Origin: an uncultured delta proteobacterium | Lineage (GTDB): Bacteria; Desulfobacterota; Desulfobacteria; Desulfobacterales; JAFDCJ01 | DNA: 64,000 nt | Direction: 5' to 3' | NCBI GenBank assembly: GCA_963769935.1 | Contig: CAVYNY010000013.1 | Span: forward strand, 585,822 to 649,821 | Shown here: one piece after another, positions 1 to 64,000 of the stretch | Position numbering within the stretch: the stretch's first letter is position 1 | How the letters are laid out: each line of letters opens with the position of its first letter | The notes under the pieces: generated by a model | Seen by the model: only the letters and a program-made list of their open reading frames with translations | Databases searched by the model: none | Told to the model about the DNA's origin: nothing | Made by a program: the position numbers and the translations under genes

Positions 1-1427
1 ACAGCTACCCCCGATTTCAAGAGTGTCATAAGGTCCAGATGACAAACCTTGTTGGGCTCACAAACCCATGGTTTGCACACAAGGTCCAGAGCAATGCAAG
101 TGTTTTCCATATCATGGGCGGGCGACTCGGCTCTGGAAGGCATCTGCGCCTCGTAAAGACTCCGATACTTGAGGGGGGTGGAAAGGATTGTCTGCACGAG
201 GTAGCTCAGCATCACGGCCAGAGCTGCAGGGACAAGCAACTGATAGCCTCCGGTCATCTCTGTCACCATCAACAAGGTGGCAATCGGCACCCGTGCGGCA
301 CCGCCAAAAACGGCTGCCATACCAACGATCACGAAAGCCGCCGGCGGCTGATGAAAGAGTCCGGCCATGAATCCGCCGGCCATTCCCCCAACGACCAGAC
401 TGGGTGCGAAAACGCCGCCGGAGCCGCCGGATGAAACGCTCAGGGCAAAGGCCAGCATTTTGGCAAAAATCAGGGCGAGCAGCAACATCAGCGACAAACG
501 CCCATTGATTGCTTCCTGAATCCAACCGTAACCGCCCCCCAGCACCTGGGGGAGAACAAGTGCCAACAGGCCGACACAAAGACCGCCGATGGCCGGTTTG
601 ATGTGCGGCGGAAGAGGTATTTTGTGAAAGAAGTCCCGCATACCGTAAAAGACCATCGGTAAAAGTGTTGCCACTATCCCGCTGCCGACACCGAGCACCG
701 CATACCAGATATAATCGGTGAACATAGGGACGCTCAAGTCCGGGGGCACCTGGAAAAGGGGTTGCCATCCCACAAACACGCCGTTAATGACATAGGCCAC
801 CAGGGACCCCAGCATGGTGTAGAGCAGGGCGGCTGCTTCGAATTCCATATCGGCGTACAACACCTCGATGGCAAAGATGGCGGTCCCAATGGGCGAGCGG
901 AAAATCGCTGCGAGCCCGGCGGCCATGCCAACGAGTACCAGAAGGCGCCGGTCCTCGTCCGAACGTTTGGTCAGACTGGCGTATATCGCTCCGATCCCCG
1001 CACTCATCAGGGCCGTCGGTCCCTCCCTTCCGGCGGCCCCGCCTGACCCTATGGTTATGGCCGAAGCCACTGCTTTCAGCGGAGCCACCCGCGCGCGGAT
1101 AAAGCCTGCGGCACGGTGAAAGGCTTTCACCGCAGTGTCAGTGCCGTGTCCCTCCGCTTCGGGTGCCAGGCTGTAAACCAGAATACCCGAGATGAGGCCC
1201 CCCAGGGTGGTGCTCAGGGGAATCCACCACAAGCCATGCGAGCCAATCACCTGTTTGAGCACGCCTCCCTCGTCCGGCAGTCCCGGCGGGGAATATCCCG
1301 CCAACCCGCCCAGGAAGAGGGCTTCGGCTCCCTTCAACATGAGCGTGAAAACTTGGGCGCTGAGGGCCCCCACTACGCCCAGCAATACCGTATCGATGAT
1401 GATCCATTGATTTCGGCCGGTTTGCAT
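1..1427 (-). CDS. CLC-family chloride channel/Cl-:H+ antiporter; 3' end lies beyond the window edge
   Basis: Manual translation from ATG at 1427 (RBS GAAGGAG): MQTGRNQWIIIDTVLLGVVG...EAEGHGTD...GSGGAAGREGP...SGGSGGVFAP, i.e. the CLC signature motifs. Absent from the ORF track, consistent with the frame having no stop inside the window. Confidence 0.9.
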   Translation of the reverse strand, partial: MQTGRNQWIIIDTVLLGVVGALSAQVFTLMLKGAEALFLGGLAGYSPPGLPDEGGVLKQVIGSHGLWWIPLSTTLGGLISGILVYSLAPEAEGHGTDTAVKAFHRAAGFIRARVAPLKAVASAITIGSGGAAGREGPTALMSAGIGAIYASLTKRSDEDRRLLVLVGMAAGLAAIFRSPIGTAIFAIEVLYADMEFEAAALLYTMLGSLVAYVINGVFVGWQPLFQVPPDLSVPMFTDYIWYAVLGVGSGIVATLLPMVFYGMRDFFHKIPLPPHIKPAIGGLCVGLLALVLPQVLGGGYGWIQEAINGRLSLMLLLALIFAKMLAFALSVSSGGSGGVFAPSLVVGGMAGGFMAGLFHQPPAAFVIVGMAAVFGGAARVPIATLLMVTEMTGGYQLLVPAALAVMLSYLVQTILSTPLKYRSLYEAQMPSRAESPAHDMENTCIALDLVCKPWVCEPNKVCHLDLMTLLKSGVA

Positions 1428-1742
1428 GTCTATCTCCTTCGAGATGTGCTATGCGCACTTATCCCACCCGCATAGAACCGAGCACACTTGGTTTTTCCTC
1501 TTCCCCCCGACTGATGACGGGCCCTGAAAAAGATTTGGATAAAAGAAATAACAAATCCATACCGAACGTTTCGAACGCTAACGATTTTTTAAATATACGG
1601 AAAATAAACTTGGGTTTGAATGGGTTCAATCCTGTATAATAAGACTGGAATCAGTGTATCTTTTTGGCGCCGCAGGGAGATAGCGGCTCATGCTCTAACC
1701 GGTCTCTCCACTCCTCCATTATCATCCAGAAATATTTCTATA

Positions 1743-1780
1743 TTGACACACATAATAATGTTGGCATATTATAGCTATAA
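1743..1780 (+). promoter_or_regulatory. sigma70 promoter of the TA operon with palindromic operator
   Basis: TTGACA (1743-1748), 18-nt spacer, TATTAT (1767-1772). A perfect palindrome TTATAGCTATAA (1769-1780) overlaps the -10, as expected for antitoxin autorepression. Confidence 0.6.
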
Positions 1781-1804
1781 CTATCAATATAAATGGAGTG
1801 TCCT

Positions 1805-2038
1805 ATGCGCACTATTCAAATGACACTTGATGATGATCTCGTAAAAAAGGTCGATGCTATAGCAAATGAGCTTCAAACAACACGCTCTGCGTTTACGCGA
1901 GATGCATTGCGGGAAGCGGTTCAACAATACAACATTCGCCGTCTTGAATTGAAGCACCGCCAAGGCTACGCGGTTCGCCCAGTCAATGAAGAGGAGTTCA
2001 GTGTCCGGGAAAAAGAACAAAATTGGGGGGATGAATGA
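1805..2038 (+). CDS. ribbon-helix-helix (CopG/MazE-like) antitoxin
   Basis: MRTIQMTLDDDLVKKVD...TTRSAFTRDAL is an RHH pattern. GGAG RBS upstream; ATGA overlap with the toxin. Confidence 0.85.
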   Translation: MRTIQMTLDDDLVKKVDAIANELQTTRSAFTRDALREAVQQYNIRRLELKHRQGYAVRPVNEEEFSVREKEQNWGDE

Positions 2039-2346
2039 AGAGGGGTGAGATCAGATGGTACAAATTCAAAGCTGCTGATAAGAAACGGCCGGTTTTAATT
2101 TTAACCCGCAATTCCATACTGGAGTATCTTGGGGAAGTCACCGTGGCCCCGATCACCACGACCGTTCGGGATATACCTAGCGAAGTATTCCTCTCAAAAC
2201 AAGACGGGATGATAAAGGACTGCGCAATAAACTTCGATCACCTTCAAACGGTGTCGAAGGGAAAGATTGGATCGCTGATAACAACACTTTCTATAGATAA
2301 ATTAGAAAAAGTGAGAGCGGCCGTACAATTTGCCCTGAACCTATAA
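2035..2346 (+). CDS. mazF: type II toxin, PemK/MazF family endoribonuclease
   Basis: MKRGEIRW...KKRPVLILTRN...VTVAPITT...CAINFDHLQTVSK motifs. Confidence 0.92.
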   Translation: MKRGEIRWYKFKAADKKRPVLILTRNSILEYLGEVTVAPITTTVRDIPSEVFLSKQDGMIKDCAINFDHLQTVSKGKIGSLITTLSIDKLEKVRAAVQFALNL

Positions 2347-2612
2347 CGGGCAATTGCCCTTTGGGAAAATAAAGCAAATTTTGAAATATTCCCGTATGTC
2401 TTTAGAAAAAAACAAAATGATAATGAGGCGGTAGAATTTGCCTAACACAGCCACTGGAACGGATCAGTCTTCCCACCGCTGAGCTTCGCCACGGCACAGC
2501 GGCGTAAAGATATCGGTTTTACCTAAATGCCGTGCAGGATTGGCCTGATTTTTTGCCGCTGCTCACCGGCGGCAGGCATTCAATATTTTCATGAATCAGG
2601 AGTCCCGGGAAC

Positions 2613-3275
2613 ATGAAAGAGCAAGGAATGAATAAGAAGCTCCTATTTTTTGTACTTCTCTCGCTGGTTGGCTCTGCCAATGGTCTTTTTCCTGCGGAGC
2701 CTTCCTCGGGTATGGCGGAATATGAACGTGATTCAACCGCACTGTTCAGGTCTGCAGACTCATTTGAGACCGCATTGCATATCTGGCAGACACCGGAAGA
2801 TATCAACGCGTGGATCGCCGGCAATTTCTCATACGACATGGATCGAGCGGCACGGCTTTCTGAAACGCAAAGAACAAAGAATGTGCAGCTCTCGGTATAT
2901 ACCCCTGATGAACTCTTCACTATTAAGACCGGTGTGTGTGTTGACCTGTCACGCTTTGGGGTCGAGACGCTCAGACGCATAGATCCGCAGAGTGAACCGC
3001 ACTACCTGATGATTGAATTCGAACCAATACAAATTGCGGGAAATACACTTCGATTTCATTGGCTGGCGAGCTTTAAACGTGACGGCAAACGTTTCTTTTT
3101 CGCTGACTCGAAGCGCCCAGGATATATTGCCGGCCCTTACGGTGATGCGCGAGACTTCATAAACGAGTATTCGCTGTATAGAGGTCGAAAGATCATTGCT
3201 TTTCGGGAATTGGAGTCGTACCAAAAACAGCGCCGGACCAAGGCAATGACGCAACAGGTAAAAAGGAAGCCCTAA
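2613..3275 (+). CDS. secreted protein, possible transglutaminase-like Cys protease
   Basis: N-terminal signal peptide; GVCVDLS...FHWL...FADS resembles a Cys-His-Asp triad arrangement. Confidence 0.5.
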   Translation: MKEQGMNKKLLFFVLLSLVGSANGLFPAEPSSGMAEYERDSTALFRSADSFETALHIWQTPEDINAWIAGNFSYDMDRAARLSETQRTKNVQLSVYTPDELFTIKTGVCVDLSRFGVETLRRIDPQSEPHYLMIEFEPIQIAGNTLRFHWLASFKRDGKRFFFADSKRPGYIAGPYGDARDFINEYSLYRGRKIIAFRELESYQKQRRTKAMTQQVKRKP

Positions 3276-3398
3276 CAATGGCATAAAAATGGACGTGTTA
3301 TTCCGTGCGGTTTCTACAGACGACAGTCTGTATTAAGTGGCGCACCAGCTTAATTTTTCGGTCTGATACTCGCCCGTCATTTACGCCTGGTGTTGGAC
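3270..3398 (+). mobile_element. attC-like integron cassette recombination site (129 bp)
   Basis: R'' CCCTAAC overlaps the upstream stop codon. GGCATAAAAATGGAC pairs imperfectly with GTCATTTACGCC (extrahelical bases). R' GTTGGAC matches GTTRRRY. Confidence 0.6.
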
Positions 3399-3418
3399 AT
3401 GGAGATATATTTATTATT

Positions 3419-3739
3419 TTGAACACTCACTTTCTCACCCGCCATCGACGAAAGCTGTATTTTGCATTAGCTTTTGTCATTATTGTTCACCTGCTCAATA
3501 TTTTTGTATTTGCCAAATATTTTAGCGAATTTGCATTCGCTTCATTTTGGTTATTGATGTTTCCCGGTTTTGTCTCAATATATTTGATTCTTGCTGCCGC
3601 CTTTGAATTTACATTAAGAAAAAGACGGAAAACGGTCTTAAGAACCGTTGAATTTATTTTTCTGGGATTACTTACGGGCGCAACAACTTTTATATTCTTG
3701 TTTTCGCTATGGTATTTTGGCGGCCTTAAATATGTTTAA
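3419..3739 (+). CDS. AT-rich hypothetical membrane protein (3 TM)
   Basis: In frame with track ORF 3305..3739; likely TTG start after GGAG, just downstream of the attC-like site; three hydrophobic segments. Confidence 0.55.
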   Translation: MNTHFLTRHRRKLYFALAFVIIVHLLNIFVFAKYFSEFAFASFWLLMFPGFVSIYLILAAAFEFTLRKRRKTVLRTVEFIFLGLLTGATTFIFLFSLWYFGGLKYV

Positions 3740-4002
3740 AGTTATATTTCTCCTTCAAAAAGAGTCATTCAAATCGCCCGCTGTTTCCTCCCCTAAACAG
3801 GAACCCTAGGTTCTGCAATCTCCAAAAACCGGAACATGGAATTCCACCTGTCCGTATATAATCTATATTCGGCCAGCTACCCCTCTTGTCGGCTTTCATA
3901 CGTCTACCAAAAAAGTAAATGGGATGACAGGGCCATTCCCCGGCAGTTCCGGGGCTGAAAGCCAAAAAATAGATTTATTATAAAAAACAGTTAGTTGCAT
4001 TG

Positions 4003-4018
4003 TGGCATGGTATTTGCT
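4003..4018 (+). promoter_or_regulatory. sigma54 (-24/-12) promoter
   Basis: TGGCATGGTATTTGCT = GG-N10-GC consensus, upstream of the YeiH-family gene. Confidence 0.7.
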
Positions 4019-4353
4019 CAAAATAATGTGGTGGCCGTGTCGATCGCCGCTTTTAATGAAGCAAAATATATAGTGACGGATATTTAGACCAGCGCCCGGC
4101 AGCTGAATTTCATTGAACATGAAGTTGCCGTTGTCGGTACGGTAGAAAGACAATGGGTCAAAGCTTATCCGCACGTTTTCGATTTTTATGGTTTTGGCGT
4201 CAAGCCTATGCATATATGCAAAATCTTTAGAGCGCGCTATCGCCGGATCTGATCAAGCACAAGACAGGCTTCATTTATTTAATCCGGATTCACTCATGTC
4301 AGCAGGCTAAACCTTTCTAGGATGGCTCTTAACAAAAGGCATGGAGGTGTGTA

Positions 4354-5796
4354 ATGGAAAGCAAGCTATTCAAAACGGAAGATTGGTGGGCGGTATGGAT
4401 CGGGATGTTCATCTTTATTATCGGATTGGGACCCATGATCGGGTGGGATACCCTGGGGTGGGCCGCAAAGCCGAATACGTGGACAGCGCTCTCGAAGGGG
4501 GTGACACCCTTTTCTAAGGGTTATGAGGGCATGTCGGGGTTTTTTTCTCTGGTCTTAACTTATCTGGCATTAATTGTGGTCCTGGGTATCGGGGCAAAGT
4601 CGCTGGGTGCGAAAATGGGTAAATTCCTGTATGGATTTACCGTGATATTCTGGCTGACGTATGCCTGTGTTTTAATAGGAAATTATGCCTATATTGCCGT
4701 GAATGCCCCTGCGGATCTGCAAAAATTCGGCATCGGCTGGTCATTAAAGCTGACCGGTGAAGCCGGTTTGATTGTGGCGTTGCTGGCCGGTCTTTTCATC
4801 AGCAATTTTTTGCCGGATTTCGCGGAAACGCTGAAAGAAGCAACCCGGGCCGAGTGGTATATTAAAACCGCCATCGTGATTCTAGGCGCCGGAATCGGTG
4901 TCAAGGCCGCCGGAGCGCTCGGACTTGCATCTGCCGTGATGTTTCGGGGTCTGTGCGCCATCGTTGAAGCCTATCTCATTTACTGGGCGCTGGTTTACTG
5001 GATCTCGAGAAAATATTTCGGTTTCAGCCGGGAGTGGGCGGCGCCGCTGGCCTCCGGCATTTCTATTTGCGGGGTTTCCGCGGCAATCGCTACCGGCGGA
5101 GCGATCCGCGCAAGGCCGATTGTCCCGATCATGGTTTCGTCGCTGGTAGTGGTTTTCGCAGTGGTTGAGCTTCTGGGTCTGCCCTTTCTGGCCCAGGTGT
5201 TCCTTTATAAAGAACCGCTGGTGGCAGGGGCCTGGATGGGACTTGCCGTTAAAACCGACGGGGCCGCGGTGGCCAGCGGGCAGATTGTGGATTCCCTTAT
5301 TCTTGCAAAGGCCCTAACCGCTCAGGGCATTAAATATGAACCGGGCTGGCTGCTTTCAACCGCCACGACGGTGAAGATTTTTATCGATATCTTCATCGGT
5401 GTATGGGCGTTTATTCTGGCTGTAATCTGGACCACCAAAATTGAACCGGTCCCGGGGGAAAAGGTCGGCGCCGGTGAGATTTGGGAGAGATTTCCGAAGT
5501 TTATCATCGGATATGCGCTCACGTTTCTGCTCATGCTGGCCGCATGCCTACTCTTTCCGGGCATTGTCGCAAAGGCGAAACTGGCAACCGGTGAAGCTGA
5601 CAACTTCAGAACGCTCTTCTTTGCCCTTACCTTCTTTTCCATCGGGTTGGTGTCCAATTTCCGCAAACTCTGGGAAGAGGGTATCGGCAGGCTGGCCCTT
5701 GTGTACATAATTTCTCTTTTCGGGTTTATTATCTGGATAGGGTTGCTCATTTCATGGATCTTTTTCCACGGCGTCAGACCGCCGGTAGTTGGCTGA
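4354..5796 (+). CDS. YeiH/UPF0324 putative sulfate exporter family membrane protein
   Basis: Polytopic membrane protein with KTEDWWAVW N-terminus, SICGVSAAIA and RFPKFIIG motifs. Confidence 0.88.
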   Translation: MESKLFKTEDWWAVWIGMFIFIIGLGPMIGWDTLGWAAKPNTWTALSKGVTPFSKGYEGMSGFFSLVLTYLALIVVLGIGAKSLGAKMGKFLYGFTVIFWLTYACVLIGNYAYIAVNAPADLQKFGIGWSLKLTGEAGLIVALLAGLFISNFLPDFAETLKEATRAEWYIKTAIVILGAGIGVKAAGALGLASAVMFRGLCAIVEAYLIYWALVYWISRKYFGFSREWAAPLASGISICGVSAAIATGGAIRARPIVPIMVSSLVVVFAVVELLGLPFLAQVFLYKEPLVAGAWMGLAVKTDGAAVASGQIVDSLILAKALTAQGIKYEPGWLLSTATTVKIFIDIFIGVWAFILAVIWTTKIEPVPGEKVGAGEIWERFPKFIIGYALTFLLMLAACLLFPGIVAKAKLATGEADNFRTLFFALTFFSIGLVSNFRKLWEEGIGRLALVYIISLFGFIIWIGLLISWIFFHGVRPPVVG

Positions 5797-5816
5797 ATCT
5801 ATAGAGGAGGACTATT

Positions 5817-5981
5817 ATGACGACAGAGAAACCCAAAGTCGCAGAAGAGCTAAAGAAGATGGAGTACGAACCGCTGCTGCCGATTGAAAAAAAACTGATT
5901 TCATCGAGCCTGATTCTCGGCGCTATACTCCTGGGAATTCTGATTTGGATAAGCTATACTTTCTTCCCCGGCGGGCATTAA
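5817..5981 (+). CDS. small single-TM protein (54 aa) in operon with the YeiH-family gene
   Basis: Strong RBS GAGGAGG; MTTEKPKVAEELKKMEYEPLLPIEKKLISSSLILGAILLGILIWISYTFFPGGH. Below the ORF track cut-off. Confidence 0.8.
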   Translation: MTTEKPKVAEELKKMEYEPLLPIEKKLISSSLILGAILLGILIWISYTFFPGGH

Positions 5982-6237
5982 TTTGAAGCGCACCAGCGAG
6001 CGCCATCCCCGTCCCGCGGGATTGCGGAGATGGCGAGCGCCTATCCGAATTAGACAATGGAATGCGTCCGGGCTTGGATTTGCAGGGGGCATGCACCTGA
6101 TCCTGAAGGTCGATCTGCCCCCTGCCGCGCAAAAATCATCTGAATACCGCAGTTGCGGATCTGGAAGAGGCCTTAAGCAGAAGTGCGAACAGCTTTGGCC
6201 GGTCTGCAAAAAGGTTCAGCCGTAAAGGAAAAGCTTT

Positions 6238-6567
6238 ATGAAAATGGCAAATATTGCGTTCGGAGTTACAGACTGGTCGGAGATCGAAAAGACAGAACAT
6301 AAGGGTGAAAGGGGCATTGCCTACTGGCGGACAAGAGAGTTTGGCGGCATCCGGGTACGTATGGTCGATTACTCGCCAGGATATCAGGCCGATCATTGGT
6401 GTTTAAAAGGACACATTTTGCTGTGTATTGAAGGTGAGTTGCACACCGAGCTTTCTGATGGCAGGAAATTCACTCTGACTCCAGGGGTCAGCTATCAGGT
6501 GGCTGACAATGCCGAGCCTCATCGCTCCTCTACAAGCACAGGGGCAAAACTATTTATCGTCGATTAA
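6238..6567 (+). CDS. DHCW-motif cupin-fold protein
   Basis: GYQADHWCLKGHILLC...GVSYQVAD...PHRSST. Confidence 0.88.
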   Translation: MKMANIAFGVTDWSEIEKTEHKGERGIAYWRTREFGGIRVRMVDYSPGYQADHWCLKGHILLCIEGELHTELSDGRKFTLTPGVSYQVADNAEPHRSSTSTGAKLFIVD

Positions 6568-6684
6568 TATGGCACTGAAGCAGGCCTGCTCAACCAACAA
6601 GACCGAAGCACAAAATGAACCGGGCGCTCACAAAGCCGGGCGCCGGTTAGCGCAATGCTTGATCAATCAATATAGGAGAAAATC

Positions 6685-7131
6685 ATGAAATTGCCTGAGT
6701 ATGTAACTGTTGATGAAGTAAAACGAGTCTGCAACGAAATTGGCTTGCGTGACTGGTCCAGAATCACGGATCCAACTGTTTCAGCAGAAGAAGCATCCAC
6801 GATACTTAATATTGTGAACACCCAGGGAATGAATATACCCCTTGAGGCGTTTCGAAAAGGTTTAGAAGTTGAGCTTGAACATGGAACAAGATTTGGGGAT
6901 GCAAATGTAACGAACAACCACCCAATCCTGACAGGCAAGATCGTTATCGCCCATCTTAAAGAGACGATGGACTATTATGAAAGAATCGATGTTGCCGAAA
7001 TGGAGGGTGATTTATTGAAAGCGATTCTGTCTCGAAATATCGAGAAAATAGAATCAAAGTTTAAAAAACTCATCGAAGCGCAGAAGTTACTGAATCAATC
7101 CGTTGCCGGCCAATTGAAGAAACGCAGCTAA
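6685..7131 (+). CDS. hypothetical protein, DUF5661-like
   Basis: GLEVELEHG...KIVIAHLKE..DYY motif; AGGAG RBS. Confidence 0.7.
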   Translation: MKLPEYVTVDEVKRVCNEIGLRDWSRITDPTVSAEEASTILNIVNTQGMNIPLEAFRKGLEVELEHGTRFGDANVTNNHPILTGKIVIAHLKETMDYYERIDVAEMEGDLLKAILSRNIEKIESKFKKLIEAQKLLNQSVAGQLKKRS

Positions 7132-7229
7132 CATTCGGGTGCCTTGGGGACCGCTCGTGCCTTGCAGTCTGTTAAGTGAGCCCTTAGTACATGAGATCAT
7201 CACAGACATCAGCAACCATGTCGCGGGTG

Positions 7230-7307
7230 ACGGTTCAACAGCAACAGTTATCGGCCCCGCCAGGGGTTTGCAGATACCACTGCCGATAACCGTCACCATT
7301 GAACCGT
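7230..7307 (-). other. 26-bp inverted repeat/stem-loop between convergent genes
   Basis: Arms 7230-7255 and 7282-7307. All five mismatches become G-U/G-T pairs on the minus strand. Confidence 0.75.
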
Positions 7308-7362
7308 AAAAAAAATGAACACTGCAGATGAATTTGAGTAAAGTGTTATTTCCGGCAGTGAA

Positions 7363-7890
7363 TCAACAAGACCCCCCGCCCCCGCCGCCGCCACCGCCAC
7401 CGCCGCCGCCATCCGGCTCCGGTGGCTTGGGTCCGGCAACCTTCTCGAGTTCCTGGACCTTTTGCTGAAGCGCTTTCTCCTGGCCTCTTAGACGTCCCAA
7501 ATCATGCTGACACCGATTTATCTCTTTTTGGGCCACTTCCTGATTCAGCCGGTGCATCTGAACCTGTTCGGCCACATAAGGGGTCGGACTAGATTCAACC
7601 ATATCCTTGGCCATGCTTGGCCCGCTGGGATGTCCCATTGCTTCCATAATTCCATTATGGGAGTCAATGTTGAGCTGGCGCGCATCCGCCAAGTCCTGTT
7701 CGGTCTTGGAAATCTTTAGCTGGACTTTGGCAAGGTCGGATCTTGCCTGGGCCAAATCCTTGGACTCTTTGGACATGGGCACATGATCAACCATAAAGTC
7801 GGTCACGGAGCTGGTGACCGAATTAATGGCGGACTCGCAACCTGCCAAAACCATTAGAGAACAAATAAGAACAAACACTGCTTTTTTCAT
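7363..7890 (-). CDS. coiled-coil lipoprotein with C-terminal poly-Gly-Ser-Cys tail
   Basis: MKKAVFVLICSLMVLAGC lipobox; heptad-rich helices; ends G12-S-C. Confidence 0.75.
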   Translation of the reverse strand: MKKAVFVLICSLMVLAGCESAINSVTSSVTDFMVDHVPMSKESKDLAQARSDLAKVQLKISKTEQDLADARQLNIDSHNGIMEAMGHPSGPSMAKDMVESSPTPYVAEQVQMHRLNQEVAQKEINRCQHDLGRLRGQEKALQQKVQELEKVAGPKPPEPDGGGGGGGGGGGGGSC

Positions 7891-8266
7891 AGGCGGTTTT
7901 CCCTTCTTGTATTTGTTGTTCATAACGTCGGAATGTTTTTATGATAAAATTTGCTGAGAATGGTAATTTCTCATTCGTACGGGTCCCTTGGCTAAAGTCA
8001 ATCACAGGCCAGCATGGACATTAAGATTCCATAGGCTATCACTGTATTTATCGTTGAATTACGGGATTACTTTAGTAAAATTTTCTGGATATTACCTGAA
8101 TATTGCACTGATCTGAGGCTTTCCTCTGCAAGGCACATAAATGCGACGCCGTAGTGCGCTATACGAGCCCTTAATTAAGCTGCTGTTTGAAGTTCGGAGG
8201 CTCGAACCTCGGTTCAACGCGCCAGGGCGGCTGCATCCCAACGGAAGGGGGTAAAGGCAGCAAAAA

Positions 8267-8330
8267 GTAAAGAATCCCGGCCCAGCTTCCTGCCCGTAGG
8301 CCTACAGCCCGGAGGGAAGACCGGGTTTTT
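8267..8330 (+). repeat. dispersed palindromic repeat carrying a nested ~33-bp insert (copy 1)
   Basis: GTAAAGAATCCCGGCCCAG-CTTCCTGCCCGTAGGCCTACAGCCCGGAGGGA-AGACCGGG; near-identical to 41015-41065. Confidence 0.8.
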
Positions 8331-8370
8331 GATGTTAGATTAAAAATGCACGGAGCGGCGATTTTAGGAT

Positions 8371-8664
8371 ATGAAGGCAGCTGATATAATATGCGTTGCG
8401 CTGCTTGGGCTGCTTGCTCCCCTGTTCGGCTTCGCTCAGGAAGCGACGCAATCTGATGTTGAATCTCTTTTGAACCGAATTGAGACGGCCTACAGCGCAG
8501 TCGCGAACTACCAGGTGAATATAGAGGTCAGAGACTACCGGCCCGGTGCGGAATTCGAAACCAAAAAATTTTTGTATACCTATAAAAAGAAGCCGGGTAT
8601 CAGCGGCGGGACAGCCTGGCCGCTCGGACGCCTCTCCTGGGCTTGGATGAGCTGTAATCTTTAA
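8371..8664 (+). pseudogene. truncated secreted protein (LolA-like N-terminus)
   Basis: Signal peptide plus LLNRIETAYSAVANYQVNIEV...KKFLYTYKK, then the sequence loses protein-like character near 8595. Confidence 0.45.
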
Positions 8665-8868
8665 GCGACTATCGGAAGCAACCTGAGATTATTTGGCTTC
8701 CGCTTGCCAGTGATTTCGATAATGGCGGTAAGTTGATGGCTCTCCGTGGAACTCCCTATAAAGTACCGACCCCTATTTTCTCTTTGGTATCTTCGAGTTC
8801 ATGTTTATATTCGTAGGTGTGAAATCTTTTGTACCGAGAAAAAGTTTTCACCGGAACAAAATTGAAAT

Positions 8869-8967
8869 ATGAATCGCAAAACTCTGAAGGATGCCTGCGA
8901 GCAGCTCCAGTCGGGCTTTCCATCCAGCGAATGGACCCGGCGGGCTTCACCCTACCGCCTGCTGTAA
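8869..8967 (+). pseudogene. 3' remnant of a gene (C-terminus ...LKDACEQLQSGFPSSEWTRRASPYRLL)
   Basis: Resembles, from recall, the C-terminus of deltaproteobacterial thioredoxin/TPR proteins; followed immediately by a terminator. Confidence 0.45.
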
Positions 8968-8973
8968 CCGTCA

Positions 8974-9004
8974 AAAAGGGGATGCGCCGGGGTGCATCCC
9001 TTTT
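8974..9004 (+). terminator. intrinsic (probably bidirectional) terminator
   Basis: AAAAGGGGATGCGCC-GG-GGTGCATCCCTTTT hairpin flanked by A and T runs. Confidence 0.7.
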
Positions 9005-9097
9005 CGGTTTAGCGTATTTGGAATACCAGCTAATTGCGGCAGTTTTTGGCAGGCGGAAATTGGGGGAGGAGGGGTTTCTAAGCTTGAGGAGCTGATA

Positions 9098-9706
9098 ATG
9101 AATAAAACCAGGCTTGAAGCGTTCAGCGACGGCGTACTCGCAATCATTATTACAATCATGGTATTGGAATTGAAGGTGCCTCACAGCGCCGGCATCGAGG
9201 CGCTGGCGCAATTGTTCCCCGTGTTCTTGAGTTATGTATTGAGTTTCGTCTACCTTGGCATCTACTGGAACAATCACCACCACATGCTGCACGCCAGCCG
9301 CAAAGTGACCGGCTCGATACTGTGGGCCAACCTTCACCTCCTGTTCTGGTTGTCGCTGGTACCGTTCGCAACCGGCTGGATGGGCGAAAATCAGTTTGCC
9401 GCGGCACCTTCAGCGATTTATGGTGCGATTCTGCTCATGGCTGCCATCGCGTACTGGATATTGCAGCAATTGATCATTGCATCGCAGGGGCAGGACTCGC
9501 TCTTAAAGAAGGCGATCGGCGGCGATTGGAAGGGTAAACTCTCGCCGGTTTTGTACGCCGTTGCGATTGGCATGGCCTTTTGGTCGCAATGGGTCTCCAT
9601 TGGCCTATATGTTCTAGTGGCACTCATTTGGCTGGTGCCGGATCGGCGGATCGAGCGCGTCCTATTGAACCAGAATACCGAAGCGCTCAGGCAGTTAAAG
9701 GATTGA
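9098..9706 (+). CDS. TMEM175-family potassium channel
   Basis: RLEAFSDGVLAIIITIMVLEL signature, WNNHHH; GAGGAG RBS. Confidence 0.93.
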   Translation: MNKTRLEAFSDGVLAIIITIMVLELKVPHSAGIEALAQLFPVFLSYVLSFVYLGIYWNNHHHMLHASRKVTGSILWANLHLLFWLSLVPFATGWMGENQFAAAPSAIYGAILLMAAIAYWILQQLIIASQGQDSLLKKAIGGDWKGKLSPVLYAVAIGMAFWSQWVSIGLYVLVALIWLVPDRRIERVLLNQNTEALRQLKD

Positions 9707-9841
9707 ATGCAAGAGGAATAGCGGAGATTCCCAAGCCGGTCGCGGCGCTGATGCTTTACCGGACCGGCCGGGGCAGCCGCAATCATGTTGCCCCAGCCCC
9801 CGAATCGCACAAACAACAAATTAAGAGTAGAAAGCAGGCGA

Positions 9842-10687
9842 ATGAAATACGCCAAATATCATGCCCTGGGCAACGATTACATTGTCATCGACCCGGCCAA
9901 AATTCGGGACCAACTTTCTGAAAACATGATCCGCCGGATCTGTCACCGAAACTACGGGATTGGATCTGATGGTATTTTGCTTGGCCCCCTTGACAGCAGC
10001 GTCTGCAATTTCAGGCTGCAGATTTTTAATCCTGACGGCAGCGAAGCTGAAAAGAGCGGAAACGGTCTGCGCATCTTTGCAAGATACCTTTGGGATGAAG
10101 GTATCGTCGCCGAAAAGTCTTTCACGGTTGAGACGCTCGGTGGTGCAGTTACATGTCAAGTCGATCCCGACGGCAAGACGGTGAAGGTGGAGATGGGCGA
10201 AGTCAGCTTCGACAGCACGGTTATCCCGGTTGCGGGCGACCCGCGCGAAGTGCTGAATGAAGAAATTGAAACTGAAGGCCGTGTTTTTATATTTTGCGCG
10301 GCGACGGTCGGCAATCCTCACTGTGTGGTTCGTTCGAAACATCCGACACCCGAAGAGGCCCGCCGCTATGGTCCGCTGATTGAAACCGAACCCCGCTTTC
10401 CGAACCGTACGAATGTTCAGTTCATGCAGGTCATCGATCGTAATAACATCCGGATTGAAATATGGGAACGCGGCGCCGGCTACACGCTGGCTTCAGGCAG
10501 CAGCAGTACGGCTGCGGCTGCCGTCGCTCACAAGCTTGGTCTCTGCGAACCGGACATCATGGTCCATATGCCGGGCGGCCGCCTTAACATCCGGTTCAAC
10601 AACGGCTTTTTCGCCACCATGACCGGCCCGGCGACAAAAATCTGTGACGGCGTAATGACATCCGAAATGTTCAAGGAAAGCTCCTAA
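9842..10687 (+). CDS. dapF: diaminopimelate epimerase-fold protein with Ser replacing both catalytic Cys
   Basis: KYHALGNDY, GIGSDG, NPDGSEAEKSGNG, VGNPH, NVQF, WERGAGYTLASGSS motifs. Confidence 0.8.
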   Translation: MKYAKYHALGNDYIVIDPAKIRDQLSENMIRRICHRNYGIGSDGILLGPLDSSVCNFRLQIFNPDGSEAEKSGNGLRIFARYLWDEGIVAEKSFTVETLGGAVTCQVDPDGKTVKVEMGEVSFDSTVIPVAGDPREVLNEEIETEGRVFIFCAATVGNPHCVVRSKHPTPEEARRYGPLIETEPRFPNRTNVQFMQVIDRNNIRIEIWERGAGYTLASGSSSTAAAAVAHKLGLCEPDIMVHMPGGRLNIRFNNGFFATMTGPATKICDGVMTSEMFKESS

Positions 10688-10763
10688 CCCGGACCAGCCT
10701 AAACCAATCAGGAAATCAAAAGGGATCACATCTTAAATATTTAATAATTGGAATGAATTCTTA

Positions 10764-13022
10764 GTAGAGTAGAACATCGGTGCAGTGGCTGCAGGCGTCG
10801 GCGGCATCTCTGCCGATTTCCCGGCAGACCTCAGTCCGACTACCATACCTTCCTTCCCTTAGTCCCCTCGTCGAACCGGACGTCGGGTTTTCCCCGGTAC
10901 GGCTCACCGACGACCTTCCCCATGTGTTTATCAGTAACCGTTGTCGTTGAATTACAGTGACTAACCGAACTGGTATAATCCCAGTCGAACAACTAAATTG
11001 TTGTGGACTCTCCAAGTGCCCCTCGATCGATCACTGTACTTCCGCCTCAGGAATATTCGCAGCCGTTCGCGGACAAAGGCATTGAGTTTGCGAAGCCCTT
11101 TGAGCACCGGTCTTGTCGCTTTGTGATAATTGTTCCAACCCCGTATTACCGGTGTCAGCTCTTTTATCAACTCCTCCAGCGACAGACTATAGCGGCGCCC
11201 GATGACTTGCCTTACTCGCTGCCTGATGCGCCCCATCGAACGCTCTGAAGGCCATAATGCGCAGAACTGCTTTAATTTCGAGTTCTTCTTGCGCACCGGG
11301 CACACACGGAAATGCACGCCGAGAAAATCAAACCCGTCTTTCGCTTTAACCATACGCGTTTTATCCGGGTGCAGCTTCAAGCCAAGACGTCCCAGCATCT
11401 GCTCCACCTGCTTTTTAACCTGCTTTCCGTTACGCCACAGCAAGATAACAAAATCATCCGCATATCTTACCAGTGTTCCTGGAATTCCCGACATCTGGAA
11501 CATTTTGTCAAACGAGTGTAGATAGATATTGCTCAGCAACGGTGAAATTACACCACCTTGCGGAGTTCCCAGCCCGTTCGTTTCGATATATTTGCCCTCT
11601 TCCATGACCCCGGCTTCCAACCACATGCGAATTAACTTTAAAACACGAGCATCAGCGATGCGGCGTTCAACCAGTTCCAGTAGAATATCCTGGCGAATAT
11701 TGTCGAAAAATCCCGTTATATCGGCGTCAAAAACGATGCGCTGACCTTTGAAGGTAATCCTGCGTTCTATTATACGGATCGCGTCATGGGCGCTTCGCCC
11801 CGGACGAAATCCGTGAGAACAATCCAAAAAATTGGCCTCAAATATCGGCTCGATTACCAGTTTGGTCGCCATCTGGCAAACGCGGTCAAAAATAACCGGA
11901 ACCCCAAGCGGCCTTTTCTCAGGTTTGCCCGGTTTGTCGATATAGCACCGCAGCACTGGCTGCGGCCGGTACCGCTTGCTTTTTAATTGCTCGCGGACTT
12001 CCGCCAGAAATTGATCCACACCAATTACATCCTCGATGTATTCAAAATCCTGCCGATCGACTCCAGGTGCACCCTTGTTGGCCTTGACGCGCTTCCAGGC
12101 CTCCAAAACAACATCTTCACGATAGATCTTATCGTAAAGAGCCCCGAATCTCCTATCCAGCGACTGCTTCGCTGCATGGGACAGTTTAGACTGCAAGTCA
12201 GAAACTTTATTCCGCACGTTCATAGCTCCTTGAGCACTCATGCCTTCTTACTGTTACCAGATAGAAATGCAACTGGTGTTTAAACCGGTGATGATTCGGG
12301 ACAGTTCGAGTTCTTGGCCCGGTGGTCGCACCGTTCCCCAACGACTGCCGGTTGGGTTTTGTTAAAGCGGGGTCCCCGTAAACCCGCACCTTATCCTCAC
12401 CCTCAAATCTATCCACTGTTCCGCATTTCAACTCACACCCTAAACGCGGTCGAAGTATGGCCCCACGCTCAGGACAGGTTATGTTGTCCTGCCCGTCGTC
12501 ACTTCCAGGCCACTCCGACTTCCCTACGCCCATCACCTCCATCTTGCCGGTTTCACCCGACTTGATACAGGCTTACCGCAGGCGGAGACCTGCGGAGACG
12601 CTGGGATCTCAGGTCTTTCCTCCATTATCTGTCACCGCATGCCGTTGGCCTTACCCCGGGTCCCTACCAGGTGCTCATACCCTTTGCTTCCCTGGTAGCT
12701 CTGGCCTTCTCCCAAATTATAGAGGATCGGCGGGTATCCCTGCGATGCAGGGTTTATCCCTCAATCGGACTCTCCCAGCTATAGCCGTCCGATCACATCT
12801 TACGAGGCTGCACCATTCGCGTCATGCTACGGCCTGCGGTTTTGGCCGGCACCCCTGACTGGGTAAAACCCGCATGTCCTGCGAGCCGTCTCGGTACCGT
12901 GTCGGGGCAAGTTCAGCCCGCGTGTTACCACGCGAACCCGCCCTCTGCCTTCATATCCATAAGGGCAACTGATATGATAACCTCCTTTCAGGTTACTAGA
13001 TAATGGTCTCGCGACCTCGTAC
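10764..13022 (-). mobile_element. group II intron (IIB-like, En-minus), complete
   Basis: Domain V GAGCCGTACCGGGGAAAACCCGACGTCCGGTTC (10873-10905, AGC triad, AC bulge); long D6 ending CTACTCTAC at 10764; 5' end GTACG at 13022; EBS1 ATAATT (12715-12720) complementary to the 5'-exon IBS1 AATTAT. Confidence 0.9.
10961..12241 (-). CDS. ltrA: group II intron reverse transcriptase/maturase (no HNH domain)
   Basis: NKGAPGVD, RPLGVP, GFRPGRSAHDA, GTPQGGVISPLLSNIYL, RYADD, GFDFLG, RGWNNY; 426 aa. Confidence 0.95.
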   Translation of the reverse strand: MSAQGAMNVRNKVSDLQSKLSHAAKQSLDRRFGALYDKIYREDVVLEAWKRVKANKGAPGVDRQDFEYIEDVIGVDQFLAEVREQLKSKRYRPQPVLRCYIDKPGKPEKRPLGVPVIFDRVCQMATKLVIEPIFEANFLDCSHGFRPGRSAHDAIRIIERRITFKGQRIVFDADITGFFDNIRQDILLELVERRIADARVLKLIRMWLEAGVMEEGKYIETNGLGTPQGGVISPLLSNIYLHSFDKMFQMSGIPGTLVRYADDFVILLWRNGKQVKKQVEQMLGRLGLKLHPDKTRMVKAKDGFDFLGVHFRVCPVRKKNSKLKQFCALWPSERSMGRIRQRVRQVIGRRYSLSLEELIKELTPVIRGWNNYHKATRPVLKGLRKLNAFVRERLRIFLRRKYSDRSRGTWRVHNNLVVRLGLYQFG

Positions 13023-13026
13023 ATAA

Positions 13027-13072
13027 TTAAGATGCGACCCCTCCTCCCGCAAAGATGTGACCCCTCCTCCCG
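13027..13072 (+). repeat. REP-like repeat: tandem AGATGYGACCCCTCCTCCCG x2, inverted partner at 10722-10736
   Basis: Direct read of the sequence on both sides of the intron. Confidence 0.7.
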
Positions 13073-13289
13073 ACACAAAATTTTTACCAAAAAGTGATAC
13101 TTTCGTGAGGACTAAGTGATTAAGGCCTCTTATTAATAGGAAAGTGTCGTCAAGAGTTCCCCTGCCTGATCGAATAATTTTTATAGCTCGCTTTCAAAAA
13201 AAACAAGTTTATATCAACTCAACTTTTCGACCATCAACCCAAGCCCGGTTTCCATTTGGAGCCCGGGACCCTAAAAGAGAGGAGGTCTT

Positions 13290-15794
13290 ATGATACGCCG
13301 AAAAATACTGCAGCTTTGTCTGGCCGGCCTTTTGGTCGGTGCCGCCGGAGTCGCCCAGGCCGATAAAAATTCAGCTTCAACGTCGGTCCCGTCCCCGCAA
13401 GCCTTGGCAAAAAAAATGGCGGCGGTCAGAGTCCCTTTTATTGAAAATAAAGGGCAAATCGCCAATGATGATGTTCAGTTCTATGCCCAGACGTTCGCCG
13501 GAACATTATTTGTTACCAAGGAAAACCATTTAGTGTATTCATTGCCGCAAAAAAATCACAAAAATGCCGGGGCAGTTTGGGTGTTTCGTGAATCGTTTGT
13601 CGGCCGGCGGCAAACACGCCCCCGGGGTGAGCGTGAAAGCCCTGTCCGGGTGAGCTACTACAAAGGCAATGATCCACACGCCTGGCAAAAGCAGGTGCCG
13701 GCATTCGACGGCATTGCTTTGGGCGAGTTGTTTCCGGGAGTCCGCGTGTCGCTCAAGGCCGCGGGCAACAATGTGGAAAAATTGTTCTATGTGTCGCCGG
13801 GCGCCATACCGGATGCGATTAAAATCGATGTCGACGGCGTTCGGTCTATGTCCATTAATGCACAGCGGCAATTAGTCCTGGATACGGCGCTGGGCGATAT
13901 TGTTTTTACGGCTCCCATCGCCTACCAGGTGATGGACGGCAAACGGCAGGCAGTTGATGTGGCATATACGCTTGCCGACGGCCGCTACGGATTCAAAGTG
14001 GGTGATTATGATAAAAATTATGAACTGGTAATTGATCCGCTGCTGGCCTCCACTTATATCGGCGGCCACAATCCGAGCCCGCCGGGAAATTATGACGACG
14101 ATATCATCTATGGCATGGTCGCAACTGCTGACTCGGTCTATATCGCCGGCGCCACCCAGTCGCCTGATTTTCCAGTCGAGATGGGATATGATGAAAATCT
14201 TGACAGCGCTTACCCCGACGGCTTCATCACCCAACTGACCAGCGATCTATCGACCCTGGTTGCGTCTACTTATATCGGGACCCAATATTTCGACCGGGTG
14301 CAGGACATTGCCGTGGATGACAGCGGCCTGATCGTCGCGGTCGGCCAGGCGGGTTACGGGTTTCCGGTAACGAACGGGGCTTATACCTGGAGCGGCACCA
14401 CGCCCGTCGGCGGGGGATTCATTGCCAAGTTCAGCGCCGATTTGGCGAACCTGGTGGCTTCCGCTGTGGTGACGCCTTCCGATTATCCACTGCAGGTTGC
14501 CCTGGGCAATGATGGCATCTATTTTGGCGGCCGCACCAATAATCCCGGTTTCCCGATTACACCGGGTGCCTACCGTTCCACCTGCTGCCCGGCGGGAGGA
14601 TTCGGCATCCGCGAGTATGATGGTTTTGCCGGCAAGATGTCTTCGGATTTAACCAGCCTGGAAGCCTTGACTTATCTCGGGGGAGACAGCGTCTCGGGAA
14701 TTGCGGTGGCGTCCGACGGCACGGTGTTTATTTCCGACGGCACCGATAATGCAATTACCGGCTACCTGGCCCGCTTCGATGACGTTCTCACCAGTCGTCT
14801 GGCTTACCTGAGCTACTATCCGGGCAGCACCAGCGGCAGCAGCCGCACCTATTTTAATGATGTGGCCGTTGGTGACGGCTTTGTCGTGGCGGCCGGCCAG
14901 ACTTACATGAATGATTTGCCCGCTACCGACGGTGCCTTTGATACCAACTGCGGTTCGGATGGCGTTTGTGACGGTGTGGGGTCATTGCTGGTGCCCAAGC
15001 CCGACGGTTTCGTCGCCAAATACAGCCTTGATCTGCAAACCACGCTGGCCTTGACTTACCTGGGCGGATCTGACGGCGAATCGTGCCGTTCCATCGCATT
15101 GGATGCGAACGATGACGTCTATGTTGCCGGTGAAACCTTCTCCCCGGATTTCCCCACCTCCGCCGATGGCGCCGACACCGGCTGCGGCACCGACGGACAA
15201 TGCAATCCTTCCGGTACCTATAGCACTCCCACGGCCGACGGCTTTGTGGTTAAACTGTCCGCCGACTTGTCGCAGATGCTGTATGGCAGCTTTATCGGCG
15301 GATCGGACGAAGATCGCCCGAACGTTATTGCCGTAAATGATGCAGAGGGGGTCTATGCCGCCGGCTATACCCGGTCGCCAGACTTTCCGGCAACAGCCGG
15401 CGCCTTGGATAGGACCTATAACGGCGGCACGTCGGATGCTTTTGTCAGTCTGTTTGACGCCGCAGGCGATGGTTCCGGCGGCGGGGGTGGCACGCCTCCC
15501 CCCAATGAGGCACCGGTGGCCGACGCCGGCAGCGATCAAACCGTCGGTTCGCGGCAGCGCGTGTATCTGGACGGCAGGGGATCAAATGACGCCGACGGTC
15601 AAATCGTCCAGTATCACTGGACCCAGGCAGCCGGGGCTGCCGTATCAATAAAAAACGCCAATTCCGCGGTGGCGAATTTTACCGCGCCCAGACCTCGGCG
15701 CGGTGCAACCATAACGCTGGTGTTTGAATTGGCAGTGACCGACAACCTGAATGCCACAGCCACCGATCAGGCAACCGTAAAAATAAGTCGATAG
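13290..15794 (+). CDS. secreted SBBP-repeat (beta-propeller) protein with C-terminal PKD-like domain
   Basis: Signal peptide; PFIENKGQ N-domain; LVIDP; repeated STYIGG/AG.T.S.DFP/DGFV.K units; PVADAGSDQTV...LDGRGS PKD motif. Confidence 0.88.
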   Translation: MIRRKILQLCLAGLLVGAAGVAQADKNSASTSVPSPQALAKKMAAVRVPFIENKGQIANDDVQFYAQTFAGTLFVTKENHLVYSLPQKNHKNAGAVWVFRESFVGRRQTRPRGERESPVRVSYYKGNDPHAWQKQVPAFDGIALGELFPGVRVSLKAAGNNVEKLFYVSPGAIPDAIKIDVDGVRSMSINAQRQLVLDTALGDIVFTAPIAYQVMDGKRQAVDVAYTLADGRYGFKVGDYDKNYELVIDPLLASTYIGGHNPSPPGNYDDDIIYGMVATADSVYIAGATQSPDFPVEMGYDENLDSAYPDGFITQLTSDLSTLVASTYIGTQYFDRVQDIAVDDSGLIVAVGQAGYGFPVTNGAYTWSGTTPVGGGFIAKFSADLANLVASAVVTPSDYPLQVALGNDGIYFGGRTNNPGFPITPGAYRSTCCPAGGFGIREYDGFAGKMSSDLTSLEALTYLGGDSVSGIAVASDGTVFISDGTDNAITGYLARFDDVLTSRLAYLSYYPGSTSGSSRTYFNDVAVGDGFVVAAGQTYMNDLPATDGAFDTNCGSDGVCDGVGSLLVPKPDGFVAKYSLDLQTTLALTYLGGSDGESCRSIALDANDDVYVAGETFSPDFPTSADGADTGCGTDGQCNPSGTYSTPTADGFVVKLSADLSQMLYGSFIGGSDEDRPNVIAVNDAEGVYAAGYTRSPDFPATAGALDRTYNGGTSDAFVSLFDAAGDGSGGGGGTPPPNEAPVADAGSDQTVGSRQRVYLDGRGSNDADGQIVQYHWTQAAGAAVSIKNANSAVANFTAPRPRRGATITLVFELAVTDNLNATATDQATVKISR

Positions 15795-15919
15795 CTGAGG
15801 GTTTTTCAAGTATTCCATCATTCCAGAATTCCATTATTCCATGATGGAGACAAGAGCCCGACCGTCAAAGAATAACCTGTATTTTCATATAGCCGTGGAA
15901 TTTAGAGACGATTAATCAT

Positions 15920-15946
15920 CGGGCGCTTTTTAAGCGCCCGTTTTTT
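15920..15946 (+). terminator. intrinsic terminator
   Basis: CGGGCGC-TTTTTAA-GCGCCCG followed by TTTTTT. Confidence 0.8.
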
Positions 15947-16193
15947 ATCGCCCGCCTGAGTTATGGCTGAAAAATCAGGTCCGCCCCCGAACGCAGGCTC
16001 CCTTTTGAGCCGTTGACACACCTGTCTAAATTAATTATCTTTCAAAAATTCTTATCATCCGAAAACCCACCCGCAACTCTGGTCTGAATTGTCTGCGGCA
16101 TATTGCCTCACGAGGGCAGCGTGCGTTCACCGCAAGGGGCGAATCCGTTTTGTGATCAGTCAGCGATGGGAGCATTCCTGGTGCCGAGGGCAT

Positions 16194-17648
16194 ATGAACG
16201 ATTCCGTACCTCTCAACAAATGGCTGGTACTGTCCCTGGTGGCCGTGGGCATTTTCATGTCCACCCTGGACGGTTCGATCGTCAACGTGGCCCTGCCCAC
16301 CATCATGGCCGAACTCGGTGTGCCGCTTACCACGGTTAAATGGGTGGTGGTAATATACCTGCTGACGGTATCGTCTCTGCTTCTGTTCTTTGGCCGCCTC
16401 TCGGACATTCGTGGCAGGCGCTGGGTCTACAGCCAGGGACTGGCGGTTTTTTCCCTGGGCTCCCTTTTGTGCGGCCTGGCTCCGAATGCCGCCTGGTTGA
16501 TCGTCTGGCGTGCCCTGCAGGGAGTGGGAGCCGCCATGATCATGGCCTGCACCCCGGCTCTGGTGGTAGATGTCTTTCCGGCGCAGGAACGGGGCCGGGC
16601 CCTGGGCATGGTGGGGATGGTCGTGGCGGGCGGCCTCACCATGGGACCCGCCTTGGGCGGAATACTGCTGCAGTTCTTCCACTGGCGGGTAATCTTTTAT
16701 ATCAACGTACCCGTCGGTGCGGCCGCTGCGGCCGCCGTCCTTGTGCTCCTCAGAGGAGGCCCGGAAACGATATCACCGGAGCCGATTGACTGGCCGGGCA
16801 CAATTCTGCTGATGGTTTGCTTTCCGGCCCTTTTGACGGCCCTTTCCCGGGGGGGCGAGTGGGGCTACACCTCGCCCCAGACGCTGGGTCTCGTCTGCGT
16901 GTTTCTCGTTTGTCTGATTCTTTTAGTCGTGGTGGAAACCCGCAGCCGTTTTCCCATCGTGGAGCCGGCGCTGTTTTCGGTCCGGCTTTTCTCGGTGAGC
17001 ATCGCGGCCGCCGTGACCCTTTATATCAGCCTGTTCACGATATCTTTTATCATGCCCTTTTACCTCGTCAATCCGGCCGGATTTCCAATGGCCAAAACCG
17101 GCGGCATTCTCGTCATCCCGTTTTTCTTCCTCTTTATCTGCGCCCCGATTGCCGGCAGCTTGAGCGACAAAATCGGCTCACGTCTTTTATGCACACTGGG
17201 ACTGTCCTGCATGGCCCTTTCCCTGCTTTCCTTTGCGCGGATGCCGGCCGGCACGGACATCTGGCCGGTTGCCTGGCGGCTGGCCCTGGCCGGAATCGGC
17301 ACCGCTACTTTTACCTCGCCCAACAGCGCGGCCGCCATGAGTGCCGTGGCCCAGCAACGCCGGGGAATCGCCGCGGCCCTCGTCGCCACGGCCCGCAACC
17401 TGGGCATGGTCTTCGGTGTCGCGACAGCGGCGGTCATCTTCAACGCCTCTTTCCAAAAAGCCTCGGGCGGACAAAGCCTGCAAAACTACCACCCCGGCCT
17501 GGAAGGGGCTTTTATGACCGCCTTTCACCACGTCATGCTGTGGGGCGCCGCCGTAGCCGCTTTCGGTGCGATGTTATCGGCGCTGAGGGGCAAAGATTTT
17601 AGAGTAGGAAGGCCGGCCAAAAGCAAACCGGGCGGCTCGCATATTTAA
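16194..17648 (+). CDS. MFS transporter, DHA2 (EmrB/QacA) family
   Basis: FMSTLDGSIVNVALP, GRLSDIRGRR, WRVIFYINVPVG motifs; about 14 TM. Confidence 0.92.
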   Translation: MNDSVPLNKWLVLSLVAVGIFMSTLDGSIVNVALPTIMAELGVPLTTVKWVVVIYLLTVSSLLLFFGRLSDIRGRRWVYSQGLAVFSLGSLLCGLAPNAAWLIVWRALQGVGAAMIMACTPALVVDVFPAQERGRALGMVGMVVAGGLTMGPALGGILLQFFHWRVIFYINVPVGAAAAAAVLVLLRGGPETISPEPIDWPGTILLMVCFPALLTALSRGGEWGYTSPQTLGLVCVFLVCLILLVVVETRSRFPIVEPALFSVRLFSVSIAAAVTLYISLFTISFIMPFYLVNPAGFPMAKTGGILVIPFFFLFICAPIAGSLSDKIGSRLLCTLGLSCMALSLLSFARMPAGTDIWPVAWRLALAGIGTATFTSPNSAAAMSAVAQQRRGIAAALVATARNLGMVFGVATAAVIFNASFQKASGGQSLQNYHPGLEGAFMTAFHHVMLWGAAVAAFGAMLSALRGKDFRVGRPAKSKPGGSHI

Positions 17649-17659
17649 TGGCTTATTTC

Positions 17660-17688
17660 TTGCGACAGCCGCCGCGGTCTGGTATACT
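17660..17688 (+). promoter_or_regulatory. sigma70 promoter upstream of the LysE gene
   Basis: TTGCGA-17 nt-TATACT. Confidence 0.55.
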
Positions 17689-17793
17689 CGCCGCCGTGTA
17701 CCCGCAGGCAGGCTGCGGACATCCGCCCAATTGCGTGCTGCCCGGTCGTCCTTGCCGTTAAAGGTATTTTGTCATCAGCTAAGGAGATGCTTT

Positions 17794-18429
17794 ATGCCGC
17801 ATTTTACTCATCTGCCCCTGTTCATTCTGGCCTCGGCGGTGCTGCTCGTCACTCCCGGTCCTGCAGTCCTCTATATTCTTGCCCGCAGCGTGGATCAAGG
17901 CCGCCGCGCGGGTCTGGTTTCCGTGTGCGCCATCGAAACGGGCAATTTCGTGCACGTCATCGCGGCAACCCTCGGGCTGTCCGCCCTGCTCCTCTCATCG
18001 GCCCTGGCCTTTACCATTGTGAAGTATCTGGGCGCCGCCTACCTGGTCTACCTTGGCCTGCGCAAGATATTTTCGCGCCGGTCCGTCCAGGCAAACGGCA
18101 GCAGCCAGCAACAAAGCCTGCACCGGATCTTTTCACAAGGCGTGATGGTTGCGGCCTTGAATCCGAAAACAGCGCTGTTCTTTGTCGCTTTCCTGCCGCA
18201 GTTTGTCGACCCGTCCCAGGGCGCAGTCGCTCTGCAAATGTTGGTTCTGGGATGCCTCTTTGTCACGATGGCGCTGGTAAGCGACAGCCTGTATGCGCTG
18301 CTGGCCGGAACGGTCGGACAGTGGCTCAAAAGCTCTCTTGCGGCCGTACGCGCAGGACGCTATTTGATCGGCGGTGTGTATATCGGACTGGGGGTAACGG
18401 CGGCCCTGACCGGCGCACGCCGGCACTAA
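17794..18429 (+). CDS. LysE/RhtB family translocator
   Basis: TPGPAVLY, KYLGAAYLVYLG, LNPKTALFF.AFLPQF; AAGGAG RBS. Confidence 0.93.
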   Translation: MPHFTHLPLFILASAVLLVTPGPAVLYILARSVDQGRRAGLVSVCAIETGNFVHVIAATLGLSALLLSSALAFTIVKYLGAAYLVYLGLRKIFSRRSVQANGSSQQQSLHRIFSQGVMVAALNPKTALFFVAFLPQFVDPSQGAVALQMLVLGCLFVTMALVSDSLYALLAGTVGQWLKSSLAAVRAGRYLIGGVYIGLGVTAALTGARRH

Positions 18430-18574
18430 GGGCTTGCCCGCGCCGGGTTTATGCATATTTTAATAACAATAGACCGGAGCGTTAAGGAAACACGAGCCCA
18501 CAAACCAGCCCGAAGTTGATGCGGGATGAGTGGCGGGGCTCCTTTTGAAACCACTTCGCGTTTAAGGAGGATCT

Positions 18575-19003
18575 ATGGATCGACCCTTTGCAGCAGAGAA
18601 TACAAAAGAGCGTAATAGACTGATTTCGCTCGTCGGACGGTTAACAGACCAGGAGCTTAGACTCCCTTTAGGCAATGATTGGACGATCGCGGTCGCCTTG
18701 GCGCATCTGTCATTTTGGGATCAGCGCGCCCTGTTTCTAATGCGAAAATGGCGGAAGAGCGGGGTTGTCGAACCGTCACCGATAGACGTTGATCTCACAA
18801 ATGATTCACTCCTTTCTCTATGGTTGGCACTGCCACCGCGGGCGGCGGCCGATCTCGCGGTGTCATCTGCTGAGCAAATAGATCGTGAACTTGAAGACGC
18901 CCCTTCTGATCTGATCACCAAAATTGAACGCCTTGGTGAAAATTCCAGGCTTTACAGGTCCTTACATCGCAAAATGCATGTCGACGAGATCGAAAAGAGG
19001 TAA
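18575..19003 (+). CDS. DinB/maleylpyruvate isomerase N-terminal-like protein
   Basis: WTIAVALAHLSFWD...HRKMHVDEIE four-helix DinB pattern. Confidence 0.75.
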   Translation: MDRPFAAENTKERNRLISLVGRLTDQELRLPLGNDWTIAVALAHLSFWDQRALFLMRKWRKSGVVEPSPIDVDLTNDSLLSLWLALPPRAAADLAVSSAEQIDRELEDAPSDLITKIERLGENSRLYRSLHRKMHVDEIEKR

Positions 19004-19080
19004 AGAATGACCACCAAGAAAATGTCACGTTACGAAAGCCCTTGTGCCAAATACATCTACGAGCTTGAGGAGGATTAGGT

Positions 19081-19775
19081 ATGCATGCCCACGGCCTGCA
19101 GCACGTTCCATTTGAAGGTCTCGGCAGCATCGAGCCATGGCTTATATCGGCCGGATACAGGATAACGAATACCAGGTTCTTCCACACAACCGAACTGCCG
19201 CGTCCCCAGGAAATAGATTTGTTGGTCGTGATGGGAGGTCCAATGAGCGTCAACGATGAGCGCGAGTTTCCGTGGCTGGCACAGGAAAAGCGCTTTATTC
19301 GCAGCGCCATAGACCTCGGCAAACCGGTTTTGGGAATCTGCCTCGGTGCCCAACTCATAGCCACGCGATGGGGGCGCAGGTATATCCGAATCCCGTCAAG
19401 GAGATCGGCTGGTATCCAATCCAAGGCGTTGCAGCGGAGGGCGGATGGACTTTCAGCTTCCCGCCGTCGGTGGAGGTTTTCCACTGGCACGGCGAGACTT
19501 TTGACCTTCCGTCCGGGGCCGTCCGCCTGGCGAGAAGTGAAGGCTGTGAAAACCAGGCGTTTCAGCTCGGCCGGTTGGTTATCGGTTTACAGTTTCATCT
19601 GGAGACCACACCTGCGTCGGCGCGAGAGATGGTCTCGCACGGACGCGCAGAATTGGTGCCGACGAGGTTTGTGCAGCCTGAGACGGCCATTCTCGCCGCC
19701 TCCTCTGAGAAATACCGCGAAATCAACCGCTTGATGGCTGAAGTGCTCAAGTTTCTGACACGCGTCGACGGCTAA
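19081..19775 (+). pseudogene. class I glutamine amidotransferase, frameshifted near 19365
   Basis: Frame 1: LQHVPFEG...MGGPMS...GICLGAQL. Frame 2: MGAQVY...EIGW...FHWHGE...GLQFHLE. One base is missing at the junction. Confidence 0.85.
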
Positions 19776-19939
19776 CAGGGAGCTGCACCGGGCATAAGCC
19801 GGCAACATGCATTGGCTGCCTGCCTTTGATCCTGCTTAATCATTAAACGTCAAGTAAGACACTCCCAGCGGCGCAGCTGCCGGGGTGGGCGTCGGACAGA
19901 CAAAATAGATTGGAAACGAAGTTTTCAACGTTTAAATCT

Positions 19940-20389
19940 ATGCAACGAAATATAGCTAAACTCAAACCGGCGGTGGACAAACGGGTGTTGCTGTTTCTGG
20001 CCGGTTTTATGTGGGTCGGTGTCGGAGCAATGCTGCTGTATTTATCATATGCCTGGCTGAACGCTTTTCATGTACCCGGCTCGTTCGTATTCGAAGCGAG
20101 CGGCGTTGCCGCGGCATTGGTAATCCATCACTTCGGATTTTTGAAAATTGTAGACAAGAACCTGGGACGCATTCTGCCGATGGAGGGAAAAAGATGCATT
20201 TTTTCTTTCTTATCATGGAAGAGTTACCTCCTGGTCGCCATAATGATTGCACTGGGCGTATTGCTGCGGCATTCCCCGATACCAAAACCGTATTTATCGG
20301 TGCTGTATACAGCAATCGGCCTGGCACTTGTGCTTTCGAGCGTTCGGTACTTAAGGGTCCTGCTGAGTCAATTCAGAAACACCAAATAG
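19940..20389 (+). CDS. hypothetical membrane protein (4 TM)
   Basis: Hydrophobic segments; FSFLSWKSYLLVAIMI..G..LR pattern. Confidence 0.75.
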   Translation: MQRNIAKLKPAVDKRVLLFLAGFMWVGVGAMLLYLSYAWLNAFHVPGSFVFEASGVAAALVIHHFGFLKIVDKNLGRILPMEGKRCIFSFLSWKSYLLVAIMIALGVLLRHSPIPKPYLSVLYTAIGLALVLSSVRYLRVLLSQFRNTK

Positions 20390-20467
20390 CCGCCGAGGGA
20401 AGATGAAGATCGCTAAACACCTAACAATACCCGTTCTCATACCAGCTACCTATTCTAGAAAGAATTT

Positions 20468-20572
20468 GCGGCCGGCGGCAATATTTTCGCGATAGCACGC
20501 GAACTCGACATTTCCCGAAATACGGTTTACAAAAAATTAAAGGAAGCGCACCGGAAACGACTGGAGTTGTAG
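20468..20572 (+). pseudogene. remnant: Fis-type HTH C-terminus of a sigma54 activator
   Basis: AAGGNIFAIARELDISRNTVYKKLK with no upstream coding region. Confidence 0.65.
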
Positions 20573-20700
20573 GCCGCGGTTGCGGATGCCGGTTTCATGG
20601 TTTCAGGCTCAAATCTCAGGTCACCGCCCGGAAGGTTTAAAGGACAGGGGCATATCCCGCCGGGATGCGACAGCTGGAAACGAGATTGAATTCCGGCTTA

Positions 20701-21804
20701 TTAATCACGCCACGGAAACACTTGCGGCCATTTTTCAGGCAGGCAGCGGGTATACATTCTTGAATATTCGGTGTCGACTCCGAGTTCTTCGGCTGCATGC
20801 CAGGCCCAGCGCGGGTCGAACATCATACCGCGCGCCAGGGCGACGATGTCGGCTTTACCGCCGGCGATGATTTCTTCCGCCTGACGCGCTTTGGTGATCA
20901 TCCCCACCGTCCAGGTCTTTATCCCGGTTTCCGCCCGGATCAGCGCCGAAAACGGCACCTGGTAGCCGGGCCCGAAAGCTATCTTCTGGCGCAGATCCAG
21001 GCCGCCCGAGCTGACGTCGATAAAATCGCAGCCCAGCGATTTCAGCGCCTCGGCGAAAACCACGGATTCTTCCACGTTCCATCCCCCTTCCATCCAGTCA
21101 GTGGCCGATATTCGAATACCCAGCGGCTTGTCGTCCGGCCAGACCGCGCGCACGGCCTCGAATACTTCCAGCGGAAAGCGCATGCGATTCTCGAGTTTGC
21201 CGCCGTACTCGTCATGGCGCCGGTTGCTGAGGGGCGACAGAAACTGATGCAGCAGATAGCCGTGAGCGCCGTGCAGTTCGATGAGATCAAAACCGATGCG
21301 GGCCGCCCGTTCGGCGGCAGCGACAAATTCGGCTTTGACCGCCGCCAGACCCTCGCGACTCAAAGCCTGCGGTACGTGCCAGTCCGATCCGAATGGAATC
21401 GCCGAGGGCGCGCAGGTTGCCCAGGGGCGTTCACCGGCCGCCAGTGATTTGCCGCCCTCTGACGGCAGCTGCGCCGACCCCTTGCGTCCGGCATGCGCCA
21501 GTTGGATCCCCATGGGGGTCACGCCGTACCTGCGGCAGAAGTCGATCACCCGTTTTAACGCCGCTTCGTTCTCATCACTGTAAAGGCCCAGGCATTGGTG
21601 CGTGATGCGGCCGGCCGCCGATACGGCCGTGGCTTCGGTCATCACCAATCCGGCCGCTCCCATGGAAAATTGGCCCAGGTGCATCAGGTGCCAGTCGATT
21701 GCCGAGCCGTTTTGAGCGGCGTATTGACACATGGAAGAAACCGCGATGCGGTTCTTCAAGGTAAGACTGCGAAGTTCTACAGGGGAAAAGAGTAGACTTG
21801 ACAT
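20701..21804 (-). CDS. NADH:flavin oxidoreductase (Old Yellow Enzyme, YqjM/NamA-like)
   Basis: NRIAVSSMCQY, QLAHAGRK, HGAHGYLLHQFLSP, DEYGG.LENRMRF. Confidence 0.93.
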   Translation of the reverse strand: MSSLLFSPVELRSLTLKNRIAVSSMCQYAAQNGSAIDWHLMHLGQFSMGAAGLVMTEATAVSAAGRITHQCLGLYSDENEAALKRVIDFCRRYGVTPMGIQLAHAGRKGSAQLPSEGGKSLAAGERPWATCAPSAIPFGSDWHVPQALSREGLAAVKAEFVAAAERAARIGFDLIELHGAHGYLLHQFLSPLSNRRHDEYGGKLENRMRFPLEVFEAVRAVWPDDKPLGIRISATDWMEGGWNVEESVVFAEALKSLGCDFIDVSSGGLDLRQKIAFGPGYQVPFSALIRAETGIKTWTVGMITKARQAEEIIAGGKADIVALARGMMFDPRWAWHAAEELGVDTEYSRMYTRCLPEKWPQVFPWRD

Positions 21805-22120
21805 GAACAAAAAGACTCCTTTTTACCAAAAATTTCTTTTTCGGTCAAACTGGTCCCCCGACCATATAAACTTCGGCGGCCGGCGGCGGTGCTGAACTTT
21901 GAACCCTGAACCTATCAGATAGGATAGTAACCACAGACATTTTTTGATGTCAACGCCTATTTGGAAAAGCAGGCCAACGGGAAGAAGCCCGGCCGGCGAA
22001 AAGGAAGATTTCCAATTTACTGTCAGCTAAAACTACTTATATTCTAATTGCAATACTCTGAATTGCCTCAAATGCCTTTTTATTCCAATAATAAAATTTC
22101 CACACGAAGGAGAAAATAAC

Positions 22121-23536
22121 ATGAAAATGCATGTTGGCACCGGCTGGATCGACAAGCCGGAAGTTATAAAAGTTTTCAATCCTTACGACGGCAGCGTGGT
22201 TGATACCGTCCCGAAATCAGACCTGAAAGACGTGGAAACGGCCATCGCTACTGCCGTGAGGGGCGCCCGGATAATGGCGCAGCTGACCGGATATGAGCGC
22301 TACCGTCTTCTCCATCGAGCAGCGGAGCTTTTGGAGGAACGGGCCGAGGAGTTTGCCCGTACAATTACGCTGGAAGAGGGAAAAGTTCTGGCCGAAGCCA
22401 GATTTGAAGCCGGGCGCACAGCCGAAATATTGAACCTGTCGGCGGAGGAAGCCAAACGCCTTTACGGTGAAACGATTCCATTGGACGGAGGTCCCGGGGT
22501 TCGGGGAAAATTTGGATTCACCGTTCGGGTGCCGTGCGGGGTCGTATTGGCCATTTCCCCTTTTAATTTCCCGCTCCATCTGGTGTGTCACAAGGTCGGC
22601 CCGGCGCTGGCCGCCGGAAATTCAGTGATTGTCAAACCCGCCACGGACACCCCCCTGTCCGCCCTCAAGCTGGTAGAACTTCTTTTGGAAGTCGGATTTC
22701 CGGCAGAGGCTGTTCAGTGTTTAACCGGGTCCGGCGGAGAAATCGGAGATGCCTTGTGCGCTGATCCCCGAATCCGCAAGATATCGTTTACCGGAAGCCG
22801 GGATGTCGGCGAACATATCTGCAAGACGGCGGGACTCAAGAAAGTGACCATGGAGTTGGGCTCCAATTCTCCCCTGATCGTCATGCCCGATGCCGATCTG
22901 GACAAGGTCGCCGCCATAACGGCCGCGACCGGATATTCCAACGCCGGCCAGGTTTGCATCTCGGCCCAACGGGTCATGGTCAACGATAAAATATACGACG
23001 ATTTTCTGGCTGCTCTCAGGCAGAAAGTCGCCGCCATCGCTACCGGCAATCCATTGGAAGAGAATGTAAAAATGGGACCCATGGTCCGCGAGCAGGATGC
23101 CGTGCGCGTTCAGGAATGGGTGCAGGACAGCGTCAAACATGGTGCCAGCTTATTGGTCGGGGGCGAAAGACAGGGGACGATGTTGGCACCGACCTTAGTA
23201 GCAGATGTCAAACCCGACATGCGCATCTCCCGCGATGAGGTTTTCGGCCCCGTTGTCGGCACCACGCGCTTTAACGATATCCACCAGGCGATCGAATATG
23301 CCAACAATACCAGATATGGATTGAGCGCGGCCATTTTTACCCGGAACCTCGACTGGGCGATGAAGTTCATCCAGGGAGTTGAATCCGGCAACATCCACGT
23401 CAACTGGGGCCCGCAATGGCGCACCGATCTGATGCCTTACGGCGGACTGAAAGAAAGCGGCATGGGCAAAGAGGGCCCGCGCTATGCGGTGGAGGAAATG
23501 ACGGAAACGAAGATGGTGGTCATGCACCTGGAGTAA
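22121..23536 (+). CDS. aldehyde dehydrogenase family protein
   Basis: PFNFP, FTGS, MELGSN, AGQVCIS, EVFGP, PYGGLKESG. Confidence 0.93.
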   Translation: MKMHVGTGWIDKPEVIKVFNPYDGSVVDTVPKSDLKDVETAIATAVRGARIMAQLTGYERYRLLHRAAELLEERAEEFARTITLEEGKVLAEARFEAGRTAEILNLSAEEAKRLYGETIPLDGGPGVRGKFGFTVRVPCGVVLAISPFNFPLHLVCHKVGPALAAGNSVIVKPATDTPLSALKLVELLLEVGFPAEAVQCLTGSGGEIGDALCADPRIRKISFTGSRDVGEHICKTAGLKKVTMELGSNSPLIVMPDADLDKVAAITAATGYSNAGQVCISAQRVMVNDKIYDDFLAALRQKVAAIATGNPLEENVKMGPMVREQDAVRVQEWVQDSVKHGASLLVGGERQGTMLAPTLVADVKPDMRISRDEVFGPVVGTTRFNDIHQAIEYANNTRYGLSAAIFTRNLDWAMKFIQGVESGNIHVNWGPQWRTDLMPYGGLKESGMGKEGPRYAVEEMTETKMVVMHLE

Positions 23537-23594
23537 AGGGTCCTGGCCCACAGAACCGGGTTTTCAATGTTAAAACTAAGACGGCGCCGGCCAG

Positions 23595-24440
23595 TTATTC
23601 GATCGCCAACCCGGTCTCCTCAAAAATCGGACGCAGAAAATCCAGGCTTTCGCGGCCGGCTTCATCCGGTGTGTCCTGGTAGGTATATAGCTCCAGACTG
23701 ATATCCCCCGTGTAGCCAAGCTGCACCATGGAGGTGAAAACCTCTTTGAACTCAACAGCACCCCGGCCGGCAATCAGGTGATTGTGTTCCCGGCCGGGCG
23801 CAATATCTTCCAGGTGCACGTGCCCCACCCACTGGAATAACTCCTCAAAAGCCTGCCGGGGATCTTCTCCCACACAGAAAAAATGACCGATGTCAAAATT
23901 AAGACCGATGACTTTGGACTGCACGTCCTTGATAAAGTCCTTAAACTGAGCCTTGGTTTCAATCATGAGATCCGGTTCGGGTTCCACCAGAATCATAACG
24001 CCCAGCTCTTCTGCCAGTGAAACCACCTGCGCCAGTCCCTGGTGAAAGAGATGCAGGGCCTCCCGCCGGGCCAGGCCGTTCAGCGGGCCGCCCGGCGGAA
24101 TCGAAATGTTGGGGCAGCCGATTTGTTTGGCAATTTTCAATGAATCAAGGGTGTGGCGGATACGGATCTCTCGGCGGGCTTTATCCGGTTCGATCCAGGA
24201 GGGCAAATAGGTATCGCCCACGGCGAAAAGCGTGAAACTGTTAAGGTTGGTCACCTTTATATTATTTTTAGCGATAACTTCATTGAGATGGTCTATTTGA
24301 CGCCGGTCGAAATCAGGCGGATACAGATGCGGGCGATCGCCCATGATCTCGACGCCTTTAAAGCCGAGGCGTGCTATTTTTTCAATTGCTTCCGTCAGGG
24401 AAAATTTTTTAAAGGCGTTGGTGCTGTATCCGAATACCAT
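23595..24440 (-). CDS. sugar phosphate isomerase/epimerase (xylose isomerase-like TIM barrel)
   Basis: VEPEP, NFDIGH, HVHLED, SLELY metal-ligand motifs. Confidence 0.88.
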   Translation of the reverse strand: MVFGYSTNAFKKFSLTEAIEKIARLGFKGVEIMGDRPHLYPPDFDRRQIDHLNEVIAKNNIKVTNLNSFTLFAVGDTYLPSWIEPDKARREIRIRHTLDSLKIAKQIGCPNISIPPGGPLNGLARREALHLFHQGLAQVVSLAEELGVMILVEPEPDLMIETKAQFKDFIKDVQSKVIGLNFDIGHFFCVGEDPRQAFEELFQWVGHVHLEDIAPGREHNHLIAGRGAVEFKEVFTSMVQLGYTGDISLELYTYQDTPDEAGRESLDFLRPIFEETGLAIE

Positions 24441-24616
24441 AATCAGTTCCTCATCTCTGTAATTTCAGTTTGAACATTTTTGTTTTCAATACTTAACCTG
24501 GATTAATCGTAAAATGCCTAAAATGCACTAAAATGCCTAAATTGCCTAAAGTTATGGGGTCGCTGCGCTTCGTCCTTTAAAAATCGACAGGATACCTCAA
24601 TTTTAGGCATTTCAAT

Positions 24617-25798
24617 TTATTCCAAGCTTCCTCCGCCGGAAATCTTCTCACGACACTCGCGTTCCAGCCGCGCCAGGCTGGTTACCTGATCCTGAAACGT
24701 CAGCGGCGGCGACTCTCCCACGGTCTTTTTAAAATAGAAGCCCAGCTCCGGGACCGGACCGCGGCGGCCTGCCATTTGCAGGGCCGCCGCCCACCGCGCC
24801 AGGTCTAAAACGAGGGGCGCTGCCAGAATGGAGTCCCGGCCCAGCAGATTGACCCGGATGCTCATGGGCAACCCGAACATTCCCTTAAAATCAATGGCAT
24901 CCCAGGCTTCCTTCGCATCGCCGCGCGGCGGGTAATAGTCGATATGGACCTTGTGAGCCGGTGCCCCGTAATTTTCGCCGACCCTGTAGCCTAGAAGGTC
25001 ATCCAGCAATTGGGTTTTGTTGCTCAATTTGCCGGCCGCCCGGTCAGGATCCATCAGGTTGGCGCCGTCGGCATTACCGAGGATGTTTAGACTGTACCAT
25101 CCATCGATCAGCAGGTTGCGGGCTTTCAGGGCGGATGCCAGGACCACTTTCAAATAAGTCTGGCCGGTCTTGCCGTCACGCCCGGCAACCGGCACACCCT
25201 GCTTAACGGCTTCATCCAGCAGCACCGGGATTTCAACAATGTTCGGCGTAAAATTAACAACCGGCACACCGGCCGATATGGCTGCCAGGCTGTAAGCCAG
25301 ATCCGGCATAATACCCGTTTGCGCTTCGGCATATAACTGCGAAAGGCTATTGCATCCCGCGAGCTGATGGGACGCCGCCGCCGGCAACAGATTGACAAAG
25401 ACCGCTCTGGCACGGGAATTCTGCGATTTAAAATTGATGATATCCCGGGCAAGCTGCTCAACCTGGTCCTGGAGGCCGGCCGTGGAGGCCGGGGCTTGCA
25501 GCACAGGTATACGGTCGAGATCCCGGGCATGCGGTTTCCAGATGGATTCGGCAATTACGCCGTGTCTTTGTATGGCAGCCGTGAGACTTTCGTCGGTGTT
25601 GTCCCATCCGGCCAGCCGGGTGGCCTGCAGAGGGCCCAAAAAAGAGAACAAATGTCCGGTTGTCAAACTGGGCACAACAGGCGCGGGATCGTGCCGCATG
25701 ACAGTGACCGCCGCAGCCAGAGTGGAGGCCACAGCTCCCTTGGCGCCGGCCACCAGCAGAAGCAGAGCATCGGAGTCGGTATTATCTGATCGGGTCAT
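24617..25798 (-). CDS. ino1: myo-inositol-1-phosphate synthase family protein
   Basis: GRDGKTGQT, SLNILGN.DG, YYPPRGDAKEAWD, RDSILAAPLVLDL. Confidence 0.88.
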   Translation of the reverse strand: MTRSDNTDSDALLLLVAGAKGAVASTLAAAVTVMRHDPAPVVPSLTTGHLFSFLGPLQATRLAGWDNTDESLTAAIQRHGVIAESIWKPHARDLDRIPVLQAPASTAGLQDQVEQLARDIINFKSQNSRARAVFVNLLPAAASHQLAGCNSLSQLYAEAQTGIMPDLAYSLAAISAGVPVVNFTPNIVEIPVLLDEAVKQGVPVAGRDGKTGQTYLKVVLASALKARNLLIDGWYSLNILGNADGANLMDPDRAAGKLSNKTQLLDDLLGYRVGENYGAPAHKVHIDYYPPRGDAKEAWDAIDFKGMFGLPMSIRVNLLGRDSILAAPLVLDLARWAAALQMAGRRGPVPELGFYFKKTVGESPPLTFQDQVTSLARLERECREKISGGGSLE

Positions 25799-26048
25799 TA
25801 AAAATATCCTGGATGAAAATGGGTAAACGGCAAGTCATTAAATAACCATGAGTATATAAGGGAATGCATCAGGAGTGTCAAGCAGGTAAATGGGATCGGC
25901 AGGCTGCGTCAAGATCAGCGCTGGTTGAGTCGGGACAGAATACATCCCTTCCTATGCGACCTGCCTGCAATGCCTTTAAAAAGAGTCGCGGTCAATGTAA
26001 AAATTTGGTTTATAACTCACACGATGTCCGATGCAGGCAGGCGGGTAT

Positions 26049-26666
26049 TCACTTTTTTAGAGTTTGCGCTTCGATCGGAAGGGCTGCTTCGGCAGCCAGG
26101 TATTCAAATAAGGTGATGGAATCCCGGCTGTCCCACTCGCGGGGTCCCAAGGCGATGCCGATCACCTGGCCGGTCTTATCAAGAATGATGGTGGTTGGAA
26201 TTACCCGCAGGCCAAAGCCGGCACCGCTCGCCCCGCTTGAATCCAGCAGAGCCGTGAAAGTCAGGTTATTTTTCCTAAAAAAATCTTTAACCCGTGGCGC
26301 GCTGTCCTGTATGCTGATCGTCACCATTGCGAAATCCTTATTTCTTAGCTTCCGTTGCAATTTTTCCATCGCGGGCATTTCTGCCACACACGTTGGGCAC
26401 CAGGTCGCCCAGAAATTAAGAAACACAATTTTGCCTCTGAAATCGGAAAGCCCGACACTGATGCCGTTTAAATCCGGCAGGCGGATGTCAACGGCATTTG
26501 GGCTGTGCCGGACCCTGACAACCTCCATTTTTTCCAACAGCCGATCCACATCATGACGGCCCGGTTTGGCCTCGGCCAGGGGATTGGCATCAAGGACAAA
26601 AAATACTGCCAATCCGGAGCCGATCAATAGAACACAAATCAAGGCTATCTTTATGTTTTTTTTCAT
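26049..26666 (-). CDS. TlpA/ResA-like thiol-disulfide reductase
   Basis: N-terminal anchor; NFWATWCPTC; cis-Pro VIPTT; GPREWD. Confidence 0.92.
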   Translation of the reverse strand: MKKNIKIALICVLLIGSGLAVFFVLDANPLAEAKPGRHDVDRLLEKMEVVRVRHSPNAVDIRLPDLNGISVGLSDFRGKIVFLNFWATWCPTCVAEMPAMEKLQRKLRNKDFAMVTISIQDSAPRVKDFFRKNNLTFTALLDSSGASGAGFGLRVIPTTIILDKTGQVIGIALGPREWDSRDSITLFEYLAAEAALPIEAQTLKK

Positions 26667-26731
26667 CAGGAAATTTATGCCCGTATTCCGGGCCCAGCAG
26701 ATTCATCACAAAAAAAATATGGCCGCCACCA

Positions 26732-27509
26732 TCATCCGGTATAAAGGCTGCCGCCGGCCAGTGCTTGAATCCGGACGGGGGGCGGCTCTATTTTTCTTTC
26801 ACCTTTGGGCCCTGTTTCGATTCTTCTTAAATTGGGACGATCTTCCCGCAGCTTGCCGTCGGAAACTCGCATAATGCGCTGGGCAAAGCCGGCACAGTCC
26901 GGACTGTGCGTCACCATGAGGATGGTCATGCCGTCCCGGTTAAGCTGAAGCAATAATCTCATAATTTCCCGGGTGGTCTGGGTATCCAAATTGCCGGTAG
27001 GTTCATCGGCCAGCAAAACCGGCGGTTCATTGACGATGGCCCGTGCAATCGCAACTCTTTCACTTTCTCCACCGGAAATTTGATTTGGAAGGCGATGGGC
27101 TTTTTCACCCAACCCCACCTGACGCAAGGCTTCCTGCGCCATGGTTCGCTTCTTCCTGTTGCCGGCTTTAACAACCGTCAGCGGCAGCATGACATTTTCG
27201 ACAACCGTCAGATAGGGTACGAGATGAAAGCTCTGGAAAATAAATCCCAGAAACTCCCGGCGAAAATCCGCCCTTTGTTCCTGCCGCAGGCCGTAGACGT
27301 CAATATCGTCGACTATCAGCCTGCCTGAGGTGGGGGCGTTCATGGCGCCCATCATCCCAAGCAGTGTCGATTTGCCGGCCCCGGATTCTCCCATTATGCC
27401 GATGAATTCACCTTCCTTGATTTGAAAGCTGATGTCATCAACGGCCGTAACAACCGCATCTCCACGGCCGTAATGTTTTAGTCAGGTTTTCAGCCGCTAT
27501 ATAGCTCAT
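26732..27509 (-). pseudogene. ABC transporter ATP-binding protein (LolD/MacB type), frameshift near 27477
   Basis: Walker A GESGAGKST, ISGGE, LLADEPTGNLD. The true N-terminus MSYIAAENLTK-HYGRGD needs removal of one A in an A4 run. Confidence 0.85.
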
Positions 27510-27709
27510 ATATTAATTCCTTACTTGATTATTCTTTAAGTGGTCAAATAAATCCGAAGCACGAATGCCTGCCTGCCAAAGCCATATCGCTGACTTTGAA
27601 TTATGATAGAAATTCTACTCCCTCTTCGAGCAGAAATATTGGCCGTGAAGTGGCATTGGCGGGCAGGTCGAAATACGAAACAAACTCTAATATTTTGTCA
27701 TACCGCTTA

Positions 27710-28867
27710 CTACAGCGCCCGCAGGGCTTCATTCGGATCCAGCCGGGATGCCATAAACGCCGGATAGGCGCTCGAAAGCAAACCGACGGCCAGTGCAATG
27801 ACAAAAGCGGCCCCGGCCAGCTCCCAGCTAAACGGAACAATTTCGGAGTGGCTTTCGCTAAACACCGCCAGAGCGGCCCGCGTGGCGCCAAATCCTGCAA
27901 AATAGCCGATGATGCCGGCCAAACCCGAAACTACGGCCGCCTCCATGAAGACGATGCGCATGACATGGCGCTTGCGAAATCCGATCGCGCGAAAGATGCC
28001 GATCTCATCGGTCCGCTCCCTGACACTGCCCATCATCGTCACCAGAACCACCAGACTGCCGATCAGCAGAATGACCATCGAAATGCCGTAGGAAAATTTT
28101 TTAAACTGCGCCAGCGTCTCCATCCGGCTTTTGACAACCTGCTGGATGGCCATTACCTTGGCGTCGGGAAGCACTGCGGAAATCTGTTGCACCATGGCAT
28201 CAATCGGGCAATCTTTGCAGAGAGCGGCGACTTCCGCCATTGAAACCTGCCCCTGTTTGTCGAAAACCGTTTGCGCCGTCGCAAGCCTGGTAAATATCAG
28301 CTGGTCATCCTGGGATCCGGTGGGTTGCAGTATGCCGGCAACGGCTAAATTATGATTGTTTATTTCAAGCCTGCTGCCGATCTCCAAATTAAGCACCCGG
28401 GCGGCTTCAGCTCCCAGTATGATGCCGTCGGCCTCCGGCAGATCGCCCTGCAGCTTCCACCAGGGCTTTAAGATTGCGGCGGCCTTAAAATCGACACCAG
28501 CCATGAGAACTTTATGTTGGCCCACGTTGGCGACTCCCAGGACCAGCGGCCCCAAGGCCGCGATATTTCTTGAATTCTTGATAGTGTCCACCCGCGCCAG
28601 ATCCGCCTGGTGAATTTCCTTCATCTCAAAAGACACGCCGCCCAGCGACAGCCCGCCATAGGAGAGTGCCAGATTCTCGGTTCTGGGAAGGATCAGAATG
28701 TTGGCCCCGTACTTTTCGAGCTTGTGATTGATATCGTTGCTCATGGCTTCAAGATAGCTGATAATTCCCACCACCGTCGACACGCCGATGACTAGACCGG
28801 CCAGCACAAAAGCGGCTTTGCCTTTGCGCCGCAGAAGGTTTTTCATTGCTATGGAATTAAGGTTCAT
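27710..28867 (-). CDS. ABC transporter permease (FtsX/MacB family)
   Basis: KNLLRRKGK N-terminus, YGANILILP, ERTDEIGIFRAIG, DPNEALR. Confidence 0.92.
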   Translation of the reverse strand: MNLNSIAMKNLLRRKGKAAFVLAGLVIGVSTVVGIISYLEAMSNDINHKLEKYGANILILPRTENLALSYGGLSLGGVSFEMKEIHQADLARVDTIKNSRNIAALGPLVLGVANVGQHKVLMAGVDFKAAAILKPWWKLQGDLPEADGIILGAEAARVLNLEIGSRLEINNHNLAVAGILQPTGSQDDQLIFTRLATAQTVFDKQGQVSMAEVAALCKDCPIDAMVQQISAVLPDAKVMAIQQVVKSRMETLAQFKKFSYGISMVILLIGSLVVLVTMMGSVRERTDEIGIFRAIGFRKRHVMRIVFMEAAVVSGLAGIIGYFAGFGATRAALAVFSESHSEIVPFSWELAGAAFVIALAVGLLSSAYPAFMASRLDPNEALRAL

Positions 28868-28959
28868 TATCGATTCCTTATTTTAAAAAACGAATTAAAA
28901 CAGATGGCACACCGAAAATATTCAGTCTTCAATACTCAATCTTCAATATTCAATTCTGA

Positions 28960-29520
28960 TCAGGCCTTTCCGTCTAATTTAAAGTACTGCCCACCTTCCT
29001 GGATATCTTTGATCTGGATGACGACCTTGTCGTTCTGCATGCTTCTGTTCAAGGGCGCCGGATTGCAGCCGCCCTGGATTTCATTGACCAGTACTGAGGC
29101 AAAGCGGCGGCCGCAGTTGCGGCAGACCATATAATCGCCGTCCTGGTAATAGCCTTTGCCGGCCGGCCAGCAAACATCACAGGCATCGAATGCCGCCCGA
29201 ATGATGCCGTCCGAACTTTTAAGAATGAAATAGCGAATGGTCAAATTACCGTCCGCATACTCGAAATGACGGGCCTTGCCGTCCTCAAACAGACGGGCGG
29301 GAAAAGAGACGAAGGTGCTGGTGGCCGTGACCGGAGCAGATGCAACCGCCGGACCGCTGCCCCTGCGGGCTGTCATGTAAAAAACAGCCGCACCCGCGAT
29401 GACAACCACCCCGATAAGGGCGATAATAATCGGCATTTTGTTGGTTTTTTCAGTTCCGAGAACAGCCGCCTTTTTAGCTGCCATTTTATCCTGATTCTTT
29501 TTATCTGATTTTTTCGACAT
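28960..29520 (-). CDS. DUF2318 membrane-anchored Fe-S protein
   Basis: AFDACDVC...GYYQDGDYMVCRNC...GGCNPAPL. Confidence 0.9.
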   Translation of the reverse strand: MSKKSDKKNQDKMAAKKAAVLGTEKTNKMPIIIALIGVVVIAGAAVFYMTARRGSGPAVASAPVTATSTFVSFPARLFEDGKARHFEYADGNLTIRYFILKSSDGIIRAAFDACDVCWPAGKGYYQDGDYMVCRNCGRRFASVLVNEIQGGCNPAPLNRSMQNDKVVIQIKDIQEGGQYFKLDGKA

Positions 29521-29675
29521 GGTAACTCCTCCTTATATTGGATTTGAGCTGATTGGAGCCGGCTGCAGCTTCCGCGACCAAAACGGAAGGAAAAAAAGGG
29601 CAGCGCGTGAAATGTTTTACAGTAAACTACGAATTGCGTATTTGCGGCAGACATTCGTCCGCGCCGGGTGAAGTA

Positions 29676-30110
29676 TCAAATGAGATAGGCGTGGTTCTGC
29701 AGATATAGGGGCGGCAAGTTGTATCTCTGGTCCGCAGGTTGAAAAATAATATTGCCGCTGAAATACCGGCTGCCACTGAAAGAATCGCTTGAAATAGCTG
29801 ATGGACCGAATACAACATGACGGAGACTGCAGTACGAGACCGGAATAACCTCCGGTAATTTATAGGGCCGTGTGGATTGCAGGCCGCAGGGACTCAGCGG
29901 AACTTCGTTGCAGAAGGCTATCGAAGATTGCACCTGTTTTTGCGTGTGATGCGGCATGCCCGTCGGGCCGGTCTGACAGCAGCATTTCATACCGCAGTCC
30001 GCAGCGGCCATAGTGCCGGCAGCAAACAGACTGTTGCTGATAATAAGAGCCAGGGCAAAGCACATGCCCTTCAAAATGATCGAACTCGATATTTTACGAA
30101 TTCCATTCAT
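29676..30110 (-). CDS. Cys/His-rich exported hypothetical protein
   Basis: Signal-like segment, DCGMKCCC, HH, C-terminal PPLYLQNHAYLI. Confidence 0.6.
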   Translation of the reverse strand: MNGIRKISSSIILKGMCFALALIISNSLFAAGTMAAADCGMKCCCQTGPTGMPHHTQKQVQSSIAFCNEVPLSPCGLQSTRPYKLPEVIPVSYCSLRHVVFGPSAISSDSFSGSRYFSGNIIFQPADQRYNLPPLYLQNHAYLI

Positions 30111-30142
30111 GGGCGGCCAATATACAGACTACCACATTGTGT

Positions 30143-30161
30143 TGTCAATAATAATTATTGA
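30143..30161 (-). promoter_or_regulatory. -35 TTGACA overlapped by AT-rich palindrome (possible Fur-type operator)
   Basis: TCAATAAT-A-ATTATTGA (30145-30161) upstream of the putative iron-uptake operon. Confidence 0.5.
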
Positions 30162-30353
30162 AAATTTTCCGCTAAAAGCCGATCGAAGAAGACGGCAAGA
30201 CGGCATGCATCAATTCTCTTTACAAGATCGCCTATCGTATTTATAATTACGGAAAATCGGCTTCCGGAAGGGAAGCCAATTATCTCAGGGTGTCGGCAAT
30301 CAAAATGATCATATCAAAAGCAAAAGAATATATTCGGAAAGAAAGGATTCAAG

Positions 30354-30827
30354 ATGAGCTACGATTTCAATGCGGACGATGTACTTGAAATGGCTGAACA
30401 GATGGAACGCAACGGCGCAAAATTCTATCGCACTGCCGCTGAAAGCACGCAAGATATCGGTAACAAGAAGTTTTTGCTGGAACTGGCCTCCATGGAAGAC
30501 CAGCACGAAAAAACGTTCAAGGCGATGCGCGCCGAATTGTCCGCCAAAGAAAAAGAATCAACCGTTTTTGATCCCGAAGACGAAGCGGCTCTATACTTGC
30601 GCGCCCTTGCCGACACCCGCGTCTTTTTTGAAAAAAAAATTGACGTAACTTCCCTGAAAGAAATTCTCAAATCCGCCATCGAGGCTGAAAAAGACTCCAT
30701 CGTTTTTTATCTGGGGATGAAGGAGGCGGTGCCCGAAAAATATGGCAAAGGAAGGTTGGACAATATTATCAAAGAGGAAATGGGACACATCAGGCTGCTG
30801 AGCAGGAAACTGGTGGAAGAGAAATGA
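30354..30827 (+). CDS. ferritin-like/rubrerythrin family protein
   Basis: AEQMERNGAKFY, EDQH, EKDSIVFY, EEMGH diiron motifs. Confidence 0.9.
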   Translation: MSYDFNADDVLEMAEQMERNGAKFYRTAAESTQDIGNKKFLLELASMEDQHEKTFKAMRAELSAKEKESTVFDPEDEAALYLRALADTRVFFEKKIDVTSLKEILKSAIEAEKDSIVFYLGMKEAVPEKYGKGRLDNIIKEEMGHIRLLSRKLVEEK

Positions 30828-31068
30828 AGGTTTCAGGGTTTAGAGGTTGAGCATTCAAAGGTTCAAAGCGGATTGAATATTGAAAATTGTAGATTGAATA
30901 TTTAAGGCGTTCCGTCTTTTTTAATTAGTCGAGCTGCTATTTTAGACCGAGACTAACATTGCCGGCCAATAGTTGAAGAAAGGCTAAAATCGATAGTATT
31001 CCACCAATTTTCAATATTCAATTTTCAATCTTCAATTATAACCATGACCCCTGAACTCTGAACCTGTA

Positions 31069-31758
31069 TCATTCCATCTCCTTGCCGAAGGCGGCCAGAT
31101 CTTCCAACCCGGCGCGATCAAGTACGGTGATCTTTTTGCCCTCGACACGAATCAAATTTTGGCCCGACAGCTTGGCAAAGATGCGGGATAATGTTTCCGG
31201 AATCGTGCCTAGAATGCTGGCCAACTGCCCCTTGGAAATCTTCAATGTGATGACATCGTCAACCCCCTGTTCTTCGGCCAGGTAGATAAGATAGGATGCC
31301 AGCCGGGCCGGCATTTCTTTTAGCGACAGGTTTTCGATCTGAACGGCAAACTGGCGAAGTTTTTTTGACATTACCGCCAGCATGTTCAGGGCCAACGAGG
31401 GATTGGCTGCAATCAAATTCACGATGGCGGCTCTGGGCAAAAAGAAAACCCTTGAGTTCTCGAGAGCCTGGGCATTGGCCGGAAATCTCTGGCCGGCGAA
31501 AACGGAAACTTCCCCGAAGGGCTGACCGGGACCTAAAATGTGCAAAATCTGTTCTTTGCCTTCGGGCGAAACTTTAAAAACCTTGAGGCGGCCTTCGCCC
31601 ACAATAAAGAAGCCCTTGCCCTCATCGCCCTCCGAAAAGAGAATTTCACCCTTGTTGACCTTTTTCTCCACGGCGATCTGTTTGATGGCAGCAATCTGAT
31701 CGCCGGGAAGGCCGTTGAATATCGGAATGGCGGAAATAACATCAGGTGTTTTTTTCAT
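31069..31758 (-). CDS. Crp/Fnr family regulator (HcpR-like)
   Basis: cNMP-binding fold (GKEQILHILGPGQPFGE); HTH LGTIPETLSRIF. Confidence 0.9.
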   Translation of the reverse strand: MKKTPDVISAIPIFNGLPGDQIAAIKQIAVEKKVNKGEILFSEGDEGKGFFIVGEGRLKVFKVSPEGKEQILHILGPGQPFGEVSVFAGQRFPANAQALENSRVFFLPRAAIVNLIAANPSLALNMLAVMSKKLRQFAVQIENLSLKEMPARLASYLIYLAEEQGVDDVITLKISKGQLASILGTIPETLSRIFAKLSGQNLIRVEGKKITVLDRAGLEDLAAFGKEME

Positions 31759-31811
31759 AATAGGGCAGATAACCAAATAAATCGGATTTGATCAATATTT
31801 TTCTCTTCGTT

Positions 31812-31825
31812 TTGATCTAAGTCAA
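31812..31825. promoter_or_regulatory. Fnr/HcpR-type operator
   Basis: TTGA-TCTAAG-TCAA between the Crp/Fnr gene and its divergent operon. Confidence 0.65.
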
Positions 31826-31921
31826 GGCATTATAAGAATTGTTGGGATAAATTAGGCTTAAAATAAAAAATCAAACGCTGCTGATGACGGCGATTGATTG
31901 AAAATCGAGAGGATATCACCC

Positions 31922-32650
31922 ATGAAATGTCCCGGACAAGACACCCAATACTGGCAGGCGGGGGCAATCTTTGAAGTTAAATGCCCGAAGTGTGAACATA
32001 CAGTGGAGTTTTTCAAGGATGACACGTCTCGCAAATGCGGCAATTGCGGTCATCGGTTTGTCAATCCGCAGATGGATTTTGGCTGCGCTTCCTACTGCCA
32101 GTATGCCGAACAGTGCATCGGGAATTTGCCGCCCGAGCTTTTGGCCCAAAAAGAAGCTTTGCTCAAAGATCGGGTGGCTATCGAAATGAAACGCTACTTT
32201 AAAAGCGATTTTAAAAGAATCGGCCATGCCACCCGGGTGGCGCGGTATGCCGAACGCATCGGCAAAAGTGAAGGCGGTAATCTGGCCGTAATCTTATCGG
32301 CGGCTTATCTGCACGACATCGGAATTTTGGCCGCCGAACAAAACCACGGCAGCACGGCCGCAGAATATCAGGAAAAAGAAGGGCCTCCCATCGCCAGATC
32401 AATTTTAATCAAGTTGGGCGCCCAGGAGGAACTGATTGAGGAGGTCTGCGATATCGTCGGGCATCATCATCACCCCGGATCCGACGACACCATCAATTTC
32501 AAAGTGGTCTATGATGCCGACCTTATTGAAAACCTTGACGAAAAGGTGAAGGAAAACCCGGCCGGCAGGGACAGACTGGCGAATAAAATAGAAAGAATTT
32601 TTTTAACCGCAAGCGGTCGCGAAATCGCAAAAGAAGTTCTGTTGACCTGA
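31922..32650 (+). CDS. HD-domain phosphohydrolase with N-terminal Cys-rich zinc-ribbon-like domain
   Basis: MKCPG...CPKC...CGNC...CASYC; LHDIG; HHH; DAD. Confidence 0.88.
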   Translation: MKCPGQDTQYWQAGAIFEVKCPKCEHTVEFFKDDTSRKCGNCGHRFVNPQMDFGCASYCQYAEQCIGNLPPELLAQKEALLKDRVAIEMKRYFKSDFKRIGHATRVARYAERIGKSEGGNLAVILSAAYLHDIGILAAEQNHGSTAAEYQEKEGPPIARSILIKLGAQEELIEEVCDIVGHHHHPGSDDTINFKVVYDADLIENLDEKVKENPAGRDRLANKIERIFLTASGREIAKEVLLT

Positions 32651-32754
32651 ACGGTCATCCGGTATCATAAAGGCGCGCATGGCTAAAGTTTTCGAAAAAT
32701 AAGTTGGTCACGAATTGACACGAATGACCACGAATTATTGTAAAGGGAGAGATC

Positions 32755-33531
32755 ATGAAAGTTATACGTAAAATTATAGAAATCGACGAAGACCTCTGTG
32801 ATGGTTGCGGCAATTGCGTGCCGTCCTGCGCAGAGGGTGCCCTTGAAATCATAGACGGCAAAGCCCGGGTGGTAGCCGATATTTATTGTGACGGCCTGGG
32901 CGCCTGCTTGGGTGAATGCCCGACGGGTGCTCTCAACATTGTTGAAAGAGAAGCCCCTGAATTTGATGAAGAAGCGGTCGAAGAATATCTGGCCGACAAA
33001 AAGAATGAAGAAGCCGGGCAGCGAAAGGTCCTGCCGATGGTTGCCGGCGGCTGCCCGTCGGCCAGACTGCAGACATTTGATTCGGCAAGGGCCGCTGCCC
33101 CTGTGGCCCGGTCGGTCGGCCCATCTGCCGAACCTGAAGCCGATTCCGCTCTTTCTCACTGGCCGGTCCAGATTATGCTGGTCCCCCCGACGGCACCGTT
33201 TCTGAAAGGTGCCGATCTGCTGGTATTGGCTGACTGTGTGCCGGTCGCCTTCCCGAGCCTTCACAGAGATTTTCTGCAGGGCAAGGCGGTCATGATGGGC
33301 TGTCCGAAATTTGATGACGCCCAGCATTATGTCGAAAAATTTGCCCAGATCTGCAAAGTTTCCGGCATTAAAAGTATCACCGCGGTGGTCATGGAAGTGC
33401 CCTGCTGTTCGGCCCTCCCCATGATCGTGAAAAAAGGCATGGCGCTTTCCGGCGCCAAAATCCCGCTGGAAGAGGTGGTTATCAGCACGAGGGGAAAAAT
33501 CCTGGAACGCCGGCAGGTACAGGCGACCTAA
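32755..33531 (+). CDS. 2x[4Fe-4S] iron-sulfur protein (FrdX-like, usually hcp-associated)
   Basis: CDGCGNCVPSC, CDGLGACLGEC, WPVQI, ADC, GCPK, MEVPCC. Confidence 0.88.
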   Translation: MKVIRKIIEIDEDLCDGCGNCVPSCAEGALEIIDGKARVVADIYCDGLGACLGECPTGALNIVEREAPEFDEEAVEEYLADKKNEEAGQRKVLPMVAGGCPSARLQTFDSARAAAPVARSVGPSAEPEADSALSHWPVQIMLVPPTAPFLKGADLLVLADCVPVAFPSLHRDFLQGKAVMMGCPKFDDAQHYVEKFAQICKVSGIKSITAVVMEVPCCSALPMIVKKGMALSGAKIPLEEVVISTRGKILERRQVQAT

Positions 33532-33714
33532 AAACAGGCGCACGGCTCAAGGCGCAAGGCTAAGGGCTCTGGGCTCAAGCGCCACCTCTGACGGTCGCGG
33601 TCGGCCATTCTGATCAGGTTGGAGACTGCGTAAAAATGCCGATGGCGTTAAAGCAGTCTTCTGCGAGCCCTCCGGGTATATGCATCAGTTTTCTTGAATT
33701 TTCTAGGTTGGGCA

Positions 33715-33783
33715 GGTTTCGGTCATTGATTATTGTGATTTGGAGTTTGTTTGTTATTTGGTGCTTGGATTTTGGAAATTATT
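33715..33783 (+). repeat. dispersed low-complexity repeat; inverted near-copy at about 47135-47200
   Basis: GGTTTCGGTCATTGATTATTGTGATTTGG...GTTATTTGGTGCTTG aligns with the reverse complement of 47135-47200. Confidence 0.75.
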
Positions 33784-34238
33784 TTTCGTCGGCTGCCATC
33801 TGTCTTCTGTCATCCGTCGCCTTTACGCTATGCTCTCTGCGCTATGCCCTCTGCGCATTGCCCTGCCCGGCCGCATTCTGCCTTCCAAATAATCAGTCTT
33901 GCGAGACACATGTGTTTCAAAAATTAATCTGAGACCGTATTGCAAAACTCTTTTTATTGTGATATTCAGCGATTACCTTTCGCCGTCTTAAAAATTCTTT
34001 TAAATCATAACATTATCATGTATCGCATATCGCTGTGACAGCATCTTTTTTTAAACACAGTTCGATGCAGGGGCAGAGGCTTGTAGACGCTTGGAATTAG
34101 CGCACCGCCGTTAATGTGCCGTCGGGTTCATCACGTATGGCATAAAAATTGAAGTTCATACAACAGTTGGGCTGTTGGCAGCAACGGGTCGCGAAACTCG
34201 TATGTTGAACTTCAAATTTTACCGGGGAGTGTAAAAGC

Positions 34239-34457
34239 GTGAAACCCTGCAACCGGCACATCGTCAAAACATTAAAGCTCGTCGACGAAATGATTAATCT
34301 TGCGGACCTGGGAGACACCGACCGGGAAGACAACGGATGCGGCATTCTTTACGGCGTCCTGCGCGATTCTGCTTTCAAACTGAGAAAACTGGCTGAAGAA
34401 GAAAAACTGAATCACATCCGCAAAGGCTGGTGGCAGGATGACGAATCCTATATGTGA
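34239..34457 (+). CDS. small hypothetical protein
   Basis: GTG start after GGAG; helical protein ...[20 protein letters not shown]...KGWW leading the rubrerythrin operon. Confidence 0.7.
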
Positions 34458-34498
34458 AAAAAATGCCGGCTAAAACTCTAGAGGTTGGAGGGAAAAAG

Positions 34499-35074
34499 AT
34501 GGCAGGATTGAAAGGCACTCAAACCGAGAAAAATCTTTTGACCGCATTTATCGGTGAATCGCAGGCCCGCAACCGCTACTCCTATTATGCGAGTCAGGCC
34601 AAAAAAGAAGGGTATGTTCAAATATCTGATATATTCTCCCAAACGGCCGATCACGAACGAGCACATGCCAAGCGCTTTTTTAAATTCCTCGCAGGCGGCG
34701 AAGCTATGATATCCGGCGCTTTCGCGGCCGGCATCATCGGCACGACGGCCGATAATTTAAAAGCAGCTGCCGCCGAGGAAAACCATGAATACACCGAAAT
34801 TTATCCCGGTTTTGCCAAAGTCGCCGAGGAGGAGGGCTTTGGGGAAATCGCCGCCGTCTTGCGGGCCGTGGCCGTGGCCGAAAAGCAACATGAAAAAATG
34901 TACCTGGACTTGGCGGCCAACATTGAAGCCGGACGTGTTTTCCAGCGAGAGTCAGCGGCAGTCTGGCGCTGCCGCAAATGCGGCTACCTGCATCGGGGAA
35001 ACTCGGCGCCGAAATTATGCCCGGCATGCGCCCACCCCCAGGCTCACTTTGAATTATTAGGAGAAAATTGGTAG
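34499..35074 (+). CDS. rbr: rubrerythrin
   Basis: [11 protein letters not shown] motifs, C-terminal WRCRKCGY...CPACAH. Confidence 0.95.
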
Positions 35075-35174
35075 TTTCGCTAAATATTTAAATCGTTGGC
35101 GGGAATTCATCATCTCGATCTATTCCACCAATCAACCGATCAACTATTCGACTGTACTGAAAGGAGGCAAAAGA

Positions 35175-35549
35175 ATGGCTGAAAAATTGCAAGTCTACAA
35201 ATGTGAGGCCTGCGGCAACATCGTTGAAGTTATCCATGGCGGCGAGGGCGAACTGGTTTGCTGCGGAGCGCCGATGAAACTGATGGTCGAAAATACGGTG
35301 GATGCGGCCAAAGAAAAGCACGTACCGGTCATCGAAAAAGTTCAAGGCGGCGTAAAGGTGAAGGTCGGCTCCGTGGCGCATCCCATGGAAGAAAAACACT
35401 ACATCGAATGGATTGAGATCATCGTCGACGGGAAAGCAGACCGCCAGTTTTTAAATCCCGGCGAGGCACCGGAGGCAATGTTTAAAACGGACGCCCAAAA
35501 GGTCACGGCGCGTGAATATTGCAATCTACATGGTCTATGGAAAGGATAG
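35175..35549 (+). CDS. dfx: desulfoferrodoxin (superoxide reductase)
   Basis: YKCEACGN...LVCCG; EKHVP; HPM; HYIEWI; CNLHGLW. Confidence 0.96.
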
Positions 35550-35554
35550 TTGAT

Positions 35555-36070
35555 ATGTTATCAGAGAAAATGCAGGGGGCGCTCAACGGCCAGCTGAATG
35601 CGGAGCTTTACTCCTCATACCTGTACCTGTCAATGAACGCTTATTTCAGAAGTATCAACCTTGATGGTTTCGCCAATTGGATGTCTATTCAGGCTCAGGA
35701 AGAGTTGACGCATGCCATGAAATTTTATGACTTCATCAACCAGCGCGGCGGTAAGGTGAGGCTGCAACAGGTCGAAGCCCCGCCATGGCAATGGGATTCT
35801 CCCCTGGCGGTTTTTGAAGCGACCCTGGAACACGAACAGAAGGTTACCGGCCTGATTAATGCGCTGGTGGATCTTGCTCTGACAGAACATGATCATGCCA
35901 CCAATATTTTCCTTCAGTGGTTTGTATCGGAGCAAGTTGAGGAAGAAGAGAGCGTCAACGGTGTTCTGGAACAGTTAAAGCTGATGGGAGAGGCCAAAGG
36001 CGGTCTTTTTATGATTGACCGCGAACTCGCCAAACGCAGTGCCGGCGGAGCACCTGCCGCGGCTCAATAA
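35555..36070 (+). CDS. ftn: ferritin
   Basis: [35 protein letters not shown]. Confidence 0.95.
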
Positions 36071-36280
36071 TATTGGTAGGTTGTCGGTGGCGCGTTGTTT
36101 GTTGTTTGCCGCCGGCGGCCTTTCGGTCGTTGACAAACGACGGGCAGGCGGCAAGCGGCCGGTAACCGGCAGATTGGTCCCAATGTAGCCGGAGATCACC
36201 AGGCGGCTTCCGTCTGCCGGTAATCTAACACCCGTAACAACGGACAACAAACAACGCCCAAATATGAAGGAGGTAATTGT

Positions 36281-36448
36281 ATGCCAAGCTGGAAATGCTC
36301 GAATTGCGGCTACACCTTTGAAGCGGACGCGCATCCCAATGCGTGTCCGTCATGCAAGGAGAAATGCGAATTTCTCGATAATACCTGCTATACGCCGGAT
36401 TGCGCCTACGAGGGTACCGATGACAGAATCGGTAAACCGAAAGCCTGA
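36281..36448 (+). CDS. small rubredoxin-like protein (55 aa)
   Basis: AAGGAGG RBS; MPSWKCSNCGYTFEADAHPNACPSCKEKCEFLDNTCYTPDC... Not in the ORF track. Confidence 0.85.
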   Translation: MPSWKCSNCGYTFEADAHPNACPSCKEKCEFLDNTCYTPDCAYEGTDDRIGKPKA

Positions 36449-36554
36449 TTCTGCTTAAACAGACGGAGGGCCGAGTAGACCGTCTCCTCAGGTTGATCGA
36501 TGACACTAGGCGTAAAATTTAGGCACGGTAATTTAGCGTGTGGGAGAGAATAAT

Positions 36555-36989
36555 ATGGCAAAAATCCTTATCGTCTATGCCACCAGGACCGGTGAAACTC
36601 AAAATATCGCGGATCTGATTGCCGAAGGAATTCGGTTTTCCGGCCATCAAGCAAAAGTCGCCAGCGTCAAAGAAATTAAAAATGAAGCCGATCTGGCAGG
36701 CTATGACGGCTATGTTTTTGGATCGTCTACCTACCATGGCGAGATGCTTCAGGGCATGAAGACCTTGCTGTTTCTGGCCGAGAATGCAAATCTTGCCGGC
36801 AAAGTCGGCGGCGCCTTTGGCTCCTTCGGATGGAGCGGTGAAGCCAACGACCGTATTTTTGATACCATGAAGCACATCTTTAAAATGGATATGGTCGGCG
36901 ATACGCTGCGATTAAAGTCAAGCTCCCTCGGTGGCGGCCTGCAGATGGCCCAGGAATACGGAAGGCAGATCGCCAAAAAACTAGGTTGA
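36555..36989 (+). CDS. flavodoxin
   Basis: VYATRTGET, GSSTYHG, FGSFGWSG. Confidence 0.92.
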   Translation: MAKILIVYATRTGETQNIADLIAEGIRFSGHQAKVASVKEIKNEADLAGYDGYVFGSSTYHGEMLQGMKTLLFLAENANLAGKVGGAFGSFGWSGEANDRIFDTMKHIFKMDMVGDTLRLKSSSLGGGLQMAQEYGRQIAKKLG

Positions 36990-37037
36990 AGATACTAACT
37001 ATCATAAATCAAATACCAATACATTGTGGAGGACGTC

Positions 37038-37253
37038 ATGGCTGATAAAGTTTCAACCCCCCAGCATTGCCCCGGTTATGCCGATTTTAAAAATTTAAAG
37101 GTGGTTGTCTGCAAATGCAGCAAATGCGGCAAGGAGAAAGAAATCTTTTCAGATGAATTCAATAAGGCCCACACGTGCAGCGGATGCAATGAACCCATCG
37201 ATTTTAGCGCCTGTTCGATCGAAGGGGAAGGCAAAAGTATTTCTCCACGCTAG
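37038..37253 (+). CDS. small Cys-rich zinc-ribbon-like protein
   Basis: HCPG...CSKC...EIFSDE...CSGC; GGAGG RBS. Confidence 0.75.
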   Translation: MADKVSTPQHCPGYADFKNLKVVVCKCSKCGKEKEIFSDEFNKAHTCSGCNEPIDFSACSIEGEGKSISPR

Positions 37254-37346
37254 GCGCGAATTGAGTTGGGCGAGTGGTGGTGGACAATGGTCAATTGGGG
37301 TAAAATCCCTAACTTGTAACTTATAAAATTTGTGAGAAGAACATCA

Positions 37347-38336
37347 ATGCTGGTTGTCGGTTTACAGGGTAGTCCCAGGAAAAAAGGCAATACCAATTTT
37401 CTGCTCTCAGCGTTTATGGAGGCGGCCGAAAAAAAAGGCGCTCGAACCCATACGGTTGATGTAACGAAAAAAAATATTTTTCCCTGCAAGGAGTACACCG
37501 TCTGCGAAAAAAAGGGCTTTTGCCCGATTGATGACGATGTCCGAGATGAAATATATCCGTTGTTGCGCCAGGCGGATGTGGTGGTTTTGGCAACACCGAT
37601 CTTTTTTTACAACATGAGCTCCCAGCTTAAGGCCGTGATCGATCGTTGTCAGATGTTCTGGGCCAGAAAATATAAACTCAAGCTGAAGGATCCCGGCGCC
37701 GATATGCGACGCGGGTTTTTACTTTCAGTCGGGGCCACCAAAGGCAAGAACCTGTTCGAGGGCCTTCAACTGACCACCCAGTATTTCTTTGACGCCATCT
37801 GGGCAAAATTTGAAGGCAGCCTGACCTATCGCGGGATCGAGGGACCCAACGACATGGCCGGCTATCCGACGGTTCTGGAAGATGTTGCCAAGGCAGTGGA
37901 CAACACCTTGGCCCCCTTCCTGGGAAGGAAAAAAGTGCTTTTTGCCTGCCGCGAAAATGCCTGCCGCAGCCAGATGGCCGGTGCCTTTGCTCAATTTACA
38001 GCCGGTGATAAATTCGAGGTCCTGAATGCGGGCAGTGAGCCCGCCGAACAGGTAAATCCGGATATGGTTGCGGTTATGCATGAAAAGGGCATCGATATGG
38101 GATATCGGGTTCCGCAATCAATTGCGGCGGTAATTTCACACGCTAAGCCTGACTATATCGTCACCATGGGGTGTAAAGAGGAGTGCCCGCATGTCCCGGG
38201 TGCACGGAGACTGGACTGGGATCTGCCGGATCCGGCGGGCAAGCCGATAGAATTTATGCGGGACGTTCGCGATGAAATTGAAAAAAGAGTAAAAACCTTC
38301 ATTGACGACATCGCCTCACCCGGACCGGACGGTTGA
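37347..38336 (+). CDS. iron-sulfur flavoprotein/FMN reductase fused to ArsC-type (LMW-PTP) domain
   Basis: GSPRKKGNT, ATPIFFY, KAVIDR; then CRENACRSQMA, TMGC.EECP, WDLPDP. Confidence 0.88.
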   Translation: MLVVGLQGSPRKKGNTNFLLSAFMEAAEKKGARTHTVDVTKKNIFPCKEYTVCEKKGFCPIDDDVRDEIYPLLRQADVVVLATPIFFYNMSSQLKAVIDRCQMFWARKYKLKLKDPGADMRRGFLLSVGATKGKNLFEGLQLTTQYFFDAIWAKFEGSLTYRGIEGPNDMAGYPTVLEDVAKAVDNTLAPFLGRKKVLFACRENACRSQMAGAFAQFTAGDKFEVLNAGSEPAEQVNPDMVAVMHEKGIDMGYRVPQSIAAVISHAKPDYIVTMGCKEECPHVPGARRLDWDLPDPAGKPIEFMRDVRDEIEKRVKTFIDDIASPGPDG

Positions 38337-38419
38337 AACGAAGCGAAAATCCGGATTTAGCACGCAACGATAACAGATACGCCCAATAAGAAGAAAAATT
38401 AAAAAAAAGGAGGAAACGC

Positions 38420-38578
38420 ATGGACAGGTATGTATGCACGATTTGCGGTTATGTGTACGATCCGGAGCAGGGTGACCCGGACAATGGAGTGGCTCCCGGA
38501 ACCAAATGGGAAGATGTGCCTGATGACTGGGAATGCCCGGTGTGCGGCGCGCCCAAGGATGATTTCGAAAAGGAATAA
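38420..38578 (+). CDS. rub: rubredoxin
   Basis: [61 protein letters not shown]. Not in the ORF track. Confidence 0.97.
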
Positions 38579-38614
38579 AAGCAGGCTCAAGTTTTGAAAA
38601 ATTTACAAGAATTC

Positions 38615-38670
38615 GATGCCCTTTTTAGGCAGAAATCCGACATTTCGTCTAAAAAGGGCATCCATTTTTT
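38615..38670 (+). terminator. long hairpin terminator after rubredoxin
   Basis: GATGCCCTTTTTAG...CTAAAAAGGGCATC followed by a T run. Confidence 0.7.
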
Positions 38671-38761
38671 GGGATCGAAATTTGTTTCCCAACCAAAAAA
38701 CCTCAAACGGCATGCAGGTTGCCTAAAAATGAATCATGTTTATCTTAAATCCTTCGGACGC

Positions 38762-38840
38762 TAGGGTTCACGAAAAAATAAGTTCATAATCTTAGGCGTT
38801 GGGGCGCCCGACTGACAAGGCGCGAAAACGCAGAAATATA
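38762..38840 (+). repeat. truncated half-copy of the MITE-like element at 57051
   Basis: AGGGTTCAC..AA..AA.TTCA...TTAGGCG.TG.GGCGC...CAAGGCGCGAAAACGCAG.AATAT is shared with 57051-57130. Confidence 0.7.
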
Positions 38841-38880
38841 AGGGAAATCGTTAACCTGAAAATTTAGACTGAGGAGTAAA

Positions 38881-40080
38881 ATGGATCCGCAACAAATTTC
38901 GGAAGGTATTTTCAATGTCGGTGTTACAGACTGGAATATTAGGGATTTCCATGGATATTCCACCGAGCTTGGCACGACCTATAACGCGTTTCTAATTGTA
39001 GATCGGAAGACGGCTCTGGTGGATACCGTAAGGCAGGGCTTTTCCGACCAGTTGCTCGACAATATCTCCAGGGTGATCGATCCCAAAAAAATCGATTATG
39101 TGATCAGCAATCACACCGAAATGGACCACTCCGGGAGTCTGGCCCGGGTGATGCATCGCATCGGCGAAGACAAGCCTATCTATTGCTCGAAAATGGGCCA
39201 CAAAAACTTGGCGCAGCATTTCCGGCAAAAGTGGAATTACAGGCCCGTCGCCAACGGGGAAGAACTGAGCCTGGGCCGCCGCACGCTGATGTTTCTGGAA
39301 ACCCGCATGATCCACTGGCCGGACAGTATGTTTACCTATTTGAAGGATGACAAGATCTTATTTTCGAGCGACGGCTTTGGCCAGCATTACGCGGGGCCGG
39401 AAAAATATGATGATGAGGTCGGCGACAAGATCATGCAGCATGCCAAAAAGTACTTTGCCAATATTCTGCTGCTGTATTCGACCCACATCCAAAAGCTGCT
39501 GGACAATGTATTGAGTCTGGGCCTGGAATTCAAGATGATATGTCCGGATCACGGCATTATTTGGCGCAAAGATCCGGCCAAAATCGTTGATGCTTACGTG
39601 CAGTGGGTCCGCCAGGAACCCCGGCCGAGGGCCGTGGTGGTATACGATACCATGTGGCACAGTACGGAGAAAATGGCCGAAAACATTGTAGCAGGCATCA
39701 ACCGGGAAGGGATACCGGCGATGCCGCTGCATTTGAGAAAATGGCACCGCAGTGAGGTAATGACGAAAGTTTTTGACGCCCGCGCGGTCGTGGTCGGGTC
39801 GCCGACATTGAACAACCAGCTGTTCCCCTCCCTGGCGGACTTTCTCACCTACATGAAAGGGTTAAAGCCGTTGAACAAAATTGGGGCGGCCTTTGGTTCC
39901 TATGGCTGGAGCGGTGAGGCCGTTAAAATGATCAACAACGAGCTCGAGGCCATGAAGTTTGAAATCATCGATCCCGGGCTGAGAGTTCAATATGTACCGG
40001 ACAAAGAAGCCCTGGCAAACTGCTTTGAACTGGGCCGTAAGATAGGTAAGGCCGTCAAAAATGAAAATACCGGTTGTTGA
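38881..40080 (+). CDS. fprA: flavodiiron protein FprA (rubredoxin:O2/NO oxidoreductase)
   Basis: GTTYNAFL, NHTEMDHSG, HWPDSM, SDGFGQH, CPDHG; C-terminal flavodoxin domain. Confidence 0.95.
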   Translation: MDPQQISEGIFNVGVTDWNIRDFHGYSTELGTTYNAFLIVDRKTALVDTVRQGFSDQLLDNISRVIDPKKIDYVISNHTEMDHSGSLARVMHRIGEDKPIYCSKMGHKNLAQHFRQKWNYRPVANGEELSLGRRTLMFLETRMIHWPDSMFTYLKDDKILFSSDGFGQHYAGPEKYDDEVGDKIMQHAKKYFANILLLYSTHIQKLLDNVLSLGLEFKMICPDHGIIWRKDPAKIVDAYVQWVRQEPRPRAVVVYDTMWHSTEKMAENIVAGINREGIPAMPLHLRKWHRSEVMTKVFDARAVVVGSPTLNNQLFPSLADFLTYMKGLKPLNKIGAAFGSYGWSGEAVKMINNELEAMKFEIIDPGLRVQYVPDKEALANCFELGRKIGKAVKNENTGC

Positions 40081-40282
40081 ATTAAGTGACTGCAAAGTAT
40101 GCGGTGTCTGTGTGGAAGCCTGTCCGGAGGTATTCCGATTAAATGAAGCCGGCTACATCGAAGTCATCGATTTGGCAGGCTATCCGGAAAAAGATGTCAA
40201 TGAAGCCATTAAACACTGCCCGGCCGATTGCATCTCCTGGCTTGATGAATTAAAGGCAGAAGATACCAAGCTAAAATCATAA
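40061..40282 (+). CDS. ferredoxin (single cluster)
   Basis: CKVCGVCVEACPEVF...CPADCI. Confidence 0.88.
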   Translation: MKIPVVELSDCKVCGVCVEACPEVFRLNEAGYIEVIDLAGYPEKDVNEAIKHCPADCISWLDELKAEDTKLKS

Positions 40283-40286
40283 GGGA

Positions 40287-41006
40287 ATGCAAAACCAGAA
40301 ATTAGGCGGTCGCAAGATCAAGAAAATGATTCAGCAGTTGCTGCTGGCCGAAGATTTTAAAGAGGGGATTGATGCGATTTGCCAATTGCCTCCCAGGCAG
40401 GCTGTCAATCCGCTCTTTTCCTTTTTGTGCAGCCCGGACGAACGGTTGAAATGGCGCGCGGTAACGGCAATGGGCAGGGTTGTCTCCGATCTGGCCGCAA
40501 TCGATTTTGAATCAGCCAGGGTCATCATGCGACGCTTTATCTGGCAATTGAACGACGAATCCGGCGGGATCGGATGGGGCTGCCCGGAGTCGATGGCTGA
40601 GGCGATGGCCCAAAATGAAAGACTGGCCGAGGAATACGGGTCCTTGCTGATATCCTATATCCAGCCCGCCGGTAATTTCCTGGAACATGAAATCCTGCAG
40701 CGGGGCGTCATCTGGGCAATCGGCCGATTGGCCCACAGCCGTCCCGAGTACGTCCGGTGGGCGGCGGCGTTCCTTCGGCCCTATATGGCCTCCGCGGACC
40801 CCATTCTCAGGGGCCTGGCGGTCTGGGCCGCAGCTCCCATCGCCGGCCGGGAATTGATTCCAGGACTCAAGCAGCTTATCCATGACCGCGGCGAACTCAG
40901 CCTATACTGCAATGGAGATACGGCTCGTTATTCGGTGGGACGACTGGCCGCCACGGCATTAACGGCTGCCGAACAGCGCAGGCTTAACTCTGTAAATGAC
41001 CTGTGA
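40287..41006 (+). CDS. HEAT-repeat protein (DVU0298-like)
   Basis: MRRFIWQLNDESGGIGWGCPE motif; RGVIWAIGRL. Confidence 0.8.
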   Translation: MQNQKLGGRKIKKMIQQLLLAEDFKEGIDAICQLPPRQAVNPLFSFLCSPDERLKWRAVTAMGRVVSDLAAIDFESARVIMRRFIWQLNDESGGIGWGCPESMAEAMAQNERLAEEYGSLLISYIQPAGNFLEHEILQRGVIWAIGRLAHSRPEYVRWAAAFLRPYMASADPILRGLAVWAAAPIAGRELIPGLKQLIHDRGELSLYCNGDTARYSVGRLAATALTAAEQRRLNSVNDL

Positions 41007-41014
41007 TTAAGGCA

Positions 41015-41065
41015 GTAAAGAATCCTGGCCCAGCTTCCTGCCCGTAGGCCAACAGCCCGGAGGGA
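41015..41065 (+). repeat. dispersed repeat with nested insert (copy 2)
   Basis: GTAAAGAATCCTGGCCCAGCTTCCTGCCCGTAGGCCAACAGCCCGGAGGGA; two differences from the copy at 8267. Confidence 0.8.
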
Positions 41066-41148
41066 GGGGTGCTCGTCACCGTCAGATAATCCATGGAATA
41101 ATGGAATACTGGCCTCCGGCTCGGAGAGCCTACGGATCGGAGAGAAAA

Positions 41149-41949
41149 ATGGAATGGACGCCGGAAGCAGATGATGCCGTAAAAAAAGTGCCTTTTTTTG
41201 TGCGCAAGCGCGTCAGGGAACGGGTTGAAAAGGAGGCCCGTGAGGCCGGTAAAGCGGTGGTCTCACTGGCCGATGTCAAGGCCACCCAGGCGCGTTATCT
41301 GAAGGGTATGGGTTCGGAAGTTAAAGGCTATCAGGTTGAGACTTGTTTTGGACCCGGCGGATGTCCCAACCGGGCGGTCCCCAGTGATCATCTGCTGGAG
41401 CAAATTGAAAGTCTTATCGCCAAAGAAGATATCCGCGGGTTTCTCAAAGACCGTGTAAAAGGAGAGCTGAAGTTTCATCACGAATTCCGGCTGACGCTGG
41501 CCGACTGCCCCAACGCCTGCTCCCAGCCCCAGATTAGAGATATCGGCATCATCGGTGCCTGCTCGCCGGAATTAACCGCCGAACCCTGCTCCCGGTGTGA
41601 AACCTGCGTTGAGGCCTGCCGGGAAGATGCGATCAGCCTGGACAGTGAAGCCGAATGTCCACAAATCGATTACACCCGATGTCTGAACTGCGGCAAATGC
41701 ATGCAGGTTTGTCCCACCGGAACGATTGCTGAAGGCACCAAAGGTTTCAGGGTGCAGCTGGGGGGCAAGCTGGGCCGCCATCCCCAGCTGGCGCGGGAAC
41801 TGCCGGGTATTTACAGCGAGCAAACGGTAGTCGAAATCGTGAGAGACTGCATTCGACTCTACAAACAACGCAGCCGGCTCGGAGAACGTTTCGGTCAAAT
41901 TCTGACCTCTGCCGATTTTGCCGAACTCGCCGAACGATTCCGCAGTTGA
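41149..41949 (+). CDS. small nitrite/sulfite reductase-like Fe-S protein with N-terminal PCP-reductase-like domain
   Basis: WTPEA...VPFFVRKRVR; C-X5-C...CPNAC siroheme/[4Fe-4S] motif; two CxxCxxCxxxC motifs; GGKLGRHP. Confidence 0.8.
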   Translation: MEWTPEADDAVKKVPFFVRKRVRERVEKEAREAGKAVVSLADVKATQARYLKGMGSEVKGYQVETCFGPGGCPNRAVPSDHLLEQIESLIAKEDIRGFLKDRVKGELKFHHEFRLTLADCPNACSQPQIRDIGIIGACSPELTAEPCSRCETCVEACREDAISLDSEAECPQIDYTRCLNCGKCMQVCPTGTIAEGTKGFRVQLGGKLGRHPQLARELPGIYSEQTVVEIVRDCIRLYKQRSRLGERFGQILTSADFAELAERFRS

Positions 41950-42321
41950 TACGGAATTTCCTTGAATTTGACAGATTGATTTTCGATACTAATTATTAGG
42001 TGTATCTCGTGTGAAACTACATTTAGTTTCTTCCACGATCAGACTGGACGCTCGCGGCCAGAGGCGGCGCTTATATGAAACTTATAAGATCCGATACTAT
42101 TTTTACGAAGGGTCTTACCGCTGAGCGCGTAGAGAGTGCGGAGATTAATTAAACTTTTCTTTCCCGGCGTTCTCCCACCGGGGCGTAGGCCCTATGGGCC
42201 GGAGGCTGCGAGTTCAGCGGTGAACTACTGTGTTTCCTTTTCGATCGGATCGGCCGCTTTTCAGGCCGGCGGCTGGACTGAAACAGAAAACGGTATTTCA
42301 CAACCAGAAAGGAAGGTAACT

Positions 42322-42525
42322 ATGGCAAAAGAAACCTTGTCAATTCCAAATATTTCCTGCGGCCATTGTGTCATGGCCATCAAAAATGAATTGAAGGAAA
42401 TGAAAGGTGTTAAATCGGTGGAAGGCAGCAGCGAGTCCAAGACCGTTGACATCGAATGGGATGCGCCGGCCACCCTGGAAAAGATCAAATCAACGCTGAA
42501 AGAAATCAATTACCCGCCGGCCTAG
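42322..42525 (+). CDS. copZ: copper chaperone (HMA domain)
   Basis: ISCGHC motif; directly upstream of CopA. Confidence 0.88.
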   Translation: MAKETLSIPNISCGHCVMAIKNELKEMKGVKSVEGSSESKTVDIEWDAPATLEKIKSTLKEINYPPA

Positions 42526-42577
42526 CCGGCCTAGTTCCGAACTTTGAGAAATCGTACGATTTCAGCTGATTTTAACG

Positions 42578-45043
42578 ATGGCAGAGCAAAAATTTACATT
42601 GCCGATAACCGGCATGACCTGCGCCAATTGCGCCGCCAACATAGAACGGGCGGTCAAGAAACTTGATGGCGTGGCGGATGCCAGCGTCAATTTCGCCGCC
42701 GAAAATGCAGCGGTCTCCCTTGACCCGCACGAGGTGCAGCTGCAGGACGTGGTGGAAAAAATCACTAAATCCGGTTACGGGGTCACGACCGCCAAAATCG
42801 AAATGCCGGTCACCGGTATGACCTGCGCCAATTGCGCCGCCAATATCGAACGGACCTTGAACAAGAAAGTCTCCGGGGTGCTGAACGCCGCGGTGAACTT
42901 TGCCTCGGAGCGGGTGTTGGTGGAGTATATCCCCGGTATCGTCGATGTCGAAGACATCGTCGGCGCCATTGAAAAAGCCGGTTACGGTGCCATTCCCCCC
43001 GAGGAAGGCCAGGACGCAGAAGACGTCGAACAAAAGGCGCGTGCGGCCGAAATCAAAAACCAAACCCGCAAGTTCGCGGTGGGGGTTTTGTTTGCCCTGC
43101 CGCTTTTTGTTTTCAGCATGGGCCGTGATTTCGGTCTCATCGGGCCCTGGAGCCATGCCGCCTGGGTCAACTGGTTTTTCTGGGCCTTGGCCACACCGGT
43201 CCAATTTTACACCGGTTGGGACTACTATGAGGGTGGTCTGAAAAGTCTTAAAAGCAAAAGTGCCAATATGGATGTGCTGGTGGCCATGGGGTCGTCGGTG
43301 GCCTATTTTTATTCTGTGGCTGTTTTGCTCTTGCCTTTCCTGGGCGACCAACAAGTCTTGGGCGACCACGTTTATTTTGAAACTTCGGCGGTCATCATCA
43401 CCCTGATCAAACTGGGCAAGATGCTCGAATCCCGCACCAAAGGCCGCACGGGCGGCGCCATCCGCAAGCTGATCGGTTTGCGACCCAAAACGGCTACTAT
43501 CCTGCAAGACAACAGCGAAATAGAAATTCCGCTTACCCGGGTCAAGGTCGGTGACACGGTGATCGTACGCCCGGGTGAACGGATACCGGTGGACGGCATC
43601 GTGCTCGACGGCCGGTCGGCCGTCGATGAATCCATGCTCAGCGGGGAGCCGCTGCCGGTGGATAAACAGACCGGGGATATGGTGGTCGGCGGTACGATCA
43701 ACGGCCAGGGTCTTTTGCGATTCAGTGCGACCCGGGTCGGCAAGGAAACCGCCCTGGCCCAGATTATCAAACTGGTTCAGGAAGCGCAGGGCAGCAAAGC
43801 GCCCATCCAGGCGCTGGCCGATAAAGTTGCGGCCGTATTTGTGCCGGGCATCATCGCCATTGCATTTGCGGTCTTTATTCTATGGTGGACCCTCACCGGT
43901 GATTTTGTTCCCGCCATGATCCGGCTGGTGGCGGTTCTGGTCATCGCCTGTCCCTGTGCCCTGGGGCTGGCCACCCCGACGGCCATTATGGCCGGCACCG
44001 GCAAGGGAGCTGAAAAAGGCATCCTGTTTAAAAGCAGCCAAGCCCTGGAAACTGCGACCAAACTCAATACGATTGTGCTGGATAAAACCGGCACCATCAC
44101 CATGGGCAAACCAATGGTGGTGGACGTCATACCTGTCAAACCCCAGTGCGAAACCGCAGAGGCGCTTTTGAGATTGGCGGCTTCGGTTGAAAAAGGCTCC
44201 GAGCATCCGCTGGGCAAGGCCATTGTAAACGAGGCCAAAACCCGCAAGCTCGATCTTCTGGAAATACGGGATTTCACGGCGGCCGGCGGCTCCGGTGTCC
44301 AGGCCGGCGTGGCGGGCAAGACGGTGATGGTCGGAAAGCCGAAATGGTTTCAGGAATTGGGCACCGATCTCAGCACCGCCGCAGAACAGATCGAAACCCT
44401 CCAATCGGAGGGCAAAACCGTGATGGTGGTAGTAAAAGAAGATGCGCTGTACGGCCTGATATCCGTGTCCGACACGCTGAAACCGGAATCCAGGGACGCC
44501 ATCCGGCAGCTCCACAAACAGCATCTTAAAGTTGTCATGCTGACCGGCGACAATCAGCAAACCGCTCAGAGCATCGCCTCCCAGGTCAATATTGATGAAG
44601 TTCTGGCTGAAGTGCGCCCGGAAGAAAAATCATCCAAAGTCAAAGAGCTGCAGCAAAATGGAGAGTTGGTCGGCATGGTCGGCGACGGCATCAATGATGC
44701 CCCGGCTCTGGCCCAGGCCGATGTAGGGCTGGCCATAGGTACCGGCACCGATGTGGCTATCGAAACCGCCGGCGTCATTCTTGCCAGCGGCAGCTTGATC
44801 GGGGTGCCCCGCGCCATCCAGCTCAGCCGCGCTACCATGCGGACGATCAAACAGAATCTTTTCTGGGCCTTTGGCTACAATGTCATTCTGATTCCGATTG
44901 CCGCCGGAATCCTTTACCCCTTTGAATCCCTGCCGATTATGCTGCGGCAGCTTCATCCCATCCTGGCCGCCCTGGCCATGGCCTTCAGCAGTATTTCCGT
45001 TGTGAGCAACAGCCTGCGACTGTACAGAACCAAGATCAAGTAG
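42578..45043 (+). CDS. copA: copper-translocating P1B-type ATPase
   Basis: Two GMTCANC domains, [25 protein letters not shown]...AMAFSS. Confidence 0.96.
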
Positions 45044-45123
45044 AGAATCCTGGCCCAGACGGCCAGGCACTCAATGTTGAAATAAAGTATTGCCAGCTCC
45101 AAGAACCTGCCGGACTTCTCTTT

Positions 45124-45699
45124 TTGGGTTTTTGTGATAAAAATGTCACGCTCGCGCCCTCCCTGGAATACTGGCGGGATTTCGCAGAACTGTTTACCCG
45201 GGCATTAAGCCGGACGCCTGAACTTGAGCTCTTGCGACATAAAGCGCACATCGCCGTTGACAAACATCAGCTCGCCCATTTTGCAAACTGTGCCCCGTTA
45301 ATGCCGGGATCTGAATATATCAGCACAGAACTGTTAAAAGCGGTTTGGTCAAAATTAAATGCGGCATTTTCCCAAGCAATAAAAACCTATAACGGTACCG
45401 TTGCAGAATTTATCCGGACCTATAGTCCGGAAGTACATCTGGTGGCCCGGGTATTTTTTCATCTGGCTGAAATTAAAGATGAAAACTATCCCTTTGCGTT
45501 TCTGGCCACCTATTCCACCCGATTGAACCAACAGGGAAAATCAAAACACCTGCCCCTCAAATACGCCTTAAGAGAATATGAATCCGACAGGGACAAATTG
45601 CTGGAAAGGAACCTAAATAAAGAACGAATCAATTTTAGATTGATGAGCCGCCGGAAAAGTATCCGGAAGGGGATGAATATTAATGCACCTTTTGTGTAA
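45124..45699 (+). pseudogene. N-terminal fragment of an SNF2-type helicase
   Basis: FFHLAE...PFAFLATYST...KHLPLKYALREY resembles, from recall, SNF2 N-termini; no helicase core and no clear start. Confidence 0.6.
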
Positions 45700-45958
45700 C
45701 CTTTAAATACCTATCGGCTCTCTACAGGCAATTCTCGGCGCGTCTTTTTAAATATTGCGAAAATTTCTAACTTATCAGTAAGTTAAATGAGGCAATCGAT
45801 TTTCATACGATCAATATTTTTCGCCTCAATTCATAATCTTTTTAAATCTGTGCCATATTGGATTTGTCATGGCATTTTTGTTTGTCAATCTGTGTTGTCC
45901 GGCCTCTAAAAAAAAGTGGACAACGGCTCGATTAATGCGTAAATAAAGGAAAAAGCCA

Positions 45959-46117
45959 ATGAAAGAAATTATTATCATGATGGCAATAGCGGGCATCTGG
46001 TTTTTGCTCCAGGCTTACATATTGCCGAAACTCGGAGTATCCACCTGACTGAAAGAATCTTGTCAGGTGACAAGCAAAAATGACCACCGCAAAGAATCCG
46101 AATCACGGGATAGTTAA
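45959..46117 (+). CDS. putative 52-aa membrane selenoprotein (Sec30)
   Basis: RBS AAGGA; MKEIIIMMAIAGIWFLLQAYILPKLGVST-U-LKESCQVTSKNDHRKESESRDS; in-frame TGA at 46046-46048 followed by a SECIS-like hairpin. Confidence 0.75.
46059..46074 (+). promoter_or_regulatory. bacterial SECIS-like hairpin
   Basis: CTTGTC-AGGT-GACAAG, 10 nt after the UGA; AGGU loop as in the E. coli fdhF SECIS. Confidence 0.72.
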
Positions 46118-46700
46118 AGATAATGATTTTGGTCTGATCCAGGCCATAAACTCCGGCCAGGTTGATAAGTTTAATGAACTCGTTAAGCGGTATGAACAGA
46201 GGCTTTACAACTTCAGCTTGCGGATGTGCGGCGATCACAGCGATGCCGAGGACATGGTCCAGGATACATTTCTAAATGTCTTCAAATACTTAAAAGATTT
46301 CCGCTATGAAACTAAATTTAAAAACTGGCTCTACAAAGTCGCGGCCAGCACCTGCATTAAAAAAAGGCGCAGATCTAAATTCGCACCGGAAAAGGAACTG
46401 TCTTTAGATGAATTCCGGCCGGGTGAAAAAGTCGAAGCTGTCGAAAAGGTGCCGGAGTGGGCGTTAATGCCTCTGGATAAGCTGCTCAATGAAGAGCTTT
46501 CCAGTGTCGTCCACCGGTCAATTTTATCCGTTCCTAAAAAATATCGTATGGTGATCGTTTTGCGGGATATTGAAGGCTTCAGCACGGCCGAAACCGCTCA
46601 AATTCTTAATCTGTCACCGGCGAATGTAAAAGTGAGGCTCCACCGGGCACGGCTTTATTTAAGGGATAAACTGAAAGGATATTTCGAAAATGAGCAATGA
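46080..46700 (+). CDS. ECF RNA polymerase sigma factor
   Basis: DAEDMVQDTFL, FKNWLYKVA, LRDIEGFS..E.A..L.LS..NVKVRLHRAR. Confidence 0.94.
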   Translation: MTTAKNPNHGIVKDNDFGLIQAINSGQVDKFNELVKRYEQRLYNFSLRMCGDHSDAEDMVQDTFLNVFKYLKDFRYETKFKNWLYKVAASTCIKKRRRSKFAPEKELSLDEFRPGEKVEAVEKVPEWALMPLDKLLNEELSSVVHRSILSVPKKYRMVIVLRDIEGFSTAETAQILNLSPANVKVRLHRARLYLRDKLKGYFENEQ

Positions 46701-46953
46701 CGACCATGATCGTAAACATTGCCTGGCGATGTTTGAAAAACTCTCTGAATACATCGACGGCGAACTGGATCATGCCACCTGTGAAAAAATTAAAAAACAC
46801 GCTGAGGAATGTGTCGCCTGCTTTTCCTGCCTTGAAACTCTGAAAAGAACCGTAGCCCTGTGCAAAAATGTCGCTGAAAAACCGATCCCGCTGGAACTAT
46901 CCAGAAAGCTGCAAGCAATAATCCAGCGTATGCCGAAGGCTACCACGTTGTAG
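46690..46953 (+). CDS. soluble zinc-binding anti-sigma factor (zf-HC2/ZAS)
   Basis: C...LSEYIDGEL...HAEECVAC motif; overlaps the sigma stop. Confidence 0.9.
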   Translation: MSNDDHDRKHCLAMFEKLSEYIDGELDHATCEKIKKHAEECVACFSCLETLKRTVALCKNVAEKPIPLELSRKLQAIIQRMPKATTL

Positions 46954-47493
46954 GCGCTTAGAAGCTCCCATCTAACAACAGGTTGTATAATACGACTTGA
47001 GGTGTAACGTAACCCCAGTCGCCGACCGCAGAGCGCCAAGTTTGGTCGGGTTGGAAGCGATGCGAAGATACCAATGGCCTTTATGGAGTTTTAAACGAGC
47101 CTTCCGTTTGCATGAGTCACAGCCAGCAAGATATAAATTCCAAATTACAAGCACCAAATAACAAATAAATCCCAAATTACAATAATCAATGACCAAAACC
47201 CGCCAAACCAAGAAAATTTAGCTCTGGTTTTTTCGTATTTTACAACTTTCGCGCTTTCGTGATAGTAGATCGCCCATTTATCGAATTCGATCACCAAAAC
47301 AGATTGAGTCCGGTTTGGAATTTTGTATTTTGGTCATTGGAATTTATTTGTGATTTGGAATTTGTGATTTTGATTTGCGCCAGCACCAGGGAGAGATCTG
47401 TTTTATATTTTCTGCCTCCTGAGATTTGACATGACATCCGCTTGGTTTTTCTAGAGTTTCATCTCAGGTGTCATCACCGGCGCCGTTTCAAAC

Positions 47494-48255
47494 TCACCCG
47501 TGCAGCTCAACCGAAATTTTCCCCGCCTCCTCCCTGGTCAGTGACAGATGATACCCCCGCACTTTCACGTCAACCTTGTCATTGCAAGGCGCCAGGGACT
47601 CGACTTCGATAATACTCCCGGATGAAACGCCCATATCGTTTAATTGCTTACCGATTGCGCTGCGGCCGGTGATCTTGATGATCTTTCCCCTTTGCCCGGG
47701 ATCCATGTCGTTTAAGGACACCGCCGCTTGCGATCCATTGCGCATATGTTGTTCTCTCTTTTTCAAATCTGCCAGGCAGGTAGAAATGTAGTTTGTACAT
47801 TTAAGCGCGGTATCGCCATTTTCGCAATGGCGCCGAAACCCTTTCAACCATTCTTGGCCGCCCCGAGGACAGATTTCCATGAACTCCACGAAGTTTATAA
47901 GCCGGTTGAGTATCTTTTCAGATATGGCATGTTCAATTTTACAAGAAGCCTCTTCGGCCTCCGCGTCATCCAGCAGGAGGATTTTGACGAAGAAGTCCTT
48001 GAGCGTCTCGTGCCGCCGGACAACGTCAACCGCCACCGCCTGTCCCTCGGCGGTAAGGCTAATGATGTCGTAGGGGGCATAGTTCACATAACCCTTTTCC
48101 GAAAGGGTGCGCAGCGCACCTGTTACCGACGACTTGTTGACATTCAGCCGTTCGGCAATGTCCTTGGCCCGGGCGGCCTTCTTTTCAGCGGAGATGTGAA
48201 ATATTGCCTCCAGATAGTCTTCCATGTTCGAACTGAGTGCTTCCCTGGCTGCCAT
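47494..48255 (-). CDS. DtxR/MntR family metal-dependent repressor with C-terminal FeoA domain
   Basis: MEDYLEAI, VVRRHE, ACKIEH; SH3-like FeoA domain. Confidence 0.93.
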   Translation of the reverse strand: MAAREALSSNMEDYLEAIFHISAEKKAARAKDIAERLNVNKSSVTGALRTLSEKGYVNYAPYDIISLTAEGQAVAVDVVRRHETLKDFFVKILLLDDAEAEEASCKIEHAISEKILNRLINFVEFMEICPRGGQEWLKGFRRHCENGDTALKCTNYISTCLADLKKREQHMRNGSQAAVSLNDMDPGQRGKIIKITGRSAIGKQLNDMGVSSGSIIEVESLAPCNDKVDVKVRGYHLSLTREEAGKISVELHG

Positions 48256-48359
48256 ACGATTAACCCTTTAATTGATTGATCATTGTACAAATTAGCCGCT
48301 TCGCCCCAATTGTGGAATGAGGCAGAAACGCATGTCTCAAAAACGACCCAATGCTCACA

Positions 48360-48554
48360 TTAAGATGCAGGCTTTTCGAAATGTTTAATATGCTTTTGTC
48401 TCTCTTGCGGAAATTCACAAGCGGAAGCATCTACCGGACAAGAAGTGCAGCCGCAACCGCACTGATTGCCTTTTTTGTATTTTTTATAGTAGCTGCGCCC
48501 TAAAAAAGCAGCCGCCATACCGACAATGATTACCACAACTATAGTTTCCATCAT
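48360..48554 (-). CDS. FeoB-associated Cys-rich membrane protein
   Basis: TM helix followed by CGCGCTSC; downstream of feoB. Confidence 0.85.
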   Translation of the reverse strand: MMETIVVVIIVGMAAAFLGRSYYKKYKKGNQCGCGCTSCPVDASACEFPQERQKHIKHFEKPAS

Positions 48555-48665
48555 TATTTCAACATCCTTGGAGTTTTTAAATCAGCCTGAAATTGAATTT
48601 CTAATCCTGACAAAAACACAATTCCTAAACCAATCCAGCACGATAACTCAACAAACGCTATAAAC

Positions 48666-50891
48666 TCAATTAACACCGACGCCCAGAACCGAACCAACCT
48701 GATAAATCGAAACTGCCAGAACAAAAGCCAGCAGCGTGTTAAAAACAATTGCAAAAGCCCCCCATTTCCAGGACCCGGACTCCCTTGAAATACAAACCAC
48801 CGACACGAAACAAGGGGAATAGAACATGGTAAATACAATTAAACTCAAAGCCACCAGCGGCGACCAGGCTGGATCTTTAGCCAGCGCCGCGGACAGGACC
48901 CCGCTTTCCTGTGGATCAACTTCCCCCATGGAATAGGCCGTGCCCAGGGTGGAGACCACCACTTCCTTGGCGGCGAATCCGCCCACCAGGGCGATATTGG
49001 TGCGCCAGTCGAATCCGGCCCAGCGGGAAACGTATTCCAGCGCTCTTCCAATGCGGCCGGCTATCGAATATCTCAAAGCGGTTTCGGCTTCCCGGTATTT
49101 AATACCGTTCAGCTGCCTTTTTAAAGTTACCGCTGCCCCGGATAGCTCGGTTGCGGCCCCGTTGTTTTCCAGCTCACGGACGGTTGCAGCCGGTGCGGTA
49201 TTCAGCAGGGCCTGACGCTGGGTCTCGAACTGCTGTACTTTGGAATCCGGCAGTCCGGGAAAGGTCATCATGGCCCACAAAATGATCGAAAATCCCAATA
49301 TGACCGTGCCGGCTTTTCTGACATATTGCCGGGTCCGCTCCCAGGTATGGATCGCCAACCCCTTGAATGTCGGCATTCGGTAGGGCGGCAGTTCCATCAC
49401 AAAAGGGGTGGCCGCACCTTTTATCACCGTAACCCGCAGCAGTTTGGCCACCAGCAGGGCGCCGGCCCATGCGCCCAGGGTAATCACAAACATGATCAGC
49501 GCCTCATGCCTGGCAAAAAATGCGGCGATCAAAAGGGCAAATACCGGCAATTTGGCCCCGCAATTCATAAACGGTACGGTGAGCAGGGTCGCCAGCCGCT
49601 CCCGCGGTGATTTTAAGGTCCGGGTGGCCATAACACCGGGTACGGCACATCCCCCGGCAATGCCCCCGGACACGATAAAGGCCATCACCGAGCTGCCGTG
49701 CAGTCCAAATATTCGAAACACTCTGTCCAACATAAACGCCACCCGGGCCAGGTAGCCGGAATCCTCCAAAAAGGCAATGCCGAAGAACATAAACATAATC
49801 AGCGGAACAAAACCCAGAACCCCGCCCACGCCGTCGATAATGCCCGACACAATCAGAGACTTGAGAAGGCCGTCCGGTAAAATTGCGCCGACCCCGGCCC
49901 CGATCCAGCCGAAAATGGTCTCCAGCCATCCCACCGGCACTGCGCTGTAAGTGAAAACCACCTGATAGAGGCCGGCAATAATAGCCAGCATAATAAGGGG
50001 GCCGAGAAACCGGTTGGTTAAAACTTTGTCGATCCGATCCGAGCTGTATAAGCGGTTCGGATCATATTTTTGATAGATGACGCCCTGCTTCAGGATGGAC
50101 TTGATGTAGCCGTAGCGCTGGTCGGCAATCATGGCCTCCGGGTAAGTATCCAGCGTCTCCAGCAGGTGATGAGACACTTTTTTTACCGTTGCCTGCAGTC
50201 TGGCAGCCAATTCCGGATTTGCCGACCGGCCCTTCTCCAGGATCTGCTCATCATTTTCCATGTATTTTAACGCGATCCAGCGTACCGGATAGGTGGCGGT
50301 AAGAAAGTTTTCGGCTTCGATCTCCTTTTCCATTTCGATCAGAGCGCGGTCCACGTCGTCGCCATAGGAAATCTTGAGAGGAACAAATTCCTTATTTTCC
50401 TGCACGATCCGGGCGGCGCTCTCCATCAATTCCTTTTTCCCCTGGCCGGAGCGCGCGATGGTAGGCACTACCGGCACGCCTAAAAGAGTGGATAATTTGC
50501 GGGCATTGATTTCGATACCCCGCTTGTGGGCCACATCGATCATGTTCAGGGCGATGCACACCGCAACGCCCATTTCAAGGAACTGCACGGCCAGGTAAAG
50601 ATTGCGCTCCAGATTGGACGCATCCACGATGTTGATGACGACTTCCGGTTTCCGGTTGACCAGAAAATCCCTGGCAACCACTTCCTCCAGGGAATAAGCC
50701 GTAAGCGAGTAGGTACCGGGCAGATCAACAATGTGCAGCTGAAAATCCTTATTCGTGTACAGGCCTTCTTTTTTCTCGACCGTCACCCCCGGATAGTTGC
50801 CGACATGCTGCCGGGCACCGGTCAATTCATTGAAAAGGGTGGTTTTGCCGGAGTTCGGATTACCGGCCAGAGCAACCGTTGCCTGCATCAT
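48666..50891 (-). CDS. feoB: ferrous iron transport protein B
   Basis: GNPNSGKT, NYPGVTVE, DLPGTYSL, NMID, LEDSGYLAR, PFVMELP. Confidence 0.97.
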   Translation of the reverse strand: MMQATVALAGNPNSGKTTLFNELTGARQHVGNYPGVTVEKKEGLYTNKDFQLHIVDLPGTYSLTAYSLEEVVARDFLVNRKPEVVINIVDASNLERNLYLAVQFLEMGVAVCIALNMIDVAHKRGIEINARKLSTLLGVPVVPTIARSGQGKKELMESAARIVQENKEFVPLKISYGDDVDRALIEMEKEIEAENFLTATYPVRWIALKYMENDEQILEKGRSANPELAARLQATVKKVSHHLLETLDTYPEAMIADQRYGYIKSILKQGVIYQKYDPNRLYSSDRIDKVLTNRFLGPLIMLAIIAGLYQVVFTYSAVPVGWLETIFGWIGAGVGAILPDGLLKSLIVSGIIDGVGGVLGFVPLIMFMFFGIAFLEDSGYLARVAFMLDRVFRIFGLHGSSVMAFIVSGGIAGGCAVPGVMATRTLKSPRERLATLLTVPFMNCGAKLPVFALLIAAFFARHEALIMFVITLGAWAGALLVAKLLRVTVIKGAATPFVMELPPYRMPTFKGLAIHTWERTRQYVRKAGTVILGFSIILWAMMTFPGLPDSKVQQFETQRQALLNTAPAATVRELENNGAATELSGAAVTLKRQLNGIKYREAETALRYSIAGRIGRALEYVSRWAGFDWRTNIALVGGFAAKEVVVSTLGTAYSMGEVDPQESGVLSAALAKDPAWSPLVALSLIVFTMFYSPCFVSVVCISRESGSWKWGAFAIVFNTLLAFVLAVSIYQVGSVLGVGVN

Positions 50892-51121
50892 TCGTCGACC
50901 TCCACTTCAATAAAATCGGCTTCATTATTTCTCAAAGTCAGGGTGGCCCCCCGAACTCTCAATGCCACCGGGTCGTAGAGCGGAGCCCGGCCCCGGATCC
51001 TGATTTCCGTTCCCGGAACCAGCCCCATGTCCCGGAGACGCCGGCCCAGGTCGCCGCCCACTTTTACCGCAGCAATCGTGCCGGCTTGATCATCGCTCAT
51101 ATTGCGCAGGTTTATCCGCAT
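50888..51121 (-). CDS. feoA: ferrous iron transport protein A
   Basis: RRLRDMGLVPG...APLYDPV...LTLR. Confidence 0.95.
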   Translation of the reverse strand: MRINLRNMSDDQAGTIAAVKVGGDLGRRLRDMGLVPGTEIRIRGRAPLYDPVALRVRGATLTLRNNEADFIEVEVDE

Positions 51122-51209
51122 TGCAGAATCTGCCTCCTTGCATTATTGCACCCCATATATTTCGATAGGTATCCGGGTTGCGACGTATTGTGTGTTTCAA
51201 CCAATAATG

Positions 51210-51239
51210 TTAGGTATATCAAACTTTATACGTTGTCAA
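51210..51239 (-). promoter_or_regulatory. feoAB promoter with DtxR/MntR-like operator
   Basis: -35 TTGACA (51234-51239, minus strand); imperfect palindrome TTAGGTATATCAAA (51210-51223) over the -10 region. Confidence 0.55.
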
Positions 51240-51260
51240 TAAAATAATTAGGAGAGGTTG

Positions 51261-52622
51261 TCAGGCGGGATTTATTCCATACTCTTTTAATTTGAGCTGC
51301 AGGGTGCGGCGGCTGATGCCCAGAATGTCCGCGGCATGGGTGCGATTGCCGCCCGTTTCGTCCAATGTCCTCAAGATCATTTCTTTTTCCACTTCCTTCA
51401 AGGATCGGCCGGCTGAAAGATTCAGACTCGGCTCTTTGAGTTCCACATCGAGTTCTTTCAAATTTTCGGGAAATTCCAGGGGGGTGATCATTTCGCCCCG
51501 CGCCATGATAACCGCCCGCTCGACGACGTTTTCGAGCTCGCGGACATTACCCGACCAGTCATAGCGCATCAATAAATCCATGGCGCGCGGTGTAAAGCCT
51601 TTGATTACCCGTCTATTCTTTTCCGCAAAATGTTTTAGAAAAAAATCCGCCAGCAGCGGGATGTCCTCGCGGCGTTCCCTTAAAGGCGGAACCGCGATGG
51701 TAACCACGTTAATGCGATAATAGAGATCCTCCCGGAACCGGCCTTGCCGGATCTCTTCCTCCAGGTTTTTATTGGTGGCGGCGATCACGCGGGTGTCGAC
51801 TTTGATTGTCTGGGTGCTGCCGATGGGTTCAAACTCACGTTCCTGAAGTACTCTGAGAATCTTCGCCTGGGTGGTAGGCGACATCTCTCCGATTTCATCC
51901 AACAGGATCGAACTGTTATGGGCCAGCTGAAAGCGCCCCTGTCTGCGCGCCGCGGCGCCGGTGAAGGCGCCTTTCTCATGGCCGAACAATTCGCTTTCCA
52001 GCAGCGTCTCGGGCAGGGCGGCACAATTGACTTTGATGAAAGGCCGCTGCGCCCGGGCGCTGTTCTGGTGAATCGCATTGGCTATCAACTCTTTGCCGGT
52101 GCCGCTTTCGCCGATAATCAGTACGCTTGCCTCCGTTGGGGCCACCAGAGCCATGGTTTCAAATAATTGTTTCATGGCGGGGCTGCGGCCGATAATGTTG
52201 GAAAAATCAAAGCGATCGTTCAGCTGCTCCTTGAGGTAAAGGTTCTCCTGTTCAAGCTTTTGAAACCGCAAGGCCTTGGCCACCAGAATTTTGAGCTCTT
52301 CAATGTCAAGCGGTTTGGTCAGATAATCGTAGGCGCCTGATTTGAGAGCGTCGATGGCCGTATTCACGGAGGCATAGGCCGTCATGATGATAATCGGAAT
52401 CCCCGGGCTGATGTCCTTGATTTTCTGCAGCGCCTCGATTCCGCTGAGGCCCGGCATGCGGATGTCCATTAAAATCAGGTCATAAAATTTCTCTTCAACA
52501 GCCTGCACCGCCTGATTGCCGTCGGCTGCTTCCCTGATTTCATAGCCTTCGGTGGACAAAACCGCCGTTATCATTTGGCGATGGGCGGATTCATCATCCA
52601 CCACGAGAATTTTTGGTTTCAT
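51261..52622 (-). CDS. zraR: sigma54-dependent response regulator (ZraR/NtrC family)
   Basis: Receiver domain; GESGTGKE; ESELFGHEKGAFTGA; FREDLYYR; Fis HTH. Confidence 0.88.
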   Translation of the reverse strand: MKPKILVVDDESAHRQMITAVLSTEGYEIREAADGNQAVQAVEEKFYDLILMDIRMPGLSGIEALQKIKDISPGIPIIIMTAYASVNTAIDALKSGAYDYLTKPLDIEELKILVAKALRFQKLEQENLYLKEQLNDRFDFSNIIGRSPAMKQLFETMALVAPTEASVLIIGESGTGKELIANAIHQNSARAQRPFIKVNCAALPETLLESELFGHEKGAFTGAAARRQGRFQLAHNSSILLDEIGEMSPTTQAKILRVLQEREFEPIGSTQTIKVDTRVIAATNKNLEEEIRQGRFREDLYYRINVVTIAVPPLRERREDIPLLADFFLKHFAEKNRRVIKGFTPRAMDLLMRYDWSGNVRELENVVERAVIMARGEMITPLEFPENLKELDVELKEPSLNLSAGRSLKEVEKEMILRTLDETGGNRTHAADILGISRRTLQLKLKEYGINPA

Positions 52623-52791
52623 GGCTCAATTATTCCAAGCTTTGAATAGGTCTGTTTATACACAGCGTCATAATTAATGCAGTATTCGCCTTTTTGTGGT
52701 TGGTTTATAGCCTACCGTACCGGGCCAAATAGAAAGAACGCTGTGTATGTATGCACAATGATTTAAGTCGTCATGTATAACTCTTCGTTTC

Positions 52792-54545
52792 TCAGGTCGC
52801 TTTGCGAGGTTGACGGTCGATATTGGTCGGTATGATCATGGTAAAGCGACAACCTTTAATGGTTCCGGCAGGCGGGCTTTCAACTTTTATCTCTCCCTGG
52901 TGGTTTTCCACGATTTTATGGACAATCGCCAGTCCCAGACCGGTGCCCTTTTCCCGCGTGGTAAAAAAAGGCTCGAAAATTTTTTCTTTCTGGTTCGGTG
53001 CAATGCCGCAGCCGTTGTCGGCGACCCATATATGGAGACACGATTTATCGGCGTTAAAGTCGGTACCTATTTCGATGCGGCCTCCCTGATCCACAGCTTG
53101 CAGCGCATTTAAAAGAAGATTGAGCAGCGCCTGGGTCATCTGGTTGGCATCCAGCGGAAGTAGGCTGACATCGGCAACTTGGGTTTCGATTTGAACATTG
53201 CGTGAATCCGCCTCGGCCTTCACCAGACGCACCGAATGTTCGATCAGCTCCGTCATATCCGTTGGCGCCAGCTCAGCCTCCATGGGTCGGGCAAAAGTCA
53301 GCAGATCGGTAACCACCCGGTTGATTCGATCGACTTCGGAAACCATGGTGGCGGCATACAGTTGTTCCTGAGGTTTATCCTTCAGGGCATGTCTCAGAAA
53401 CTGGGCGAAACCGCGAATCGAACTTAATGGATTGCGGATCTCATGGGCGATGCCGGCCGCCAATTCCCCGATGGCGGCCAGTTTTTCCGAGCGTCTGACT
53501 TTTTCCTGCAACTTTTTTATTTCACTTAAGTCGCGCAGCACGATCACCGCCCCCTGGCATGTGCCCGCATCATCCCGGATCGGGGTAGCACTCAACGCCA
53601 GGGGAATTACTTCACCGGTTTTTTTCCGGTGCTGAATTTCCTGATCCAGCACGGCCACATAATCCGTAATGGTGCGGCGAATACCGGAAGCGGTGAAATC
53701 AATAACAGAGCTTAAGTCTTGGCCTTTGGCCTCGGATTCCGGGAGATCGAGCAGATCGAGTGCCGGCTGGTTGTAGGAGGCTATTCTGCCCTCGGTATCG
53801 ATGCTCAACAGGCCGTTGGCCATGCTGGCGATGACCTGCCGGGTGTAGTCCTTCGTCTGCTTGAGAGTCTTGTCGACCAGGTAGTAATTCTGGATAACGA
53901 AAATAAAAAAAAGGGCCCCCGACCCCAGCACCAGAATAATGGCGGCCATAATGAAGGCATGCAGGATATCGGCCCGCCGGGCCTGGGCCAGAGGTTCCAT
54001 TTTCATACCCAGGACAATGGTATCACCGCTATGGGAATGCGGCGGCAGACGTGGTTCGAATAACATCTGCGGTTTTGCTGCCGCGTCATGGACGGTTCAT
54101 ACATGGGAGTAAAAAGTTTGGCGAGCTCATAAATCTGATGATTATCTCCGCGCCGCACGATGCGGGTGAGAATCTGATCCGCATCCTTTATTTTCGGGTT
54201 CCAATCGGCTGTTAAACCCTGTTTTGACGGATCCGAGTCATGGATGATTTTGCCGCTCCCGTCTACCAGATAAACGTAGGCAATGTCACTGTCTTTGGCG
54301 GTCTCCTGCAACAGGCTTCCCAGGGAGATTTCCTGCCACATCAGTGATTTCATCCCCGTTCGGGCACTGGCCTCGATCGAACGAATCAGTGCGTCCCCTT
54401 CGCGGTAAAGAAAATGCAAGGCCAGGGACTTTTCACGATCCAGATTGCGATATGTGGATATACTGATCAGGACAAGCAGGAGAAACACTACCGCCACAAT
54501 GGAAAGCGCAGGCAAATACAACTTTTTAATCGGCAAGATTCGCAT
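52792..54545 (-). pseudogene. zraS: ZraS-like sensor histidine kinase, frameshift near 54075
   Basis: TM1/periplasmic part (54003-54545) and TM2-PAS-HisKA-HATPase part (AHEIRNPL, GTGLGL) are in different frames, joined around an A4 run. Confidence 0.8.
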
Positions 54546-54885
54546 ATGCACGTTATAAGTCGGACACGACACCAGGTAAAGGCGTCTACACCGGCAGGTC
54601 TATCCGATTTGATATCACCACGCCGTTGGAAAAGCAAACAGGATAGATGCTTTAAAATTCATTTGTATCACTTTCCGTCATGATTGTAATTGATCCGCTT
54701 GGCCTGCTCCTTCACAGTACAAAATTTATGCCATGATCAAGACGGTCTTTTCGGCCCCCTGGCCGTTTTCTTTAAAGCCTTTACCATGGCACTTTTTCCT
54801 GGTATTGTTTTTTCGTCGTTTTGCAATCCTATGAATCAGCAACGGGCGGATATGATACTGATAGAACAATCGACGAGTCGCCGGA

Positions 54886-55392
54886 ATGCCGCTTAACTCC
54901 AACGCTTCAGCCTCTGAACCCGAGGGGGACCGACGCAGATTCCTGCTGAGACTTTCCTGGACCGGGTTAAGCCTTTTCCTGGCAACTTTTTTGGCCGCGG
55001 TAGTGAAATTTTTTTGGCCGCGGGTTTCCAGTCGGCCCGCCAGGTCATTTCAAGTGGGTTTCCCCGACGATTATCGGCCCGGCCAAGTGGTCTATCTTCC
55101 CGGCCGAAAACTCTTTATCGCTCGCGATGAAAAGGGTTTTTTTTGCCTTTCAGCCCGCTGTACCCACCTGGGTTGTTTGGTGGTCTGGAACAGGGATCAC
55201 CACATGTTCTTATGCCCCTGCCATGGGGGGAAATACGACGCCGAAGGGCGCAATGTGGAAGGCCCTCCACCCCGTCCGCTGGATCTATTTGGCCTCAGAC
55301 TTGATGAAAATGGATTTCTCGTGGTGGATGAGGATACGGTTATCAAACGGGGAAAAGGTCCTGTGCCCCGTTTTCAACCTTTAGCGACTTAA
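54886..55392 (+). CDS. Rieske [2Fe-2S] subunit of a Rieske/cytochrome b complex
   Basis: Tat motif RRRFL plus TM; CTHLGC...CPCHGGKY; GPPPRPL. Confidence 0.93.
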   Translation: MPLNSNASASEPEGDRRRFLLRLSWTGLSLFLATFLAAVVKFFWPRVSSRPARSFQVGFPDDYRPGQVVYLPGRKLFIARDEKGFFCLSARCTHLGCLVVWNRDHHMFLCPCHGGKYDAEGRNVEGPPPRPLDLFGLRLDENGFLVVDEDTVIKRGKGPVPRFQPLAT

Positions 55393-55433
55393 ACCTCAGT
55401 GATACTGCTTGAGCTGTTGATACGAATAAAGGT

Positions 55434-56192
55434 TTGCCGAAGATGACCGGAAAGCTGCCCCCGAAATTTAAGCGTAAAATATTCAGATCCGGCCTGCCCC
55501 GCACTCCGGCAGAGGAGTTGCAAGCGGTGCGCCGGACGGTTTTCCTGCACCTGCATCCGACCCGGATATCTGCCGACAGGATGAAGATCAGCTTTACCTG
55601 GTGCCTCGGAGGAATAAGCTTACTGCTGTTTCTGGTGACGGTCTTCACCGGAGCGCTTTTGATGATCTATTACCGGCCGACGCTGGAAAATGCCTATGCC
55701 GATATATTGGATCTGCGTTATACCGTTTTTCTAGGGGAATTTCTGCGCAACGTTCATCGTTGGGCCGGGCATGGCATCGTGATCACCGTAGTGCTGCATA
55801 TGCTGCGCGTTTTTTACACAGGCTCCTATAAGCCGCCGCGGGAATTCAACTGGATTGTGGGCGTTTGCCTGCTCCTGGCTGTACTCGCCTTTGCTTTTAC
55901 GGGCTATCTGCTGCCTTGGGATCAGATCTCATACTGGGGGACCCGGGTAGGCACCCAACTGCTGCATTCGATCCCCTTCCTTGGGGCTGACGGCCCCTTC
56001 GGCGGGGAGCTGGGACTCAGCTATCATCATGATATAAGCGTCTTGCTGTTGGGAGATTCAGATCTCGGCCCCCGGGCCCTGATCCGATTTTACACGCTGC
56101 ATGTTTTTATTTTACCGCTCCTAACAGGCATCTTTTTAATGGTACATTTCTGGCGCGTTCGCAAGGACGGTCAACTGGCAGCTCGGCTTTAA
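55434..56192 (+). CDS. cytochrome b N-terminal (b6-like) subunit
   Basis: WCLGG (heme ci Cys), RNVHRW, HMLRVF, PREFNW, GYLLPWDQ, RFYTLH...HFW. Confidence 0.93.
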   Translation: MPKMTGKLPPKFKRKIFRSGLPRTPAEELQAVRRTVFLHLHPTRISADRMKISFTWCLGGISLLLFLVTVFTGALLMIYYRPTLENAYADILDLRYTVFLGEFLRNVHRWAGHGIVITVVLHMLRVFYTGSYKPPREFNWIVGVCLLLAVLAFAFTGYLLPWDQISYWGTRVGTQLLHSIPFLGADGPFGGELGLSYHHDISVLLLGDSDLGPRALIRFYTLHVFILPLLTGIFLMVHFWRVRKDGQLAARL

Positions 56193-56278
56193 GGCCGGAG
56201 CCTTGCCCATCACCCGCGCAGCATGGAATAAGGCTTGCCGATATTGCTGAGGCTATCGATGATTCTCAAGGAGAACGA

Positions 56279-57013
56279 TTGTCACAGGAACTACTCAAAA
56301 ACAGGACCGAAGGGGTGAGCACGCAAGATTCTCCCCTCAAGTTGCCGGTCTACCCGGGTTTTGTATTCAAAGAATTTTTGGCGGCGCTTGCGTGTCTGCT
56401 GGTATTGGCCTGGCTGGGGCTGGTGATTAATGCTCCATTAGATGTGCCGGCAGACCCGGACTTTACGCCGAATCCCGCCAAGGCGCCCTGGTATTTTCTC
56501 GGTTTTCAGGAGATGCTTGGTTACTTTGATCCCTGGCTGGCCGGCGTGGTAATTCCGGTTATTATTATAGCGGGTCTGATTTTGGTTCCCCTGCTCGATA
56601 CCGATCCACGAAATGAGGGGTATTATTCCTTCCGGCGTCGAATCTGGGCTGCTCTGCCGTTTACCGCCGGTCTGTTTTTTTTGGCTGCACTAACGGCAAT
56701 GGCGGCCTGGTTCCGTGGAAGCAACTGGGACTGGTACTGGCCCTGGCAGGACTGGAGTATGGCCAGACCGGCGCGAGCGAACTTTCGCAGCCTGCCGAAT
56801 TGGCTAGGCTGGTCGTCGATCGGCATCTATTACCTCATGGGAATGCTTTTACCCTTTGCCTTGTGGCGCAGCCGGTTCGAGAAATGGGGGCGGATTCGCT
56901 GCGCGGTCTACTTTTTTCTGGTTTTGACCATGGGGGCGGTTGTCATCAAGGTGTTGCTGCGCCTGCTTCTGAATGTAAGATATATCGTCCAAACACCATG
57001 GTTTAATATATGA
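56279..57013 (+). CDS. cytochrome b C-terminal (subunit IV-like) protein
   Basis: APL...A.P..TPNPAKAPWYF (PEWY-equivalent); extra C-terminal TMs. Confidence 0.88.
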   Translation: MSQELLKNRTEGVSTQDSPLKLPVYPGFVFKEFLAALACLLVLAWLGLVINAPLDVPADPDFTPNPAKAPWYFLGFQEMLGYFDPWLAGVVIPVIIIAGLILVPLLDTDPRNEGYYSFRRRIWAALPFTAGLFFLAALTAMAAWFRGSNWDWYWPWQDWSMARPARANFRSLPNWLGWSSIGIYYLMGMLLPFALWRSRFEKWGRIRCAVYFFLVLTMGAVVIKVLLRLLLNVRYIVQTPWFNI

Positions 57014-57050
57014 ATCATAGGACGCCGATTACATTACATGAATTTACCGC

Positions 57051-57212
57051 TAAGGGTTCACAAATAAATTAATTCACAGTTTTAGGCGCTGAGGCGCTCT
57101 TGCGGCAAGGCGCGAAAACGCAGGAATATCTGGATATTCCGAGCTTTCGCAACGCAGCCGCAAGAGATGCATCGGCGTATAAAATGTGAAGTCATTTTTG
57201 AGTGAGCCCTAA
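57051..57212. mobile_element. MITE-like palindromic element (about 160 bp)
   Basis: Ends TAAGGGTTCAC / GTGAGCCCTAA; imperfect inverted repeat over the whole length; CTAAG at both borders; partial copy at 38762. Confidence 0.75.
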
Positions 57213-57233
57213 GCCTTCCTGTCTCGGTAAACC

Positions 57234-59153
57234 ATGATGCAAGAGCCTTTGCAAAATAAAAATCCGGGTTTAAGCCGCCATCTGTATATCATATTTGCCC
57301 TGCTCGTTATATCTCTGCTGCTGACCTTGGGGTTAATTCTTCTCCGGGAGGCGAATCCTGAGTGGAAGCGCTATCAGAAGGCGTTTTTCCGCAAAGAGAG
57401 GCAACGCGTAACAAAGGCTTTGGCGGACGCCGACGAAACGCAGCGCAAAATGCTGCAGGAGCGTTTGCACTACCTCGACCAGCCCCATTACGCGATCAAG
57501 CAGATCGTTTTGGCAAACGGCGATCGCGTCGATCGGTGCATAACCTGCCACCTGGATTTAAAACAACTTGAAGAGAAGCATCCGCAAATAGAACGGTTCC
57601 CGTTCGCGGAGTACGGTTGCACGGTCTGCCACGGTGGTGTCGGGAGGGCAACCGAATTGTCCAGGGCGCATTCCACTTTGCGGATTCCCCGCCGGCCGCT
57701 GTATGAATATCTGAAAGTCCGGGCGGCCGGAACTTCGAGCCTTGATCTGTTCAATTACAGCGCCTCGGGAGAGCCGATCCCTTTCACCGGCTCACGCCTC
57801 TGCCTTCGCTGCCATCTGGGTTCCGATCCAAGACATGTGGCACGCTGGCGCAGGCTTAAATTTAAACCCCTGGACGAGGTGAGAAACAAATTGAAGGAGG
57901 TTCAAGGGCGCGGGATAAATTTAGCTGAGTCGCGCTGTCTAGGCTGTCACACGACAGGTTTCAATGAATCAACCGGACGCTACCTGGAGGACCGGGTTAC
58001 CTGTGAAAGCTGTCATGGTCCGGGCGGGTTTTACGCCGAACTTATGGCCGGCGGCAGGGCACAGGAGGGCGCCGAGTTGGCCAGGGCCAATATCCTAAAA
58101 ACCCGCGCCGACAGGGTATGCCTGAACTGCCATACACCCGACCGTCACAACGATTTCGAAGGGGAAGATCTGCCGTCCTCGGTAATCGCCGTCTACCTGG
58201 ACGGAAAACCGGCGCCTGCCTTAGACGGCAAGGCCGTAGAGGATGCCTGGAACCTCGCCCTGGAAGCGAAGGTATCTACCTGGAAATTAAACGACGGTCC
58301 TCCAAAGCCGGGAGCAGAGGTCCTTATTCGCGCTGTTTACGACGATAATAACATTTATTTTGCTTTCCGCTGGCCTGATAAAACCCGCCAGGATCAGATG
58401 GGCCATTGGCTTTTTAAGGATAGGCGATGGCAGGTCGTCGTGGAGTGGCCCGACGCCCTTGCGCTTGATTGGCAGATCACCGAACAGGTGGAAGACTTCC
58501 GCCAGGGCGGCTGTGCTGTCTTATGCCACAGCACCGGCCGTTTCAGAGAATTCCCGCGGATGGCCACCCGGCAGGAGGGCGCCCTCGTGGACGAATGGTA
58601 TTGGAATGCCTTTGCGGCCGAAAGGGCGGGACGTCCCGGCGACGGGTTTCTGGACAACAAGGTAATATTCGTGCCGCAAGGAACTTCCAGGCCCGCCTTT
58701 TTATGGGCGCCGCCTGCTATTTCTGCCGCCCATGCCAGCGATGCCTCAGGCCGGCGAATGCCGGAAACTGTAGGCGGAATTCCGCTCATGCTCAACGCAA
58801 AAGAGATTGAAGGAAGGCCGCCTATTCCCGAATTTTACATAGCGGACGGCCGACAGGTGCCCCTGCAGGCAACCGACAGCGGCACACCGGCGGAAAAAGA
58901 TGTTCCGTTGTATGTTTCCGGCGTTCCCGAGGGAGGAGATTCAGCGGACATCAAAGGCAGGGCATCCTGGTCTGACGGATACTGGACCCTCGAGCTGGGT
59001 AGAGCGTTGCGTACTCCTTACGAACGGGATGCACGGCTTGATCAACCTGAAAAGACATATACCTTCGGACTGGCCGTTTGGGACGGGGCCACCGGAGATC
59101 AGCATCAGGTGGCGACTATCGTCAAGCTGCGTTTTGAGCCCAGGAAAGAGTAA
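57234..59153 (+). CDS. membrane-anchored multiheme cytochrome c with ethylbenzene-dehydrogenase-type (DOMON-like) domain
   Basis: Six CxxCH (CITCH, CTVCH, CLRCH, CLGCH, CESCH, CLNCH) plus CAVLCH; RAVYD..IYF.F.WPD, DEWYW, W.DG.WTLE, GLAVWD motifs. Confidence 0.88.
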   Translation: MMQEPLQNKNPGLSRHLYIIFALLVISLLLTLGLILLREANPEWKRYQKAFFRKERQRVTKALADADETQRKMLQERLHYLDQPHYAIKQIVLANGDRVDRCITCHLDLKQLEEKHPQIERFPFAEYGCTVCHGGVGRATELSRAHSTLRIPRRPLYEYLKVRAAGTSSLDLFNYSASGEPIPFTGSRLCLRCHLGSDPRHVARWRRLKFKPLDEVRNKLKEVQGRGINLAESRCLGCHTTGFNESTGRYLEDRVTCESCHGPGGFYAELMAGGRAQEGAELARANILKTRADRVCLNCHTPDRHNDFEGEDLPSSVIAVYLDGKPAPALDGKAVEDAWNLALEAKVSTWKLNDGPPKPGAEVLIRAVYDDNNIYFAFRWPDKTRQDQMGHWLFKDRRWQVVVEWPDALALDWQITEQVEDFRQGGCAVLCHSTGRFREFPRMATRQEGALVDEWYWNAFAAERAGRPGDGFLDNKVIFVPQGTSRPAFLWAPPAISAAHASDASGRRMPETVGGIPLMLNAKEIEGRPPIPEFYIADGRQVPLQATDSGTPAEKDVPLYVSGVPEGGDSADIKGRASWSDGYWTLELGRALRTPYERDARLDQPEKTYTFGLAVWDGATGDQHQVATIVKLRFEPRKE

Positions 59154-59157
59154 CCGA

Positions 59158-60039
59158 TTACACTTCCGAACCACATTCCCTGCAGAATCTGTCGCCTTTA
59201 TCGATCGGCTCACCGCAATTGCTGCAAAATCTCGATCCCGATCGCTGTTCAACCCGTGACTCGATGGCCTTGTGGATGTCGGGCGAACGACGGCGCGCGG
59301 CAATCTGCCAGATTAAGGCCCCAATGATGATGAAACCACCGACAACAATCGCCGCCAAAGCCCAGTTAAAGCCGAAGCCGGTGCCTGGGACGGCAGGTAA
59401 TGCGGAGGGTTGCACACCGGTATTTGACGGCGGCAAGCTTGTCACCGACATTTGAGCGGTTGCCGTTTCGTAATCCACGTGCGCCGAGAATGGCTGCCCG
59501 GACGGAACGGCTCGCGCCGGGAATGTGTAATATTCAAATCCATCATCCCTCCTTACGACAGATGCCGGGCCGGGTCCGGCGGTAAAGGTGCCGGCTGATG
59601 TCGGCCGCTGTACCATTAATTGAAAATTATTAACGGTTACAGCAGCCAACCAGGTATAGTCAAAAGAGTGTCGGTTTTTATCGACCGTGTATGGGAAATA
59701 GTATTCCACCCTAAAACGCAAATCCGGTGTGGTGAACGTGAGCGTATCGGGAGTATCGGTACTCCAGGAAATATCATCCCTCATGTTGCCGTCCCGGCTT
59801 TCAATACGGGCAACCGCATTGAGCCGGGCGCCTTTGGGTAAAGGAAGGCTGACGGAGGCCGGAAGCCGGGTATCTCCCGGCAGCATGCCTGTCAGCAAAA
59901 CCAGGACGGACGCCTGGTCATAGTCCGGCCATATTTCAATAGTAAGCGAGGCAATGACGGGCGCCGGGTCTTGGGCAAAGCCTGCGGACGCAGGCATCAG
60001 CCCGAATAAAATTAGCAATGTCAATAAGTGGCGTTTCAT
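59158..60039 (-). CDS. exported membrane-anchored protein with C-terminal zinc ribbon
   Basis: Signal peptide; IWPDYD...VLV; C-terminal TM followed by FCSNCG...FCRECG. Confidence 0.8.
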   Translation of the reverse strand: MKRHLLTLLILFGLMPASAGFAQDPAPVIASLTIEIWPDYDQASVLVLLTGMLPGDTRLPASVSLPLPKGARLNAVARIESRDGNMRDDISWSTDTPDTLTFTTPDLRFRVEYYFPYTVDKNRHSFDYTWLAAVTVNNFQLMVQRPTSAGTFTAGPGPASVVRRDDGFEYYTFPARAVPSGQPFSAHVDYETATAQMSVTSLPPSNTGVQPSALPAVPGTGFGFNWALAAIVVGGFIIIGALIWQIAARRRSPDIHKAIESRVEQRSGSRFCSNCGEPIDKGDRFCRECGSEV

Positions 60040-60050
60040 TTTATCCAAGA

Positions 60051-60548
60051 TTACGCGCCGAATTTTCGGTCGATCTCATTTTGAATTTCCGCTGCGGTTG
60101 CTCCCTGAGCATGCATTCGAGACGCTAACTGCGCCTCATCCATACAGATATCTCATGTGGAGGCATGCGTATCGACATAACAGGTCAGCAGGTTTTTATG
60201 GCCGAAGTTTTCCCGGCATCGGCAATAACAATAGAGACGATCAAGCACCTCCGGTATCGCGCGAGCGATCTCGTAGGCATTCCTGACCTTGCCGGTAAAC
60301 ATTTGCGGTGACAGCGTCGGCCTGTCCTCCCGCAGGTTGATGTTTTTCGTCTTCAGTACTGTAACCTCAGAGGATTGGGTGGGTGGTTTTTCTCCCTGAT
60401 ATAGAAAATAAGCCCCGGCAAGAACCAGGACACCACCGGCTATCAGGGCGAGCAAGGGGTACTTAGACATCTTTTTTGACTCCCCTGCCGTTTGTTTTGG
60501 TTTGGTGGTACTTTTTTTCGGCATATGGATTTTCTTCTTTTTTGCCAT
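60051..60548 (-). CDS. CYCxC/PCYCGC-family selenoprotein (UxxC)
   Basis: LYCYCRC...GHKNLLTCYVDTHAST-U-DICMDEAQLASRM...IDRKFGA. TGA at 60153-60155; hairpin GAGGCGC-AGTTA-GCGTCTC 15 nt downstream; the readthrough frame ends just before the next gene. Confidence 0.85.
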
Positions 60549-60848
60549 ATTAATTCTCCTTTTCAGGCGAGCGGTTATCTTTTAATGAATTTTTCAGGTA
60601 TAAGGAAATTTTGCATGCTGTGGCGAGGTAGAAAAGGCAGCAATTTTGACCTTTTCAATTTGTTTTTCTTCCTGTAAAAGATGATGAACGCCGTTTGAAG
60701 TGAGCAGAAGTTAATTCGCATTGTGGACAAACGACCATCGCGAGCGCCTTGATGTAAATATTTTTTCGGAAGCCATGGAGCGTTTCGGCGGTTTTTTAAT
60801 TCCGTACGGGTTTTTAACTCCATACGGATGGAAACATAATAATCTTAC

Positions 60849-61199
60849 TCAATGATTTTCAGCCGGGGCTTCCGCCACCAGAAGGTTCAATCCATAAACC
60901 CCTTTAATCAGCACTTTTTCGCCTTCTGTGAAGGTTTTCCCCCGGGCAGTCGCACACCAGATCTCAGTAGCATATTGGATTTTGCCCTCTGGATCAATAT
61001 TCCGTATCACCACTGCGGTTTTACCCAACATTGCCTCCCTACCGGTGCAAACCCTGCCGTGCAGCGCCTGGAAGATTTTGTAATATAGCAACAAGGAGAC
61101 GGTACAGATGATTAGATATACCACCAAGGCAGTCTTAAAAGGGAAGAACCAAAAAACCGGCAACCCGAAAACCGGGAGAAAAAATATCAGGTGACACAT
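60849..61199 (-). CDS. NfeD-like membrane protein
   Basis: Two TMs, then TGREAMLGKTAVV...EGKI...EIW.A OB-fold motif. Confidence 0.82.
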   Translation of the reverse strand: MCHLIFFLPVFGLPVFWFFPFKTALVVYLIICTVSLLLYYKIFQALHGRVCTGREAMLGKTAVVIRNIDPEGKIQYATEIWCATARGKTFTEGEKVLIKGVYGLNLLVAEAPAENH

Positions 61200-61269
61200 C
61201 GTTAAAGCCTCCGTAGAAAGTTGTTTTCAACAGCAGATTGAATCCGAAACCGATGTTTTCTAAAGGATA

Positions 61270-61677
61270 TTAATATCTACCGGAAATTCTCTGATCCAAT
61301 TCGGCTTCGAGTTTGGAAAGCTCTTCAATTTTCTGATTGATCATTTCCTTGTCCGGCTTCCCGGCGCGATATAAATCCGACAGCTCCTGTCTTTTGGCCC
61401 GGATCTCTGCTCTAAGTCCTTCCGTTTCTTTTTGCTGGTCTTGATAGTTTGGGTTTTGTTGGTTCTGATAGTTTGGGTTCGTGGGTTGGGCTCCCCAAGG
61501 GTTTGAGAAATTTGAGCCATATCCCATCATGCCCTGCCCCTGTCCACCCATAGTCCCATAACCGCCTCCCATGGAACCACCCATGCCGCCGCCCATACCG
61601 CCGCCGGCAAAGCCGATTCCAGCGATCGCTGTAAGAATTGTCATTGATAGTATGACAATTAGATTTTTTCCTTTCAT
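61270..61677 (-). CDS. ZraP/Spy-like periplasmic heavy-metal sensor
   Basis: Signal peptide; Gly/Met-rich segment; LRAEI.AKR.EL...PD...I...EL..L helical hairpin. Confidence 0.75.
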   Translation of the reverse strand: MKGKNLIVILSMTILTAIAGIGFAGGGMGGGMGGSMGGGYGTMGGQGQGMMGYGSNFSNPWGAQPTNPNYQNQQNPNYQDQQKETEGLRAEIRAKRQELSDLYRAGKPDKEMINQKIEELSKLEAELDQRISGRY

Positions 61678-61769
61678 TTCGCGATTCTCCCATTAAAAAT
61701 TCTTTAAGACACATTATCGATGGCCCGGACAACCAGTGTGATCGATTCGGAATTATCCGCTTTAATTGT

Positions 61770-62030
61770 CTAGTGGCATTTCATCGATTTTCCGCCGGAA
61801 GCCCTATCCAGTCTGGCCAAATAGCGCCCCCATATTCCCTTCTTTTTTGCCGGCGCCGAGCAGAGATATTTTTGCGGATTTTTCACAAAGGAATTCCGGC
61901 AGCCTTCAGCACAAAAATAGTAGGTGTCCCCGTCAATTTCCGCAGTGATGTCGGTTGTGCTCGGTACCACATCCATCCCGCAAACCGGATCGGTGACGGC
62001 TTTAACAGTATTTTTTGCGAATAAGTTCAT
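61770..62030 (-). CDS. YHS-domain protein
   Basis: TDPVCGMDV...YYFCAEGC..F..NPQKY; C-terminal CH; AGGAGG RBS. Confidence 0.9.
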   Translation of the reverse strand: MNLFAKNTVKAVTDPVCGMDVVPSTTDITAEIDGDTYYFCAEGCRNSFVKNPQKYLCSAPAKKKGIWGRYLARLDRASGGKSMKCH

Positions 62031-62073
62031 TTTATTCCTCCTATCGTTTTTTCGTACGGCAGTCTTTATTAAA

Positions 62074-62089
62074 AGCAAATACTATGCCA
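62074..62089 (-). promoter_or_regulatory. sigma54 promoter (YHS operon)
   Basis: Minus strand TGGCATAGTATTTGCT. Confidence 0.8.
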
Positions 62090-62184
62090 CATTGTGACTA
62101 TATAAGATATACAGCCAATTTTATTGGAAATTTCATATTTATTTGATTTTTTCAATCTCTCCAATCATAAAATTCAGCGGTCAG

Positions 62185-62211
62185 GTGCAAAAAATTTTCG
62201 CACTTTTTTCA
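62185..62211. promoter_or_regulatory. putative enhancer (UAS) copy 1
   Basis: GTGCAAAAAATTTTCGCACTTTTTTCA, about 100 nt upstream of the sigma54 site; near-copy at 63121. Confidence 0.6.
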
Positions 62212-62431
62212 GCTAAATCGACAATGAGCAGGGATTTTTTGCCCCTCATTGGATTTTATCCCTGTCGAGCAGCTATTCTAAGAGAAATGATTTTTTCAGC
62301 CAGAAGGATACCGTTAAACCGAAAGCAAGAAACGCAGCCGCGAGAAACAGATAGCGAAAATCCGAGAACGAACCATTGGTGATGATACTATTTGGGGATT
62401 CAGCGCATGGTTTTCGCACCGGCTGCCATCT

Positions 62432-62917
62432 TTATCCGTATTTGCGCCCTGCCGAAATCCGCGATGGATGAATCCCTTCCCTCGGATTTACAATACGGGT
62501 GATAACCGGTGTGAGTTTACGGATGGCTGTCTTTCGCCCTGAAATCAACCTTGCGATGATAAACCCCAAAATCAGTCCGGCAAAACCGAATATAATTGCC
62601 GCACCGCTATCGCCGATCCCCAGCTGTTTGTGCAATCCGGCACCGCCGACAGCCCCGAGCAGAAAACATACTGTGGGCAGAATGTAAAGGAGTGCGGCGC
62701 TTTTGAGGACTGTCTTCGAACTTAGGCTGATCTCTACCGTATCACCCACGCCGGCGCCGGCCTGGTTTAAAACCCGGGTCTCCACCCTGGAGCAGTCCGC
62801 CAGGGAATGGCAAAACTGCGCTGATTCGCAATTGCTGCAGGCATCCCCTTTTTCGGTGACCACCATGGCCCAGCCGTCTTTGCTGATACTGGTGACCTGA
62901 CCCTTTTTTTGTGACAT
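62432..62917 (-). CDS. rseC: RseC/MucC family protein
   Basis: ACSNC...C...C; GA.VGD.V...SAALLYILP; two TMs. Confidence 0.88.
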   Translation of the reverse strand: MSQKKGQVTSISKDGWAMVVTEKGDACSNCESAQFCHSLADCSRVETRVLNQAGAGVGDTVEISLSSKTVLKSAALLYILPTVCFLLGAVGGAGLHKQLGIGDSGAAIIFGFAGLILGFIIARLISGRKTAIRKLTPVITRIVNPREGIHPSRISAGRKYG

Positions 62918-62978
62918 TTTGCTTTTCCTTAGTTAAATTTAAAATAGTAATTTTAAAATAATCACTACTGATTGAAAT

Positions 62979-62994
62979 TGCCATTTTTGTGCCA
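62979..62994 (-). promoter_or_regulatory. sigma54 promoter (rseC-like gene)
   Basis: Minus strand TGGCACAAAAATGGCA (GG-N10-GC). Confidence 0.65.
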
Positions 62995-63120
62995 ATAATT
63001 ACCTATTGAGGCTATCCATTGAAAGCATTCAGCTTTATATTACCGCTGCTTTACTTCCTTAAATTCATATTCTCATTACAACCGGAATTCGGGTAATTGC
63101 TACCCAGGTATCCAGCCTGG

Positions 63121-63147
63121 GTGCTTAAAAATTGCGCACTTTTTTCA
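63121..63147. promoter_or_regulatory. putative enhancer (UAS) copy 2
   Basis: GTGCTTAAAAATTGCGCACTTTTTTCA, between two divergent sigma54 promoters. Confidence 0.6.
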
Positions 63148-63255
63148 ACGAAACGGAGAAGTATGGTGATTATCTACTCCGACGACCAGGCAAATCCTGA
63201 AATATTCCCTTTAATATCAGGCCAATAAATTTACTTTTGAAAGTTGAGAGAGCTT

Positions 63256-63271
63256 TGGCACAGCATTTGCT
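63256..63271 (+). promoter_or_regulatory. sigma54 promoter (zraP-like gene)
   Basis: TGGCACAGCATTTGCT. Confidence 0.82.
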
Positions 63272-63362
63272 CAAGCATCAGAGCAAGAATGACTAAATCC
63301 GAAATTCAGATCGGGTGAGATAAAAAGGGAACGGTTTGAAGCCCAAAAAAGGAGAAACTACC

Positions 63363-63862
63363 ATGAGTAAGAAGTTAATCACCGTTATTACAGCAATCGC
63401 TTTGGTTGGATTTGGAACCTTCGCATTTGCCCATTGGAACGGGGGATACGGATATCAGGGATGGATGCACGGCGGCTAGGAATGAATCAGGGATATTATG
63501 GGATGCATCAAGGATATTATGGCGATCAGGGGTATGGCTATCAGGGTAATTTAAATGAGGACCAAATCAAAGCACTGGAAAATGAACAGGACGCTTTCTT
63601 GAAAGCAACGGAAACAATTCGACAGGATCTTTATTCAAAACAACTCGCCCTTGAGAGTGAACTTGCCCAAAACGATCCGGACACCGCCAAGGCGACCGCC
63701 CTGCAGAACGAAATCTCCAAACTGGAGGGTCAGCTGGATCAAATACGCATCGATCACATGATCAAAATCAGAAAGATAGATCCCGACGCCGGCCGCGGAT
63801 TTGCCGCAACGGGTCCCATGATGGGCTACGGCGGCCAATATCCGGGATCCTGCTGGCAGTAA
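63363..63862 (+). pseudogene. zraP: ZraP-like periplasmic protein, frameshift near 63476
   Basis: AGGAG RBS plus signal peptide MSKKLITVITAIALVGFGTFAFA; that frame stops at TAG 63477-63479, while the ZraP core (LNEDQ...FLKATETIRQDLYSK...PDTAKATALQNEI) is in another frame. Confidence 0.8.
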
Positions 63863-63901
63863 TCCGGTTTGAAACCGCTTCGCTGCCGCCTTCCTCCTCC
63901 A

Positions 63902-63940
63902 AAATGGGGTGGTTCGCCGAACCACCCCATTTATTTTCTT
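63902..63940 (+). terminator. intrinsic terminator
   Basis: AAATGGGGTGGTTC-GCC-GAACCACCCCATTT, perfect 14-bp stem followed by a T-rich tail. Confidence 0.85.
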
Positions 63941-64000
63941 TATTGTCGTTTTAATCACCCTGGATAATTTTTTCTCACCCCAAACGAGTGCGGGCCTTGG

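Follow-up and report, generated by a model that had tools for sequence, protein, structure and literature searches.

Does a short reading frame that crosses an in-frame UGA and runs on into the start of an ECF sigma factor gene encode a selenoprotein, and is translation of the sigma factor tied to decoding of that UGA? The locus lies within the window – the whole 64,000-nucleotide stretch of DNA that was analysed, from an uncultured delta proteobacterium – and its features are collected in Table 1. Our overall reading, to which we give a probability of about 0.55, is that a membrane selenopeptide is the first gene of a self-activated ECF sigma/zinc anti-sigma (ZAS) operon in which sigma translation would be coupled to read-through.

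Table 1. Features of the predicted selenopeptide, sigma and anti-sigma locus, in window coordinates.
Feature	Position	Strand	Remarks
Predicted ECF-type promoter	45908..45941	+	A-tract 45908-15, TGGACA 45917-22, CGTA 45938-41; conserved upstream only in sigma-linked loci
SD of peptide gene, AAGGA	45946..45950	+	-5.7 kcal/mol versus anti-SD
Predicted micro-selenoprotein gene, 52 aa	45959..46117	+	helix 2-24, LPxxGxxT-U30-x4-C35, charged unstructured tail
In-frame UGA, predicted Sec30	46046..46048	+	TGA in 135/135 + 29/29 Sec-type loci; Cys in homologues
SECIS-type hairpin CTTGTC-AGGT-GACAAG	46059..46074	+	10 nt after UGA; loop AGGT 16 nt after UGA
ECF sigma factor, 206 aa	46080..46700	+	ATG in frame +1 within peptide tail; Sigma70_r2, r4_2, TIGR02937
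Soluble zinc-binding anti-sigma (ZAS), 87 aa	46690..46953	+	zf-HC2; C11...H37-x3-C41-x2-C44-x2-C47

An earlier note on this DNA had described an unannotated ORF with a ribosome-binding site, a U-x4-C motif and a TAA end at 46115-46117, a perfect hairpin ten nucleotides past the UGA, a 38-nt overlap of the read-through tail with the sigma ATG, and a Cys-rich soluble ZAS 3′ of sigma; every one of these sequence details is present. With TGA read as U, the frame that opens at ATG 45959 begins MKEIIIMMAIAGIWFLLQAYILPKLGVSTULKESC. The description as unannotated holds for the full 52-aa form, which is uncalled, but not for a 29-aa form truncated at the UGA, which is already in public protein sets, many of its entries being named 'hypothetical protein'. 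Over its first 29 residues the peptide shares 86% identity with the nearest named homologue, a protein of the Olavius Delta 1 symbiont. The peptide-sigma locus is covered by metatranscriptome contigs from close relatives, one of them spanning 45965-46934; these contigs come from one study, as contigs only and with no silent-stretch control, and are not taken as evidence of transcription.

Consistent with the UGA being decoded as selenocysteine, every one of the 164 Sec-type loci fetched had TGA at this position, and none had TAA or TAG. For the 135 distinct phylum loci among them, the procedure that picked the codon favoured TGA or TGY, and the search program's own listing of stops gave the same result; their final stops were TGA in 58, TAA in 56 and TAG in 21. 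In a second phylum (that of genome G461, likely Myxococcota), 29 of 30 fetched loci had TGA and one had TGC. Residue 30 aligns with Cys in homologues, Cys forms being found at seven genome loci and at 21 of 22 metagenome loci by scans that were both able to detect Cys forms only; the seven genome loci are from Myxococcales, Bacteroidota, Chloroflexota, Cyanobacteriota and deltaproteobacterial records. No selB turned up in five of the seven Cys-form genomes, for which completeness was not given. Two Cys-codon forms (L040 and L042) retain a G-loop hairpin, which suggests a recent Sec-to-Cys change.

Beyond the UGA, a Cys follows in the 135 phylum loci at +5 (119 loci), +6 (11) or +7 (1), encoded by TGT in 76 and TGC in 55; four loci lack an early Cys, three of them being Cys-free altogether, and L235 is also without any downstream Cys. 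Eleven loci of the second phylum lack an early Cys, and ten of these have a later one, as the last residue in six, which argues that the tail is translated and that a second thiol is needed. Single-base codon differences were synonymous in 50% of cases at +1 to +5 versus 24% at +10 to +16. None of 45 convergent neighbour genes ends within the read-through tail. Of 39 co-directional neighbours, 12 begin between -1 and +13 nt relative to the read-through stop; three co-directional neighbours had over-extended starts and were among the rows dropped. The UGA/Cys alternation and the conserved downstream Cys that the earlier note had proposed to look for are thus both found, and homologues stopping at this position with UAA or UAG, which it held would speak against selenocysteine, did not occur among the Sec-type loci. 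Judged from these comparisons, the 52-codon gene very probably encodes a real selenoprotein. That the UGA is instead a true stop, leaving a 29-aa peptide, or is read as Trp would agree with the 29-aa forms that gene callers produce and with the translation of some short contigs with W, but is made highly improbable by the lack of TAA and TAG at the codon, its alignment with Cys, the conservation of the downstream Cys in both of its codons, and the fact that the sigma gene itself terminates in TGA.

We found a hairpin of published SECIS geometry (as given in section 5 of PMC13188914) in 127 of the 135 loci versus 21% of dinucleotide shuffles, with AGGT, GGA and AGTT as the dominant loops. The earlier note had suggested looking for covarying stems, and these are evident in the 16-nt hairpin class: among its 18 sequences 91% of cells pair and 14 cells are compensatory, with both sides changed – values that none of 500 shuffles reached and that are inflated by kinship. 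The window hairpin alone has a free energy of -5.6 kcal/mol, against a SECIS threshold of <= -7.5 kcal/mol, and a pairing probability of 0.43; it has to compete with alternative folds, one of which is of lower energy within the 48 nt that follow the UGA, and many homologues have stronger hairpins. The loops of the host genome's own FdhA and SelD genes lie at 18-23 nt. Overall, the reading of this locus as a selenopeptide with a SECIS is strongly supported by comparison across the family.

The earlier note had asked for selABCD to be confirmed. In the host genome selB and tRNA-Sec are present, as are two selD genes, each containing TGA, and selA; the last (G000:C22:678107-679262, minus strand) is broken across two frames by what looks like a one-base shift. 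This shift is likely an assembly error, because the rest of the Sec machinery and the Sec genes look intact. A tRNA-Pyl was also called, beside tRNA-Sec (G000:C11:285724-285797), and the genome may use both expanded codes. selA was detected in 379 of 401 phylum genomes, so that co-occurrence of the peptide with selA has no power. Among the 22 selA-negative genomes, eight carry the peptide (two identified by their absence from a listing); selB is present in seven of these eight, and tRNA-Sec in all five tested.

Members of the peptide family were detected in 52 of 61 genomes (the host and 60 relatives; E<=1.2e-6), with exactly one TGA per match, and in 177 of 401 phylum genomes (44%); among the 181 phylum-wide matches, all 150 that were listed contain TGA. 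The second phylum gave matches in 41 of 201 genomes and a third phylum sample in one of 201, the seed genome itself. Querying the ESM Atlas with a Cys form gave a single lead, at 0.88 and so below 0.9: a hypothetical cluster of 56 aa that is commonest in Planctomycetota. Duplicate loci (L044, L073-75) and a likely false match (L194) were dropped, and L042, whose start is missing, was left out of the upstream tests.

AlphaFold predicts one helix, at residues 2-24, and an otherwise unstructured chain (pTM 0.40). P23, G26 and U/C30 are invariant across 74 members. The C side carries the larger positive charge in 126 of 141, which suggests that the U/C site faces the cytoplasm. The product is almost certainly a single-helix membrane selenoprotein of 52 residues with a U-x4-C motif. 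We infer a function in thiol-redox or soft-metal handling because thiol and metal genes recur among its neighbours (thioredoxin, AhpD/CMD, DsrE, CcdA, rhodanese, ArsR, MerR, CopA). A thioredoxin-peptide-CcdA/DsbD gene order is seen in Cys forms, and in 7 of 21 metagenome Cys loci a thioredoxin is listed upstream as well as a CcdA/DsbD protein downstream, all seven loci being from one lineage. The apparent redox context is modest, as neighbour genes are very mixed across the phylum.

This selenoprotein family is likely uncatalogued. The window peptide has no Pfam or NCBIfam match, and a comparison of 74 members with NCBIfam 20.0 matched no selenoprotein model and gave only weak matches to four unrelated models. 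Parts 1 and 2 of the three parts of Table 1 in a 119-family catalogue (PMC13188914) list no U-x4-C family, and the family is not described in the portions covered of the deep-Sep paper (PMC12013277), the Olavius paper (PMC1976440), bioRxiv 2022.07.06.499078, bioRxiv 2021.03.15.435355 or the BSepDB paper (PMC13326102). Literature searches for a UxxxxC selenoprotein, for a small transmembrane selenoprotein with coupling, and for selenocysteine with ECF, SECIS or anti-sigma gave nothing relevant; subscription papers, the BSepDB database and bioRxiv supplements could hold the family. It shares with catalogued bacterial selenoproteins an in-frame UGA, a G-containing apical loop 16-37 nt downstream, Sec/Cys pairs and a nearby Cys, and differs in that none in the covered part of that catalogue is listed with U-x4-C or described as a lone membrane helix, TsoB having UxxxxU (PMC13188914). 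Truncation to 29 aa appears to be why a selenoprotein present in 44% of sampled phylum genomes has been missed. With it the bacterial selenoproteome would gain a minimal, membrane-anchored type, and its annotation could be corrected at once. The eukaryotic selenoproteins SELENOK and SELENOS also cross the membrane once, their N side being short and their cytosolic tail unstructured, and offer an analogy only; their Sec lies near the C-terminus and their SECIS in the 3′ UTR, unlike those of the peptide described here.

The gene pair downstream has the attributes of ECF sigma/ZAS pairs – a factor with sigma2 and sigma4 regions only and an adjacent HX3CX2C protein. Of 142 loci, 40 have an orthologous sigma after the peptide. 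The order supplies 38 of these from its 60 loci, every one of the 21 in the genus among them; the 75 other UGA loci supply two and the 7 Cys loci none. These linked loci are kin, 21 of the 40 being from one genus. No more than 9 of the 401 phylum genomes have a close sigma orthologue, which is linked to the peptide in five and unlinked in four; all nine genomes carry the peptide somewhere. The three-part module proposed by the earlier note is therefore real, but it is largely limited to one order and most family members are without the sigma. The ZAS motif residues C11, H37, C41, C44 and C47 are kept in all 38 homologues recovered from the 40 loci, and Hsp33 lies 3′ of the ZAS in four loci (three scanned).

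Counted from the UGA, the sigma ATG lies at +34 to +43 and in frame +1 in 38 of 40 linked loci, and an ATG so placed occurs in 10 of 95 unlinked loci. In many families the sigma ATG keeps a distance of 5-14 nt from the stem before it, mostly lacking an SD of its own, and the codons that host it in the peptide frame are Asn, Asp, His or Tyr. In L148 the sigma ATG overlaps the read-through stop as ATGA, and in L019 sigma starts either within the tail, at an ATC, or 4 nt beyond the stop, at a GTG. The peptide's own SD is present in all 40. Within the window hairpin, CAGGTGA (46064-70) pairs with the anti-SD and is the best SD for the sigma ATG (-8.2 kcal/mol against the genome's 16S 3′ end); the earlier note had seen AGGTGA, in the loop and 3′ arm, as the only SD-like sequence for it. 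Among linked loci CAGGUGA is at a usual distance (9 nt from the ATG) in 24 of 40; 13 have no SD at a usual distance and three have an SD outside the hairpin. An AGTT loop replaces AGGUGA in 6 of the 40, and 20 of 95 unlinked loci contain AGGUGA too. An SD in the loop, as pointed out by the earlier note, is therefore not the conserved feature; what is conserved is that sigma starts inside the read-through tail or where it ends, near the SECIS and dependent on the tail.

Upstream of the peptide we identified an ECF-like promoter motif, new here, that consists of an A-tract, TGGACA, 15 nt and CGTA (TGGAC-N16-CGTA). Scored with a matrix trained on linked loci, it lies no more than 150 nt upstream of the peptide in 29 of the 40 linked loci and in none of the 101 unlinked ones. 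A matrix trained on the genus only (score >=10.6) recovered it in 10 of 19 other linked loci, missing it in nine, and in no unlinked locus, neither among the 22 of the order nor among the 79 from elsewhere; the motif is also absent upstream of the four unlinked sigma orthologues. A sigma70 reading of the sites is disfavoured, the final T being present in only 6 of 31 and missing in 25. CGTA is a described ECF -10 element (PMC7826278 supplement) and ECF sigmas usually autoregulate (PMC7826278), and 'TGGAC' occurs 0 times in the portion of that supplement that was searched. The motif upstream of the peptide is the only strong site in the genome, and thus the peptide is the main visible target; the genome motif scan found no wider regulon, five of six extra matches in the genus lying inside long ORFs. 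On this evidence the promoter is probably used by this sigma.

These results suggest a mechanism in four steps. SelB would read the hairpin and insert Sec, a step strongly supported by comparison. The helix would be anchored N-out/C-in, with the U/C pair cycling as a selenenyl-sulfide or binding a soft metal. Stress would free sigma from the ZAS, and sigma would then transcribe peptide, sigma and ZAS from TGGAC-N16-CGTA, which would make the peptide an output of the response. In the least certain step, which we hold at somewhat under even odds, only ribosomes that read through would open the hairpin, finishing ~35-45 nt past the sigma ATG and so allowing sigma to start; selenium supply would then set the gain of the loop. 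If read-through does control sigma in this way, selenium supply would directly set a transcription regulator.

The chance that sigma translation is affected by selenium at all, in either direction, seems to us about even, positive coupling being the more likely of the two directions. The full version – Sec read-through licensing translation of the ECF sigma that transcribes the peptide, in a selenium-dependent feedback loop, with the same tiny gene perhaps serving as a portable selenium gate where other genes' starts overlap its read-through stop (L054, L055, L060) – is put forward tentatively. A serious possibility, also short of even odds, is plain operon compaction, in which the selenoprotein is real, but the sigma gene simply came to overlap a low-complexity tail that tolerates it, and its translation does not depend on selenium. 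This reading fits a tail that varies from 11 to 43 aa among family members (the shortest being 11 codons), a family in which most members lack the sigma, sigma orthologues that are unlinked in four of nine genomes, and a loop sequence accounted for by SECIS function plus CQV codons; it fits less well with an ATG that keeps frame +1 and its distance behind the stem in many families, or with the ATGA of L148, which overlaps the read-through stop and not the UGA.

The sign of any coupling could also be reversed. CAGGUGA 9 nt from the ATG is a geometry in which SelB binding could repress rather than activate, and SelB-GTP-Sec-tRNA on the hairpin might block the sigma ribosome-binding site when selenium is plentiful, with starvation derepressing it. 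The strong SD shared by loop and 3′ arm in 24 of 40 loci and the E. coli selAB precedent (bioRxiv 10.64898/2026.03.03.709296) are in keeping with this, but the 13 linked loci with no SD at the usual distance, the six with an AGTT loop, and L148, which requires read-through to couple, make it unlikely. Direct oxidation or reduction of the anti-sigma by the peptide, acting as sensor input, is quite unlikely. The two proteins are co-encoded and both predicted to face the cytoplasm, and the peptide is present in nine of nine genomes with a close sigma orthologue, a co-occurrence that has a 44% base rate and involves kin; against the idea, the peptide is found in ~170 sampled genomes without this sigma, and two of the four RsrA redox determinants are missing from the window ZAS.

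Two known systems resemble parts of the locus. The earlier note knew of no system like this one; a partial regulatory precedent exists in the E. coli selAB leader, where SelB on a SECIS-like element beside the selA SD represses selAB (in the portion of bioRxiv 10.64898/2026.03.03.709296 covered). Both have a SelB-binding hairpin, predicted here, beside a ribosome-binding site; that of E. coli is an untranslated operator controlling the Sec machinery, whereas here it is predicted to act as the SECIS of an upstream ORF, and that ORF overlaps the gene of a transcription regulator. SigR/RsrA of Streptomyces (ECF12) likewise pairs an ECF sigma, itself also under a translational control layer (PMC5472188), with a small soluble ZAS. 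Redox-sensitive RsrA-type ZAS proteins have E39, E40, L45 and E46 around the HCC motif (PMC3177212). The window ZAS shares H37, C41 and C44 at the same positions and has E39 and E40, but it has F45 and S46 in place of L45 and E46, so that the RsrA redox-determinant set is incomplete, and it has an extra C47; its homologues have E/D at position 39 in 18 of 38 and at position 40 in 12 of 38, and L45 or E46 in none. The TIGR03988 score was 35.7 versus a cut-off of 62.5, and SigR/RsrA is without a selenopeptide. The SigR promoter is GGAAT/GTT, unlike TGGAC/CGTA here.

Several further observations concern the surroundings of the peptide gene. Just upstream of it in the window lie copZ-copA copper genes (42325-45043), and a heavy-metal ATPase flanks it in L026, L040, L056 and L145. 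A 191-aa ORF at 45124-45699 has no Pfam or NCBIfam match and no paralogue in the genome; it may resemble a truncated SNF2-helicase N-terminus. Downstream, 47126-47385 is an AT-rich genome-wide repeat (93 and 77 blastn matches for its two halves), and the minus strand of 47494-51121 carries feoA/feoB-like genes and a DtxR/MntR-like regulator, recognised by inspecting translations only. Many linked loci (L002, L008, L025, L046, L133, L148 and others) carry, upstream of the peptide, an HmcB/HybA-like 4Fe-4S gene and a membrane protein of 150-185 aa that matches no family. In L050-L060 and L072, all of one family, an unannotated 143-aa gene begins at or just after the read-through stop (at -1 nt in L054, L055 and L060); from this placement, these loci are a possible second case of read-through coupling.
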